A DNA stretch of 41,380 nucleotides, from positions 1 through 41,380 of IMG/VR virus record IMGVR_UViG_3300009514_000007; one strand, written 5' to 3'. Every line of letters starts with the position of its first letter. Position 1 is the first letter of the stretch. Origin of the DNA: a virus. This document shows, piece by piece, positions 1 through 41,380 of this stretch. The notes below the pieces were generated by a model. The model had not been told where the DNA came from. It saw only the letters and a list, made by a program, of their open reading frames with translations, and ran no database searches. The position numbers were made by a program, and so were the translations under genes.

Positions 1-1
1 G

Positions 2-178
2 GACGGCGGCCCGTTCTACGGCGGGATTCGTCGGACCTACGACACCTCGTCTCTCGTCCTTTCGTTCAATACCGGGCACCTTGCCGGGTACACGGACGCG
101 GGGTTTGAGTACGCGGGGGTCGGTGGTGTTCAGGGCGAGGCTGTCGCCGTCTACAATGACGACGGCACCTTGTTCTAA
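2..178 (+). CDS. 3' end of a virion/decoration-like protein, paralog of the next gene (partial, start lies upstream of the window)
   Basis: My translation of frame 2 is open to TAA 176-178 (...RRTYDTSSLVLSFNTGHLAGY...GVGGVQGEAVAVYNDDGTLF*). It closely matches the C-terminus of 191..1237 (RTTYDTDSLLLSANTGHLSIL...GVGGTNGEAIIVYNDDGTLF*). Confidence 0.85.
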   Translation, partial: DGGPFYGGIRRTYDTSSLVLSFNTGHLAGYTDAGFEYAGVGGVQGEAVAVYNDDGTLF

Positions 179-190
179 CAGGAGCGCGCC

Positions 191-1237
191 ATGCCCTTCA
201 TCACCCTCAAACGTGACGACGTTCCGACTGGCACTCTCCAGGTGCTTGATCTCAAGCCCAATGAGAGCCAGCGGAACTTGATCTACGAAACGCCGGGTCA
301 AACCAAATACGTCAACCCACACCAGAACGAGACTCCCGTGCTCGTGACGGTTGGACCTGACGAGGTGGTTCAGGACGAGGTGAGAGGGCTTTCGGCGCTC
401 ATGCTCATGTGTTGTTCGGACGGGGTGCTCGTCTCTGCGACGGGCACCCTGACCGTGGCGGGGCCGCTCATTGGCCCACCCGGCCTTCCGTACATCGACG
501 TGGCTGGATTTCCCCTTTCGGCAATCCTCGGACCACGAGCACCCGGCAGCCTTGATTTCGATGTTTCGTCGGGTGTCCCTGCGACGATTGCAGCGGACAT
601 TATCGCGGCTATTTCGGACGTGGCCGGGCCGTGGTTTGGCCTTGGGCTCGCTACCGCAGCGCCAGGAGCACCAGGCGACGTGGTGATCACAGCGGGGCCG
701 GCATCACCTGGCTCGACGGGCAACACGGTCACCTTTGGCCCCGTCATTCCTGACCCGGCCTTTCTGTTTGCACCCCCCACGGGATTCCTGGCTGGAGGGT
801 CCGATGGTGCGCCTTTGACCGCTGCCACTGCCGTAACTAAGGCACAGGACGTGTTGGACGACATCGTGCGGTACGGCGACCTGACGGCTCCTGCGCTGGA
901 TGCCGACCTGGCTTCGGTCAACGCAGCCCTGGCTCCTTCGGTGCTTTCCGCAGCGAGCCACCAATTCATGCTGCGAATCTTGGCGGGCGAGGAATTCGTT
1001 GTCCCTGCCGGGAACATCCAGTCCACAGGCGGGGCGTTGGCCCCTGACCCGCCCATCACGGACGCCAATTTCACGGCCGGTACGAACCGGACTACCTACG
1101 ACACCGACAGTCTGTTGCTCTCTGCGAATACCGGGCATCTGTCGATCCTTCTCCGTAACTCATTTGAGGTTGGCGGTGTCGGAGGTACCAACGGAGAAGC
1201 CATTATCGTGTACAACGACGACGGCACCTTGTTTTAG
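191..1237 (+). CDS. Putative virion structural/decoration protein (348 aa), tandem paralog
   Basis: AGGAG SD before the ATG. Gly/Ala/Pro/Thr-rich. Carries an internal module (SATGTLTV...FDVSSGVPATIA...GFLAGG) also seen in the sheath protein. Function is inferred. Confidence 0.7.
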   Translation: MPFITLKRDDVPTGTLQVLDLKPNESQRNLIYETPGQTKYVNPHQNETPVLVTVGPDEVVQDEVRGLSALMLMCCSDGVLVSATGTLTVAGPLIGPPGLPYIDVAGFPLSAILGPRAPGSLDFDVSSGVPATIAADIIAAISDVAGPWFGLGLATAAPGAPGDVVITAGPASPGSTGNTVTFGPVIPDPAFLFAPPTGFLAGGSDGAPLTAATAVTKAQDVLDDIVRYGDLTAPALDADLASVNAALAPSVLSAASHQFMLRILAGEEFVVPAGNIQSTGGALAPDPPITDANFTAGTNRTTYDTDSLLLSANTGHLSILLRNSFEVGGVGGTNGEAIIVYNDDGTLF

Positions 1238-1252
1238 CGCGTAGCGCTTTCC

Positions 1253-1270
1253 TTCCGGCTTCGGTCGGAA
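1253..1270 (+). promoter_or_regulatory. cUUCGg tetraloop hairpin in an intergenic region (RNA stability/processing or weak terminator)
   Basis: TTCCGGC-TTCG-GTCGGAA gives a 7-bp stem with one G-U pair. There is no downstream U tract. A second small hairpin, AGCGC-GTA-GCGCT, lies at 1236-1248. Confidence 0.5.
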
Positions 1271-1292
1271 TGGCTCAAACGAAAGATGGACA

Positions 1293-1559
1293 ATGCAACA
1301 ACCCAAGCAGTACCGAACGGCAGACCTCTACTATGCCGCGTATCTCCGAGTCGCAGGATGCAGCATGATCGAAGCGACAGTGGTGAAAGAAGGCGGCCAA
1401 AAGCGGGTGTTCTTTTACTTTGAGCCCTCCGAGGGTCTCAAGGATCTGAAACGCGACTATTTCAACCGCAAGGGGAAGGTCGCGGCGCTCCAGTACGCTG
1501 ACGAGGTACGAAGCATGAAAAACCTAACCCACGAGGCACTGGCTGACGATGCTGCTTGA
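1293..1559 (+). CDS. DUF5659-like small phage protein (88 aa)
   Basis: The pattern YRTADLYYAAYL..AG...KRVFFYF...LKRDYFN...YADEVRSMK resembles the DUF5659 family (recognised from memory). Confidence 0.65.
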   Translation: MQQPKQYRTADLYYAAYLRVAGCSMIEATVVKEGGQKRVFFYFEPSEGLKDLKRDYFNRKGKVAALQYADEVRSMKNLTHEALADDAA

Positions 1560-2289
1560 CGGTTTGTTCGCGGATCCAGAAGGGCCGAGCAAGATCGCGT
1601 TCACTCCGATCTCGACCGAGGCTCGTCGTGCTTTTCAGCGCGAGATCCTGCCGCAAATCGGGAAGATCAAATCCGTCGAAGACCTGTCCAAGATCGTTAT
1701 CGAGATCACGGCAGCCATCCGCGAGGCGAGCACGGCGAAGGACACGCTCTACACTCGTCTGGTCAGGCACAAAGCCATCGATCAGGTGGACGACTCGTTC
1801 TTTGCCAACATCCTGACGGTCCTCCAACAGTGGTCGTCGGACACGCTCGACAAGCTGCGTGAGGCCCCGGAGCAGGCAGCCGCCCCCAAGACCGAGAACC
1901 GAGTACCAAAGGTCGAGCCCGAGGGGGCTCCCCCGCCTCCAGCGCCCGCTCAACAGCCGGTCGTTCAGCAAGCGGTGCCGGTCCAGACGCCGCAGATGGA
2001 CCCCGTGCAGGCGCTTCGGGAGGATCTCGCGGAACAGCTTGGTGCGAATCAAAACATGACCCCGTGGGATCTGGTGCGTTCTCTCCAGACCGTGTTCCAA
2101 AAACATGGTGTTTGGCGCGCCTATGCGTCGGCTCGCAGTAAAACAGCGGTCACGATCGGCTTCGGGACGTTTGGTGTCGAGGATGTGGTGCTCAGGCAAC
2201 GGCCAGGTCAAGGATGGGGAACTGCCCTCGGGCTGGACAGCAAAACTGCGGCACGGGAAATCATGGTACGCATGGCGAGGGCAGGGTGA
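1549..2289 (+). CDS. Hypothetical protein (246 aa) with a central Pro/Gln-rich linker
   Basis: Overlaps the previous stop and has GC-third-position codon usage like the neighbouring genes. Confidence 0.75.
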   Translation: MLLDGLFADPEGPSKIAFTPISTEARRAFQREILPQIGKIKSVEDLSKIVIEITAAIREASTAKDTLYTRLVRHKAIDQVDDSFFANILTVLQQWSSDTLDKLREAPEQAAAPKTENRVPKVEPEGAPPPPAPAQQPVVQQAVPVQTPQMDPVQALREDLAEQLGANQNMTPWDLVRSLQTVFQKHGVWRAYASARSKTAVTIGFGTFGVEDVVLRQRPGQGWGTALGLDSKTAAREIMVRMARAG

Positions 2290-2292
2290 TCC

Positions 2293-3222
2293 GTGGCTGT
2301 TGCGTTTTCGCCAGGGCAAGACATCGGCCGAGGCGACCTCGACATCTTTACGAAGAACGCCGTTGGCAACCCTGCTAACGCCGCGACGATCAGCTACGCG
2401 ATCTTCTTTGTGGACACGTCGGGTGGCCTACCCGGCACCGAGGTACTGATCGGTCCCGCCGTGCGCGTGCCAGTCAATCCGACCGTAGGGGAATACTACG
2501 CAGCCCTGACAGTCCCTCCCGGTGCGACGCCGGGGGACTACCGGATCCGGTGGACATTCACCGAGCTACCTGGCTACCCCGAGCAGCAAGTGGTGCAGGA
2601 GTTTGCCGTCGTGGATCCGGCAACCGCATCGCCTGGAGGCGGTGGTGGAGGGCCTGGAGGAACGCCTTTCACGTCGGCCCAACAGGACATGATTAGCCGC
2701 TTGCGGATCCTGTTGCGTGACAACAACCCTGACCGCAACTACCGCTTTCGGCCGCCCGAGCAAGAGGGCGTGATCAAGCAGTTCAATCAGGTGTTCGGCT
2801 TCATCTGGGAGGACCATGAGCTACTGGAGTACCTGGAGAGGTCGCTCGATTGGTGGAATATGTTTCCGCCTTCGACCCCTGGCGTGAACACCATCGACAA
2901 GCTCGTGGCGCAGAAGCCCGAGTGGCGCACGGTGATCATGTGGGGCGCCATCGCGCACGCCATGTTCGCTCTGTCCGCGAATTGGGTGGCTGACGAATTC
3001 GACTACTCGATCGGCGGGATCAGCCTGAGCATCGAGAAATCGAGCAAATACGAGAGTTTGAAACAGAACGCCGAGTCGATGTACGATAAGGCGACGGAAG
3101 CAAAGACACAGACGGTGCGTGTGATCCGAGGGCTTGCGCAACCCCGCTTCGGTATCGGCATCCGTTCCGCTTTCGGTCCTCACGTTGGGCGAGGGGTGCT
3201 CTCACCTAGGAATTTCATCTAA
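2293..3222 (+). CDS. Putative head-to-tail adaptor/neck protein with an N-terminal Ig-like domain (309 aa)
   Basis: N-terminal beta-sandwich-like segment (GEYYAALTVP...PGDYRIRWTF), then a Gly linker, then a helical segment (ISRLRILLRD...WEDHELLEYLERSL) reminiscent of SPP1 gp15-type adaptors. Position fits a neck cluster. Confidence 0.55.
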   Translation: MAVAFSPGQDIGRGDLDIFTKNAVGNPANAATISYAIFFVDTSGGLPGTEVLIGPAVRVPVNPTVGEYYAALTVPPGATPGDYRIRWTFTELPGYPEQQVVQEFAVVDPATASPGGGGGGPGGTPFTSAQQDMISRLRILLRDNNPDRNYRFRPPEQEGVIKQFNQVFGFIWEDHELLEYLERSLDWWNMFPPSTPGVNTIDKLVAQKPEWRTVIMWGAIAHAMFALSANWVADEFDYSIGGISLSIEKSSKYESLKQNAESMYDKATEAKTQTVRVIRGLAQPRFGIGIRSAFGPHVGRGVLSPRNFI

Positions 3223-3443
3223 TGGTAGACATCACCAAGCTCGCTCGCCGAGTCGCTGAACGCCATGCGGAGAAAACCGCACGCCGTTGGCCTCGTCCTA
3301 CTGACCGCAAACCCTCTACGCGCCAACTGGAGGCGTGGGTGTACGACTCGGTGGTGGACGCAACCGATGGGTGTCAGGTTGAGCCTGATGGCGTCTGCCC
3401 CCACGGACACCCCTCGTGGCTCCTGTACCTCGGGATGATCTGA
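3222..3443 (+). CDS. Small Cys/His phage protein (73 aa) with an N-terminal RVAxRH motif
   Basis: TAATG coupling to the upstream gene. DGCQVEPDGVCPHGHPSWL is a probable metal-binding motif. Confidence 0.75.
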   Translation: MVDITKLARRVAERHAEKTARRWPRPTDRKPSTRQLEAWVYDSVVDATDGCQVEPDGVCPHGHPSWLLYLGMI

Positions 3444-4195
3444 TGGAATTGGTAGCCGACAAGTGGGTCAAGGCGGCATCCGAGCGGGTAGCCGATCGCT
3501 ACGTGTTGGCAGCGGACATGCGGCGTATCCTGTCGCAGCTTTACCGGCCGGTGCAGCCCTACGTGAAGCGGTGGGACCAGTTCCTTCTCAACCTTGCCAC
3601 CGCGTACCGCGAGGATCTTGAGTGGGTGATTCCGGCGTTCGGCGACGAGTGGGACTCCAAACTCACGAACATCGGGTCGGGCTGGTACGAATGGCAGGGT
3701 CCGCAAATTGGTGGTTACGGCTATCGAGGCAATCGAGGGTACGATCCCCCTGAGTACGCGGAGCAGTCGGTCGAGGTTCCGTCAGGCGGCACGCTCACCT
3801 TGACCGGGTTTCAGTCTCTCCGTCGCTGGCCGCATGACATGGCCCGGATCTGGCGGAGCGAGATCAAGGACCCCAAAGGGTTCAGGGACGCGCTGTACCA
3901 CATGCTTGAGAACCAGGCGTCGGTGAAGCTCCTGGCGAAGCTCACGGCCAACGCGATTCAGGGAGCGTTTCGCACGGGTTGGGCTGACGACTGGATCGTA
4001 GACCTCGTGAGCGAGGAAGACTGGAGCGACGCTTTCGACATGGGATGGTCGGGGAGCGTGAGCCTTAAAGAAACAGGGCGCCCCGTGGTGCGTGTGACAC
4101 CACAGGGCGACGGGTTCAAGATGGTCGTCACGGTGGACGTTGAGGTTGACGTAGAGGACGTGGAGCCGCCCGAACCTGATGTCGAGCCCTGGTAG
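3443..4195 (+). CDS. Hypothetical protein (250 aa) with an N-terminal RVADRY motif
   Basis: TGATG coupling favours ATG 3443 over the track start at 3416. Trp-rich with an acidic C-terminus. Confidence 0.75.
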   Translation: MELVADKWVKAASERVADRYVLAADMRRILSQLYRPVQPYVKRWDQFLLNLATAYREDLEWVIPAFGDEWDSKLTNIGSGWYEWQGPQIGGYGYRGNRGYDPPEYAEQSVEVPSGGTLTLTGFQSLRRWPHDMARIWRSEIKDPKGFRDALYHMLENQASVKLLAKLTANAIQGAFRTGWADDWIVDLVSEEDWSDAFDMGWSGSVSLKETGRPVVRVTPQGDGFKMVVTVDVEVDVEDVEPPEPDVEPW

Positions 4196-4198
4196 GGC

Positions 4199-4768
4199 TT
4201 AGTGCCAGCGAGCCAAGCTGCGTCGCTTGCCGTCGAACAGGCCCTTGACGTAGTAGCCGGTGCGGCCCTGCTCCAAGTGAGCGCGGCAAATGTCGGCGCC
4301 GGTTGCCGACACGCGAACGTAGTCGAAGCCTTCCCATTTGGCCGCATCCGTTTCCGCGACGCGGGACCACTTGTCGCTGCTCAGCTTTGCGTTCGGATCC
4401 TCGACTCGGCGGTAGTGCCAGGTGTTTCCGCCGTTGGTGATTCCGTGACGCCGAAGGTAGCGGACGTAGAACGTAAGCTCTCCGTTCGCGGGGTTCATGG
4501 CGACGCCTCGGTGGTAGGTCTGACCTCCGGTGACGTGGGTGGGAACCTCGGTCCAGGTCACGGCGGCGAACACCGTGTAGCTCTGGTCAGCCTTGGGGGC
4601 ACTCGGGAGTTTTTCCGTCTGGCGCTCGATCACCTGCTCCAATTCCTCCGCGCGCGACAGCCCCTCTTTCGGGTACATCGGGGGGGTGTCGGGGGTGCAA
4701 GCGGCAAGCTCGGCTTGGAATTTCTCGATGCGGGTGGAAATCTGCTCGTAGGTGTCTTGAACGTACAT
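4199..4768 (-). CDS. Hypothetical accessory protein (189 aa), opposite strand
   Basis: On the - strand GGAGG-ACACAAA-ATG gives a start at 4768 (MYVQDTYEQ...). It has its own promoter-like motif upstream. Confidence 0.75.
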   Translation of the reverse strand: MYVQDTYEQISTRIEKFQAELAACTPDTPPMYPKEGLSRAEELEQVIERQTEKLPSAPKADQSYTVFAAVTWTEVPTHVTGGQTYHRGVAMNPANGELTFYVRYLRRHGITNGGNTWHYRRVEDPNAKLSSDKWSRVAETDAAKWEGFDYVRVSATGADICRAHLEQGRTGYYVKGLFDGKRRSLARWH

Positions 4769-4790
4769 TTTGTGTCCTCCGAACCACTTA

Positions 4791-4816
4791 ACGACGCAAT
4801 TTCCGCGCCAGAAACC
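4791..4816 (-). promoter_or_regulatory. Putative promoter GGTTTC-N14-CGTCGT (copy 1)
   Basis: The - strand reads GGTTTC TGGCGCGGAAATTG CGTCGT, 10 nt upstream of the SD. The same hexamers and spacing occur at 18964-18989. Confidence 0.6.
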
Positions 4817-4832
4817 GCGCAAGAGGCGCGAT

Positions 4833-4845
4833 TAGTCCGCCTATA
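4833..4845 (+). promoter_or_regulatory. Putative phage late promoter TAGKCCSCCTATA (copy 1)
   Basis: TAGTCCGCCTATA lies 16 nt before ATG 4862. Near-identical copies occur at 12374 and 19238, all intergenic at + strand restart points. Confidence 0.65.
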
Positions 4846-4861
4846 GGCTCCCATTCACAGG

Positions 4862-5149
4862 ATGCCCGGCGACAGCACAAGCAAAGGAAACACGAAAACG
4901 ATCGATCTGGCGCTCAAGCTGCTCTCGACGCTTGTGATCCCACTGATCGTGTGGGGCGTGCGCTTGGAGGTCAAAACCGCCATCCAAGACGAGCGGATCG
5001 CTGAATTGGAGGACGACGTTCAGAAGAATTCGGGCATCTCCACGGCGGTTCAAGAGAATTCCCTGACCCTGGTCAAGCTGGAGGCCAAGATCGATTCCGT
5101 AGGAGACAAGATCGATGACATCAAGAAGCTACTGGCTGGTACTCGGTAG
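4862..5149 (+). CDS. Single-TM coiled-coil membrane protein (95 aa); holin-like or i-spanin candidate
   Basis: Hydrophobic stretch LALKLLSTLVIPLIVWGV followed by a heptad-like coiled coil (LVKLEAKIDSVGDKIDDIKKLL). Confidence 0.6.
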   Translation: MPGDSTSKGNTKTIDLALKLLSTLVIPLIVWGVRLEVKTAIQDERIAELEDDVQKNSGISTAVQENSLTLVKLEAKIDSVGDKIDDIKKLLAGTR

Positions 5150-5708
5150 CCTTTTGATCGTCGGTTGCCCCGCAGCGCAGGACGGAGCCCCGGTTCAGGC
5201 GACCCGCGAGATCGAAATCCCCGACACGGGGGATGCCAAACCCGAGGATGTGAAGGGCGATCCCGATCCGATTCCCGAACCGGAATCCGATCCAACCGAG
5301 CCGGAATCCGATTCGGGCGGTGATCCGGGCGGGGCGCTGGCACACATGCCCGACCCTGACCCTCTCGTACCGGATGCTCGGTGGGAACCCAAAACCAAAA
5401 AGAAGCCGAAGGGTGCGGTGTGCCGACCCGACTACGACCTTTTCGACGGCAAGTGCTTCCCCGCTGAGAAGGCCAAGAAGCTCCAAGAGAAACGAGACGA
5501 GAAGCATCTCAAGGAGCTACAGGACGCCAAGACCCCTGTCCAACAAGAGCAGGTGCAGCAAAAGGTCTTGGACGATCAGGTGCAGCAGTTGGATCAGTAC
5601 GAGGACGACCTGGACGAGATTTTGGACGACCTCGCCAAGAAAAAGAAAAAGGGTGAGGGTCCGTTCAACAAAAAGGGCGGCGGCCTTGACGATCCGTTCG
5701 ATGGGTAG
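5115..5708 (+). CDS. Putative lipoprotein (197 aa), Pro/Asp-rich; o-spanin candidate
   Basis: Signal peptide MTSRSYWLVLGSLLIVG|C with an IVGC lipobox. Starts inside the upstream gene in the +1 frame. Has two further Cys and a C-terminal coiled coil. Confidence 0.6.
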   Translation: MTSRSYWLVLGSLLIVGCPAAQDGAPVQATREIEIPDTGDAKPEDVKGDPDPIPEPESDPTEPESDSGGDPGGALAHMPDPDPLVPDARWEPKTKKKPKGAVCRPDYDLFDGKCFPAEKAKKLQEKRDEKHLKELQDAKTPVQQEQVQQKVLDDQVQQLDQYEDDLDEILDDLAKKKKKGEGPFNKKGGGLDDPFDG

Positions 5709-5718
5709 AGTGGGCACC

Positions 5719-6195
5719 ATGACCGATACTCCCAACACCGAAACCGAAACTCCCAAGGACGCCGAGACTGAGGCGGTCACGACCGACGCCGAGACTGTCG
5801 AGGTCGATCCGAACCTGCTCGGGCAGATGGCTCCCGAGGAAGCCAAAAATCTCTACTCCTGGCAGGCCGAGGTTCAACAGCTTCTCAAGGCCGTGGGCGA
5901 AAAAGAGGTTCAGATCAGCCGCATCGAGGCCATGCGCGACGCCAAGGTTGGTGAGAAAAAGGCGATGATCGCCCGCATGGAAACCTTGGAAACGAACGCA
6001 CAGCGGTTGCTTGCGGACGTGCGCAAGCGATTCAACATCACCGACGACATCAATTGGCGGACCCTTCCCGATGGCCGTATCGAGAAGATCGATCCAGACT
6101 TGATCAAGGCCGCACAGGCTGCCCAAGCCCAAGCCCAAGCCCAAGCCCAAGCTCAGGCTCAGGCGCAAGCACAAGGAGCGGCGGAAACGCAGTAG
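5719..6195 (+). CDS. Hypothetical coiled-coil protein (158 aa) with a C-terminal (AQ)n tract
   Basis: ATG 5719 follows the stop at 5708. The upstream part of track ORF 5320..6195 overlaps the lipoprotein gene and is probably spurious. Confidence 0.7.
   Translation: MTDTPNTETETPKDAETEAVTTDAETVEVDPNLLGQMAPEEAKNLYSWQAEVQQLLKAVGEKEVQISRIEAMRDAKVGEKKAMIARMETLETNAQRLLADVRKRFNITDDINWRTLPDGRIEKIDPDLIKAAQAAQAQAQAQAQAQAQAQAQGAAETQ
6121..6174 (+). repeat. Hexamer tandem repeat encoding (AQ)9
   Basis: GCCCAA x5, GCTCAG x2, GCGCAA, GCACAA. Confidence 0.9.
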
Positions 6196-6198
6196 GTC

Positions 6199-7650
6199 AT
6201 GGTTGATCTCGGATGGGCACCGTCAGTAGGAGACAATCCATACCCGCCAGCCAATGTGCAGGTGGTGAGTCCCCTATACAGTGGTGCCCTCGACATCCGT
6301 TGGGATGACCCGAGGATCAACCCCTGCAACTCAGGCTTCGACATCGTTGGGGTCAACATCTATCGCTCCGATACGACGGAGCGCGGACCCTACCATCGGA
6401 TCAACCGCTTTCCCGTTGGGGGCGGCTTCTACCGCGACCAGACCGACAACGCTTTCGTTGAGCGAGAGGTCGTTCACTGGACGCAGGACTGGATCGCGCG
6501 CGGAGAGTCTGCCAACGGGAATCGTTGGACCTTCCGAACTAAGCGGTGCCCGATCGTCAAGAAGGCGGGCCAGGCCATCACGGCGAACAGCCCGGCCGAC
6601 GTGCAGGTGACGATCAACGGTGTGCTCGTTCCGGCCCATGCGGTGTTCGGCACGACCGGCGAGGTCACGTTGATCAATACCGAGACGTTTGACATCGCCC
6701 GGCAGATCAAGCGGCCTCCCGTTTTGCCTGACGAGAACGCGACGGTCACGGTCACGTATTTCTACAACCGCAACCTCGTGGAGCAGAGGCTCGACCAAAA
6801 GCTCTGGTATCGGGTCACGTCGGTTGCTACTTGCCTGGACGAGAACGGCAACCCGCTTACCTCGTCCGGTTACATCGAGACTCCGCTTCGGTTCGCGCAA
6901 CCGATCACGAACCATCAGATCGAGACAATGGATTGGATCTGGCGGGAGGCAATCAGGCGGAACAATTGGATGCTGGAGCAGGGGGGCGAGCGGGTCAAAG
7001 TATTCATCCGCAAGACCAGTGGTACTCCTTGCTTCTGTGGCATTGACCCGCGCTCCATCGAGATCGGACATCAACCTCGCAACAAGTGCGAGCAGTGTTT
7101 CGGTGTCGGCTTCATCGGAGGGTACGAAGGCCCCTACGACCTGATCATTTCGCCCGACGAGGGCGCGGATCGTCGGGTGCGGCAGACTCCCGAGGGCCGG
7201 ACGTTGGAGCATCAGTGGGACGTGTGGACGGGGCCGAGTCCTGCGCTGACGCAGCGTGATTTCATCGTGCGCCAAACGAACGAGCGGTACTCGGTCGGGG
7301 CGGTGCGTAAGCCGAGTGCGCGCGGCAATATCATGCAGCAGCAGTTCCAGATCAAATACCTTGAGGAAAACGACATCCGTTACGAGGTACCGCTGGACGA
7401 CCCCGCAGGCTTGACGTGGCCGGAGTGTCGCGTCCTTCCACCGACGCTCACGGGAGGCGCGTGGCGCCCTGTGGAAGCGTTTGGCCCCCATCCCGAGGGC
7501 GTTCACGAGACGACCCCCCACACCACCGAAAAAGAGAACATCCCTGACGAACGCGAGATTCGCGGCCGTACCGCTGTTTGGGAGAATACGACATACGGCT
7601 TGCTACCTTGGGCGGTATGGCTGGCCGATGGAATTTTTGGGCTCATGTAG
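6199..7650 (+). CDS. Putative neck/head-closure protein with an FN3-like N-terminus and Cys cluster (483 aa)
   Basis: PPANVQV...LDIRWDDP...GVNIYRS looks FN3-like. GERVKVFIRK..G.PCFC...CEQCFGVGFIGGY resembles head-closure proteins of large myoviruses. Neck-cluster position. Confidence 0.55.
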   Translation: MVDLGWAPSVGDNPYPPANVQVVSPLYSGALDIRWDDPRINPCNSGFDIVGVNIYRSDTTERGPYHRINRFPVGGGFYRDQTDNAFVEREVVHWTQDWIARGESANGNRWTFRTKRCPIVKKAGQAITANSPADVQVTINGVLVPAHAVFGTTGEVTLINTETFDIARQIKRPPVLPDENATVTVTYFYNRNLVEQRLDQKLWYRVTSVATCLDENGNPLTSSGYIETPLRFAQPITNHQIETMDWIWREAIRRNNWMLEQGGERVKVFIRKTSGTPCFCGIDPRSIEIGHQPRNKCEQCFGVGFIGGYEGPYDLIISPDEGADRRVRQTPEGRTLEHQWDVWTGPSPALTQRDFIVRQTNERYSVGAVRKPSARGNIMQQQFQIKYLEENDIRYEVPLDDPAGLTWPECRVLPPTLTGGAWRPVEAFGPHPEGVHETTPHTTEKENIPDEREIRGRTAVWENTTYGLLPWAVWLADGIFGLM

Positions 7651-7695
7651 GCCACAATGTCCAAGCGGCACCTACCGCCGGATTTACCGTAACTG

Positions 7696-8313
7696 GTGCC
7701 CGGACGAAGAATTGGCCGTCTGATGTACAAGGTAACTCCAGTTCGCACTGCATACGGCAAGCCCTGGTCTCAGTTGATTGGGGAGATGTCGGTCAACAAG
7801 GATTTCTTGAAAGAGGTCGGCGATATTCTCGTCAAAGCCGTCGTCAAAGAGGCGCGTGCCGACCTCGCCAAGCAGGGCAATCGTCCTACTGCGCGTGGGA
7901 AGGCCGAGGGTATCCCGAACGACGAGAAATTCTTTCAGTCGTTCTCGCATCGGATCACAGGTCGTAGTTCGATCGAGATCGTTTCGACCTGGCCGTGGAT
8001 CGAGCAGGTCATTCAGGGCCGTAGCCCCTACCGGATGCACTGGCTGCGGCAGACCAAAGGGGTGGTAAATGCGCCGCTGTTCTCTGAGCCCGGCAGTCGA
8101 GGTCGCCGTGCTATGCGAAAGGGGAAAGCGGGTTCGCCGGGTAAGGTGCTTATGAGAACCACTCCGGGGAAATTCAAGCGGGGCTGGTTGCACCCCGGTT
8201 TCGCCAAACACAATTTCGTTGACCGTGCCTTCCGCAAAGCCAAGACCGATATTGACGACGCCCTGCTCAAGCGGCTCGATAAGGCGTTGTCGAAATCCGA
8301 CAACATCCGATGA
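7696..8313 (+). CDS. HK97 gp10-like neck/tail-completion protein (205 aa; start uncertain, GTG 7696 or ATG 7723)
   Basis: Very basic protein with an N-terminal helix, a central WIEQVIQG segment and C-terminal HPGFAKHNFVDRAF, typical of gp10-like proteins. Confidence 0.55.
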   Translation: MPGRRIGRLMYKVTPVRTAYGKPWSQLIGEMSVNKDFLKEVGDILVKAVVKEARADLAKQGNRPTARGKAEGIPNDEKFFQSFSHRITGRSSIEIVSTWPWIEQVIQGRSPYRMHWLRQTKGVVNAPLFSEPGSRGRRAMRKGKAGSPGKVLMRTTPGKFKRGWLHPGFAKHNFVDRAFRKAKTDIDDALLKRLDKALSKSDNIR

Positions 8314-9011
8314 AAGAGGCACACGTAATATGCAAGATCACGCAGATCCGATTGCCGGACCTTGGCCTCACCTTGTCCAGCGGCGACGAGATCTGGTTGT
8401 CCGAGCGGGACGCCAGGCGGTCCACGGATCTGCAACATGCTCGTCGGGTGGGAGCCGTCGAATTGCTCTGGCAGGAGAGATGCCGCGTGAGTAGGCCGCC
8501 TGCCCCACCCCACTTTCGCAAGCTCCGTCCCGGCCAGCGTAAACAGGTCGAGGTATCGGTGCCGGAGACAGCGCCTAGCCCTGCGCCCGCTGCTCCGGCT
8601 GTGAGTGCTGACGAGATTGCCAAGAGCGTGAGGGCTACTGTGGCCGCCGAGGTCGCCCGCCAGATGGGCAACTTGGAGGGTCAGATGGACGACATGAAGG
8701 CGGACATCGTGGCTCAGGTGACGGCGGCGATGGCAGGGCAAAAGGGCACGGACCCTGAGCAGTTGGCCGCCATTCTCAAGAGCACCCTGGAGGCGGTGCT
8801 GCCGACTCTCCCGGCTGCCGCTCCCCAAACAGGCCCCGCTGTGGCCCGACGCGACGATCCCCTCTATATCCCGACCGTCGATGTCAGCAAGAAAACCAAG
8901 GGCAAGGTCGAGGTGCAACAGACGACCACCGCAGGTGGTGGCCTAGACGATGCAGCGGCGGCCTTGAAAGCATTGAAACGGAAACGGAAAAAGGACCAAA
9001 CCAATGACTGA
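8310..9011 (+). CDS. Hypothetical protein (233 aa), translationally coupled to the actin-like gene
   Basis: ATGA overlap with the upstream gene and an 8-nt overlap with the downstream gene. Pro-rich linkers, central helical region and a basic C-terminus (LKALKRKRKK). Confidence 0.75.
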   Translation: MKEAHVICKITQIRLPDLGLTLSSGDEIWLSERDARRSTDLQHARRVGAVELLWQERCRVSRPPAPPHFRKLRPGQRKQVEVSVPETAPSPAPAAPAVSADEIAKSVRATVAAEVARQMGNLEGQMDDMKADIVAQVTAAMAGQKGTDPEQLAAILKSTLEAVLPTLPAAAPQTGPAVARRDDPLYIPTVDVSKKTKGKVEVQQTTTAGGGLDDAAAALKALKRKRKKDQTND

Positions 9012-10023
9012 AATGCACCCCGGAGTAGGATTGGATTGCGGCACGATGAATTTCGTTTCCGCACGGCTGACGGACGAGGGAATTCGTACTCGTCGGATGC
9101 GAGATGCGTTTCTCGACCTCCCGCTGGAGAGCAAGAAGATGCTCAAACTCGGTGGGGTCAACTACGTCGAGATGGGCGAGGGCGACGACAAGGTACTCGT
9201 CGTCGTTGGTGACGCCGCGATGGAGTACGCCAATCTGTTCGGCAAGGACGTTCGGCGACCGCTCCAAGCGGGGCTGATCTCTGCTGGTGAGATCGACGCG
9301 ATCGACGTGCTCGGTGTTTTGGTCAAGCACGTCCTCGGTGACCCGACCGTGCCCGACGAGTATTGCTACTTTTCGGTTCCGGCGGCTCCGGTGGACGACC
9401 CGTCCAAGAACGTGATCTACCACCGTGGCGTGTTGGAGCGGATCATCGGAGCGTGTGGGTACACGCCCGTGGCCTCCAACGAGGCCCTGGCGATCATCTA
9501 TGCCGAGACAGCCAAGGACGGGTTCTCGGGCATCGGTATCTCGATGGGCTCGGGCATGAGCAACGTCGCGCTCGCCATCGGCACGATCGAGGGGCTGTCG
9601 TTTTCGGTGGGTCGCGGCGGCGACTGGATCGATCAAGGCGCTGCGTCGTCCCTGGACTCCACGGCGGCGAAGATGTGCGCGCTCAAGGAGAAGGGCATCG
9701 ATCTGATGAATCCGACGAGCCGCGAACAAGAGGCTTTGGCGGTCTATTACAAGCATCACATTGAGTACGTGCTCGACCTGTTCATCGCTGAATTCGTCAA
9801 GATCAAGGACAAGTTCGCCATCCCCAAGGCCATCCCTATCGTCGTCGGCGGAGGTACCAGTCTCCCCGATGGCTTCATGCCGTTTTTCCGTCAGGTGTTC
9901 GACGCCAAGAAGCGCAAGTTTCCGATCGAGATTTCGGAGGTCCGTCACGCTTCTGCCCCGCTCAATGCGGTGGCGCATGGCTTGCTGATTCAAGCGGGGC
10001 AAGAGTACGAGGACGATGAATGA
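9004..10023 (+). CDS. Actin-fold ATPase (MreB/MamK-like, 339 aa)
   Basis: The actin/Hsp70 motifs occur in order: phosphate-1 VGLDCGTMN, connect-1 NEALAIIY, phosphate-2 GIGISMGSGMSNV, GRGGDWID, adenosine IVVGGGTSLPDGF and connect-2 PLNAVAHGL. The size matches MreB-type actins. Confidence 0.85.
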   Translation: MTEMHPGVGLDCGTMNFVSARLTDEGIRTRRMRDAFLDLPLESKKMLKLGGVNYVEMGEGDDKVLVVVGDAAMEYANLFGKDVRRPLQAGLISAGEIDAIDVLGVLVKHVLGDPTVPDEYCYFSVPAAPVDDPSKNVIYHRGVLERIIGACGYTPVASNEALAIIYAETAKDGFSGIGISMGSGMSNVALAIGTIEGLSFSVGRGGDWIDQGAASSLDSTAAKMCALKEKGIDLMNPTSREQEALAVYYKHHIEYVLDLFIAEFVKIKDKFAIPKAIPIVVGGGTSLPDGFMPFFRQVFDAKKRKFPIEISEVRHASAPLNAVAHGLLIQAGQEYEDDE

Positions 10024-10312
10024 CGAGTTCGATACAAGGAAAGCGAAGATCGTAGATCGCTTGACCGAGGCTATACGTGACCTTTCCGAGCTTTACGCCA
10101 ACCACCCTGAGCAGGTTGCTCAGTGTGTGGACGAGCCTACGGCGACCATCACCGTGTTCTCGCGGAAAGGTGGTGAGACAGCCGAGATCGTCAATGCTTT
10201 TCCGGTGTCCAGCCAGCACACGTCTTGGGATGCAGACCGAGACGCGTACATTTGGGGGCCGGTCGTTTACTGCGTCTTTGGGGTATCCCGAGGCGAATTA
10301 CCTATCCACTAG
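10016..10312 (+). CDS. Hypothetical protein (98 aa)
   Basis: Overlaps the actin-like gene stop by 8 nt, with GAGGA upstream. Confidence 0.6.
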   Translation: MNDEFDTRKAKIVDRLTEAIRDLSELYANHPEQVAQCVDEPTATITVFSRKGGETAEIVNAFPVSSQHTSWDADRDAYIWGPVVYCVFGVSRGELPIH

Positions 10313-10356
10313 CAACAGGCCAAACAGGCCACAACCACAACCACAAGGACAAGAAC

Positions 10357-10734
10357 ATGACACGCAAGCAAGTTGCGGACACAAAACAGGATGGGGTCAC
10401 GCCCATCGCCTTCATCGTTGGCACTGTCTCTGAGTACCTTCACAGGACCGGAAGCAAGGACTGCCCATGCAGTCACACTTTCCCTGGATGCGCCGTGTGC
10501 AGGCCGCATCACGCGGGTTTCCAGATTCAGGCGGCGATGGCGGACGAGCGGGTTGCCCGAGTGATGGCTCATGCCCGTCACGAGAGTGTGCGCTCGATCT
10601 TCATGCGCAACGACACCCTGCCTACGGGCAAGGCGCTCGACACCGCCTTTTGGTCGCTGGCCCTGCAAGGGGTTAGTGAGCCGGTGCTCGGCCAGCTTCG
10701 GGCGGCCAGCGAGGCACAGCGGGAGGTCGCCTGA
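10357..10734 (+). CDS. Hypothetical protein with a putative Zn-binding H..CPC...CxxC motif (125 aa)
   Basis: AAGGA SD before ATG 10357. Contains YLHRTGSKDCPCSHTFPGCAVC. TGATG coupling to the next gene. Confidence 0.65.
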   Translation: MTRKQVADTKQDGVTPIAFIVGTVSEYLHRTGSKDCPCSHTFPGCAVCRPHHAGFQIQAAMADERVARVMAHARHESVRSIFMRNDTLPTGKALDTAFWSLALQGVSEPVLGQLRAASEAQREVA

Positions 10735-11021
10735 TGGCTGGCAAGACTCTCACTCAACTCATGCGCGCGAAGGTGATCGAAACGGAGCACACGGCCCCAC
10801 GGATCACTGGCGAATTCAATGTCGCCGTCCCCGTCCCCGGCGGGTTTCGGATCGAGCGTAGATCGAATATGGACGATAGCTGGATCGAGGACTACGACCC
10901 TGAGCGATGGGGCGTAATTGGACCTGCGGGCATCATCCATGTCCCCGATCTTGGCCTGCGCCGGGAGGCCGCCGCTAGGGTGGCTATGCGCTATCGTAGT
11001 CGAAGGGCTGCGATCACGTAG
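10734..11021 (+). CDS. Hypothetical protein (95 aa) with a C-terminal AARVAMRY motif
   Basis: TGATG-coupled start, with GGAGG upstream. Confidence 0.7.
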   Translation: MAGKTLTQLMRAKVIETEHTAPRITGEFNVAVPVPGGFRIERRSNMDDSWIEDYDPERWGVIGPAGIIHVPDLGLRREAAARVAMRYRSRRAAIT

Positions 11022-11036
11022 CCGGAGGGTACGGCC

Positions 11037-12314
11037 ATCTACTTTCAACTCACAGATTCGGTACAACGTCGCTTCATCTTGGAGCTACGTCGGTTCTGGT
11101 CGTACCACCCGAAATTTCGGGACATCGTTGATCACATCCAGGGCAAGTATTCGTGGAAGGAACGCCCACAGCGGGGCATCGTGCTCAAGAACAGTAGCGG
11201 CAACCAGTTCCAACTGGCGGCCGACAACTTTCAGGGCACGGTGTTCTCGCACATCCACCAAGCACGGGTGGAGAACTACCCTGGAGTGGCCTTGGAGTGG
11301 GTTCGGGAGGACGGTCGCGCGATCCAGCGCAACAACGGCATCTTCCCGAGCGCTCCGGGCATTTACTACATCGAGATCACCCACGTCGCCGAGAATTGCT
11401 CGTACTTTGAATTCTACATCGACCCCCTACTCGACGTGGTAGGGGAGTCGGTGACGATGGTGAGCGAGACGGTTGGGGTGCTCCAGTCGGGTAAATTCCT
11501 CGACGGCACGCTCCGCCTGTTCCAGATGCCTGGCAATGTCCCGCTCTTTGAGGGGATCAACTACACGGCCGACACGGACACGGGCGAGATAACGCTCCTG
11601 ATCCCGCTCCCCGAGGGTGGGTTCCTGTCTGCCGAGTATCGCTGGCCCGCTTCGACCAACGCTGAATCGGCCGCTGTGCGTCCCCTGGACGCCGCTGGTA
11701 ACGCTCAGCCGTGGACGGGGATGCCTAACCGGGGGCTGATCGAACCGCTCCCTGGAGTCGTGCTCGCGTTTGGGACACGCATCGAGGAAGGCGATCGGAT
11801 GGCGGTCGTCGTGGGGCACAACCGGGCTCCGACCGCGCAGGAGTATGGGGGCCGGTGGAACCTTTCGATCGATTTCGACGTGATGGCCCGAGATCCGTAT
11901 GACCAACGCGAGATTTTGGATCGCACCATGCTCTATCTCTGGGCCGTGCTTCGTTCTCGCCTGAGCACGGAGGGTATTGAGATCGAGGCGGTGAACGGTG
12001 GGGGCGAAACCGAGGAAATTTACGACGAGAACGGCGACGACTATTTCTACAACGCCAGCTTCTCGGTTCAGATCCAAACGGACTGGTCGATCCATGTTCC
12101 GATCGCGGCCACCATCCAGCGCGTCCAGCCGGTGTCGTTGAGCGTTGAGCAGCAAGCGGCCTCCATGACGCCCGAGGAAATCGCCATGCTGGAGAGCAAT
12201 TTCCAAATGCTCGATGGCATGGGGCTCAAGCTGGTGGACGACCCGTTCTTTGGAGGCCGTCCCGGCAGGAATCCAATTCTGCCCCGATCCTCCACGTTTG
12301 AGGTCATTCGGTAG
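11037..12314 (+). CDS. Putative tail terminator/tail-completion protein (425 aa if the AUC start is used; the track starts at TTG 11079)
   Basis: GGAGG at 11024-11028, then 8 nt, then in-frame ATC (IYFQLTDSVQRRFILELRRFWSYHP). The C-terminal LSIDFDVMARDP..QREILD...YFYNASFSVQIQTDW resembles tail terminators. Located just before the sheath. Confidence 0.6.
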   Translation: MYFQLTDSVQRRFILELRRFWSYHPKFRDIVDHIQGKYSWKERPQRGIVLKNSSGNQFQLAADNFQGTVFSHIHQARVENYPGVALEWVREDGRAIQRNNGIFPSAPGIYYIEITHVAENCSYFEFYIDPLLDVVGESVTMVSETVGVLQSGKFLDGTLRLFQMPGNVPLFEGINYTADTDTGEITLLIPLPEGGFLSAEYRWPASTNAESAAVRPLDAAGNAQPWTGMPNRGLIEPLPGVVLAFGTRIEEGDRMAVVVGHNRAPTAQEYGGRWNLSIDFDVMARDPYDQREILDRTMLYLWAVLRSRLSTEGIEIEAVNGGGETEEIYDENGDDYFYNASFSVQIQTDWSIHVPIAATIQRVQPVSLSVEQQAASMTPEEIAMLESNFQMLDGMGLKLVDDPFFGGRPGRNPILPRSSTFEVIR

Positions 12315-12373
12315 GTACGCCCTCGATCAGATCTGCCTCACAAAGCGCTGTAGGGCTGTGGAGCGGCTCCCGC

Positions 12374-12386
12374 TAGTCCCCCTATA
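12374..12386 (+). promoter_or_regulatory. Putative phage late promoter TAGKCCSCCTATA (copy 2)
   Basis: TAGTCCCCCTATA is intergenic, upstream of the FmdB-like/sheath block. Confidence 0.65.
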
Positions 12387-12415
12387 AATCCCGCTTTGTG
12401 ACGGAGGACTGTCCG

Positions 12416-12919
12416 ATCCCGATCTACGAGTACCAGTGCGCCGCGTGTGGCCTGAGATTTGAGAAGATGCTGAGCGCTACCAAAGCTGCGGCTGACCAGC
12501 CGTGCTCGCGGTGTGAAGCCGTCTCCCCTCGCTACCTCTCGGCCCCCTCGTTTGCTTTTGGTGGACGGTCGGATGGCGCCCGCCCGCAGAACACGGGGGC
12601 GACGAGCGTGGACCTGGATTGGGATCGTGCCGTGGGGCGTGACGCCGAGGTTCAGTGGGAAGCGGTGTCCGCGCGGCTCGCTCGCAAGCGACAGATCATG
12701 GCCGAGACAGGAGCGACGGGATTCGATCTCACCGCGACTCCCTCGACCGAAGCCGAAGGCCCCTCGGACTACCGAGTGATGCGGCCGGAGGAACGACGCG
12801 CTGCGGAGACAGCGCGAAGCCTTCACCACGGAGCGGTCAACAAGATCAAGGCGTTCATCGCCGACCGCAAGCAACAAGATTCCCGGCCGCGTGCGGCTGG
12901 TGAAAGGCCCCGCTCGTGA
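12416..12919 (+). CDS. FmdB-family zinc-ribbon protein (167 aa from a probable AUC start; the track starts at GTG 12398)
   Basis: (I)PIYEYQCAACG.RFE...CSRC matches the FmdB N-terminal consensus MPIYEYxCxxCG. GGAGG at 12403-12407 lies 8 nt before the ATC that occupies the Met position. Confidence 0.75.
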   Translation: MPIYEYQCAACGLRFEKMLSATKAAADQPCSRCEAVSPRYLSAPSFAFGGRSDGARPQNTGATSVDLDWDRAVGRDAEVQWEAVSARLARKRQIMAETGATGFDLTATPSTEAEGPSDYRVMRPEERRAAETARSLHHGAVNKIKAFIADRKQQDSRPRAAGERPRS

Positions 12920-13166
12920 GAGTGGCGTCCAACCTGAGCGGCATCGCCGCCAAATGTAAATCGACCAACAAATAGACGTACCGGGCACTCGCCCACTTTG
13001 CGCTGACTACCTCCCTTCGGGGATGGACACGACCCGACAGATCAACAGTAGCGACGGAACCCAACTGAAACGCACCGGCCCCAATGCAAGGGCCTAACTG
13101 GAACGCTACTCGCGGCAAATTTGCCGCCACAGGGATCGTTTGTCCCTAAATCGAACGAGGTGAGTG
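12920..13166 (+). promoter_or_regulatory. Structured non-coding leader upstream of the tail sheath
   Basis: Hairpins at 12938-12950, 13012-13023 (cUUCGg), 13112-13127 (perfect palindrome GCGGCAAATTTGCCGC) and 13131-13147. Long-range stem AGTAGCG (13047-13053) with CGCTACT (13104-13110). Confidence 0.45.
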
Positions 13167-16100
13167 ATGGCCTTTCCCGGCTCGGTATACGCGCCCCCAA
13201 GTGTTTACACGCAAACGCTTTTCAACAACCCGGTTCAAGCCGCTGTCACGGGGGTTCGCATCCCCGTGTATCTCGGCACCGGCAACGAGATCCTGACCCA
13301 AGAGGACTTGCAAGTAGTTCGTGGGTCGAGTGCGTCCGTTGACCAACAGGTTCCCAAGGAAGATCTCGACGGCCGCGCGGTCGCCGACATCCTGGCTTCG
13401 GGCCAGGTGATCCTCGGCAACTTTGACGGTTCGCGTCGGCTCGTTCAGGTTCGCAATTTCCCGATCGTGACGGGCGACGGCAGCGGGACAACCGCCGTCA
13501 ACGCGGCGAACATTCGGGTGACGATCAATGGTCGTCCCGATGTGGTTCTGACCGTCCGTGGCGACGAGGGAATTCTGGAGCTTTCGACGGCGCCGACCCC
13601 GGAGGACGAGGTTCGGGTCACGTACTTTTTCAACCGCACGGACACTCAGGCGACCGACAATGTGTCGGCCCAAGTGACCCCGAGCGCGGCGATCATCCGG
13701 GGGCTCAACGGCGAGCCCGTGGGTGGGTACGAGGTACTCCCCGGCAACAACACCCTGATCGTCAACGTGGACGGTGAGGATGTTGTCGTGGATTTCGGCA
13801 CCGGGTTCAAATCCGCTGCGACCCTCGTCTCCCTGATCAATGGTGCAGGTGCGGCGACCTCACTCACCGCCACGACCTACGGCACCAACTTTGGGGAGAT
13901 CGCGGTCGCTCTGACCGCTGGCGAGGATTTGGAGATCGGGGCAGGCTCGGCCAATACCCTGCTCGGCTTCACCACTGGAGACTCCACAAGCCGTCAAAGG
14001 GTGTTCTACACCTACAACGGCCCCATCGTTGAGGGCGACAATGGCGGTATCACCACGACCGACCCCTCCAAGGTCACGGTCACGGTGGACGGTCAAGAGG
14101 TCGTTCCCTCGGCGGTCAACGGCCAGACTCGTGGCGTGACCCTGCCCTTCGCGCCGCCCTCTGGCTCGACGGTCGAGATCACCTACTTTTGGAACACCTG
14201 GCAGGACACGTTCGACTACCTGGCGCACATCAATGTCACGGACATTCAGCGCGTCGGAATCGTGCCCGGCAACAGCGATTTCATCGAGCAGGCGGACTAC
14301 GTTCTCAAGAACGACCTGATCGTGTGGGGCACCGCTGCTCTGATCGAGAGCGGGGTCAACACCCAAGGCACCGCCCTTTTCAACGAATCGCAGGTCACTG
14401 CAAACCTCGTGGACGTTCAGAGTTTCCTGAGCGTGGCGACCCCGGTGACGGACACCACCGTCAACCCGCCGCTCACGAGCACGACTCGGTTCCAGCTTCC
14501 GCTCCAGCCCACGACGGGCAACGGGCGCAACACTCCGCTTGGATCGGATCTGTTCCAGACGGTGAGCAACGGTCGAATCGACCTGCCCACGAACCGCCCG
14601 GATCTCGTCCAGGCGTATTGGGGCTGGTCCGTGCAGGACGCTCTGGAGCGCGGCCAGGTCACGGTTTTGCGTGTCGAAGGCACCGAGATCACGCTCGCAG
14701 AGGCCGTCCCGGTCGGTGCGACGGTCTACGCGACCTTCTACTACAACACCCTCGTTGACGAGGAATACACCCTTGAGGTTGACGTGCCCGGCCCCGCTGG
14801 CATCGGCACGTATTTCGTCAAGGACAAGAATGGTCGTGACCTGTTCACCCCGCGTTTTGGCGCGAAGGGTGCCCTGCTCACGGGCATCACGGTCCAGTTC
14901 CCGAGCGGGTCGGAGCTTACGCCCGACGTTCGCTTTGAGAGCGGATCCCAGGGGCCGGTCGAGGAAACCGTCACGGTTACCTTCGCCAACAAGGACGCCA
15001 CGCTTGCCAAGTACAGCGTGCCTGGCTCGGGTCCGTATTTCACGATCACGGACGCCTCGGACCATGCTCGGTTCACCATCGACAGCACCGCGCTCACGGG
15101 TGGCGGCGCTGGCATCGACCTGAGCCGCGTCGATGGCATCGAGGGCCTTGGCTTCTCGGCTCACCTGCTCGGTGAGGAAATCGCCTACACGGCTGCTTCG
15201 GGTCTTACGACCTACGATGTCGAGTCTGGCGTGAATGACGAGCTTGCGCTCACCCTGGACGGTGTGACGATCACCGTTTCGGTTCCGCCTGGAACCGGCG
15301 TGGATGCTAGCCGCTACGTTGACGCGATCAATGAGCAGGCCAAGAGCACGGACAACCCGACCGTTTACACGGCGGCGACCCGCTTCACGGGCGCAACCGA
15401 GATCACGGCCGGCGAGTACGACAAGTTCACGTTCCACTACAACGGCGACGTGGCTGGCCTCTCGGGTCCGCTGGCGATCACCATTCCACCCGGCACCTAC
15501 AACAGCCCGGCGACCCTCGCTACGGCGATTCAGGGTGTCGTGACTGCCGCCATCGGTGGTCTGGGCGCTCCCTTTGCCGGGTTGGCCCTCACGGTGGGTG
15601 CGAATGCGAACGGCCAACTGACCTTCGCTCTCGATGCCGCCACGGGTGACAAGGGAACGGCGTGGACCGACACCATTACGGTGACGGGCGCTCCGCTCCC
15701 CGTTCCGGGCGACACGGTGGACATCACCGACCCGCTCGGCAACGTCGAGACGTTCACCGCGACGGCCACTGCGACCGTGATCGGATCCGGGGCACGCAAC
15801 TTTGACGTGTCCTCGGGTGTTGCGGCGACGATCGCTACCGAGCTTGACTCGGCGATCAATGACCCGACCAACGGCATCGCGGACACCCTTACGTCCGTCC
15901 CGGTCGGTGCGACGTGTGTTCTCACGGCGGTCGATGTGGGCGTGGTGAGTAACCTGATCAGCATCGCCTTCACGGGCACCATCGGTGCCTTCACCCTCGT
16001 CGGCGCCGTCCCCGGTACCGCAGCGGGTGGTGGCTACCTGGAATTCCTCGATGGCCCCTCGGCCGCAGAGGATTTCTCGGTGCTCGCAGGCATCTCCACT

Positions 16101-18488
16101 GACGCTGCCGTGGGCGGGAACCAGACCAAGGTTCTCAACTGCGACATCGTTCGTCGGTTCACGGTGGCGGGTACCTCGGGCGCCCTGATCTACGACCGTA
16201 TCCTGGTCCGCAACCGTATCGTGCCGGGCTCTGGTTCGGTGAGCCCCGTCCCGCAGGTTGGGCAGACCCAACTCAAGGTCGAAGGCAACAGCGGCATCGA
16301 GGAAAGCGGCCTGTTGCCGAACAGCGAGGGCCAGGCTGGAATGCGCGCGACCGTGCAGCCCGCCACCCTGCTTGGGCGGGTTGGCTTTGCAGCCGGGCAG
16401 ATCGCATCGGGCACCTTTGGTGACGAGCGCGACGGTCAACCGACCGTCCAACTCTTTGCCGAGGGCGGCACGAGTCCGCAGAACAACGTGTTCAAGATCA
16501 ACATCGACGGCACTCCCGTTGAGATCGTGTTCACGGACGCTCTGGGCGTGGCGATTCCCGTTGCGGGTTCCGCCGATGTTCCGCTCGGGCCTCTCGGTTC
16601 ACCGGACACCATCCTCACGCAGCTTGACACTGCGCTGGCTGCTGCTGGCGTGACGGGTGCGGTTCGTCAAGAGGGCGCGGGGATCCGATTCACCAGTCAG
16701 GTGACGGACACGACCTCCGCTGTCACGATTGACGACGGAAACGCCAACGACACGCTCGGTTTCGTGGCGGGTACCAGCGACGACCGCGACCCGGTGGACC
16801 CCGAGGTTATGGCCTCGGCTCTGATGTCTCACCACAGTGCTTCGCCTGCGGTCGAGTACCTGTCTTGGGACAGCCCGTCTACGACGCACTTTGCGGGGCT
16901 CGCCCTCGCGGGTGTGATCCGCGACCAGGCCAACGCCGAATTCCTCTACATTCAGTCGCAAGCCGCGACCGTAGGTGGGCTTGGCGTCTCCAGCAACATC
17001 GCACTCACTCAGCCCGCATCGCCGAATGGTTCGTGGCTGCTTCCGGGTACGAACCTGCTCGCCGAGGTTGGCGACGGGGCCTCGGGCGAGGAAGGCGTTT
17101 CGGGCTTTTTCGTCACGTCTTCGGATTCGACGCGAGGCTCGGGATCGGCCAACACGTCCGTTCTCAACAGCGGGACCGGCCAAGACGGCTGCGTGGATCA
17201 GACGTACCGGGACACCGTTACGGGCCTCACCTTCACGGTGTTGGAGCGCGAGGGAGGCGGCACGTACCCGACCGGGGCAACGGCGACCTTCACCTTTGAG
17301 GTACGTCGCAAGGTCACGACCGACAGCAACCTGCCGGTCAACGTCCTTCCCGGTGTCGAGCTTCTGGTCACGAACACCAGCGGCATCGGCGTGGGTGACA
17401 CGGCCATCGTGACCACCGTGGAGCGCGGCGGAAACGAGCCCGCGATCGGCGACCTGTACTACGTCACCTACGACTACACGAAGGACAATTTCGCTACGGC
17501 TCTGTTCACTCGGTTGGCGACGATCGAGGCAAACTACGGTCGGGTCGCGCAGGAGAACCTTGTCTCCCTGGCGTCCTTCTTGGGGATCATCAATGGTGCC
17601 GTCATCGTGGGTATCAAGCAGGTGCCCAAGCAGCCTGGGTCGAATCAAGCGACGGTGCAGGACTACCGTGACGCGATCATTGACCTGCGCGGGCCGCTTC
17701 CGGGTGGACTCTCGCTCGATCAGATCACCCCGTTGCGGGGAGATAGCGCGGACCTGTACTCGTTCCTGAGAGTGGAGAACGACATCCAGTCGTCCATTCG
17801 CTACCGTCAGGAGCGGACCTCGATCATCGGGGCGGGATCGGGCACGCAGATCAGCGAGGCGGGCGACCTGGCGGAAGCCCTGTCGGCAACTCGTATGCGG
17901 CTTGTCTACCCGGACATCGCTACCATGACCCTCACCGATGCGATCGGAAACGACGAGGAAATCCTGGTAGACGGCACGTTCCTGGCCTCCGCGCTCGCAG
18001 GGAACCGAGTGAGCCCGAACATCGACGTGGCGACGCCGTGGACCGGCGCCCGCCTGGTCGGGTTCAATCAGCTTGCTCGCACCCTCGATGCGGTGGAGCA
18101 GAACCAGCTTGCCGTTCGCGGTGTGACGGTTCTGGAGGATCGCGCTCCGAGCATCCGGGTCCGTCAGGGGCTCTCCACGGACATCAGCAACGTCCTGACC
18201 AAGACCCCGACCGTGATCACCATCGCGGACGAGGTACAGCGCCAGGCTCGCGTGACGCTGGATCGATTCATCGGCGTCAAGTTCCTGCCGACGATCCTCC
18301 AGCAGATCGAAGGTCGCATGACCTTCATGTTCAAGGGGCTGTCCTCGGCGGAGATCATCACCACGTTCACCGGCATCCGAGCCACGACCACGGCGGACCC
18401 CACGGTTGTCGAGGTCGAGGCGTTCTACCAGCCGGTGTTCCCGCTGCTCTACATCGTCGTGACGTTCAACTTGCGCTCGACCCTGTAG
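13167..18488 (+). CDS. Contractile tail sheath protein, exceptionally large (1773 aa) with many inserted beta-rich domains
   Basis: N-terminal YAPPSVYTQ is a PGVY-like sheath start. The C-terminus is sheath-like (EQNQLAVRGVTVL...RVRQGLST...IADEV...RFIG...VEVEAFYQPVFPLLYIVVTFNL). GAGGTGA SD. Followed by the tube gene. Confidence 0.85.
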   Translation: MAFPGSVYAPPSVYTQTLFNNPVQAAVTGVRIPVYLGTGNEILTQEDLQVVRGSSASVDQQVPKEDLDGRAVADILASGQVILGNFDGSRRLVQVRNFPIVTGDGSGTTAVNAANIRVTINGRPDVVLTVRGDEGILELSTAPTPEDEVRVTYFFNRTDTQATDNVSAQVTPSAAIIRGLNGEPVGGYEVLPGNNTLIVNVDGEDVVVDFGTGFKSAATLVSLINGAGAATSLTATTYGTNFGEIAVALTAGEDLEIGAGSANTLLGFTTGDSTSRQRVFYTYNGPIVEGDNGGITTTDPSKVTVTVDGQEVVPSAVNGQTRGVTLPFAPPSGSTVEITYFWNTWQDTFDYLAHINVTDIQRVGIVPGNSDFIEQADYVLKNDLIVWGTAALIESGVNTQGTALFNESQVTANLVDVQSFLSVATPVTDTTVNPPLTSTTRFQLPLQPTTGNGRNTPLGSDLFQTVSNGRIDLPTNRPDLVQAYWGWSVQDALERGQVTVLRVEGTEITLAEAVPVGATVYATFYYNTLVDEEYTLEVDVPGPAGIGTYFVKDKNGRDLFTPRFGAKGALLTGITVQFPSGSELTPDVRFESGSQGPVEETVTVTFANKDATLAKYSVPGSGPYFTITDASDHARFTIDSTALTGGGAGIDLSRVDGIEGLGFSAHLLGEEIAYTAASGLTTYDVESGVNDELALTLDGVTITVSVPPGTGVDASRYVDAINEQAKSTDNPTVYTAATRFTGATEITAGEYDKFTFHYNGDVAGLSGPLAITIPPGTYNSPATLATAIQGVVTAAIGGLGAPFAGLALTVGANANGQLTFALDAATGDKGTAWTDTITVTGAPLPVPGDTVDITDPLGNVETFTATATATVIGSGARNFDVSSGVAATIATELDSAINDPTNGIADTLTSVPVGATCVLTAVDVGVVSNLISIAFTGTIGAFTLVGAVPGTAAGGGYLEFLDGPSAAEDFSVLAGISTDAAVGGNQTKVLNCDIVRRFTVAGTSGALIYDRILVRNRIVPGSGSVSPVPQVGQTQLKVEGNSGIEESGLLPNSEGQAGMRATVQPATLLGRVGFAAGQIASGTFGDERDGQPTVQLFAEGGTSPQNNVFKINIDGTPVEIVFTDALGVAIPVAGSADVPLGPLGSPDTILTQLDTALAAAGVTGAVRQEGAGIRFTSQVTDTTSAVTIDDGNANDTLGFVAGTSDDRDPVDPEVMASALMSHHSASPAVEYLSWDSPSTTHFAGLALAGVIRDQANAEFLYIQSQAATVGGLGVSSNIALTQPASPNGSWLLPGTNLLAEVGDGASGEEGVSGFFVTSSDSTRGSGSANTSVLNSGTGQDGCVDQTYRDTVTGLTFTVLEREGGGTYPTGATATFTFEVRRKVTTDSNLPVNVLPGVELLVTNTSGIGVGDTAIVTTVERGGNEPAIGDLYYVTYDYTKDNFATALFTRLATIEANYGRVAQENLVSLASFLGIINGAVIVGIKQVPKQPGSNQATVQDYRDAIIDLRGPLPGGLSLDQITPLRGDSADLYSFLRVENDIQSSIRYRQERTSIIGAGSGTQISEAGDLAEALSATRMRLVYPDIATMTLTDAIGNDEEILVDGTFLASALAGNRVSPNIDVATPWTGARLVGFNQLARTLDAVEQNQLAVRGVTVLEDRAPSIRVRQGLSTDISNVLTKTPTVITIADEVQRQARVTLDRFIGVKFLPTILQQIEGRMTFMFKGLSSAEIITTFTGIRATTTADPTVVEVEAFYQPVFPLLYIVVTFNLRSTL

Positions 18489-18502
18489 GTGAATCGGATC
18501 AG

Positions 18503-18536
18503 AAAAGCCCCTTCGCATCACTGCGAAGGGGCTTTT
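18503..18536. terminator. Bidirectional intrinsic terminator
   Basis: AAAAGCCCCTTCGCA-TCAC-TGCGAAGGGGCTTTT is a perfect 15-bp inverted repeat with A and T tracts, located between the convergent sheath and lipoprotein genes. Confidence 0.9.
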
Positions 18537-18554
18537 GCGTGGGCGCGGATCCGA

Positions 18555-18944
18555 TTACTCGGGCTCGCAGGACCACCATGCCTCGTAGCCGGGGTCGGGA
18601 GTGCCGTCCTCGATCTCGGCTTCATACATGACGCATCTCTCATTTTCGTCGCAGATTTCGCCGCCGCAGGCTTCTTTGCAGATCTGTTCCGTAGGGTGGC
18701 ACCATGTACCTTTCTCGCAAGCATCGCTTTGCGGGTCGCAACTTGCCCCCAAGCCGAGGTCACAAGGGTCGGTTTGTGGGTCGCAGCTTGTAGGAGCAGC
18801 CGTGGCGTCAGGAGCAGCCGTGGCGTCAGGAGCAGCCGTGGCGTCAGGAGCAGCCGTGGCGTCAGGAGCAGCCGTGGCGTCAGGAGCAGCCGCACAAGCA
18901 GCCGTACAAGCGGTGAGAATCAGGGTGAGTGCGAATCGAAGCAT
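18555..18944 (-). CDS. Cys-rich secreted protein/lipoprotein with a (PDATAA)5 linker (129 aa)
   Basis: GGAGG-CCAAA-ATG at 18944. MLRFALTLILTAC gives a signal peptide with an LTAC lipobox. The acidic C-terminal domain has 10 Cys and a duplicated SCDPQxDxC. Confidence 0.75.
   Translation of the reverse strand: MLRFALTLILTACTAACAAAPDATAAPDATAAPDATAAPDATAAPDATAAPTSCDPQTDPCDLGLGASCDPQSDACEKGTWCHPTEQICKEACGGEICDENERCVMYEAEIEDGTPDPGYEAWWSCEPE
18792..18892. repeat. Perfect 18-bp tandem repeat, 5 full units plus 11 nt
   Basis: AGGAGCAGCCGTGGCGTC repeated identically. It encodes DATAAP on the - strand. Confidence 0.95.
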
Positions 18945-18963
18945 TTTGGCCTCCACACACAGT

Positions 18964-18989
18964 ACGACGATCGCGCGATTTCCGAAACC
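18964..18989 (-). promoter_or_regulatory. Putative promoter GGTTTC-N14-CGTCGT (copy 2)
   Basis: The - strand reads GGTTTC GGAAATCGCGCGAT CGTCGT, 9 nt upstream of the GGAGG SD. Confidence 0.6.
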
Positions 18990-18990
18990 C

Positions 18991-19170
18991 CTACCAGAGC
19001 AGCGCCTCGCCGAGCGGCCCGAAATTGGCACTAAAACGACCGAAGGGGCCTGAGACGCCCGGAGGTAGCTCCAGAGCGACGTGGGCTCCTGGCGGGACGT
19101 TGGTGGGCCAGTCGTCCATGAAAGGCCCCCACAGGAGCTTCCCTTGCGTTTCGATGGTGGTGACGTGCAT
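18991..19170 (-). CDS. Small hypothetical protein (59 aa), not in the ORF track
   Basis: GGAGG-CTCAGCCG-ATG, translating as MHVTTIETQGKLLWGPFMDDWPTNVPPGAHVALELPPGVSGPFGRFSANFGPLGEALLW*. It fills the gap between two promoter-like motifs. Confidence 0.55.
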   Translation of the reverse strand: MHVTTIETQGKLLWGPFMDDWPTNVPPGAHVALELPPGVSGPFGRFSANFGPLGEALLW

Positions 19171-19237
19171 CGGCTGAGCCTCCGTTGTGCGCCACGTCGC
19201 CCTGAATCGACACCGCGCGGAATCCGCGTTTGGCCGG

Positions 19238-19250
19238 TAGGCCGCCTATA
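19238..19250 (+). promoter_or_regulatory. Putative phage late promoter TAGKCCSCCTATA (copy 3)
   Basis: TAGGCCGCCTATA lies upstream of the tail tube gene, where transcription must restart after the terminator and the inverted genes. Confidence 0.65.
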
Positions 19251-19305
19251 GCCACGCCTTCTACGAGACGGTCCTCGATCTGGACCGCGTTCGCAGGAGA
19301 AGCCC

Positions 19306-20103
19306 ATGCCAAACCAGGATCTCGTTCAAGGCGGCGCTGCCGGACTCCAAGGGTCCAGCTACGTCTACGACTACGGCACTAGCCCCAACACCAGAACGGC
19401 GGTGAGCCAAAAGGTTCGGATCTTGGCTCCGGCTTACGGCACCACGAGCCAGCTTCTCCAGATGGGCGTGCTGTCGAATTTCGCTCCTACTGAGTCTCGT
19501 GCGGTTGAGCCGTTGCGCGGCATCGGTTTCGGTGATCAGATCGCCGAGCTTGTTCCGTCCGTGACGGAGCCCATGACGGCCGATTTTGAGCGGGCGCTCA
19601 TGTACTTGTCGAACCTGTGGCAAGCCACGGGTTACGCGGGTGGCATCGACGGTCCTGTTCGTTCGCTTCGCCATCACCGTTGGCCCTTCGACGTGGAGGA
19701 ACAGGTGGTGTTCTCGACCCTCGCCGATATGGATCTCGGTGTGGAGAACGAGGGCTTCCAAGGACAGGGCTTCCAAGGCGGCGCGACTCAGATCACCTAC
19801 CCTGACCAGCTTGACGGCCAGACAGGTCCGACCCCCAACGGGGATTTCCCGCAGGGCGGCCAGCAGGGCCACACGGCGATCATCACGCTCTACGAGGCGT
19901 GCTGGTTCACGTCATGGGCCAAGACCGTCAACCGAGACGCCGGGATGATCATGGAAACCGGCAACTGCTCGATCAGCGACGTTCACGATTTCTCGTCGGA
20001 GTACGGCGAATTTCTCGCCACCGGCAACGACCCGAGTGTGGGCCAGCTTGGCTCGGTTCGCTTCGGCGATCCGCAGCAAGGCGGAACCCAATTCATCCCC
20101 TAG
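19306..20103 (+). CDS. Tail tube protein (265 aa)
   Basis: AGGAG SD. First + strand gene after the sheath. The beta-rich pattern (ESRAVEPLRGIGFG..IAELVP; IITLYEACWFTSWAKT....MIMETG) is typical of myovirus tube proteins. Confidence 0.7.
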   Translation: MPNQDLVQGGAAGLQGSSYVYDYGTSPNTRTAVSQKVRILAPAYGTTSQLLQMGVLSNFAPTESRAVEPLRGIGFGDQIAELVPSVTEPMTADFERALMYLSNLWQATGYAGGIDGPVRSLRHHRWPFDVEEQVVFSTLADMDLGVENEGFQGQGFQGGATQITYPDQLDGQTGPTPNGDFPQGGQQGHTAIITLYEACWFTSWAKTVNRDAGMIMETGNCSISDVHDFSSEYGEFLATGNDPSVGQLGSVRFGDPQQGGTQFIP

Positions 20104-20335
20104 TGGGTGACATCGGTACTGTGGCTTAGACCTATCGGGCGAGGCTCGCCTCGCCCACCTCACACCTTCAACGGTGGTGTAAAGACAAACCCAAGAAATA
20201 CAGATCGACAGATCATTTGTGCTGCCCCTCCGCCTTCGGGTTGGTTAAATAGAGATGGACCTGGAAACGAACACATGAAGATCTGCTTGTGCTGTCTACG
20301 CACCACCGCTGCACCCGAAAAACGGAGACAGCGGA
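20104..20335 (+). promoter_or_regulatory. Structured non-coding region between the tube and tail chaperone genes
   Basis: 8-bp hairpin at 20137-20156. A CAGATC (20209) / GATCTG (20280) stem encloses CTTCGG (20234-20239). Two alternative pairings cover the SD region. Confidence 0.45.
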
Positions 20336-21754
20336 ATGCCCATCAATCTTCAAAACCTCCAGGCTAGTCTCGCCCAAGTTGGTGAGATCGCGTATGACGA
20401 AATCACGTTCGACGCGGGCGATCATCGAATCACCCTGCGCCCCGTTAAATCGTGGGAAGAACAAGAGGTCGATCACTACGCTCGCATTGCATGGGAGGGT
20501 AAGCAAAATGACGACGCTGCTGCGTTCGGGGAATTCCTCGATCGCACGCGAGTTGGCATCCTCTCCCATGCCCTGATCGAGTTCAACGGTCTTGACCTGC
20601 GAGGGGTCGAGTACATCGAAACAGGCGAGCAGACCGAAGCGGGCAAGCCTGTTGAGCTACAAAAGTACAAGGCTCTGCGCGACTCCATCTATGAGTGGCC
20701 GCGCCAGGTCTTGCACCGTGCCTACCTCAAGTACGCCGAAATGATGGCGAGGGTTGAGGTCAAGGCGCAGGCCGCGATTGAGATCGAAACGCGCGAGCTT
20801 GACGTGGAGATTGAGCGGCTGGAGGAACGGCTTGGCACTCTCCGCGCGCTGAAAGACGATGCTGAGGAAAGGGCTGAGAACCCCGAGCCGGGAGCGCATC
20901 GCCGAGAAGCTATCGCCAACGCAGGCGATGCGCAGCAAGAGCAGGTGGATGCTTTGCGACGCAAGGCCGAGGATCAGGATTTCCAACGACAGGTGGCCGA
21001 GGCCGAAGCAGCGGCAGCGTCGCAACAACCACCGCAACCCGAGCCCCGTGCCGAAGCCCCTAGACGCCCCCCTGAGAGGGGTTCGTACCCTCCGATGCAG
21101 GACGCCGGGGGTGTGCGTGAAGCCCCTCGTGAGAGGCGTCCCGGTGCGAGACAGCCCATCACCCCACAGCGAGGGACAGCACCGAGCCGCCCCGTACCGC
21201 CGCAAGCTCAGCCTGAGCCCGAGCCGCCTGCCCAACCTGAGCAGCAAGTCGAAACGGATGGGCGAGGGATTCCGCTTCCCCACGAGGGCGATTCGTTCTT
21301 TGACGAGTCGGACCCCGCAGCGGCGATGCGGGCAGAGGAAGCTCGGCTTCGGGCATTTCGGGAGCAACGCCAGGGTCGCCGTCCTGAGCAAGAACCCCAA
21401 GTACCGGCACAGGGCGTGATCGATCCTCCGATCGCGCGGGGCGAGCCTCCGCACGCGCAGGCAAGACGACTGGCCCTCAACGTCGAGAATGCCACCTTGG
21501 ACCTCAAGGGCGATCCGATCCATACGGGTAGGGTTGACCCTCGCACGGGGGAGGAAATCGCAGCCGTCCGCCTTCCGACTGACGTGGTGTCCGAGGATGC
21601 CCGAGGTGTCCCGGCGTCGGTGAAAAAGCAAGAGGTTCGTCAAAGCCTGAACCAGCGCGGGACAGGCACCGCGAATCCGAAATTCGTTGCTCCTGGCGGG
21701 GAGCAACCGCAAGCGGGCAAACAACCTCCGAAGGTGTGGCGTGACGATCGGTGA
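20336..21754 (+). CDS. Putative tail assembly chaperone with a long disordered Pro/Gln/Arg-rich C-terminus (472 aa)
   Basis: Lies between the tube and tape measure genes. The N-terminal pattern (ITLRPVKSWEE...ILSHALIEFNG...WPRQVLHRAYLKY) is like tail assembly chaperones. Confidence 0.55.
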   Translation: MPINLQNLQASLAQVGEIAYDEITFDAGDHRITLRPVKSWEEQEVDHYARIAWEGKQNDDAAAFGEFLDRTRVGILSHALIEFNGLDLRGVEYIETGEQTEAGKPVELQKYKALRDSIYEWPRQVLHRAYLKYAEMMARVEVKAQAAIEIETRELDVEIERLEERLGTLRALKDDAEERAENPEPGAHRREAIANAGDAQQEQVDALRRKAEDQDFQRQVAEAEAAAASQQPPQPEPRAEAPRRPPERGSYPPMQDAGGVREAPRERRPGARQPITPQRGTAPSRPVPPQAQPEPEPPAQPEQQVETDGRGIPLPHEGDSFFDESDPAAAMRAEEARLRAFREQRQGRRPEQEPQVPAQGVIDPPIARGEPPHAQARRLALNVENATLDLKGDPIHTGRVDPRTGEEIAAVRLPTDVVSEDARGVPASVKKQEVRQSLNQRGTGTANPKFVAPGGEQPQAGKQPPKVWRDDR

Positions 21755-22965
21755 CGGGTCTTGCACGCCAGCAAGAGCCTTCACGTAAGGTTCTGGAACG
21801 AACGACACCGGAGCAGCGTTCATCGCTGTACGACGATGTTCGGGAGCTATTGACGCCAGGTTTCTTGTCGGAGTCTGTGTCGATCAATGGCACTCGTTTG
21901 GCGGTGCGATCGTTGTCGGCTGCGGATTTCTACCTGCTCAAGCATCGAGCAGGTAGCCTCGATTTTACCAAGGCCGAGGTCCAACATTGGTACTTGGCGA
22001 CTGCGGTGTGGATGGTGGGGGGTCAGCCTATTTTGGAAGACCCGCAAGCGACGCCTGAGATCTACGAAGTGGTTAAAGACTTGCCTGTCGGTGTGCTCAA
22101 CGAATTGGTTTACGTGACGGGACGGCTCCAAAAACGAATGGAGAAGGCAATCGGGCGCGTGCGGGCTTTCAATTTTGAGTCCGAGTCTCGGTTCCTGTGG
22201 GCGGCTTTTGGAGACAACCCTCACGGAAAATCGGGGGTTCCGGGGGCAGGGCGGTTGGGACTCAACCCGCTTCACCGAATGTGGATCGGGTTCAACAGGG
22301 CCGAGGATGAACGGGAGCAGTTTCAGGTCGAGTGGATGCAGACCAAGCTGATTGCGGCCACGCAGTCGCCCAAAGGCGTGAAAAAGCTGAATCAGTCTGA
22401 TCAGGCTGCGCAGGAAAGGGAGAAGCAACGGCGTCAGGCGATTATGGATGCTGCCTTCTACGAGTCGCAGGGTCACACTGTCGATCTGAAAGAGGTCACG
22501 AAGGGCGGCCAATTTGGCGGGATCAAGCTCGCGGTCACACCAGAGGAATTGGAGGATGAATTCCGTCGTTGGAAGGCCGGGATCAAGGACGACCATGACC
22601 GGGTGGTGGACTACTACAAGGCCAAGGTTGCACAACGGGTCGAAGCGGAGAGAGCAGAACAGCGTGCGCGGATTGAGGCAGCCCAAAGGGCGGCCGAGGC
22701 CGAGGGGTTCGCTGAACCTTCTCTACGTCCGCTAGCAATGGATGCAGAGGAAATCCGAGCCAGGTTCCGTACAGGAGGCACGTCGAAGGTTTACTACGGC
22801 ACGAAAGCGAATTCGCTCTACGAGCGCTACATCGCTAACGAGCCAGAAGCCGGGGCGATCGTCATGCGTGGCGGGCAGCCTGTCTCGGTGCCTGAATCCG
22901 AAGCGGCTCCGCTCAACGATCAGGTTCGCCAACGGATGCTACGGCAGAGGGGAGGTAAGGGCTGA
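21751..22965 (+). CDS. Putative second tail assembly chaperone (404 aa)
   Basis: GTGA overlap. Directly precedes the tape measure gene. Chaperone-like N-terminus (SINGTRLAVRSLSAAD) and a charged helical C-terminus. Confidence 0.5.
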   Translation: MTGLARQQEPSRKVLERTTPEQRSSLYDDVRELLTPGFLSESVSINGTRLAVRSLSAADFYLLKHRAGSLDFTKAEVQHWYLATAVWMVGGQPILEDPQATPEIYEVVKDLPVGVLNELVYVTGRLQKRMEKAIGRVRAFNFESESRFLWAAFGDNPHGKSGVPGAGRLGLNPLHRMWIGFNRAEDEREQFQVEWMQTKLIAATQSPKGVKKLNQSDQAAQEREKQRRQAIMDAAFYESQGHTVDLKEVTKGGQFGGIKLAVTPEELEDEFRRWKAGIKDDHDRVVDYYKAKVAQRVEAERAEQRARIEAAQRAAEAEGFAEPSLRPLAMDAEEIRARFRTGGTSKVYYGTKANSLYERYIANEPEAGAIVMRGGQPVSVPESEAAPLNDQVRQRMLRQRGGKG

Positions 22966-25900
22966 TGGTTGACGAGGGGATTATTGCCAGACGGCTACGG
23001 ATCGAAGCGGATCAGGCGTCGCTCAAGACGCTTGGTGACAAGACCTCCAACGCGCTCATTTCGGGGTTCCGCAAAGCTCAAAAAGAGCAGATGAAGCTCA
23101 TTGAGGCGGCGTACCGGGCGCCCATCTCGCCTCGTGTTTTCAGTGAGTACGCTAAGAAGGCTAAGAAGCTCGCAGCCGAGCTACAAGAGCTTCAGTGGAA
23201 GGGCTACGGGGAGGCCCTGACGAAAGCCGAAGCCAAGGCACTCAAGGCAAGAGAGAAGGCCCTGCTTCGGCAATTCAAGACCGAGAGCGATCGGGTTGAA
23301 AAGCTGTCCCGCCGCCGCATGGAAGCGGCCCGAGCGGTCGAGGATTTTAAGAAAAAGGAGCTTGACGAGCAGATCGAAGCCTACGGGGCTGGCCTGGCCG
23401 GTGCGATCACAGGAGCCCTTGGATCGGTCAGGTCGGGGGACCTCAAGGGGGTCGGGGACATCGTAAAGGGTGCGGGCGGTGCGATGCGGACGAGGGGGCG
23501 TGCAGCACAGGCGGCGGGGGCAGCGGATACGGCGACCAAGATGCAGAAGGCGATGGGCTCGCTCGGTGGGGTTATGGCTGGACTTGGCGCGGCTGTTGCC
23601 ACGATCGGCGCCGTCGTGGGTGCGATTGGTCTGCTCGTGAAGGTGCTCCTCGATGCCGAGGCGGCGGTGAAGGATGTCAACAAATCGATCATTCAGATGG
23701 GCGGGGCGACGAACTTGGGCGCTACTGGAGTAGCGGACCTGGCAGCTAAACTCAGGCCGATCAACGAATTTTTCTCGGAACGGCCATTCAGCGTGGAATG
23801 GTACACCACGCCTGAGATGCTGGAGGGGATTGCCAAGGGGTTCTCCGAGGCTGGATTCACAATGCGGAAAATGAGTGACGAGATTAAGGTCGGCACTCAG
23901 CACATGGACGGGCTGCGCGGCGCCACGGTGCTTGCGTTGACCTACGCTAACCTGTTTGGAAAAGAAGCCTCGGCTGTCGCTCAGGATATGGGCAAGATTG
24001 CCTTTGAGCAGGGTTCGACGCTTAACCGTATTGCGGAAGGGTTCTCCGCCGTTCACGAGATGGCTCGGGTCTCTGGCTTTGAGGTCAAGCGTTTCTACTC
24101 GGCCGTGTTGGAATCCACGACGGGCATGGGCATGTACAACCGTCGTATCGAGGAAGCTGCCGCGCTTCTGTCCACCCTGAGCAATATCCTTGGGGAGACT
24201 GTAGGTGGAGAATTTCTCAAGAGCATACAGGCAGGTTTCAAAGACATGAGCCTGGAGGAACGGCTCAAGCAGATTTTGGTGCAGGGTAAGGGTAACGTCT
24301 CGGAGATGTATGAAAGCGCGATGCGAACGGCTTTGGAGGGGGTGAGAGGCGATTTTGCTGATATGGTGACGCCGCTCGGGCAGGCTTTTGACATCACATC
24401 GCTTGACGATTTGGCAGATAAGCTCGGGAAAATGGATCCGCTGAAATTTAACAAGGCCCTTGCAGATGCGCTCCGCCTTGGCCTTACCGGAGAGCAAGCA
24501 AATCGGATACGTCAGCTTCGTGGTCTTGCGAGGGGTGAAACCGGCGATGTTGGGACCCAAGCGATTGAGATGGGTAAGCTCGGTCCCGTTTACAAGATTG
24601 TAGGTGCAATCGAAGCTGCTCAGCAGATAACCGGGAAGAAATCCATTGCCGATTTTAGCGTTGAGGAATTCATGGCGGCAGCAAAGGTCGGCGGGGTAAC
24701 TGAGCAGCAGATGATAGACGAGGTTAGGGCGCTTGCGGGTAATGCCGAGGGTACTTGGAGCATCCTAAAAGACATCGCTTCTGGCAAGCGTAAGGCGACT
24801 CCAGAGGAATTGGATTACTACAAGACTCAGTACGGGGCGGTCATTGAGAACGGAAAGGTGATCAACGAGGCTTCCAAAAAGGAGATGGATGAATTCACCG
24901 ATTTGCTGATGTCCAGCCAGGAGATGCAAGAACTCATGGCTAAGAACGAGGAACAGGTTAGCGAGGACATCGAGCTAGCCCGCGAAATTGCCCACAACAC
25001 CGAGTCGGTCACGAACGTCCTCAAAACGACCGTGCAGGATTGGCTCAAGCAGATTTACTGGAAGGCGACAGAGATCTACGAATACCTGCCCAACCTAGTC
25101 CCCGAGTACATCAAGAAACTGATGGAAGACTCACCGATGGGTATGACCGAGGCGCAGGCAAAATCTGAGGCCATGAAAACGCTCTCGTCAGAAATCGACG
25201 CGCTCTCGGGCGCCGAGGAACGTGTGCGGGAGAAGCTGGCCTCAGAGGAATTGGGCGCGGAGGAACGTAAGGCCCTCCAAGGATTTTTGAAATCCCTATC
25301 TGAGCAAAAGCAAGCACGCGAGCTAGCCCACAAGGACATCCGTTTTGCTCGACAGGGGTCTTTGGGGGGGGATCCGAACGCGATTCTACGTTCACGCCTG
25401 GAGGGGTACAAGGGGGGTGCTCTTGAGACGATTGACCCCCGAACGCTGACGACCGCTCCTGGTACGGATCAGCAAGGCATGGTTTCGTGGAAGGGCGCTG
25501 AGTCTATCCTCCTTCAACGTATGACTAAAGCCTTCGGGGAAGCCGGAATGGAGGGCGAGGAAGGCAAAAAACGTAAATGGGCGGCCAGGCGCATGGCACA
25601 ACAGGCTGCCGCGAGCACGGGACAGATCAAGTTGAATGAATATGGTGTCCCGGTCGGGGGAGGTAAGGAATACGACCCGGAAGCCGGAATGGAAAAAGCC
25701 TTGGCTAAGGCTCTCAATACGGAGCTTCTGGCCTATTTTGAACAGGAAAAGGTCGCCTTCTCCCTGACTGACGATGGTCTTAGGAAACAAGAGGAGGCCG
25801 TTCTCAAAGCCGTTACGGATCCGCGCTCCAAAGAAGCTCAGGTGGCTGCTCTCAAAGATGAGCGGGTGCAGCAGGCAAATTTGCATACGCTGCGGGTAAT

Positions 25901-26246
25901 TGAGCAGGAGAAAGAGCTACGCGGTATGGACCTTGGGGCATTGGAAACGCTCGCCAAGGAAAAGGGCCTGTACGAGCAGGCATTTGGAGGGGAACCGCAC
26001 GACGGCATGGACGACGAGACAAGGCGTGCCCTTCTTGTGGGCACCCTTGCGGAGAATCTGGGCAAGGCGGTAAACGATTTCATTCTCACGAAAGACGGGC
26101 AGCTTCTACAGACGAACCCCCTGGACACCGTTGTTGGGTTCAAGGGCGGGGGCATGGGAGCGCGCAACACCACGATCAACATCCATGGGGGTGACACTCA
26201 AAAGATCTACTCAGTCGTTAGGCGAGCGATGGAGGGGGCTAGGTGA
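22965..26246 (+). CDS. Tape measure protein (1093 aa)
   Basis: Long Ala/Glu/Lys-rich helical protein with a hydrophobic Gly/Ala segment (GGVMAGLGAAVATIGAVVGAIGLLV) and C-terminal NTTINIHGGD. Canonical gene position. Confidence 0.75.
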   Translation: MVDEGIIARRLRIEADQASLKTLGDKTSNALISGFRKAQKEQMKLIEAAYRAPISPRVFSEYAKKAKKLAAELQELQWKGYGEALTKAEAKALKAREKALLRQFKTESDRVEKLSRRRMEAARAVEDFKKKELDEQIEAYGAGLAGAITGALGSVRSGDLKGVGDIVKGAGGAMRTRGRAAQAAGAADTATKMQKAMGSLGGVMAGLGAAVATIGAVVGAIGLLVKVLLDAEAAVKDVNKSIIQMGGATNLGATGVADLAAKLRPINEFFSERPFSVEWYTTPEMLEGIAKGFSEAGFTMRKMSDEIKVGTQHMDGLRGATVLALTYANLFGKEASAVAQDMGKIAFEQGSTLNRIAEGFSAVHEMARVSGFEVKRFYSAVLESTTGMGMYNRRIEEAAALLSTLSNILGETVGGEFLKSIQAGFKDMSLEERLKQILVQGKGNVSEMYESAMRTALEGVRGDFADMVTPLGQAFDITSLDDLADKLGKMDPLKFNKALADALRLGLTGEQANRIRQLRGLARGETGDVGTQAIEMGKLGPVYKIVGAIEAAQQITGKKSIADFSVEEFMAAAKVGGVTEQQMIDEVRALAGNAEGTWSILKDIASGKRKATPEELDYYKTQYGAVIENGKVINEASKKEMDEFTDLLMSSQEMQELMAKNEEQVSEDIELAREIAHNTESVTNVLKTTVQDWLKQIYWKATEIYEYLPNLVPEYIKKLMEDSPMGMTEAQAKSEAMKTLSSEIDALSGAEERVREKLASEELGAEERKALQGFLKSLSEQKQARELAHKDIRFARQGSLGGDPNAILRSRLEGYKGGALETIDPRTLTTAPGTDQQGMVSWKGAESILLQRMTKAFGEAGMEGEEGKKRKWAARRMAQQAAASTGQIKLNEYGVPVGGGKEYDPEAGMEKALAKALNTELLAYFEQEKVAFSLTDDGLRKQEEAVLKAVTDPRSKEAQVAALKDERVQQANLHTLRVIEQEKELRGMDLGALETLAKEKGLYEQAFGGEPHDGMDDETRRALLVGTLAENLGKAVNDFILTKDGQLLQTNPLDTVVGFKGGGMGARNTTINIHGGDTQKIYSVVRRAMEGAR

Positions 26247-27028
26247 CGAACCCGCGTCCAGTCATCCCGACCTCGTTTGAGTCGTTCTCGGACGAGTTTT
26301 CGGGCGAGGGGAAGCGGCCGGTCGTGTTCGACATTCTCGGACCTGATCGGGTCACGAGTCTCCTGCCCCCGGAGCTAAAGCTCGTGCTTCATGTCAACCC
26401 GAGAACGATGCGATCGAACTACCAGAAGCTCATTACGCGTATCCAGACGCGGGGCGGTTGGGTCGAGCAGCATTGGGGCGATGCCCTGGAGGAATTGTCG
26501 TTTGAGTTGGCGACGGGAGGGTTCGTGCGTCTGTACTCGGGCCTGTCGAACAAGACGGGAGCCACCGGGTCCGAGGGCAAGCTCAGCGGGTCGATCGATA
26601 GCCGCTCCAACCCGCTTGGCACAGGCAAGCAAGGGCGACGGGAAACGCTTGCCTATGATCGCTACCTCGATTTCCTGGCCTTGTGGCTGAACAACGGGTC
26701 CATCTATGACGCCAAGGGCGAGATTGTCCAACAGGGCTACATCAAAATCACCTTCGATGGCGGTGTTCACTACGGGTGGTTTGACACTGATTTCACGATC
26801 ACGGAGTCGGCGCAGAAACCCTTTCAGTTTGACGTGACTGCCCGCTTCATTATCGACTTTGAGGAAATGTCCTTCCGTTCGACCATCCTCAACCCTCGGT
26901 CGGATGCGATCCAGCCGGGCACGGGAGCCCCGATCGCCGATCAACCGATTTTCGGCGAAGCCACGGGGGGCTCACGCAACATTCTCTTTGGAGATGTCTC
27001 CGAGGGTACGGGAGGTTTCTTTTCCTGA
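26243..27028 (+). CDS. Baseplate/tail-tube initiator-like protein (261 aa)
   Basis: LHVNP...QTRGGWVEQHWGD...ITESAQKPFQFDVTARF is a tube-fold initiator pattern. Follows the tape measure gene. Confidence 0.6.
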   Translation: MTNPRPVIPTSFESFSDEFSGEGKRPVVFDILGPDRVTSLLPPELKLVLHVNPRTMRSNYQKLITRIQTRGGWVEQHWGDALEELSFELATGGFVRLYSGLSNKTGATGSEGKLSGSIDSRSNPLGTGKQGRRETLAYDRYLDFLALWLNNGSIYDAKGEIVQQGYIKITFDGGVHYGWFDTDFTITESAQKPFQFDVTARFIIDFEEMSFRSTILNPRSDAIQPGTGAPIADQPIFGEATGGSRNILFGDVSEGTGGFFS

Positions 27029-28209
27029 TGGCACGCGGCACGCCACCTCCCGCGCTCTTGTACCAGGGACTCGCAACGGGTCCAGGGTTCGATCGTCAGT
27101 ACCAGATCCAAGGTGGGGTGCCCATCGACGGATCGAAGGCAATTCTCCGCGACCCTAGGTTCGGGAGCCCTTTCACGTTCCGAGTTATCCCCCCGCCCCT
27201 GCTCATTGAGGCGTTGGCGGGCGGCCAGACCGAGAAGATCAATATCATCGGCTCCGCGCTCAAGGTCAACGACACCTTTGAGCAGTTTCAGCAGAAGCTC
27301 GATGCGTTCCGGGCCTCGTCGTGGGTTACGCAAAACCTGGACGACCTCGTGCGCCTGGAGAGCTTTGTGTCGTCCAACGGGGTCTTGTACGACGCTAGGT
27401 CGGGGCGGACCTCCCTGGCGAACGTGCCCGCCATCTCGGATCTGAAACAAGCAGCCAGCGTGATCGCGCAGGTAAACCGGATGCTGGCAACGCCGCCGTT
27501 GACCCTGCTGGTGAACCCGCAGAGCCTCACGATTACCCGTACCAAGAAGCAGCAGTACGGTGATCGGAACCGCAAGGGGTACGTGTTCCAGACGTGGGGT
27601 CACGAGCAGATCAGGCTCAATGTCGCGGGCAAGACCGGGGCCTTCATCGCAGGCACGCGATTTTCTGACACGGACTCCCCCAACAATTTCCTTGGGCTCG
27701 GGGCCGCGAGTCGCGGGCGGGTTTCCACGACCTCGGTTGCTTCGGGTGTCCAGTACGCGACCAAGCGAGACTCGGCGGCGTACCAGAACCTTATGTCGCT
27801 GCTCACGCTGTACCGGAACAACGGCTACATCTACGACCTTGTGACGCGCACCGAGGCCCATCAGTGGATCGGGATGATCGCCATCGACTACGACCAGAAC
27901 ACGTACCTCGGCAACTTTGAGAATTTCACCTGGACGGAAAGCGAGGACACGATGCTCGGTGGGGTCGAATTCAGTTTCGATTTCACCGTGTCGTTCCAGT
28001 ACGACAGTGCGCAGCGGGAATTCGTCGTCCTGCCGATCAAGAGCCCGACCCCGAGCCCGAGTGACCCACTGTGGACACGGACGAGCAGGCGTCAGCAATC
28101 TTTCGGCTCTGGGCGAGGACGTGGCTCGCTTTTGCCTCGACAATCGGAAGGGGGCCTTGGTCGCCCTACTAGCTCGGCTGCCAACGCCATTCTACGAGGG
28201 GGTCGCTGA
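27028..28209 (+). CDS. Second baseplate/tail-tube initiator-like protein (393 aa), paralog of the previous gene
   Basis: LLVNPQS...GYVFQTWG...G.TGAF...AY.NL..L...NNG.IYD...FTWTESE...FSFDF parallels 26243..27028. Confidence 0.6.
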   Translation: MARGTPPPALLYQGLATGPGFDRQYQIQGGVPIDGSKAILRDPRFGSPFTFRVIPPPLLIEALAGGQTEKINIIGSALKVNDTFEQFQQKLDAFRASSWVTQNLDDLVRLESFVSSNGVLYDARSGRTSLANVPAISDLKQAASVIAQVNRMLATPPLTLLVNPQSLTITRTKKQQYGDRNRKGYVFQTWGHEQIRLNVAGKTGAFIAGTRFSDTDSPNNFLGLGAASRGRVSTTSVASGVQYATKRDSAAYQNLMSLLTLYRNNGYIYDLVTRTEAHQWIGMIAIDYDQNTYLGNFENFTWTESEDTMLGGVEFSFDFTVSFQYDSAQREFVVLPIKSPTPSPSDPLWTRTSRRQQSFGSGRGRGSLLPRQSEGGLGRPTSSAANAILRGGR

Positions 28210-31200
28210 TGCCAAACCTCTCCGATCGCCCTTACGTTGGGACGTGGAGCACCAACAACCGGCCTGTCGTCAAGCACACGCCGGACATGCTGATCTTCGT
28301 CAACGGAGATACGGCGATCCCTGGCTGCTCCAAGTGCAACGGACGGATTGAGCTACAGCAATTCGTCAAGGCCGTGTCGATTGAGGCAGGGGTTACTCCT
28401 GGCTCGCATTCGGGGCAGGCCCAACTCACGATTCCACGAAATTACGGGGAGCAGCTTTTCCGTGAGGGGCGAGGTCTGCTTACGCCGTCCTTGGAGGTCC
28501 ACATCTACATGCGTGGGTATTTCCCGACGCAAGGGCAGTTTGCCCACATCCCCGAGAACGAGATCCAATTCGGAGAGAATTCGATCAACCTCGACAAGTT
28601 CGTGACCTACCCCTACTACCACGTCTTTCATGGGGTCGTCACGAACGTCAACTACGAGTACAGCGACGGGTTTTACTCGGCGAGCATGAGCTTCGCCTCG
28701 CTCCTGCATTTCTGGCAGTATCACAACATGGTGATGAACGGGCAGTACCTCGGTGCCCGTGTCAAGAATTCTTCCGTGAACCCGTCGCTCAAGGGCAACT
28801 GGTTTAACAACATGAGCCCGTTTGCGATCATCTATTCGCTGTATCGGGATCTGGTCGGTGCGGCAGCACTGCAAGGGCATACTCTTCGGAGCAAAACGAA
28901 TTTCGATGCTGTTTCCGCAGTGGCCGGAGAAGGCAAGCAGCTTTACTCCCTGATGCTCCAGTATTGGGAGGAACGGTTCAAGACCACGATTCAAAGCCTG
29001 CGCATGTACGGCGTCCAGGGAAGGCTGTTCAATGCCGTTGAGCAGGCATTCCTCGCGCGGAGAAACAAAGGGAGCATCGATCGGTCGCTAGTTAAGCAAG
29101 ACAACTTCATGGCCTCGGGCACAATGTATAACGTGCGGGATTTTAGTGCCGCACAGCGCACGCTTGCCAAAGAGCTTGGGTTTGAGAGATTCGGGGATGA
29201 TTTTGTTTACGGTCGCTTGGGTCCAAGGGGGGATTCGGCTCAGTTCGATGTCCTTGGGATTACTGCGTTCACGCAATCCATGGATGACATCGCTAGCTTC
29301 GACGTTATGGAGTCCACTTATCAGACCAAACTGGATGTAGCCCAGACCACTGCCAACGCGATCAACTACGAATTCTATCAGGACGTGGACGGCGATCTCG
29401 TGTTCAAGCCGCCCATGTACAACCTCGATACGCGGGGCAACCGGGTCTACCGCATCGAGGACATCGACATTATCTCGTGGTCTTCGCAGGAAAAGGAGCC
29501 CGAAGCTACTTACTGTACGATCACGGCGGGCCATCTCAATAACCTCACCGCCACAGGCACGGAGGGTTGGGTTGGCAACCGTGGGACATACTATGACTAC
29601 CGTTTGGTTGCCAAGTTCGGCTGGAGGCCCGCAACAGAGGAGGTTACTTATCTCAATAGCGCTAAGCAGCTTTTCTACCTGGCCCAAGCCCGCCTCGATC
29701 TCCTGAACATCGACATCAATTCGGCGACGGTGACGATCCCGTTGCGGCCGGAGATCCGGCCCGGCTTCCCCGTCTACATCACGTTCCTTGACACCTTCTA
29801 CTACGTCACGGCGCTCAGTCACTCGTTCGGGTTCGGGGCTCAATGCACAACGACGCTTACGCTCACAGCGAGGCGGTCCAAGTTTCACGCGCCGGGTTTC
29901 ATCGGCCCGCTCCGAGAAGGCGAGAATGCCATCGGTCGTATTGCGCTCGACCGGCCTGACCTGCCTGAGCGCCCGCTGGAGATCTACGACAACGGCCTGC
30001 CACGCCTCCAAGGGTTCCCCAATGTGGTGATGGCCCTGGACCCGAACAAGCTCAACCCCAAATTCTTCATCCTCGGTTCGGGCTTGGAGGATCTGACCAC
30101 CGTAGACGACGTGAAGCTCCTGTTCAATATCATTCGTGAGCAGGTCAAGACGACAGGAGAAGGGGGAGGCATCTTTGCCTTGGCCCATGGCGGGGACGAG
30201 AACGCCGTACCCACCGAGCACACCGAGTATCGTCTCCAGCAAAGCGACAATCCCGAGGACGACATCACGTTTTCGTTGTCGGACCTGATCCGTGATTTCA
30301 AATCGCTCGACCAGGCGCGACGTGAGATCAATCGGCTGGAAAAGACGATCGCTCGGAAGGCTTCGGATGGGAGGTCGTCCCGTGGGACCAAGAAATCGAA
30401 GATCGAAGCTGAGCTTGCCTCTGCAACGCAGCAATTGGAGGATGCGGCCGAGAAGGTTGAGCTTACGCGCGACCCGGACAAGAACAAACTTGCGCAATTG
30501 ATCAACGCTCTCCAGCGCACCGACCCGATACGGCGACTTGGCCTTGGGTCGGGGGTAAAGGATGGCCCCACGACGGCCTCTTATCTTGAGATGTTGGGAG
30601 ACCTGAAATCCAACTTGGAGATCAAAGGTGCGGCAGGCTACTACCGTTATTTCTCGTGCTCTCACCCTGACCCTTCGCAGCAAGGGCAGGCTATCTTGGA
30701 ATTCAACGACGGTACGGGTTCGGATTTGTTTGAGGAACAGGTTATCACGACTGATCCAGGAGAAACCCTCGCTGCCCCTGACCCGGATGTTCCACGGACA
30801 TCTCTAGCGGTCAAAACCTTTGGAGTAAACGGGGATATTACGGATGAAGAGTTCCGTAGGCAGGATAACAGGAGACAGGGAGGCTTTGCTAAGCAAAAAG
30901 CAAAGCACCTTGCCTTGGCTAATCAGATGGAGCAGATCACGGGTGTTGAGGGGCTTGCGACATATCTTCATGCGCAGGCGCGTGGGGAGAGCCGCTTCCA
31001 ACAATACGCGCGGCTAAGTGGACTTACTCGCCCCAACAGTGCTGTGGCTGTGAACGAGACACTGAGGTCTACGGAGCAGATGCTCGCTCAGGAAATCCCA
31101 AGAGGACAACAGACGGGATCAGATGTTCAATACAAATTGAAGGCTAAAAACGCAAAGAAATTCCAAGAGGATTTTGGACGCCAACCTCGACCGGGTGAGG

Positions 31201-33977
31201 GGGTAGCCAGACGGAGCCGCCATGCTGGAAACCCCCACCTGTTTGATGGTCAGGGTAACGTGCTTCCTGATGCCCATCTGCGGTGGGGGCATGGGTCTGG
31301 AGGGTACTATGGACTTATGCCCTCGGCTGGCATGGGTGCTTTTCGTAAGCCCTTGGGTAGTAAGTATGCCAACCTCCCTCCCGAGGCTATCTATGACCCG
31401 ATTGTCAGTCAGGTAATGAACTACAACTATCTTGCAACTACTTGCAAGCAGTGGAGTGGGAGGGCGCGTGATGGGGCTCCTGGTCCGCCAGGGGATCGTG
31501 ACCGTTACAAGCGCGACCCTCCGGGGAAAATGACATGGGGTGAGCTACGACGTGCGGGGGGGTCTTTTGCGCAAGTTGGCAAAGGTGAATTTGGAACACT
31601 CCCTTCCGATGGGCGCTTTCTCAATAAGCTCCAGCAAAACGGTATGACCCGTGAACAAGCCTTGGCTTTCGCCAACACGGAGGTTCCTTGCGACAAGTTG
31701 CTTGATCCGTCATTGGGGCGAATCGGTAAGTACGATGCCCTGCTTGACAAGCTCAAAGGGGCGAGAGAGTTGGAGGTTTCTCCGAAAGAGGTCAAGCCGC
31801 AGCCCAAGCCTCCGACCAAGGTGGAGCCGAGCAAGCCCACGATCCGTAAGATCGAGCAGAAGCTCCCTAACCCGCAGTCTGTGTTGGGCTTCATCGACGG
31901 ACCTTTGGAGCGTCCTGATGGTGTAACCCGCTCGCCCGAAGCCGCGCTTGGGAAGATCATTTGTGAGAACGGCTTTCGTATTCTTCGGGCGGGGAGGGGC
32001 GGCACTGCTGTTGTGCCCACGTCTGAAATTCAGAAATTTTCGCTGGTGCAATTTGAGGGTGTGAAGCGAGTCGATGTCCTTGGATTCTCCAAGGACAAAG
32101 GCAACTACTCACCTGCGGACCTCAAGAAATTCTTGACCAAGTACCTGAGCCAACGGTTCAGGGTGGCAGCCGATCAGGCGATGGCACAAGAGGACCCTAC
32201 TCTTGTCACGCCAAAAATTATGTTGGAGGAAACGTACAACACGATCCGGGATGTGCTGCTTACCGGCAAGGGTTCGACTGCGGACTCTTTGTTTGCGGAC
32301 ATCGAAGGCTTCGATTTTGATCCCGGCTCCAGGGCCTACCCGGTTTATTTCCGACGCCTCCAAGGGGCGAAAATCGGTTCCGATGATCGTTTTCAGGTCG
32401 AGGCCATTAAGGTCATTGAGCTTCCGACGTTTGACCAGGCGGTTGCGGATGTCCAGGTCACGCAACAGTTGGAAAGTGCCGCAGAGGATACCCTAGATCT
32501 TGTTGAGGATGCGGGGGTTGATGCGGTGCAAGCGTTTAGCGACGCGGGAGATAACCCGCAGCAAGGGTTGGATGCCTTCTTGGCTGCTGACCTTCAATTC
32601 GTCCCAGACGTAGTTGGCGATGTGGAGCTAAGTAGCGGTCGTATTGTGGTTAACCCGGATGCGCCCGCGACCCCTGATTTGAGTGCCTTGACAGCCCCCG
32701 TTGCCACGTTGCCTCTGACGGTGCTCAAGGCATCGAAGCGGTATGCCTCCCGCAAAGGCAAGCTTGACAAGACGGTTACTAAGATCGTGGAGGACTACAC
32801 GAAAACGATCGTGACTTTCGTAGCTCGGGCCTACACCGAAGCACGCGAGAGCGCCGGGTATCGCAAGGGTAAGCTCCCCGGAGGGTTTACCGATCGGATG
32901 CGCCCGGTCCAAGATGCGTTCAATCAGATCGCGTTTGATATTACGCAGGTTCCGTTCCAGATCGAAAAGGGCCAATTTGTCTACAAGGCTTCTAAGACCG
33001 CCAAGAAGCGAAACCCGATCTTTACTCCGGTTTACCCCGTTTCAGATGGTGGGGGGTACGAGCACATCGGAGCTTTCCGGTATGGTCGAGGGCTGGATGT
33101 GGAAAAGGGAGGTACGTTTGCGCAAATCAGTACGGGGGATCCTCTTAACGGGCTCACTGCTGAATCTGCCGAAGCGTACTTGAACGCAAAAACGGCGGTG
33201 ATCGCCATCGCAAAAGGCGGGAATACAGCGGCGAAGGCCGCTTTGCGGGCACAGATGCAGGCGGCAACGGAAGCCTTGCGGCAACAGGTGGCAAGTGCTG
33301 ACGACGAGATCCAAAAGATCGACCAGGCTGCGGAGCAAGGGGCAGACGTTAAGGCCGTCCGAGATGCCCGAATAGCCCGCTACTCGCAATTGAAAGTAAT
33401 TTTGTCGAGGCTTGCAGAGTCTAACCCCGAAGCTGTCAATGAAATTGCTGCGCTCAACGGCATTGACCCTAACGTGCTGGTTGTGGACAACCCTAACCCG
33501 GATCAAGCAGGACAGTTTGTGACTCTGTTTGCGAATACGCCAGCGACCGGAACAACGGAAGCCCCGATGAAAACGACGGTATCAAATGCCGCGTACAACT
33601 TGGCGGACTTGGCGGCCCACATCACTGACGAGGTAAACGTCACTTGCCGGTGTCGCGGCAGTGAGGCTTCGGTTCTGCTTTCGGCTTACGGGCGCAACGA
33701 TTTCATCGCGCTTGACGGGATCGACCCCAATGAGCAACCAGCGACTGCTTTTGTCTCTGAGGGCATCCTCAACGGCTTGCAGGATTACCAGTTCCAACGC
33801 CAGGCGCTTCGGGGTCAGGTTTTGGACACGGAAGGGTCGGACCTGTTTGAGAAATTCCGCCAACTCAAGGACATCCGCAACAACATTCGGAACGCCGGGT
33901 CGCAGCTTCGGGAGCTTGGAAGCGAATTCAAGCGCACGGCTGCGTCCATCGGTGACATCAAACTTGGGGGTGGGTGA
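28209..33977 (+). CDS. Baseplate hub-like protein (1922 aa) with an inserted lysozyme/lytic-transglycosylase-like domain
   Basis: Hub-like motifs: VFHGVVTNV, YEFYQDVDGDLVFKPP, TIPLRPEIRPGFPV..FYYVTALSHSF. Internal QARGESRF...GYYGLMP...IYDP resembles the SLT/lysozyme motif order. Confidence 0.65.
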   Translation: MPNLSDRPYVGTWSTNNRPVVKHTPDMLIFVNGDTAIPGCSKCNGRIELQQFVKAVSIEAGVTPGSHSGQAQLTIPRNYGEQLFREGRGLLTPSLEVHIYMRGYFPTQGQFAHIPENEIQFGENSINLDKFVTYPYYHVFHGVVTNVNYEYSDGFYSASMSFASLLHFWQYHNMVMNGQYLGARVKNSSVNPSLKGNWFNNMSPFAIIYSLYRDLVGAAALQGHTLRSKTNFDAVSAVAGEGKQLYSLMLQYWEERFKTTIQSLRMYGVQGRLFNAVEQAFLARRNKGSIDRSLVKQDNFMASGTMYNVRDFSAAQRTLAKELGFERFGDDFVYGRLGPRGDSAQFDVLGITAFTQSMDDIASFDVMESTYQTKLDVAQTTANAINYEFYQDVDGDLVFKPPMYNLDTRGNRVYRIEDIDIISWSSQEKEPEATYCTITAGHLNNLTATGTEGWVGNRGTYYDYRLVAKFGWRPATEEVTYLNSAKQLFYLAQARLDLLNIDINSATVTIPLRPEIRPGFPVYITFLDTFYYVTALSHSFGFGAQCTTTLTLTARRSKFHAPGFIGPLREGENAIGRIALDRPDLPERPLEIYDNGLPRLQGFPNVVMALDPNKLNPKFFILGSGLEDLTTVDDVKLLFNIIREQVKTTGEGGGIFALAHGGDENAVPTEHTEYRLQQSDNPEDDITFSLSDLIRDFKSLDQARREINRLEKTIARKASDGRSSRGTKKSKIEAELASATQQLEDAAEKVELTRDPDKNKLAQLINALQRTDPIRRLGLGSGVKDGPTTASYLEMLGDLKSNLEIKGAAGYYRYFSCSHPDPSQQGQAILEFNDGTGSDLFEEQVITTDPGETLAAPDPDVPRTSLAVKTFGVNGDITDEEFRRQDNRRQGGFAKQKAKHLALANQMEQITGVEGLATYLHAQARGESRFQQYARLSGLTRPNSAVAVNETLRSTEQMLAQEIPRGQQTGSDVQYKLKAKNAKKFQEDFGRQPRPGEGVARRSRHAGNPHLFDGQGNVLPDAHLRWGHGSGGYYGLMPSAGMGAFRKPLGSKYANLPPEAIYDPIVSQVMNYNYLATTCKQWSGRARDGAPGPPGDRDRYKRDPPGKMTWGELRRAGGSFAQVGKGEFGTLPSDGRFLNKLQQNGMTREQALAFANTEVPCDKLLDPSLGRIGKYDALLDKLKGARELEVSPKEVKPQPKPPTKVEPSKPTIRKIEQKLPNPQSVLGFIDGPLERPDGVTRSPEAALGKIICENGFRILRAGRGGTAVVPTSEIQKFSLVQFEGVKRVDVLGFSKDKGNYSPADLKKFLTKYLSQRFRVAADQAMAQEDPTLVTPKIMLEETYNTIRDVLLTGKGSTADSLFADIEGFDFDPGSRAYPVYFRRLQGAKIGSDDRFQVEAIKVIELPTFDQAVADVQVTQQLESAAEDTLDLVEDAGVDAVQAFSDAGDNPQQGLDAFLAADLQFVPDVVGDVELSSGRIVVNPDAPATPDLSALTAPVATLPLTVLKASKRYASRKGKLDKTVTKIVEDYTKTIVTFVARAYTEARESAGYRKGKLPGGFTDRMRPVQDAFNQIAFDITQVPFQIEKGQFVYKASKTAKKRNPIFTPVYPVSDGGGYEHIGAFRYGRGLDVEKGGTFAQISTGDPLNGLTAESAEAYLNAKTAVIAIAKGGNTAAKAALRAQMQAATEALRQQVASADDEIQKIDQAAEQGADVKAVRDARIARYSQLKVILSRLAESNPEAVNEIAALNGIDPNVLVVDNPNPDQAGQFVTLFANTPATGTTEAPMKTTVSNAAYNLADLAAHITDEVNVTCRCRGSEASVLLSAYGRNDFIALDGIDPNEQPATAFVSEGILNGLQDYQFQRQALRGQVLDTEGSDLFEKFRQLKDIRNNIRNAGSQLRELGSEFKRTAASIGDIKLGGG

Positions 33978-36412
33978 TGCCTACTAAGAATCCATTTGAG
34001 GGGATGGACAACCTCACTGACGGCCAGATTTGGCGGGATCAGCACGCCAAGCGCACGACGGATGCGAATAATCCGACCAAAGCGGGGGCGCAGTACGCCT
34101 TGGGTGTCGCTCGTGTGACGCAGGTGGACTACAACCTGCACACGGTCACGCTGATGGTCCTCACGGGTGACGAGGACTACATGATGCGGGCTCCGATCCC
34201 CATCACGTACCCTGGAGGCGGCCCTCGGCATTTCCTTGGGGCCATGCCCACCTGCGGATCGCACTGTGTCGTCGGCTATTTCCCGACGCTCCCGAGCCGC
34301 AAGCCCGTGGTGCTCGCTTGGAACATCGGGAACCCCTGGCTCGGTCAGGATTGGGTGCCCACGCAGTCCCACCTCCCGACCGAATTCGATATGAGCCCTC
34401 GGCGTCGAGCCGAGCTTGAGGGCGTTGCCCATCGTGAGCGGCACAAGCTCCGGCACATGCTGCCGGGCAACATCGTGGCCTCGTCCGCCCAAGGTGCGGA
34501 CCTGCACTTGGACGAAAGCGCGACGCTCATGGATCGTCGTGGGGACGAGATCCGCTTGCGCGATCAGGACTCCGCGATGGTGTTCAAATCGCTCCAGCAG
34601 TTCCATGCGACGGGCGGGACACGCCAGTACATCGGCATGGTACAGCGGGACGCGACATTCCTGCTCACGTCGATGGTGGCCGATGGGCTTTCGTGGGACA
34701 GCCTCAACCAGCGTGCGGGCGGGGTGCCTTTGGGGCCGGACCAGTTTGGAGAATCCGCGCAGCGACCCAATGGAGTCCTGACCCCTCACCAAGCGTTGTT
34801 CCGATCGGACCCGACTGTTCCCTTCCCCAATTCGGGCCTGATTTTGGAGGATAGCCTTGACCCTTATTCGTTCCTCAAGCGAGGGCTATTCATCGGGGAC
34901 GACGGGTTCGTACTCGACCCCGGCCTCACGACCTCGGAGGCCGAGTACAACGGCAAGCCAATCTTCCGTGTTTCGATCGATCCGAACCCAAGCTCGCCGG
35001 AGAACCTGCCGACCAATGCAGCGGTAGCGAGCGGGGTCGAATCCGAAACCCTTGTAGAGCACCGCATCGAGATCAACCATACGTGGGACGGCACGATGCC
35101 CGTCACCGAACAGACGGACGGTTTCGATGCGGATCGTCTGCCTGACGGTGGGGGAGAGACAGGTGACGTGCTCGGCGGAGGCGACAAGCCCTTCATCGAG
35201 TGGGTGCTCGGCAGTGTCGTGGGCAACGACCCCTTCTCGGAGACTGGCCGCCCTCTGTATGCCAAGCCGATCGTCCCGCAAATCACGGCCGAGGACGGAT
35301 CTGTTTCTCCGGTTCTCAGATCCGGCGTAGCCGAGGATATGAATACCCACGCGGCGACGATGTTCCGCCTGGAGCCTCCGCTGCGTTCCAATTTCCAGCC
35401 CTCGTGGCACTCTTTCACGAAAGATGGTCGGTTCAAATCGTTCGTATCTGGCCCCTCGGACCAGAACAGCATCGAGGTAGCGACCTCGGGAGGCATTCTG
35501 GTCAAAGCGGGAGGCGCGATCGACCTTCGCACGGGATCCCCGCTCAAGATCACGGCCCCCTCTGGCGACGACCAGGAGAATTTCGGCTTTTGCTTCGATT
35601 CCCCCACGGGGGCTATCTGCCTCACAGCGGGCGCAGCGACCACGAGGGGCAGCTTCACGGCTCGGACCAACCCAGACGCCCTGGATGAACTACAGCTACC
35701 AGGGCTGCTCCTAGAGGCTCCTACGACGAGCGCGTGGCTGACGGCTGGACGCACGGTGATGATCGCGGCTGGCGATCAGATCCAATTGGCGAACAGCAAC
35801 GAGGTCAAGATTACGCCTCGGAACAACCTCTCGATGGTGTCGGACAAGTTGTCGGTGCAGTGCTCGGTGATCGATAAGACGGTCACGAGTAAGGAAACGA
35901 CGCTCTACTCCGGCCCCAAGAATTTCCTGCCGACGAATCTCCCGCTCCGCCAGACCACATTCGCGGGAACGCCGCTGACGGGTCACGTTGGCGGGGACAC
36001 CGATGTCTACAAGATGCTGCTCGGTAACCGGGTCGAAACGATCGTGCTCGGCGGTCACACGACGCGCGTGGTCGTCGGCAACATGGAGTACAGCACTGGA
36101 ATTGGCACGCACACGACGCGAGCCGGGACGAACCAAACGATCATTGACCCCGCCGCTGGCATGACGACCACGGTGCCCACGGGTAGCATCACCATGACGG
36201 CGAATCTCGCCGCAACCTTCCGGGGCACGGCCTCGGTAACTGTTAGCTCGACAGGGCCAGCGACGGTTAGTGGTAAGCCTGTAACCCTCGCAGCCACCGG
36301 CAAGGTGGGTCTGATTATGTCGAGTGTCGATCTCGATCCGCTTACCAACCTTCCCTACTCAACTTTCGGATCCGGTTCTCCGGGTCATTTCCTCGGACCT
36401 CCGCTTCCGTAA
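33977..36412 (+). CDS. Baseplate central spike (gp5/gpV/VgrG-like, 811 aa)
   Basis: TGATG coupling. N-terminal OB-fold-like segment (ARVTQVDY..HTVTL...GAMPTCGSHCVVGY) and a C-terminal Thr/Gly/Val-rich beta-strand repeat region. Follows the hub. Confidence 0.65.
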   Translation: MPTKNPFEGMDNLTDGQIWRDQHAKRTTDANNPTKAGAQYALGVARVTQVDYNLHTVTLMVLTGDEDYMMRAPIPITYPGGGPRHFLGAMPTCGSHCVVGYFPTLPSRKPVVLAWNIGNPWLGQDWVPTQSHLPTEFDMSPRRRAELEGVAHRERHKLRHMLPGNIVASSAQGADLHLDESATLMDRRGDEIRLRDQDSAMVFKSLQQFHATGGTRQYIGMVQRDATFLLTSMVADGLSWDSLNQRAGGVPLGPDQFGESAQRPNGVLTPHQALFRSDPTVPFPNSGLILEDSLDPYSFLKRGLFIGDDGFVLDPGLTTSEAEYNGKPIFRVSIDPNPSSPENLPTNAAVASGVESETLVEHRIEINHTWDGTMPVTEQTDGFDADRLPDGGGETGDVLGGGDKPFIEWVLGSVVGNDPFSETGRPLYAKPIVPQITAEDGSVSPVLRSGVAEDMNTHAATMFRLEPPLRSNFQPSWHSFTKDGRFKSFVSGPSDQNSIEVATSGGILVKAGGAIDLRTGSPLKITAPSGDDQENFGFCFDSPTGAICLTAGAATTRGSFTARTNPDALDELQLPGLLLEAPTTSAWLTAGRTVMIAAGDQIQLANSNEVKITPRNNLSMVSDKLSVQCSVIDKTVTSKETTLYSGPKNFLPTNLPLRQTTFAGTPLTGHVGGDTDVYKMLLGNRVETIVLGGHTTRVVVGNMEYSTGIGTHTTRAGTNQTIIDPAAGMTTTVPTGSITMTANLAATFRGTASVTVSSTGPATVSGKPVTLAATGKVGLIMSSVDLDPLTNLPYSTFGSGSPGHFLGPPLP

Positions 36413-37005
36413 TGGCTGTCACCCAACCAGCAATCCTCGCCTCACTGATGGCGGTAAGTCAGGCCACCATGCCGGGCTCGCAGACGTTTCCTCGGATCGC
36501 GCAAGCGGTTTCGACTGCGATCGTCAAGTGGCTTCCCACTGTGACGGTGAACGGCGTCACAGCCGGGACGGCGGGCGCCGGAACGGTCCAGGGGAAGATG
36601 ATCTTCGTTCCGGCCGGGCAGATTCAAGGTGGCTTGGCCTCCGCTGGCTTTGTAGGGCCGACCGCGCCCATGCTGGCGACGACGATCCAGAATGGGATCA
36701 ACGCTTCGGTAGGTACCGCGACTCAATACGCGGGCACCTCGGCGGGGGTGTCGGCGGGAACGGACGTGAGCAAGGTGTCTCGTTCCTCACCGGGAGCCAT
36801 CGCGGCACCGGGCACTCTTGCGTTCCATCTCTACATCAGTCTCACGGGCCTGCTCGTGACGGGCTTGAAAACTGCCCAACTGGCTCAAGGAATCGCCAAC
36901 GGAATTGCCCTCTACGTGGCGACCGGCACTGGCGTCGGTGGTGTGGTCCCTGTAACCCCGGCCCCTGCTTCGGCAGCGGGCACCAGCATTTCGGTGATGT
37001 TCTGA
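36412..37005 (+). CDS. Gly/Ala/Thr-rich virion protein, possibly spike-associated (197 aa)
   Basis: TAATG coupling to the spike gene. Repeated IAxAI/IxxGI helices. Confidence 0.6.
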   Translation: MAVTQPAILASLMAVSQATMPGSQTFPRIAQAVSTAIVKWLPTVTVNGVTAGTAGAGTVQGKMIFVPAGQIQGGLASAGFVGPTAPMLATTIQNGINASVGTATQYAGTSAGVSAGTDVSKVSRSSPGAIAAPGTLAFHLYISLTGLLVTGLKTAQLAQGIANGIALYVATGTGVGGVVPVTPAPASAAGTSISVMF

Positions 37006-37006
37006 A

Positions 37007-40000
37007 ATGGGTTTTGATCTCTCAGGATTTGTCCTTCGGGCGCCTCGGACAGCGACAGCCAATGCGCTGACTACGGACGAGGCTGTTGGCGGGGTTTCGC
37101 GTGATTTCAAGCCCGTGCCCGAGGGCTACTATTTCACGGGTGCCGAGGCCCCTGACCTCGTAGACGTGGCGGCTGAGCAGTACAGGGCTGCCACGCTCCG
37201 TCGCACGCTGGACGGGTCCACGGAATACCTCTTGTGGGCGGCCAATACGTCGAACGTGTGGGTCCGCGAGGGGCTTGCTAAGGACATCAGCAACCCGGAG
37301 TCGGTTGAGGCGGCGGGATCGAAGGCATCGGTTGTACTTGGTGGCTCGGAGAGCGTGTTTGACGACAACGACGGCGAGCCTGTGCTCCGCGAGGATGGCT
37401 CGCTGCGGTTCTCGGTGCGGGAGCCTTCGGGGCAATCGGTCGCTTCGGTGTCGAGCGTCACGATCCGTCGTGGAGACTCGGACGAGGAAATCTCTTTCAC
37501 CTCGGGCGATGTGAATTTCAACGCGGTGTCGGGCGTCGTCACCTTGGACAACCCGGCGAAGATCGGACAGCCGATCCTCGGAGCGGGCACCCTGGCGGGC
37601 GGCATTTCCAAACTCCGGGGAGACTCGATCCGAGAGATCACGGTCACACTCGCGGCTACCCGGTTCTGGTGGTCTAAGAACGACCGTTACGAGACTCGGT
37701 TCCAATGGAACGGCGGGAGTGAGCGGTGGGAGCCCCTGAAAGGCACGGCTCCCCGCAACCTTGGCCGACTCTTGCCGGACGGCGAGTACATCTTGTCGCC
37801 TAACCCCAACGTCGCCATCGGGGAATTCTTGCCCGGCAATAGTGCCGACCCCGACGATTACTCGATGATCCGATTGGGTGTCCGTCCCGACGCCTCGTCG
37901 GTACCAGTCGCCGAGCCCGTTGCCGCTTCGGGCTTCGGAGGGCTCAAGGTTGTCACGGATGGGGAGGTCGAAGCCGAGGATGGGTTCGATTTCGCCAACC
38001 TCGCCCCCGATGCTGCGGGGGTTGTGGCGGCGACGACGGGGCAGATTCAGTGGAACCCGGCCTTCTTGGACGAGTATGCTGGTCAGGTCATTTGGTACAG
38101 CTACCGCAGCTTCTTGACCGACAATACGGTAGAGCCTCTTGGCTCGCTTGAGGGCACCGATGTAGAGCCTCTGTTCCTTGCACCCATCCCCGCAGCAACG
38201 GACTACCCCTTCATCCGTATCGGCAACCGGAACCCGCTGGAGGCGATTCTGGTGGACACCGATGCGTTGCTGTTCATTCGCACGATCGAGGAAGGCCAGG
38301 TCGGCATTTCGCTTTCGACGGGCCGGATGAAATTCAGCGACACCGACATCGCCAAGGCCGACCCCGAGGACCCGACGTTTGACCCGGCGTTTCTTGGGAG
38401 CGTGGTGTTCTACGACGGACTCTCGCTTACGCAGGTGCCGTTGGAGATGCGGGCGCCAATTCGTCTCGTAAACAGCAACGGGAACCCGGCTGACGTAAGC
38501 TCGGACAAAGACCAGAATCTCTATGTGCCTGATGCGGCGCCTTTGCCCGCGCCGGGTATTTCGGGAGTCCAATTCATTCCCGACAAGACGGGGGGTATCC
38601 CCGATCCTGCCATTGCTCCGAGCATCCGGGCGAATGGATCCAACCTCGTGCGGGAGGTCCGAGGGGATTGGGACCTGATCTTGTTCTCAGACGACGGCCG
38701 GGTGTTCCGTAATGTCACCGTCGTAGCTGATCCTGACGACGAGATTCCCCGTTTCGCGTTCCAGATCGACAAGGGTAGGGCCTACCTCGATCTGAACGAG
38801 GGTGCGGGCGGGTCTAAGGTGACGATCGGTAGGGACGACCGGAAACGGTTTACCGGCCAAAAGCTCTGGTTCCGCCAGACCTCAGTACAGCCTGCCATGT
38901 ACGCCAAACAGGCTCGCATGTTCTCGCGGGTGCGTGACTCGTTTGACCTCGTAGGCGACGAGGTGTTCAAGTTTGGGGTCAACGGCGACACCTTCTTGTG
39001 GCGTGCGGCCGACGACAACGGCGGCATCTCGACCTCAGACGGAGGGTCGTTCACCCCCGCCGAGATCGTTACCAGCCTTTCGGCTGTTGCCCCGGCAGGC
39101 GCCATCGCTCTCCGCAGCGGCCGGGTTGTGCTCCAAAGCCCGGACGTGATCAACGGCCTGCACCAAGGCTCGATTGAGATCGGATTTGGGGAGGATGACA
39201 CGGTGGATCTCTCGGGTCCGTCAGCCCTTGGGTTCCTGCCAGGTTGGCGTGTGGCGGTGAGCTTCCCCGGTGAGACCACGGACACGCATTGGATGCCTGA
39301 TAATGGCTCGCATCTTGGGGTGTTCCGCAGCCCGCTCAACCTCGATGGGACCAAGGACATCGCGGACATCCAGCATCGGGGTTCAATTGACGATGTAGCG
39401 TTGACCGAGAACATCCCGGTCAATCCGGTCGTACTGCTCGACAAGACGCCCATCGAGGACGAGCCGGGGTACGACGATGGGGTGTTTTTTCGGCTGGAGG
39501 CCGGGCTTTCGCAAAAGAACCTGGAGCACTACGACGACGTGCTGCACCAGTTCGGCGAGGGCAAGTTCACCTGGATTTCGCGTGACACTACCTTTTCGAT
39601 CATCGAGCAGGCGGTCATGGACCTGGCGCTTGACCAGCAGCAGGCCGTGCCCAACTCGTTCCGCCTTCCGAGCAACGGTCTTTTCGTCTCGGAAACAGGT
39701 GGGCCGATGGTTGAGCAGACGCTCAACACCGATTTCCTTCTCCCATTCGGCGGTGCTCCCGGCACTGCCCGGCTGATTGAAACGATCGGCAAGCGGGTGG
39801 CGATCGGGGCACGGGGCTTTTTCTCGTCTGGGTCCTCCACGTTCACCGACGACTCGCCTGACGTGGATTTCGTGGTGCTCGGGGTGACCAAAGGCCATCA
39901 GCTAAAGATCACGACGGGCGAGGGCGTGGGCACGTACATCGTGACCGCTGACGCGACGGACCCAAAGAAGCTGGAGGTTGAGCCGCCTTTCGCTGTCACG

Positions 40001-41380
40001 GATAGCACGGTGTCGTGGGAGCTTTTCTTTGGGGTGGACAAGGATACGAATGACCTTGCCATCGTTGCCTCTGAGATTTTCACCGAGTTCAACCACTTGC
40101 AGGACGAGCCGTTCAAGATCAGGGTGCTGTCCACCCTTGGGGACCTCCCTGCAACGGCAGCCGATCAAGCAGCTAACCGATTTGAGGCTGTGCTTGGCGA
40201 CGCCCTTGCGAACGGGCGTCCGATCAACATCCGGTTCGGCCTCCCCAACGCGAGCCCCACGGCTACGCTCGTCCGCCTCACGCAGAGTTTCCTTGGGACC
40301 ATCGTCAATTCGGCGCTGGAGGTTCCAAATCCCGCCTCAGAGCGGTTCGCCAATGAAGCATTCTCGATCAAGCTCGGGACCAAGACCTATACGTTCGCAG
40401 ACGGCAATCTGGTCAAGGTGCCAGGCGTGCTCACGCTTGGCCTTGCAGGTGACGTGATCGAGGTCCAAGACGGTTCGGGTCTGCTCAACTTTGGCGCGGA
40501 GGTATTCGCTCAATTCCCCGGTACGGAGGTCTACTACGTCGAGGAGTTCAATGACCCCGATACCAGCCCCACGGAGCTTCCCGAAGGTACTGCCGAGTAC
40601 CGCATCTCGGACGGGGCGCTGAATTTTAGTGCTGCTGACATGGCGCAGTACGGGGGCATGGCGGTTTATCTCGTAGAGCAGATGATCACGGAAGCGGGGT
40701 TGGACGTGTCGCTCAACCCGATCGGGGGCAGCTTCTTGTTCACCAAGCCGCTCCGCGAACAGCAAGTGGTTGAGGTCGAGTATTTCCAGGCTGAGCAAGG
40801 CACGGGGGATCTCGTGCTCGTCCCGCCCGACGACGATGTGCTCGTACTCCAGGGCCAAGGCGCGCCTGCCGGAGTCCCGGTCAAGGTGATCGAATTCTTG
40901 CCTTTGTTCACCCGCCTGGAGGACGCGACTAAGCCAGTTATCCCACCAGACAGCATCGTGCCCGCGAGCTTCCCGAGAACGTGGCTGTTCAACCCGACTG
41001 AGCGCACCGTGCGGAGCGACATCGAGCCGCAGGTGTTCGTCAACAACAACTTGTGCAACGCGGGTGGGTCGGCCTCTCCGATCTGCACGTTTGACTACGA
41101 GAACGGGAAGATTCTGTTTGAGGAATCGCAACCGGACGACGCGGTGGTGCAGATCACCTATGCCGTGCAAGAGTCCTTTGGTGGAGAGGCGTCTTACACT
41201 GTCTCGACACCCCCGGTGTACCGGCCACCGTTTTTCATCGAGGACGAGACAGACAAATTCACCTTGGAGGGCGACCGTACCGGGGACGTGTTTGCAGGCA
41301 AGCTCCTACGTGTTGGCCCATCGCCGTTCTACATCGTGGACTCGACCTTCGACGGTGAGAATACGGAGGTCGAATTCTTC
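37007..41380 (+). CDS. Giant baseplate/tail-associated virion protein, partial (>1458 aa, continues past the window)
   Basis: ATG 37007 (MGFDLSGFVLRAPRTATAN...). The first and last codons of this frame read as coding. The track lists no closed ORF in this frame, which implies no stop before the window end. Acidic, beta-rich sequence. Confidence 0.8.
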   Translation, partial: MGFDLSGFVLRAPRTATANALTTDEAVGGVSRDFKPVPEGYYFTGAEAPDLVDVAAEQYRAATLRRTLDGSTEYLLWAANTSNVWVREGLAKDISNPESVEAAGSKASVVLGGSESVFDDNDGEPVLREDGSLRFSVREPSGQSVASVSSVTIRRGDSDEEISFTSGDVNFNAVSGVVTLDNPAKIGQPILGAGTLAGGISKLRGDSIREITVTLAATRFWWSKNDRYETRFQWNGGSERWEPLKGTAPRNLGRLLPDGEYILSPNPNVAIGEFLPGNSADPDDYSMIRLGVRPDASSVPVAEPVAASGFGGLKVVTDGEVEAEDGFDFANLAPDAAGVVAATTGQIQWNPAFLDEYAGQVIWYSYRSFLTDNTVEPLGSLEGTDVEPLFLAPIPAATDYPFIRIGNRNPLEAILVDTDALLFIRTIEEGQVGISLSTGRMKFSDTDIAKADPEDPTFDPAFLGSVVFYDGLSLTQVPLEMRAPIRLVNSNGNPADVSSDKDQNLYVPDAAPLPAPGISGVQFIPDKTGGIPDPAIAPSIRANGSNLVREVRGDWDLILFSDDGRVFRNVTVVADPDDEIPRFAFQIDKGRAYLDLNEGAGGSKVTIGRDDRKRFTGQKLWFRQTSVQPAMYAKQARMFSRVRDSFDLVGDEVFKFGVNGDTFLWRAADDNGGISTSDGGSFTPAEIVTSLSAVAPAGAIALRSGRVVLQSPDVINGLHQGSIEIGFGEDDTVDLSGPSALGFLPGWRVAVSFPGETTDTHWMPDNGSHLGVFRSPLNLDGTKDIADIQHRGSIDDVALTENIPVNPVVLLDKTPIEDEPGYDDGVFFRLEAGLSQKNLEHYDDVLHQFGEGKFTWISRDTTFSIIEQAVMDLALDQQQAVPNSFRLPSNGLFVSETGGPMVEQTLNTDFLLPFGGAPGTARLIETIGKRVAIGARGFFSSGSSTFTDDSPDVDFVVLGVTKGHQLKITTGEGVGTYIVTADATDPKKLEVEPPFAVTDSTVSWELFFGVDKDTNDLAIVASEIFTEFNHLQDEPFKIRVLSTLGDLPATAADQAANRFEAVLGDALANGRPINIRFGLPNASPTATLVRLTQSFLGTIVNSALEVPNPASERFANEAFSIKLGTKTYTFADGNLVKVPGVLTLGLAGDVIEVQDGSGLLNFGAEVFAQFPGTEVYYVEEFNDPDTSPTELPEGTAEYRISDGALNFSAADMAQYGGMAVYLVEQMITEAGLDVSLNPIGGSFLFTKPLREQQVVEVEYFQAEQGTGDLVLVPPDDDVLVLQGQGAPAGVPVKVIEFLPLFTRLEDATKPVIPPDSIVPASFPRTWLFNPTERTVRSDIEPQVFVNNNLCNAGGSASPICTFDYENGKILFEESQPDDAVVQITYAVQESFGGEASYTVSTPPVYRPPFFIEDETDKFTLEGDRTGDVFAGKLLRVGPSPFYIVDSTFDGENTEVEFF

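What the first reader, a model, noticed from the sequence alone, without database searches (positions are those of the whole stretch)
8310..10023. Actin-fold ATPase encoded inside a phage neck/tail morphogenesis operon, coupled to a candidate adaptor gene
Seen: 9004..10023 carries all actin-superfamily motifs in order. It sits in a chain of overlapping genes (gp10-like neck gene, 8310..9011, actin, 10016..10312) between neck genes and the tail terminator. The phosphate-2 Asp typical of MreB (DIGGG) is replaced by Ser (ISMGSG). Established: jumbo phages use tubulin-like PhuZ, and known phage/plasmid actins (ParM, AlpC) act in DNA segregation together with a DNA-binding adaptor. Inference: co-expression with late structural genes suggests a filament that positions or transports capsids/tails or scaffolds virion assembly. 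The upstream helical protein with a basic tail (LKALKRKRKK) is a candidate adaptor. This is the best candidate for an undescribed system in this window.
Basis: partly seen in the sequence, partly recalled or inferred. Interest (0 to 1): 0.85.

Follow-up and report, generated by a model that had tools for sequence, protein, structure and literature searches.

The report
Huge-phage actin with its tethering partner
A very large uncultured phage encodes, among its neck and tail genes, a highly conserved actin-like protein of the volactin family plus a partner protein that probably ties it to a virion-module protein, which suggests these phages build their own actin filaments late in infection.

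Summary
ORF 9004..10023 (339 aa) is a full-length member of Pfam Volactin (PF25216, E 1.6e-65). Its AlphaFold model (pLDDT 95) is closest to the filament-forming actins MamK and MreB, not to Hsp70. The window is the start of a 116-kb IMG/VR virus record, about 22% of a huge phage.

The phosphate-2 Ser is not a local oddity. It marks the whole family (176 of 180 sequences), and the literature reports that Mad28, which shares the SxGxG motif, polymerises in vitro.

The phage proteins form their own clade at 60-82% identity. This clade is separate from MreB and from a chromosomal Planctomycetota clade at about 43% identity.

The upstream gene 8310..9011 is a conserved partner with three parts: a folded N-terminal domain, a coiled coil, and a C-terminal YIP motif plus basic helix (ALKALKRKRKK). 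Relatives that lack the actin keep a short protein with the N-domain only, in the same slot. Actin and C-module occur together or not at all (43 versus 6, none discordant), with at least three independent co-losses. Planctomycetota chromosomes carry an analogous partner-actin pair.

Polymerisation, partner binding and a role in virion assembly or positioning are inferred, not shown. One complete 536-kb relative lacks the actin, so it is not universal. This scan found the same system before on other phage DNA. I found no paper that describes it.

The parts
9004..10023 (+). Volactin-family actin-like ATPase, 339 aa
   Evidence: Pfam PF25216 E 1.6e-65, full length. AF2 pLDDT 95.4, pTM 0.92. Foldseek best hits are the MamK filament (TM 0.72/0.75), MreB and BeeR. 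It is 60-82% identical to homologues on huge-phage contigs.
9034..9045 (+). Phosphate-1 motif D11-C-G13-T14
   Evidence: D, G and T are invariant in the phage clade and nearly so in the whole family.
9481..9483 (+). Connect-1 Glu160 (NEA). It aligns with the Glu in four MreB sequences.
   Evidence: E in 175 of 180 family members and in the MreB outgroup.
9541..9555 (+). Phosphate-2 motif S180-M-G182-S-G184, with Ser where other actins have Asp
   Evidence: S in 176 of 180 family sequences, phage and cellular; D in MreB. Mad28 has the same SxGxG and polymerises in vitro (PMC10653835).
9850..9858 (+). Adenosine motif G283-G284-T285
   Evidence: Invariant in the phage clade; conserved across the family.
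10003..10020 (+). Acidic C-terminal tail (EYEDDE), typical of the phage clade
   Evidence: Alignment A2. The Planctomycetota proteins end differently.
8310..9011 (+). Partner (candidate adaptor), 233 aa, translationally coupled to the actin gene
   Evidence: The family is conserved directly upstream of the actin in related loci. 81 database homologues, none with a Pfam domain. AF2 model.
8310..8477 (+). Partner N-terminal domain (residues 1-56), five strands and two short helices
   Evidence: pLDDT 95-98. Actin-less relatives keep it alone, in the same gene slot. No significant fold match.
8607..8735 (+). Partner long helix (residues 100-142), coiled-coil-like
   Evidence: AF2 helix, pLDDT 77-90. 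VIA-align returns only coiled-coil matches, Z below 5.
8862..8876 (+). Partner LYIPT motif (Y/F-I-P; P188 invariant)
   Evidence: Alignments A3 and A4. Absent from the short partners of actin-less phages.
8943..9002 (+). Partner C-terminal basic amphipathic helix (..DAAAALKALKRKRKK..)
   Evidence: A218 and L219 are (nearly) invariant. AF2 helix 212-231. Present only where the actin is present. Resembles the C-terminus of the Planctomycetota partner: hhalign P 5.5e-5 over the last 55 residues.
7696..8313 (+).
   Evidence: Conserved in nearly all related loci. It travels with partner and actin in both copies in record G005, and it is kept in actin-less relatives. The only family hint is a weak PHROG_5 'tail completion/Neck1' match, E 0.077.
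6199..7650 (+). Conserved 483-aa gene at the head of the array
   Evidence: 38-47% identical in related loci and in the same order. No family assignment.
10016..10312 (+). Small overlapping ORF, 98 aa; not conserved and not part of the system
   Evidence: In relatives this place holds other genes, or the terminator gene follows directly.
11079..12314 (+). Tail-terminator-like gene, the downstream anchor of the array
   Evidence: 76 related viral loci. Atlas: viral clusters at 0.92, SP10_terminator at 0.88, Gp37/Phage_tail_terminator at 0.80.
13164..18488 (+). Giant sheath-like gene, 1774 aa
   Evidence: Atlas on residues 1330-1774: DUF2586, Phage_sheath_1C and tail-sheath clusters at 0.90-0.93. 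Conserved next to the terminator gene in relatives.

Best explanation
The pair 8310..9011 and 9004..10023 is a phage-borne actin cytoskeleton module.

Shown: the 339-aa protein is a volactin-family actin with an intact nucleotide-binding site and a MamK/MreB-like fold. It belongs to a phage-specific clade. It is nearly always preceded by a partner gene.

Inferred:
1. The actin is made together with the neck and tail proteins and polymerises with ATP into filaments.
2. The partner's C-terminal module (the Y/F-I-P motif plus the basic amphipathic helix ALKALRK) binds the actin.
3. The partner's long helix makes it a dimer or oligomer.
4. The partner's N-terminal domain is a fixed member of the neck/tail gene array even in phages without actin. 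It binds a virion part or an assembly intermediate.

Together these steps would tether virion components to filaments, to gather, align or move them during late assembly of a very large particle. The module looks like an add-on to the morphogenesis array, not an indispensable part of it.
For: Identity:
- Pfam Volactin at 222 bits; AF2 pLDDT 95.
- The best structural matches are filament formers: the MamK filament at TM 0.72/0.75, then MreB, BeeR and actin. No Hsp70 appears in the top 50.
- All nucleotide-binding residues are conserved.

Polymerisation is plausible:
- VolA forms dynamic filaments in vivo (PMC10869688).
- Mad28, with the same SxGxG phosphate-2, polymerises in vitro and forms filaments in E. 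coli (PMC10653835).

Phage-specific and constrained:
- The core phage clade is supported at SH 97 and is separate from MreB and from the Planctomycetota clade.
- The actin is 60-66% identical where its neighbours are 25-54% identical.
- Inteins sit in close homologues right after the phosphate-2 loop.

Conserved position:
- The order is 6199-like, 7696-like, partner, actin, (variable genes), terminator, Zn-ribbon, sheath.
- Junctions overlap and there is no internal + strand terminator-like site.

Partner coupling:
- The partner's C-module and the actin co-occur in 43 unique cases and are both absent in 6. None is discordant (two apparent exceptions are ORF-overlap artefacts).
- Co-loss happened at least 3-4 separate times on the terminator tree. 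In all 3 independent pairs the two traits go together.
- Both actin copies in record G005 carry their own partner and 7696-like gene.
- About 70 Planctomycetota chromosomes have an analogous upstream partner ending in IAANLARLKKLKGGG. Its C-terminal similarity to the phage partner gives hhalign P 5.5e-5.
- In some bacteria the partner's N-terminal part is fused to the actin (P0162, P0192).
Against: - Nothing here shows polymerisation, ATPase activity, partner-actin binding, timing of expression or location in the cell.
- A relative rated 100% complete by CheckV (536 kb) has the same array but no actin. Only 39 of 67 terminator-anchored loci have the actin within 10 kb upstream. The virion can therefore be built without it.
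- The fold and the binding target of the partner's N-domain are unknown.
- Homology between the phage and Planctomycetota partners is suggestive only (hhalign probability 17% full length, 66% for the C-terminal part).
- The co-loss statistic rests on few independent events (sign test p 0.25).
- The neighbours' identity as neck and tail genes rests on atlas leads and gene order, not on HMM or structural matches.
Confidence: 0.5

Rival explanations
1. A DNA-positioning or partition system of the AlpAC/ParMR kind. The partner's N-domain would bind phage DNA, and the filaments would place or separate replicating genomes, or a plasmid-like carrier state.
For: The gene order, adaptor upstream of the actin and co-transcribed, matches alpA-alpC of prophage CGP3 (PMC4446434). 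Some cellular family members carry a ParB-type HTH fused to the actin (P0139). Salactin, another haloarchaeal actin, aids DNA partitioning (cited in PMC10869688).
Against: - The pair lies inside the morphogenesis array with overlapping junctions, not in an early or replication region.
- There is no intergenic space and no iteron-like repeats near it.
- The N-domain protein stays in the same slot between the 7696-like gene and the terminator gene in phages without actin. That fits a virion-module protein better than a centromere binder.
- The N-domain has no DNA-binding family or fold match, although absence of a match is weak evidence.
Confidence: 0.15
2. An assembly chaperone or virion component rather than a cytoskeletal filament. 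An actin-fold ATPase would help fold or join very large tail, sheath or neck parts, or would itself be built into the particle, as closterovirus Hsp70h is.
For: The gene is placed among structural genes next to a 1774-aa sheath-like gene. In the viral structure library the nearest matches include many Hsp70 homologues. Very high conservation is typical of structural core proteins.
Against: There is no Hsp70 Pfam match and no substrate-binding domain. The best solved-structure matches are filament formers, with no Hsp70 in the top 50. The characterised proteins with this signature, VolA and Mad28, form filaments. A complete relative with the same array lacks the gene.
Confidence: 0.15
3. Host take-over. 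The phage actin and partner would copy or hijack a host volactin-type cytoskeleton to change cell shape, size or division for the benefit of a huge phage.
For: Planctomycetota chromosomes carry a related actin-plus-partner pair beside a true MreB. VolA acts in cell-shape change (PMC10869688). The module is dispensable in some relatives, as accessory genes often are.
Against: The phage clade is not nested in the Planctomycetota clade. It spans phage contigs from 38% to 64% G+C, which argues against mimicry of one host's protein. The partner's N-domain belongs to the phage's own morphogenesis array. The placement is fixed among late structural genes.
Confidence: 0.12

Closest known systems
Volactin (VolA, HVO_2015) of Haloferax volcanii; Pfam PF25216
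   Same: Same Pfam family, matched at full length and far above the cut-off. Actin fold. VolA forms dynamic filaments in vivo (PMC10869688).
   Different: VolA is a chromosomal archaeal gene acting in the rod-to-disk shape change. This one is a phage gene in a morphogenesis array with a dedicated upstream partner. No VolA sequence was compared directly here.
Mad28, magnetosome-associated actin-like protein of Thermodesulfobacteriota, Nitrospirota and Omnitrophota
   Same: The diagnostic motifs reported for Mad28 (phosphate-2 SxGxG instead of DxGxG; connect-1 without the Pro) are the ones seen here. Mad28 has a MamK-like fold, polymerises in vitro and forms filaments in E. coli (PMC10653835).
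   Different: Mad28 is a cellular protein linked to magnetosome genes.
AlpC/AlpA of Corynebacterium glutamicum prophage CGP3
   Same: A phage-borne actin-like protein with an adaptor gene directly upstream in one operon. The adaptor binds the filament (PMC4446434).
   Different: AlpAC are early genes. AlpA binds repeats in phage DNA, and the system supports replication. Here the pair is in the neck/tail array, no repeats are nearby, and the partner's N-domain is a standing member of that array. It is a different actin family: no sequence match appeared in any search.
PhuZ tubulin spindle of nucleus-forming jumbo phages
   Same: A phage-encoded cytomotive filament in very large phages. PhuZ filaments deliver capsids and organise late assembly (PMC9067925, PMC8314001).
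   Different: PhuZ has a tubulin fold, not an actin fold. No adaptor of this kind is known for it, and it is not encoded in the neck/tail array.
ParM/ParR of plasmid R1, and relatives such as Alp7A/R and AlfA/B
   Same: An actin filament plus a small adaptor whose C-terminal helix binds the actin. That is the model for how the basic C-terminal helix here may work (my knowledge, not tested).
   Different: In ParMRC the adaptor gene lies downstream of the actin gene and a centromere lies beside them. Here the adaptor is upstream and there are no repeats. No ParM family match.
MamK and MreB
   Same: The nearest solved structures. The only PDB sequence match is MamK, at E 0.037.
   Different: No MreB_Mbl Pfam or NCBIfam match. 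Asp is replaced by Ser at phosphate-2. A long branch separates them in the tree. Genomes with the cellular relatives also have a true MreB.
Chromosomal partner plus volactin-type actin pair of Planctomycetota (uncharacterised)
   Same: A two-gene module with the same order. The partner has an N-domain, a coiled coil and a C-terminal basic helix (IAANLARLKKLKGGG) like the phage ALKALRK. The actin is about 43% identical.
   Different: It has a different partner N-domain, sits on chromosomes up to 7 Mb outside any phage context, and forms a separate clade. No function is known.

Membership tests
Pfam Volactin (PF25216) | Full-length match to the family HMM above the gathering score | tested here: met
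   222.1 bits against a 35-bit cut-off; residues 8-331 on profile positions 3-321 of 321. Own-genome scan gave 221.8 bits.
Pfam Volactin (PF25216) | Actin fold with four subdomains and a complete nucleotide-binding site | tested here: met
   AF2 pLDDT 95.4. Foldseek to MamK, MreB, BeeR and actin. D11, G13, T14, E160, G182, G184, G283, G284 and T285 are conserved.
Pfam Volactin (PF25216) | Family signature: Ser in place of Asp at phosphate-2 | tested here: met
   S180 here. S in 176 of 180 family sequences against D in 4 of 4 MreB.
Pfam Volactin (PF25216) | Dynamic polymerisation, as shown for VolA | not testable with these tools
   Needs purified protein or live-cell imaging.
MreB | Match to MreB_Mbl (PF06723) or TIGR00904 | tested here: not met
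   No Pfam match at E up to 0.1. No NCBIfam match. Genomes with cellular relatives have a separate MreB at E 1e-130.
MreB | Placement inside the MreB clade | tested here: not met
   MreB is separated by branches of 1.33 + 1.33 changes per site, support 100.
ParMRC-type partition system | Actin gene followed by an adaptor gene, with centromere repeats beside them | tested here: not met
   The adaptor is upstream, the junctions overlap, and there are no iteron-like repeats in 7500-11100.
AlpAC-type phage actin system | Adaptor gene directly upstream of, and co-transcribed with, the actin gene | tested here: met
   8-nt overlap at 9004-9011. The order is conserved in relatives.
AlpAC-type phage actin system | Adaptor binds repeats in phage DNA; early expression | not testable with these tools
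   No repeats nearby and the context is a late gene array, but binding and timing need experiments.
AlpAC-type phage actin system | Sequence relationship to AlpC | not tested
   No AlpC sequence was at hand. No such match appeared in the PDB, Pfam or viral-structure searches.
Hsp70/DnaK chaperones | HSP70 family match and a substrate-binding domain | tested here: not met
   No HSP70 Pfam match. The protein ends after the actin fold at 339 aa. No Hsp70 among the 50 best solved-structure matches.
Mad28 | SxGxG phosphate-2 and connect-1 without Pro | tested here: met
   ISMGSG and NEAL here, compared with the motifs printed in PMC10653835.
Mad28 | Sequence clustering with Mad28 proteins | not tested
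   No Mad28 sequence was available. Relatives of the Desulfosarcina member are unnamed PF25216 proteins, many from Magnetococcales MAGs.
PhuZ/TubZ phage tubulins | Tubulin/FtsZ fold | tested here: not met
   The fold is actin.

The most novel reading that the evidence does not exclude
Huge phages of this lineage run an actin-based assembly line. Filaments of a phage-specific volactin-type actin would be coupled, through an adaptor whose N-domain is itself a neck/tail-module protein, to heads, tails or neck complexes. They would gather or move these parts for head-tail joining. That would be the first actin-driven virion morphogenesis known in prokaryotes, built from a cytoskeletal module shared with Planctomycetota.
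Probability: 0.3. Interest if true: 0.85.

Novelty: new variant of a known kind. Interest (0 to 1): 0.7.

Why it matters
Known phage cytoskeletons are few: PhuZ/TubZ tubulins, and actin-like AlpC and plasmid-type Alps that act on DNA. This is a different actin family. It is widespread in uncultured huge phages, with hundreds of distinct proteins on contigs up to about 500 kb.

It is also wired differently. It sits in the neck/tail gene array, and its partner combines a virion-module domain with an actin-binding-like tail. If the filaments act on virion parts, intracellular transport or ordering by actin would extend to phage assembly.

The pair gives a simple handle for testing this: two small genes, with a defined C-terminal peptide.

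The finding also draws attention to an unstudied actin-plus-partner pair on Planctomycetota chromosomes. It ties the SxGxG actins (volactin and Mad28; Bbp and saltatorellin were not tested here) into one picture.

Tried and rejected
- **Neighbour annotation by HMM.** Pfam and PHROG scans of 24 neighbouring proteins gave no usable family. Own-record scans for Phage_sheath_1C and T4 gp19 found nothing, and GPW_gp25 gave only a sub-threshold hit outside the window. PDB sequence searches with the sheath-like and terminator-like proteins found nothing. The neck/tail labels therefore rest on atlas leads and gene order.
- **Is the 339-aa gene the major capsid protein?** A scaffold-like gene precedes it and it is very conserved, so I considered this. 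I rejected it because the fold is actin.
- **Fusions of the phage partner with the actin.** None were found. Only the cellular partner's N-part is fused in some bacteria.
- **Fold of the partner's N-domain.** VIA-align against 48,161 chains returned only coiled-coil matches to the long helix. Foldseek's best was E 0.2.
- **Homology of phage and Planctomycetota partners.** HMM-to-sequence search found nothing. A first hhalign gave P 0.14. With a deeper profile it gave P 0.0014 for the full length and 5.5e-5 for the C-terminal part. This is suggestive, not proof.
- **Centromere-like repeats.** None were found.
- **Relatives among deposited phages.** Only two unannotated metagenomic huge-phage records came up.
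- **Names for family members.** These gave nothing beyond 'hypothetical' and 'actin-like ATPase involved in cell morphogenesis'.
- **Literature.** Searches for a description of this phage actin found none.
- **Not reachable.** A direct comparison with VolA, Mad28, Bbp or saltatorellin sequences was not possible with the remaining caps.
Full report
**What is there**

The window is the first 41,380 bases of a 115,952-base IMG/VR virus record that CheckV rates as 22% complete. It is therefore a piece of a huge phage.

On the + strand the genes 7696..8313, 8310..9011, 9004..10023 and 10016..10312 overlap head to tail. The overlaps are ATGA at 8310 and 8 nt at 9004, with AAGGA nine bases upstream. 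No + strand terminator-like site lies between 5151 and 13300.

The 339-aa product of 9004..10023 matches Pfam Volactin (PF25216) over its whole length, at 222 bits against a cut-off of 35. No MreB, HSP70 or ParM family matches. By sequence the only solved relative is MamK, at E 0.037.

An AlphaFold model built on 113 homologues has pLDDT 95.4 and pTM 0.92. Its best solved-structure matches are the MamK filament (TM 0.72/0.75), then MreB, BeeR and eukaryotic actin. No Hsp70 is in the first 50.

**The Ser at phosphate-2**

In an alignment of 180 family members the position is Ser in 176, phage and cellular alike. Four MreB sequences have Asp there. All other nucleotide-binding residues are conserved: D11, G13, T14, E160, G182, G184, G283, G284 and T285.

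The same SxGxG motif, and a connect-1 without Pro, are reported for Mad28. Mad28 polymerises in vitro and forms filaments in E. coli (PMC10653835). VolA forms dynamic filaments in vivo (PMC10869688). The Ser is thus a family mark and does not argue against filament formation.

**Distribution and descent**

- There are 1755 homologues at E up to 1e-3 among the 90%-identity clusters. The best 120 are 62-82% identical and lie on contigs up to 375 kb.
- There are 982 clusters at 50% identity.
- 18 IMG/VR loci were fetched with the actin as query.
- GenBank phages hold only two relatives, both unannotated metagenomic huge phages: LR745208.1 (485 kb, 63% identity) and LR756511.1 (595 kb, 29% identity).
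- The viral structure library has only distant matches at about 12% identity.
- A scan of one genome per prokaryote species found 458 relatives. The five best (50-64%) are short contigs in MAGs of discordant taxa, and four of them carry the phage partner, so they are phage contigs.
- The next roughly 75 (39-45%) are on Planctomycetota chromosomes up to 7 Mb. One is in Desulfosarcina variabilis.
- Four genomes tested (three Planctomycetota and Desulfosarcina variabilis) also have a true MreB.

In a FastTree phylogeny rooted on MreB, the core phage clade (39 rows) has support 97. It lies apart from the Planctomycetota clade.

**Synteny**

The recurring order is: 6199-like, 7696-like, partner, actin, (variable genes), terminator-like 11079, Zn-ribbon 12398, sheath-like 13164.

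The actin is the best conserved gene of the set, at about 60-66% identity against 25-54% for its neighbours. The small gene 10016..10312 is not conserved.

HMMs do not recognise the neighbours. The protein atlas places 11079..12314 near tail-terminator families (0.88 and below, after unnamed viral clusters at 0.92) and the C-terminus of 13164..18488 near sheath families (0.90-0.93). This agrees with earlier notes of this scan. I treat the neck/tail labels as probable, not proven.

**The partner**

The product of 8310..9011 belongs to a family with no Pfam domain: 81 database members, on contigs up to 512 kb. Its model shows:

- a confident N-terminal domain (residues 1-56, pLDDT 95-98, five strands and two short helices);
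- a disordered linker;
- a long helix (residues 100-142) and a shorter one (149-163);
- a second disordered stretch holding an invariant Y/F-I-P motif;
- a terminal basic amphipathic helix (residues 212-231, ..ALKALKRKRKK).

No fold could be assigned to the N-domain.

**The key comparative result**

Starting from the terminator gene I fetched 76 related loci. Of the 67 with at least 3 kb upstream, 39 have the actin within 10 kb.

Relatives without the actin still have a gene between the 7696-like gene and the terminator gene. That gene is short (124-167 aa). It consists of the N-domain followed by a non-conserved tail, and it lacks the Y/F-I-P motif and the terminal helix.

Over 49 distinct N-domain proteins:

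- the C-module and the actin are both present in 43 (41 counted directly, plus two that are ORF-overlap artefacts);
- both are absent in 6;
- they are never discordant.

On a tree of the terminator proteins the loss happened at least 3-4 times. In all 3 independent contrasts the two traits changed together. That is too few for a significant sign test (p 0.25), but there is no exception.

Record G008, rated 100% complete at 536 kb, has no actin anywhere. Record G005 has two actin copies away from the terminator, each with its own partner and 7696-like gene.

**A cellular counterpart**

On Planctomycetota chromosomes the volactin-type gene is preceded by a partner of about 250 aa. That partner has a different N-domain, a long coiled coil, and a C-terminus ..LESNMDNIEVKQK.GGGIAANLARLKKLKGGG.

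Divergent phage partners end in ..NIKAKERK...IAANLAALKKLKKK. Profile-profile comparison gives P 0.0014 for the full length and 5.5e-5 for the last 55 residues, with probability 66%. In some bacteria the cellular partner's N-part is fused to the actin (P0162, P0192). Shared descent of the actin-binding-like module is likely but not proven.

**Mechanism**

Shown:
- family membership, fold and intact active-site residues;
- a phage-specific clade and a conserved position in the array;
- the strict association of the actin with the partner's C-module.

Inferred:
- the actin polymerises;
- the partner's C-module binds it, by analogy with ParR-ParM and AlpA-AlpC;
- the long helix oligomerises the partner;
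- the N-domain binds a virion part or assembly intermediate, because it is a fixed member of the morphogenesis array whether or not actin is present.

The outcome would be virion parts tethered to filaments during late assembly. Because complete relatives lack the actin, the module is an add-on, not a requirement.

I put this reading at 0.5. The rivals are DNA positioning of the AlpAC kind (0.15), an assembly chaperone or virion component (0.15) and host cytoskeleton take-over (0.12).

**Novelty**

Phage cytoskeletal proteins with adaptors are a known kind (PhuZ, AlpAC). What differs here is the actin family, the placing in the neck/tail array, and the partner that couples a virion-module domain to an actin-binding-like tail.

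I found no paper describing this. This scan has met the same system before on other phage DNA. Follow-up agents there reached the same basic reading.

New here are:
- the co-loss of the actin and the partner's C-module, with the N-domain retained;
- a complete relative that lacks the actin;
- the duplicated triad in G005;
- the published Mad28 evidence that SxGxG actins polymerise.

Noticed in passing
Proteins P0121, P0126 and about 20 other ~700-aa homologues; insertion point corresponds to window ~9565-9620: Close homologues of the phage actin (up to 63% identical) are interrupted by inteins. One has an HNH endonuclease and one a LAGLIDADG endonuclease. Both are inserted just after the phosphate-2 loop.
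   Followed up: partly
L005, L006, L007, L009, L011, L012, L015, L016 (low-GC relatives), around the actin module: A multi-copy gene family (1-8 copies per locus of 11-17 kb) shares an N-terminal helix of the type M(R/K)RSASEIIRNLE.RIARLE, followed by unrelated C-terminal parts. In L006 and L009 copies lie between the partner and the actin. The family is absent from this window's record and from the high-GC relatives. It may be a shared targeting or docking peptide.
   Followed up: partly
L026-L099 (Planctomycetota chromosomes), match at about 6001-6980 of each locus: About 70 Planctomycetota genomes, including Kuenenia and Brocadiaceae, carry a conserved chromosomal pair. It consists of a coiled-coil partner (N-terminus ..TATLDELR.EGRKRVRLIRAEHIA.., C-terminus ..IAANLARLKKLKGGG) and a volactin-type actin. 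Two Planctomycetota genomes tested also have a true MreB. This looks like an unstudied cytoskeletal system.
   Followed up: partly
P0139, P0155, P0170 and P0176 (cellular family members): Domain fusions occur in the cellular branch: a ParB-type HTH ahead of the actin (P0139), and an actin followed by Wzz and a ParA/MinD-type (BY-kinase-like) P-loop ATPase region in an 1160-aa protein (P0176).
   Followed up: no
L185 and L186 (record G005, 297 kb): One related phage has two copies of the triad 7696-like gene, partner and actin. They are on opposite strands about 160 kb apart, and neither is next to the terminator gene.
   Followed up: partly
Own record outside the window, G000:C1:52726-52884 (L100): A weak, sub-threshold match to the baseplate family GPW_gp25 (E 0.0046, 13.7 bits) lies in a 385-aa open frame. 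It is a possible baseplate wedge gene.
   Followed up: no
window 12398..12919: A Zn-ribbon protein (Zn_ribbon_8, E 2.4e-9) is conserved directly after the terminator-like gene in relatives.
   Followed up: no
window 5115..5708: A 197-aa ORF whose N-terminus looks like a lipoprotein signal (..LLIVGC..), followed by a Pro/Asp/Glu-rich region. It sits inside the + strand late block.
   Followed up: no
L083 and P0354-P0473: The Desulfosarcina variabilis chromosomal member heads a large PF25216 clade with many proteins from Magnetococcales MAGs. The published 'big bacteria protein' Bbp (PMC10580974) and Mad28 may belong near it. This was not tested.
   Followed up: partly

Follow-up and report, generated by a model that had tools for sequence, protein, structure and literature searches.

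A weak start codon is an already known way of keeping the output of a gene low, and the arrangement described here adds no new mechanism. That near-cognate codons initiate poorly is generally put down to discrimination by IF3 (PMC9723500), and an AUU start is on record for pcnB of Escherichia coli (Binns and Masters 2002, cited in PMC13009471). In Staphylococcus aureus, AUU and AUA starts behind extended Shine-Dalgarno (SD) sequences lower output, as established by Ribo-RET and reporters (PMC13009471). Further, the ATT start of ebpA attenuates a low-copy pilus tip protein in Enterococcus faecalis (PMC4447247), and the GTC start of sigR attenuates a regulator in Streptomyces, the codon being repressed by IF3 (PMC5472188). 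On a broader scale, selection acts on the evolution of start codons, possibly accompanied by compensatory changes in their vicinity (Belinky, Rogozin and Koonin 2017, PMC5622118). For phage tail genes, or for huge phages, our literature searches returned no paper on starts at AUU or AUC. Here we describe two consecutive late genes of a very large uncultured phage, a tail terminator gene (gene 1) and a zinc-ribbon gene (gene 2), both of which most likely start at AUC as judged by comparison with related sequences.

Start positions in the window and among relatives

The window is a stretch of 41,380 nucleotides (positions 1 to 41,380 of IMG/VR record IMGVR_UViG_3300009514_000007), in which both genes carry a GGAGG element at a functional spacing of 8 nt from an in-frame ATC codon (Table 1). 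The earlier note had pointed to this shared geometry, and we verified its coordinates and reading frame at either site. Its further statement that an in-frame stop lies 5 codons upstream of the gene 1 ATC also proved correct, as TAG 11019-11021 is separated from ATC 11037 by 15 nt, that is, by five sense codons. From this TAG to TTG 11079, the gene 1 frame is without any ATG, GTG or TTG. The predicted SD-antiSD duplex energy amounts to -10.0 kcal/mol at ATC 11037 (top 8% among 65 genes of the contig) and to -9.5 kcal/mol at ATC 12416 (top 14-17%).

Table 1. Features of the two start regions and of the neighbouring genes, in coordinates of the window.
Feature	Position	Strand	Remarks
95-aa ORF upstream of gene 1	10734..11021	+	own stop TAG 11019-11021, in the gene 1 frame
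SD GGAGG, gene 1	11024..11028	+	8 nt 5' of ATC; spacer GTACGGCC
Putative initiation codon ATC, gene 1	11037..11039	+	in frame with ORF ending at 12314
Gene 1, tail terminator, 425 aa	11037..12314	+	gpU/p142-type fold with inserted domains in the AF2 model
Promoter-like motif TAGTCCCCCTATAAAT	12374..12389	+	candidate late promoter just 5' of gene 2, with TATAAAT at 12383
SD GGAGG, gene 2	12403..12407	+	8 nt 5' of ATC; spacer ACTGTCCG
Putative initiation codon ATC, gene 2	12416..12418	+	in frame with ORF ending at 12919
Gene 2, FmdB-type zinc-ribbon protein, 167 aa	12416..12919	+	Pfam PF09723
Giant tail sheath gene, ~1773 aa	13167..18488	+	ATG start; next after gene 2; high-copy control

The bare GGAGG-N8-ATC motif is not rare, with 9 occurrences alongside 233 GGAGG on the + strand. 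The scan for GGAGG-spaced ATC starts that the earlier note had called for, carried out on the 116-kb contig and confined to in-frame GGAGG-N6-10-ATY (ATT or ATC) between the upstream stop and the first canonical start, returned 2 sites where 0.20 per contig were expected (Poisson P = 0.018); restricted to N8, the expectation was 0.11 per contig, again with 2 observed (P = 0.006). A further candidate, ATT 89210 behind GAGG-N7, was rejected: its ORF encodes a GroEL-like chaperonin, the conserved part of which starts only beyond GTG 89333/89372, and a small gene read in a different frame accounts for the stretch upstream. We accept the AUC starts because the comparative evidence from relatives is decisive, which the motif statistics are not.

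The comparison set consisted of 76 related viral contigs (IMG/VR loci) for gene 1 and 74 syntenic loci for gene 2. Aligned with ATC 11037, solely ATG, GTG, TTG, ATT or ATC were found, and only the same five codons occur at the position of ATC 12416, so that in both genes the homologues carry an accepted start codon there; the homologue alignment that the earlier note had proposed thus finds a Met, Val or Leu start, or else ATT/ATC, precisely opposite each of the two ATC codons. Conservation of the gene 1 N-terminus, (M/V/L/I)-Y-F-x-L-T-x-x-x-x-R-R-F-I, begins at residue 1 in the 76 loci. For gene 2, position 2 of the Pfam Zn_ribbon_8 profile is the Pro that follows ATC 12416, which puts profile position 1 on the ATC itself and bears out the observation that this codon sits where Met lies in the FmdB consensus. 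Among relatives with ATT or ATC, no canonical start is present between the in-frame upstream stop and the ATY codon, and the next one downstream is 4-35 codons away. In gene 2 of these relatives, it follows the first CxxC, and its use would drop the first zinc-binding Cys pair.

ATT or ATC recurs at both genes. The gene 1 codon has been kept as ATC in L001/L078 and is ATT in L079, both relatives at ~85% amino acid identity, and the DNA just 5' of the start has diverged with indels; the window, L001/L078 and L079 hold ATC, ATC and ATT over 0.71-0.80 substitutions per four-fold site. The complete 536-kb relative G001 has ATT at gene 1, and six separate assemblies (L005-L009, L051) share an identical ATT. 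Among the 74 syntenic loci of gene 2, ATT is found in L032, L042, L046 and L073, and ATC in L043-L045, identical in these three separate assemblies. On a tree of 56 dereplicated proteins, the gains of ATY number at least 6 for gene 1 and at least 4 for gene 2. As to the conservation of ATC/ATT, about which the earlier note had asked, these codons do recur in relatives, but they are not family-wide and exchange with ATG, GTG and TTG. When ~46 genes shared by this contig (G000) and G001 were compared, conserved coding sequence 5' of the first canonical start was seen in both genomes for gene 1 only. Flags raised by the comparison of all ORFs of the two at 1245, 19252, 20279 and 4847 were short spurious alignment extensions, each with an ATG and an SD, and were discarded.

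ATG, GTG and TTG are the only starts that standard gene callers accept. The public call for the gene 1 protein of the window is a 411-aa form from TTG 11079, and the N-terminus is mis-called in 13 of 56 database homologues; where the DNA of mis-called homologues was checked (JGI, ENA and Logan assemblies), ATT or ATC was present in four of five. The tail terminator is truncated or over-extended at its N-terminus in about a quarter of public homologues, and gene callers would cut off the first zinc-binding Cys pair wherever the zinc-ribbon gene starts at ATT or ATC.

Gene products and strength of initiation

The AF2 model of gene 1 (pLDDT 82.9) was compared with known structures by VIA-align and matched T5 p142 (8bcp; Z 14.3, 136/156 residues, rmsd 3.0), lambda gpU (3fz2; Z 12.4, 123/129 residues, rmsd 3.0), and, with Z 14.3 in each case, the E217 gateway (8fvh) and the phage 812 neck. 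Foldseek returned neck chains as well as BFVD "tail completion" and "neck terminator gp12-like" proteins at probability 1.0, and a distant homologue is annotated as tail terminator in Tunturiibacter phage Tunturi_5. The model covers nearly the whole chains of the tail terminators gpU, T5 p142, E217 gateway and pyocin R2 collar (6u5f). These proteins are ~130-180 aa long whereas gene 1 encodes 425 aa, with the fold interrupted by inserted beta domains (~residues 130-205), and identity to them is only 5-12%. On this fold, gene 1 encodes the tail terminator, a low-copy tail-completion protein, and a hexameric tail cap would be implied. Tail terminators are present as one hexamer per virion.

Gene 2 matches PF09723 (Zn_ribbon_8) at 37.5 bits (cut-off 34.4; profile positions 2-34), and Cys 8, 11, 30 and 33, forming two CxxC pairs, are invariant in 50 homologues. 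Its AF2 model (pLDDT 86.9) shows the ribbon followed by two long helices; Foldseek against the PDB gave no match at E <= 0.001 and no fold match beyond the ribbon, and PHROGs yielded only a weak "FmdB-like regulator" match. Accordingly, the suggestion that both genes specify low-copy tail-completion proteins is supported for gene 1, with a terminator fold at Z 12-14, but not for gene 2, in which only a zinc ribbon is recognised. The next gene encodes a giant tail sheath with 32% identity to the annotated sheath of Tunturi_5 over 696 aa (E 5e-60). This cultured phage has the three genes in the same succession, from terminator through zinc-ribbon gene to sheath, and its terminator and sheath are annotated.

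The sheath served as a high-copy control. In high-GC lineages it starts with ATG in 36 of 37 cases, but the terminator does so in only 18/44 (Fisher p 1.8e-8) and the zinc-ribbon gene in 22/42 (p 4.8e-6); low-GC lineages have ATG at the sheath without exception (12/12). One ATT in front of the sheath gene of L046 is ambiguous, with an ATG two codons downstream, and was left out of the counts. In parallel, mean SD energy at gene 1 is -10.7 for ATY, -9.1 for GTG/TTG and -6.0 for ATG, and at gene 2 -9.0, -8.2 and -6.3, respectively. SD strength increases as the codon becomes weaker (Spearman rho -0.43, p 3.5e-6; -0.40 with GC removed), a compensation that is not significant when relatedness is controlled (p about 0.2-0.5, an underpowered test), the independent pairs in the expected direction being about 5.5 to 1.1 for gene 1 and 2.3 to 0.2 for gene 2. 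Because the SD is stronger at weaker codons, this gradient from ATY through GTG/TTG to ATG points to a low setpoint of output more than to a pure throttle, and the strong SD argues against a design for as little protein as possible. Of the deliberate translational throttle that had been postulated for these starts, the low output retains plausibility in view of the contrast with the sheath, while the throttling itself looks more like tuning of a setpoint by SD/codon combinations.

We consider it probable that both genes are translated from AUC, with a low initiation setpoint reached by interchangeable codon/SD combinations, of which AUC with GGAGG would be one solution. The fMet-tRNA initiator would pair with AUC, the third codon base being mismatched, and GGAGG 8 nt upstream would keep the 30S subunit in place and set the reading frame; the products would therefore begin with Met rather than Ile and output would be low. 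Across the phage family, AUG, GUG, UUG, AUU and AUC have been exchanged at both genes, a weaker codon going with a stronger SD. A role of the AUC starts in keeping output low is plausible: both genes lie directly upstream of the sheath. Within what would be one late operon, AUG is kept at the sheath, needed in far greater numbers, whereas weak codons come and go at the terminator, of which six copies per virion are expected. If the stoichiometric purpose that we infer holds, this would be a natural example of subunit ratios set at translation initiation. Moreover, the native leaders, which range from weak SDs ahead of AUG to strong SDs ahead of AUC, offer material for the study of the SD/codon trade-off.

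Alternative explanations

The scatter of ATY codons over the tree, often with an ATG sister, could be tolerated drift instead of selection. According to such an explanation, the high-GC branch or its hosts simply tolerate weak codons, nothing is tuned, and ATT/ATC represent compensated, near-neutral changes. The partition of codons by base composition fits (24/24 starts are ATG in the 39% GC clade and all five codons are in use in the 56% GC clade), and transversions are common at silent sites. Yet the tolerance is gene-specific, as the adjoining sheath retains ATG in nearly all of the same genomes and the remaining genes among the ~46 shared ones have no ATY start in G000 or G001. In addition, confinement of ATY to the GC-rich clade runs contrary to mutation bias, and in the window's own clade ATY has lasted for ~0.75 silent substitutions per site. 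Taken together, we regard drift without tuning as unlikely.

The earlier note had proposed an IF3-dependent timing switch, in which expression from the AUC starts would rise as IF3 activity per ribosome declines late in infection, or once start-codon proofreading is relaxed by a phage factor. It is known that IF3 discriminates against codons of the AUU/AUC type (PMC9723500, PMC2268962) and that infC is autoregulated via AUU, and a phage factor could be encoded elsewhere, as the contig represents 22% of the genome. However, neither the 116-kb contig nor any of 10 related records gave a match to the IF3_C domain (PF00707); four of these records are 92-100% complete, among them the 536-kb relative with ATT at gene 1. 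Also against such a switch, ATY is not conserved in the family and sister lineages have ATG with weaker SDs, which would be unexpected if codon identity bore a regulatory signal, as in infC. No significant RNA structure was found around either start (z-scores -1.0 and +0.8). The contig, at 22% of the genome, contains no tRNA, and the complete G001 contains no initiator-like Ile tRNA: its two tRNA-Ile(GAU) were rejected as special initiators because they are ordinary elongators, and in its tRNA-Ile(AAU), which does show acceptor mismatches, the anticodon stem is not of the initiator type. With neither an IF3 gene nor an Ile-reading initiator tRNA found in these records, the timing switch is unsupported and quite improbable, and the link drawn to phage-encoded initiation factors is likewise unsupported. 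In the infC type, the regulated gene encodes IF3 or is controlled by its level; the present pair are a terminator and a zinc-ribbon gene. A broader version, in which AUU/AUC of the terminator and its zinc-ribbon neighbour was selected in this branch of huge phages to sense how faithfully the host initiates (IF3 per ribosome) and would delay tail capping to late infection, strikes us as unlikely. Were it true, codon choice would help to set the timing of tail assembly or the terminator:sheath stoichiometry, and the repeated convergent gains of ATY would be adaptation, not drift.

An interpretation in which TTG 11079 and GTG 12398, the closest canonical codons, serve as starts and the ATC codons are ordinary Ile codons or untranslated would agree with the public 411-aa call for gene 1 and with the fact that GTG 12398, 6 codons upstream of ATC 12416, shares the gene 2 frame with no stop in between. 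For gene 1, however, initiation at TTG 11079 would cost the protein 14 residues of a stretch whose conservation in all homologues begins with residue 1, and the predicted duplex energy there is only -3.0 kcal/mol, in keeping with the earlier observation that this codon is without an SD. GTG 12398, at a predicted +1.6 kcal/mol, is likewise without an SD; it would add 6 residues present in no homologue, and in the 85% relative L001, which has TTG at the position of ATC 12416, its counterpart is out of frame. The ATY relatives of gene 2, whose sole canonical start follows the first CxxC, speak against this explanation as well. No canonical codon would yield the conserved N-terminus of gene 1 or, with the caveat of GTG 12398, that of gene 2. 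GTG 12398 may be the gene 2 start in this genome, which would be likelier if the promoter-like motif at 12374-12389, of which the CC..CCTATA core is kept in L001 while its flanks differ, gives a very short leader. For the pair of genes, we consider canonical starts very unlikely.

We also considered that gene 1 has no start of its own and is expressed by readthrough of TAG 11019 as a fusion to the 95-aa ORF, or depends wholly on terminating ribosomes that reinitiate. The upstream ORF stops in the gene 1 frame only 15 nt before the ATC, and an SD near a stop boosts reinitiation in E. coli (PMC2268962); coupling may well add to SD-driven initiation. Nevertheless, the in-frame stops of ATY relatives are TAA, TAG and TGA alike, and the distance of the stop is much the same in ATY and canonical-start relatives (Mann-Whitney p 0.84 and 0.65), which gives no sign of a readthrough design. 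Stop usage in the contig is mixed (TAG 35, TGA 35, TAA 14), with no indication of recoding, and family searches with the 95-aa ORF gave no match. Most homologues have their own ATG, GTG or TTG at the gene 1 codon; gene 2 has the AUC design as well, at ~100 nt after the preceding stop, and coupling is therefore not the general cause. Reinitiation would, moreover, still require initiator tRNA and a start codon (PMC2268962). Keeping this in mind, we find the absence of a proper start at gene 1 highly improbable.

Finally, single-base errors do occur in metagenome assemblies, but that both ATC codons are misread ATG has a negligible probability, because independent assemblies agree (other samples yielded the ATC of L001/L078 and the ATT of L079, there are the sets of six and three identical codons described above, and ATT or ATC also in Logan and JGI assemblies) and because two errors in adjoining genes, each exactly on the start codon, are improbable.

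Comparison with described near-cognate starts

Translation of both genes from AUC at a low setpoint would resemble ebpA and sigR, where a rare start codon attenuates expression, as proposed here; those are experimentally verified single cases in bacterial chromosomal genes. The work of Belinky, Rogozin and Koonin (PMC5622118) treats the evolution of ATG, GTG and TTG in cellular genomes, whereas the present series reaches ATT/ATC in one phage gene pair, with SD strength rising from ATG through GTG/TTG to ATT/ATC, a trend that is not significant after phylogenetic control.

The S. aureus genes cvfC1 (AUU), ccpN (AUA) and infC (AUA) likewise combine a weak codon with an unusually strong, well-spaced SD by which the start is selected (PMC13009471), and cvfC1 encodes a small zinc-finger protein, to be compared with the zinc ribbon of gene 2. 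In S. aureus the codons are conserved between species and their function was shown experimentally, while here the evidence is entirely comparative and codon turnover is rapid. The AUU starts of infC (IF3) and pcnB in E. coli are similar in that a near-cognate AUH codon limits the translation of a protein for which there is low need. The present pair differs in using AUC, in belonging to phage virion or late genes, neither of which encodes IF3, so that there is no autoregulatory loop, and in that the codon alternates with AUG, GUG and UUG across the family.

Two ATC codons as probable start sites

The window covers the opening 41 kb of an IMG/VR viral contig (115,952 bp, 60.6% GC) which, judging from its nearly exclusive + strand coding, many giant ORFs and CheckV completeness of 22%, is a fragment of a huge phage. 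Re-derivation of coordinates and spacing agreed with the earlier note that, at a tail terminator gene and the adjacent FmdB-type zinc-ribbon gene, GGAGG is followed after 8 nt by an ATC in frame with a long ORF (see the table of features). No ATG, GTG or TTG lies between the in-frame stop upstream of the terminator gene and TTG 11079, which, as the note had also claimed, has no Shine-Dalgarno (SD) sequence (−3.0 kcal/mol); the same is true of GTG 12398 (+1.6 kcal/mol), in frame upstream of the zinc-ribbon ATC. Profile alignment places position 2 of Pfam Zn_ribbon_8 on the Pro right after ATC 12416, and therefore the family's residue 1 falls on this ATC, the Met position proposed for it.

The motif by itself is unremarkable: in the suggested scan of the contig, GGAGG occurred 233 times on the + strand, nine times with ATC 8 nt later. 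Only in-frame placement in the stretch that runs from the stop upstream of an ORF to the ORF's first canonical start exceeded expectation (0.20 per contig expected, 2 observed, P = 0.018; for N8 spacing only, 0.11 expected, 2 observed, P = 0.006). Among 65 contig genes, one ATC site ranks in the top 8% for SD strength and the other in the top 14-17%. ATT 89210 was considered as a third near-cognate start in the contig and rejected. A GroEL-like chaperonin gene also lies outside the window; its stop-to-stop ORF carries a 44-codon extension overlapping a small gene in another frame.

Features of the window and of related records
Feature	Coordinates	Strand	Detail
Terminator GGAGG	11024-11028	+	8-nt spacer, then ATC 11037-11039
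Terminator gene	11037-12314	+	425 aa
In-frame TAG	11019-11021		Stop of 95-aa ORF, same frame as ATC 11037
Zinc-ribbon GGAGG	12403-12407	+	8-nt spacer, then ATC 12416-12418
Zinc-ribbon gene	12416-12919	+	167 aa
Sheath gene	13167-18488		1773 aa; matches Tunturi_5 tail sheath (E 5e-60)
Volactin-type actin-fold gene	9004-10023		E 1.6e-65
Three small ORFs	10016-11021		No family match
CC(C/G)CCTATA(A/G)A	12374-12389; L001:5670-5690		Promoter-like, 5' of zinc-ribbon gene
Chaperonin gene	G000 89333-90988 (L077:1334-2989)		~550 aa; G000 is the whole contig
Extra gene	L078:3765-5096; L079:2852-4195		443-447 aa; absent from window
Volactin gene with intein	L111:1-645		706 aa; Logan SRR17165153 contig
Tunturi_5 gp325	L112:3649-4059		PP885688.1; zinc-ribbon homologue
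tRNAs and tmRNA	G001 208-260 kb and 483473-483562		67 tRNAs; tmRNA tag ANDNVEFTSFAAAA

Start codons in relatives and in public databases

Searching IMG/VR with the terminator gene gave 76 loci, with the zinc-ribbon gene next in 74. At the codon aligned to ATC 11037 these loci have mostly ATG, GTG or TTG, the remainder being ATT (L004, L005-9/L051, L022, L023) or ATC (L001, L030) and nothing else, and N-terminal conservation begins at residue 1. The codon aligned to ATC 12416 is likewise a recognised start, ATG, GTG or TTG in the majority, with ATT in L032, L042, L046 and L073 and ATC in L043-45. Every relative with ATT or ATC (ATY) has an upstream in-frame stop and no intervening canonical start, and its nearest downstream canonical start is 4-35 codons away, in the zinc-ribbon gene past the first CxxC. 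Mapped onto a maximum-likelihood tree (56 dereplicated terminator proteins), the ATY state requires at least six changes at the terminator and at least four at the zinc-ribbon gene, often with an ATG sister. The conservation of ATC/ATT that the note asked about holds within the window's small clade, where ATY at the terminator was retained over 0.71-0.80 substitutions per four-fold site (ATC in the window, L001 and L078, ATT in L079), but not in most loci. In this clade the DNA just 5' of the start has diverged, with indels. L001 has TTG at the zinc-ribbon ATC, and its GTG 12398 counterpart is out of frame.

Further, the start is mis-called in 13 of 56 terminator homologues in a large protein database (P0005, P0011, P0013, P0017, P0028, P0033, P0044, P0074, P0096, P0105, P0012, P0058, P0080): ten are truncated by 4-16 residues, and three are too long and have Ile where Met belongs. 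A true start at ATT or ATC accounts for most of these wrong calls, as it does for four of the five whose DNA was examined in JGI, ENA or Logan assemblies (the fifth has GTG). Given this comparative evidence, including separate assemblies, both sequencing error as the source of the ATC codons and initiation at canonical downstream starts are very unlikely. Readthrough from, or fusion with, the upstream ORF was rejected, as all three stop codons occur upstream and lie as far away in ATY loci as in those with canonical starts.

For gp325 of Tunturi_5, a cultured Tunturiibacter phage, the annotated ATG (locus position 3694) loses the first Cys pair of the zinc ribbon; frame and alignment favour TTG 3649 behind GGTGG (M-K-Y-R-Y-L-C...), so that the annotation is probably 15 residues short.

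Gene products and gene specificity

The AlphaFold model of the first gene product (pLDDT 82.9) superposes on tail terminators, with inserted domains breaking up the fold: T5 p142 (Z 14.3, 136/156 residues), lambda gpU (Z 12.4, 123/129 residues), the E217 gateway and phage 812 neck (Z 14.3) and the pyocin R2 collar (Z 11.9). By its predicted fold it is a tail terminator. A distant Tunturi_5 homologue is annotated as such, followed there by a small zinc-ribbon homologue and the annotated tail sheath. The zinc-ribbon protein has a four-Cys ribbon, then two long helices, and no informative structural match was found for it; the idea of low-copy tail-completion proteins fits the first gene.

On the 5' side, the three small ORFs separate the Volactin gene from the terminator, which it adjoins in several relatives (L107-L111); in L111 an intein (PF14890) lies within the Volactin domain. 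In L078 and L079, the relatives nearest to the window, the extra gene lies between terminator and zinc-ribbon gene.

Start codons in the 56% GC clade (44 lineages)
Gene	ATG	GTG	TTG	ATT	ATC
Terminator	18	10	9	4	3
Zinc-ribbon	22	6	7	4	3
Sheath	36	1	0	0	0

The non-ATG share exceeds that of the sheath for both terminator (Fisher, p 1.8e-8) and zinc-ribbon gene (p 4.8e-6); in the 39% GC clade (12 lineages) all three start with ATG. When all ORFs were compared between the contig and a complete 536-kb relative, G001 (IMGVR_UViG_3300009031_000221; ~46 shared genes), whose terminator starts with ATT, the terminator alone had, in each of them, conserved coding sequence 5' of the first canonical start. 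The weak starts thus belong to these two genes and do not characterise the genome as a whole.

Proposed mechanism and known precedents

Most likely, a host 30S subunit anchored by GGAGG initiates on AUC with fMet-tRNA despite the third-position mismatch. The result would be low output of the terminator, of which a virion is expected to need six copies, as well as of the neighbouring zinc-ribbon protein, possibly serving stoichiometry; the downstream sheath gene begins at AUG. The analysis shows where both genes start, that ATY recurs among relatives, the fold of the terminator and the difference from the sheath gene, whereas decoding by initiator tRNA, low output and a stoichiometric role are inferred. 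The IF3 timing switch suggested in the note is unsupported, as no IF3_C domain was found in the contig or 10 related records (four 92-100% complete). Nor did an unusual initiator tRNA emerge: no tRNA was found in the contig, and the Ile tRNAs of G001 are not initiator-like. Its tRNA-Ile(AAU) is odd in being mismatched at two acceptor pairs (1:72 and 2:71), and another tRNA, with anticodon UUA, would read the UAA stop. RNA structure around both starts was not significant. The promoter-like motif is retained in the window's 85% relative L001, with differing flanks; if it is a promoter, the zinc-ribbon leader would measure no more than some 20 nt.

Attenuation of translation by near-cognate start codons is an established phenomenon, as in E. 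coli infC and pcnB, which start with AUU. Other examples are S. aureus cvfC1 (AUU) and ccpN (AUA) (PMC13009471), E. faecalis ebpA (ATT; PMC4447247) and Streptomyces sigR (GTC; PMC5472188). The window genes are a well-supported further case, adding convergent gains at two adjacent genes, an SD gradient and a built-in sheath control. Mean SD-antiSD energies for ATY, GTG/TTG and ATG starts are −10.7, −9.1 and −6.0 kcal/mol at the terminator and −9.0, −8.2 and −6.3 kcal/mol at the zinc-ribbon gene, weaker codons accompanying stronger SDs (Spearman rho −0.43, p 3.5e-6; −0.40 with GC regressed out). Since phylogenetically independent pairs, an underpowered test, gave the same direction at p about 0.2-0.5, we treat this compensation as suggestive. 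The pattern is consistent with stabilising selection that keeps initiation at a low rate via interchangeable codon/SD combinations. Experiments in S. aureus showed non-canonical start codons paired with extended SDs (PMC13009471), and the phage pattern, seen by sequence comparison, matches this in also pairing a weak codon with a strong SD.
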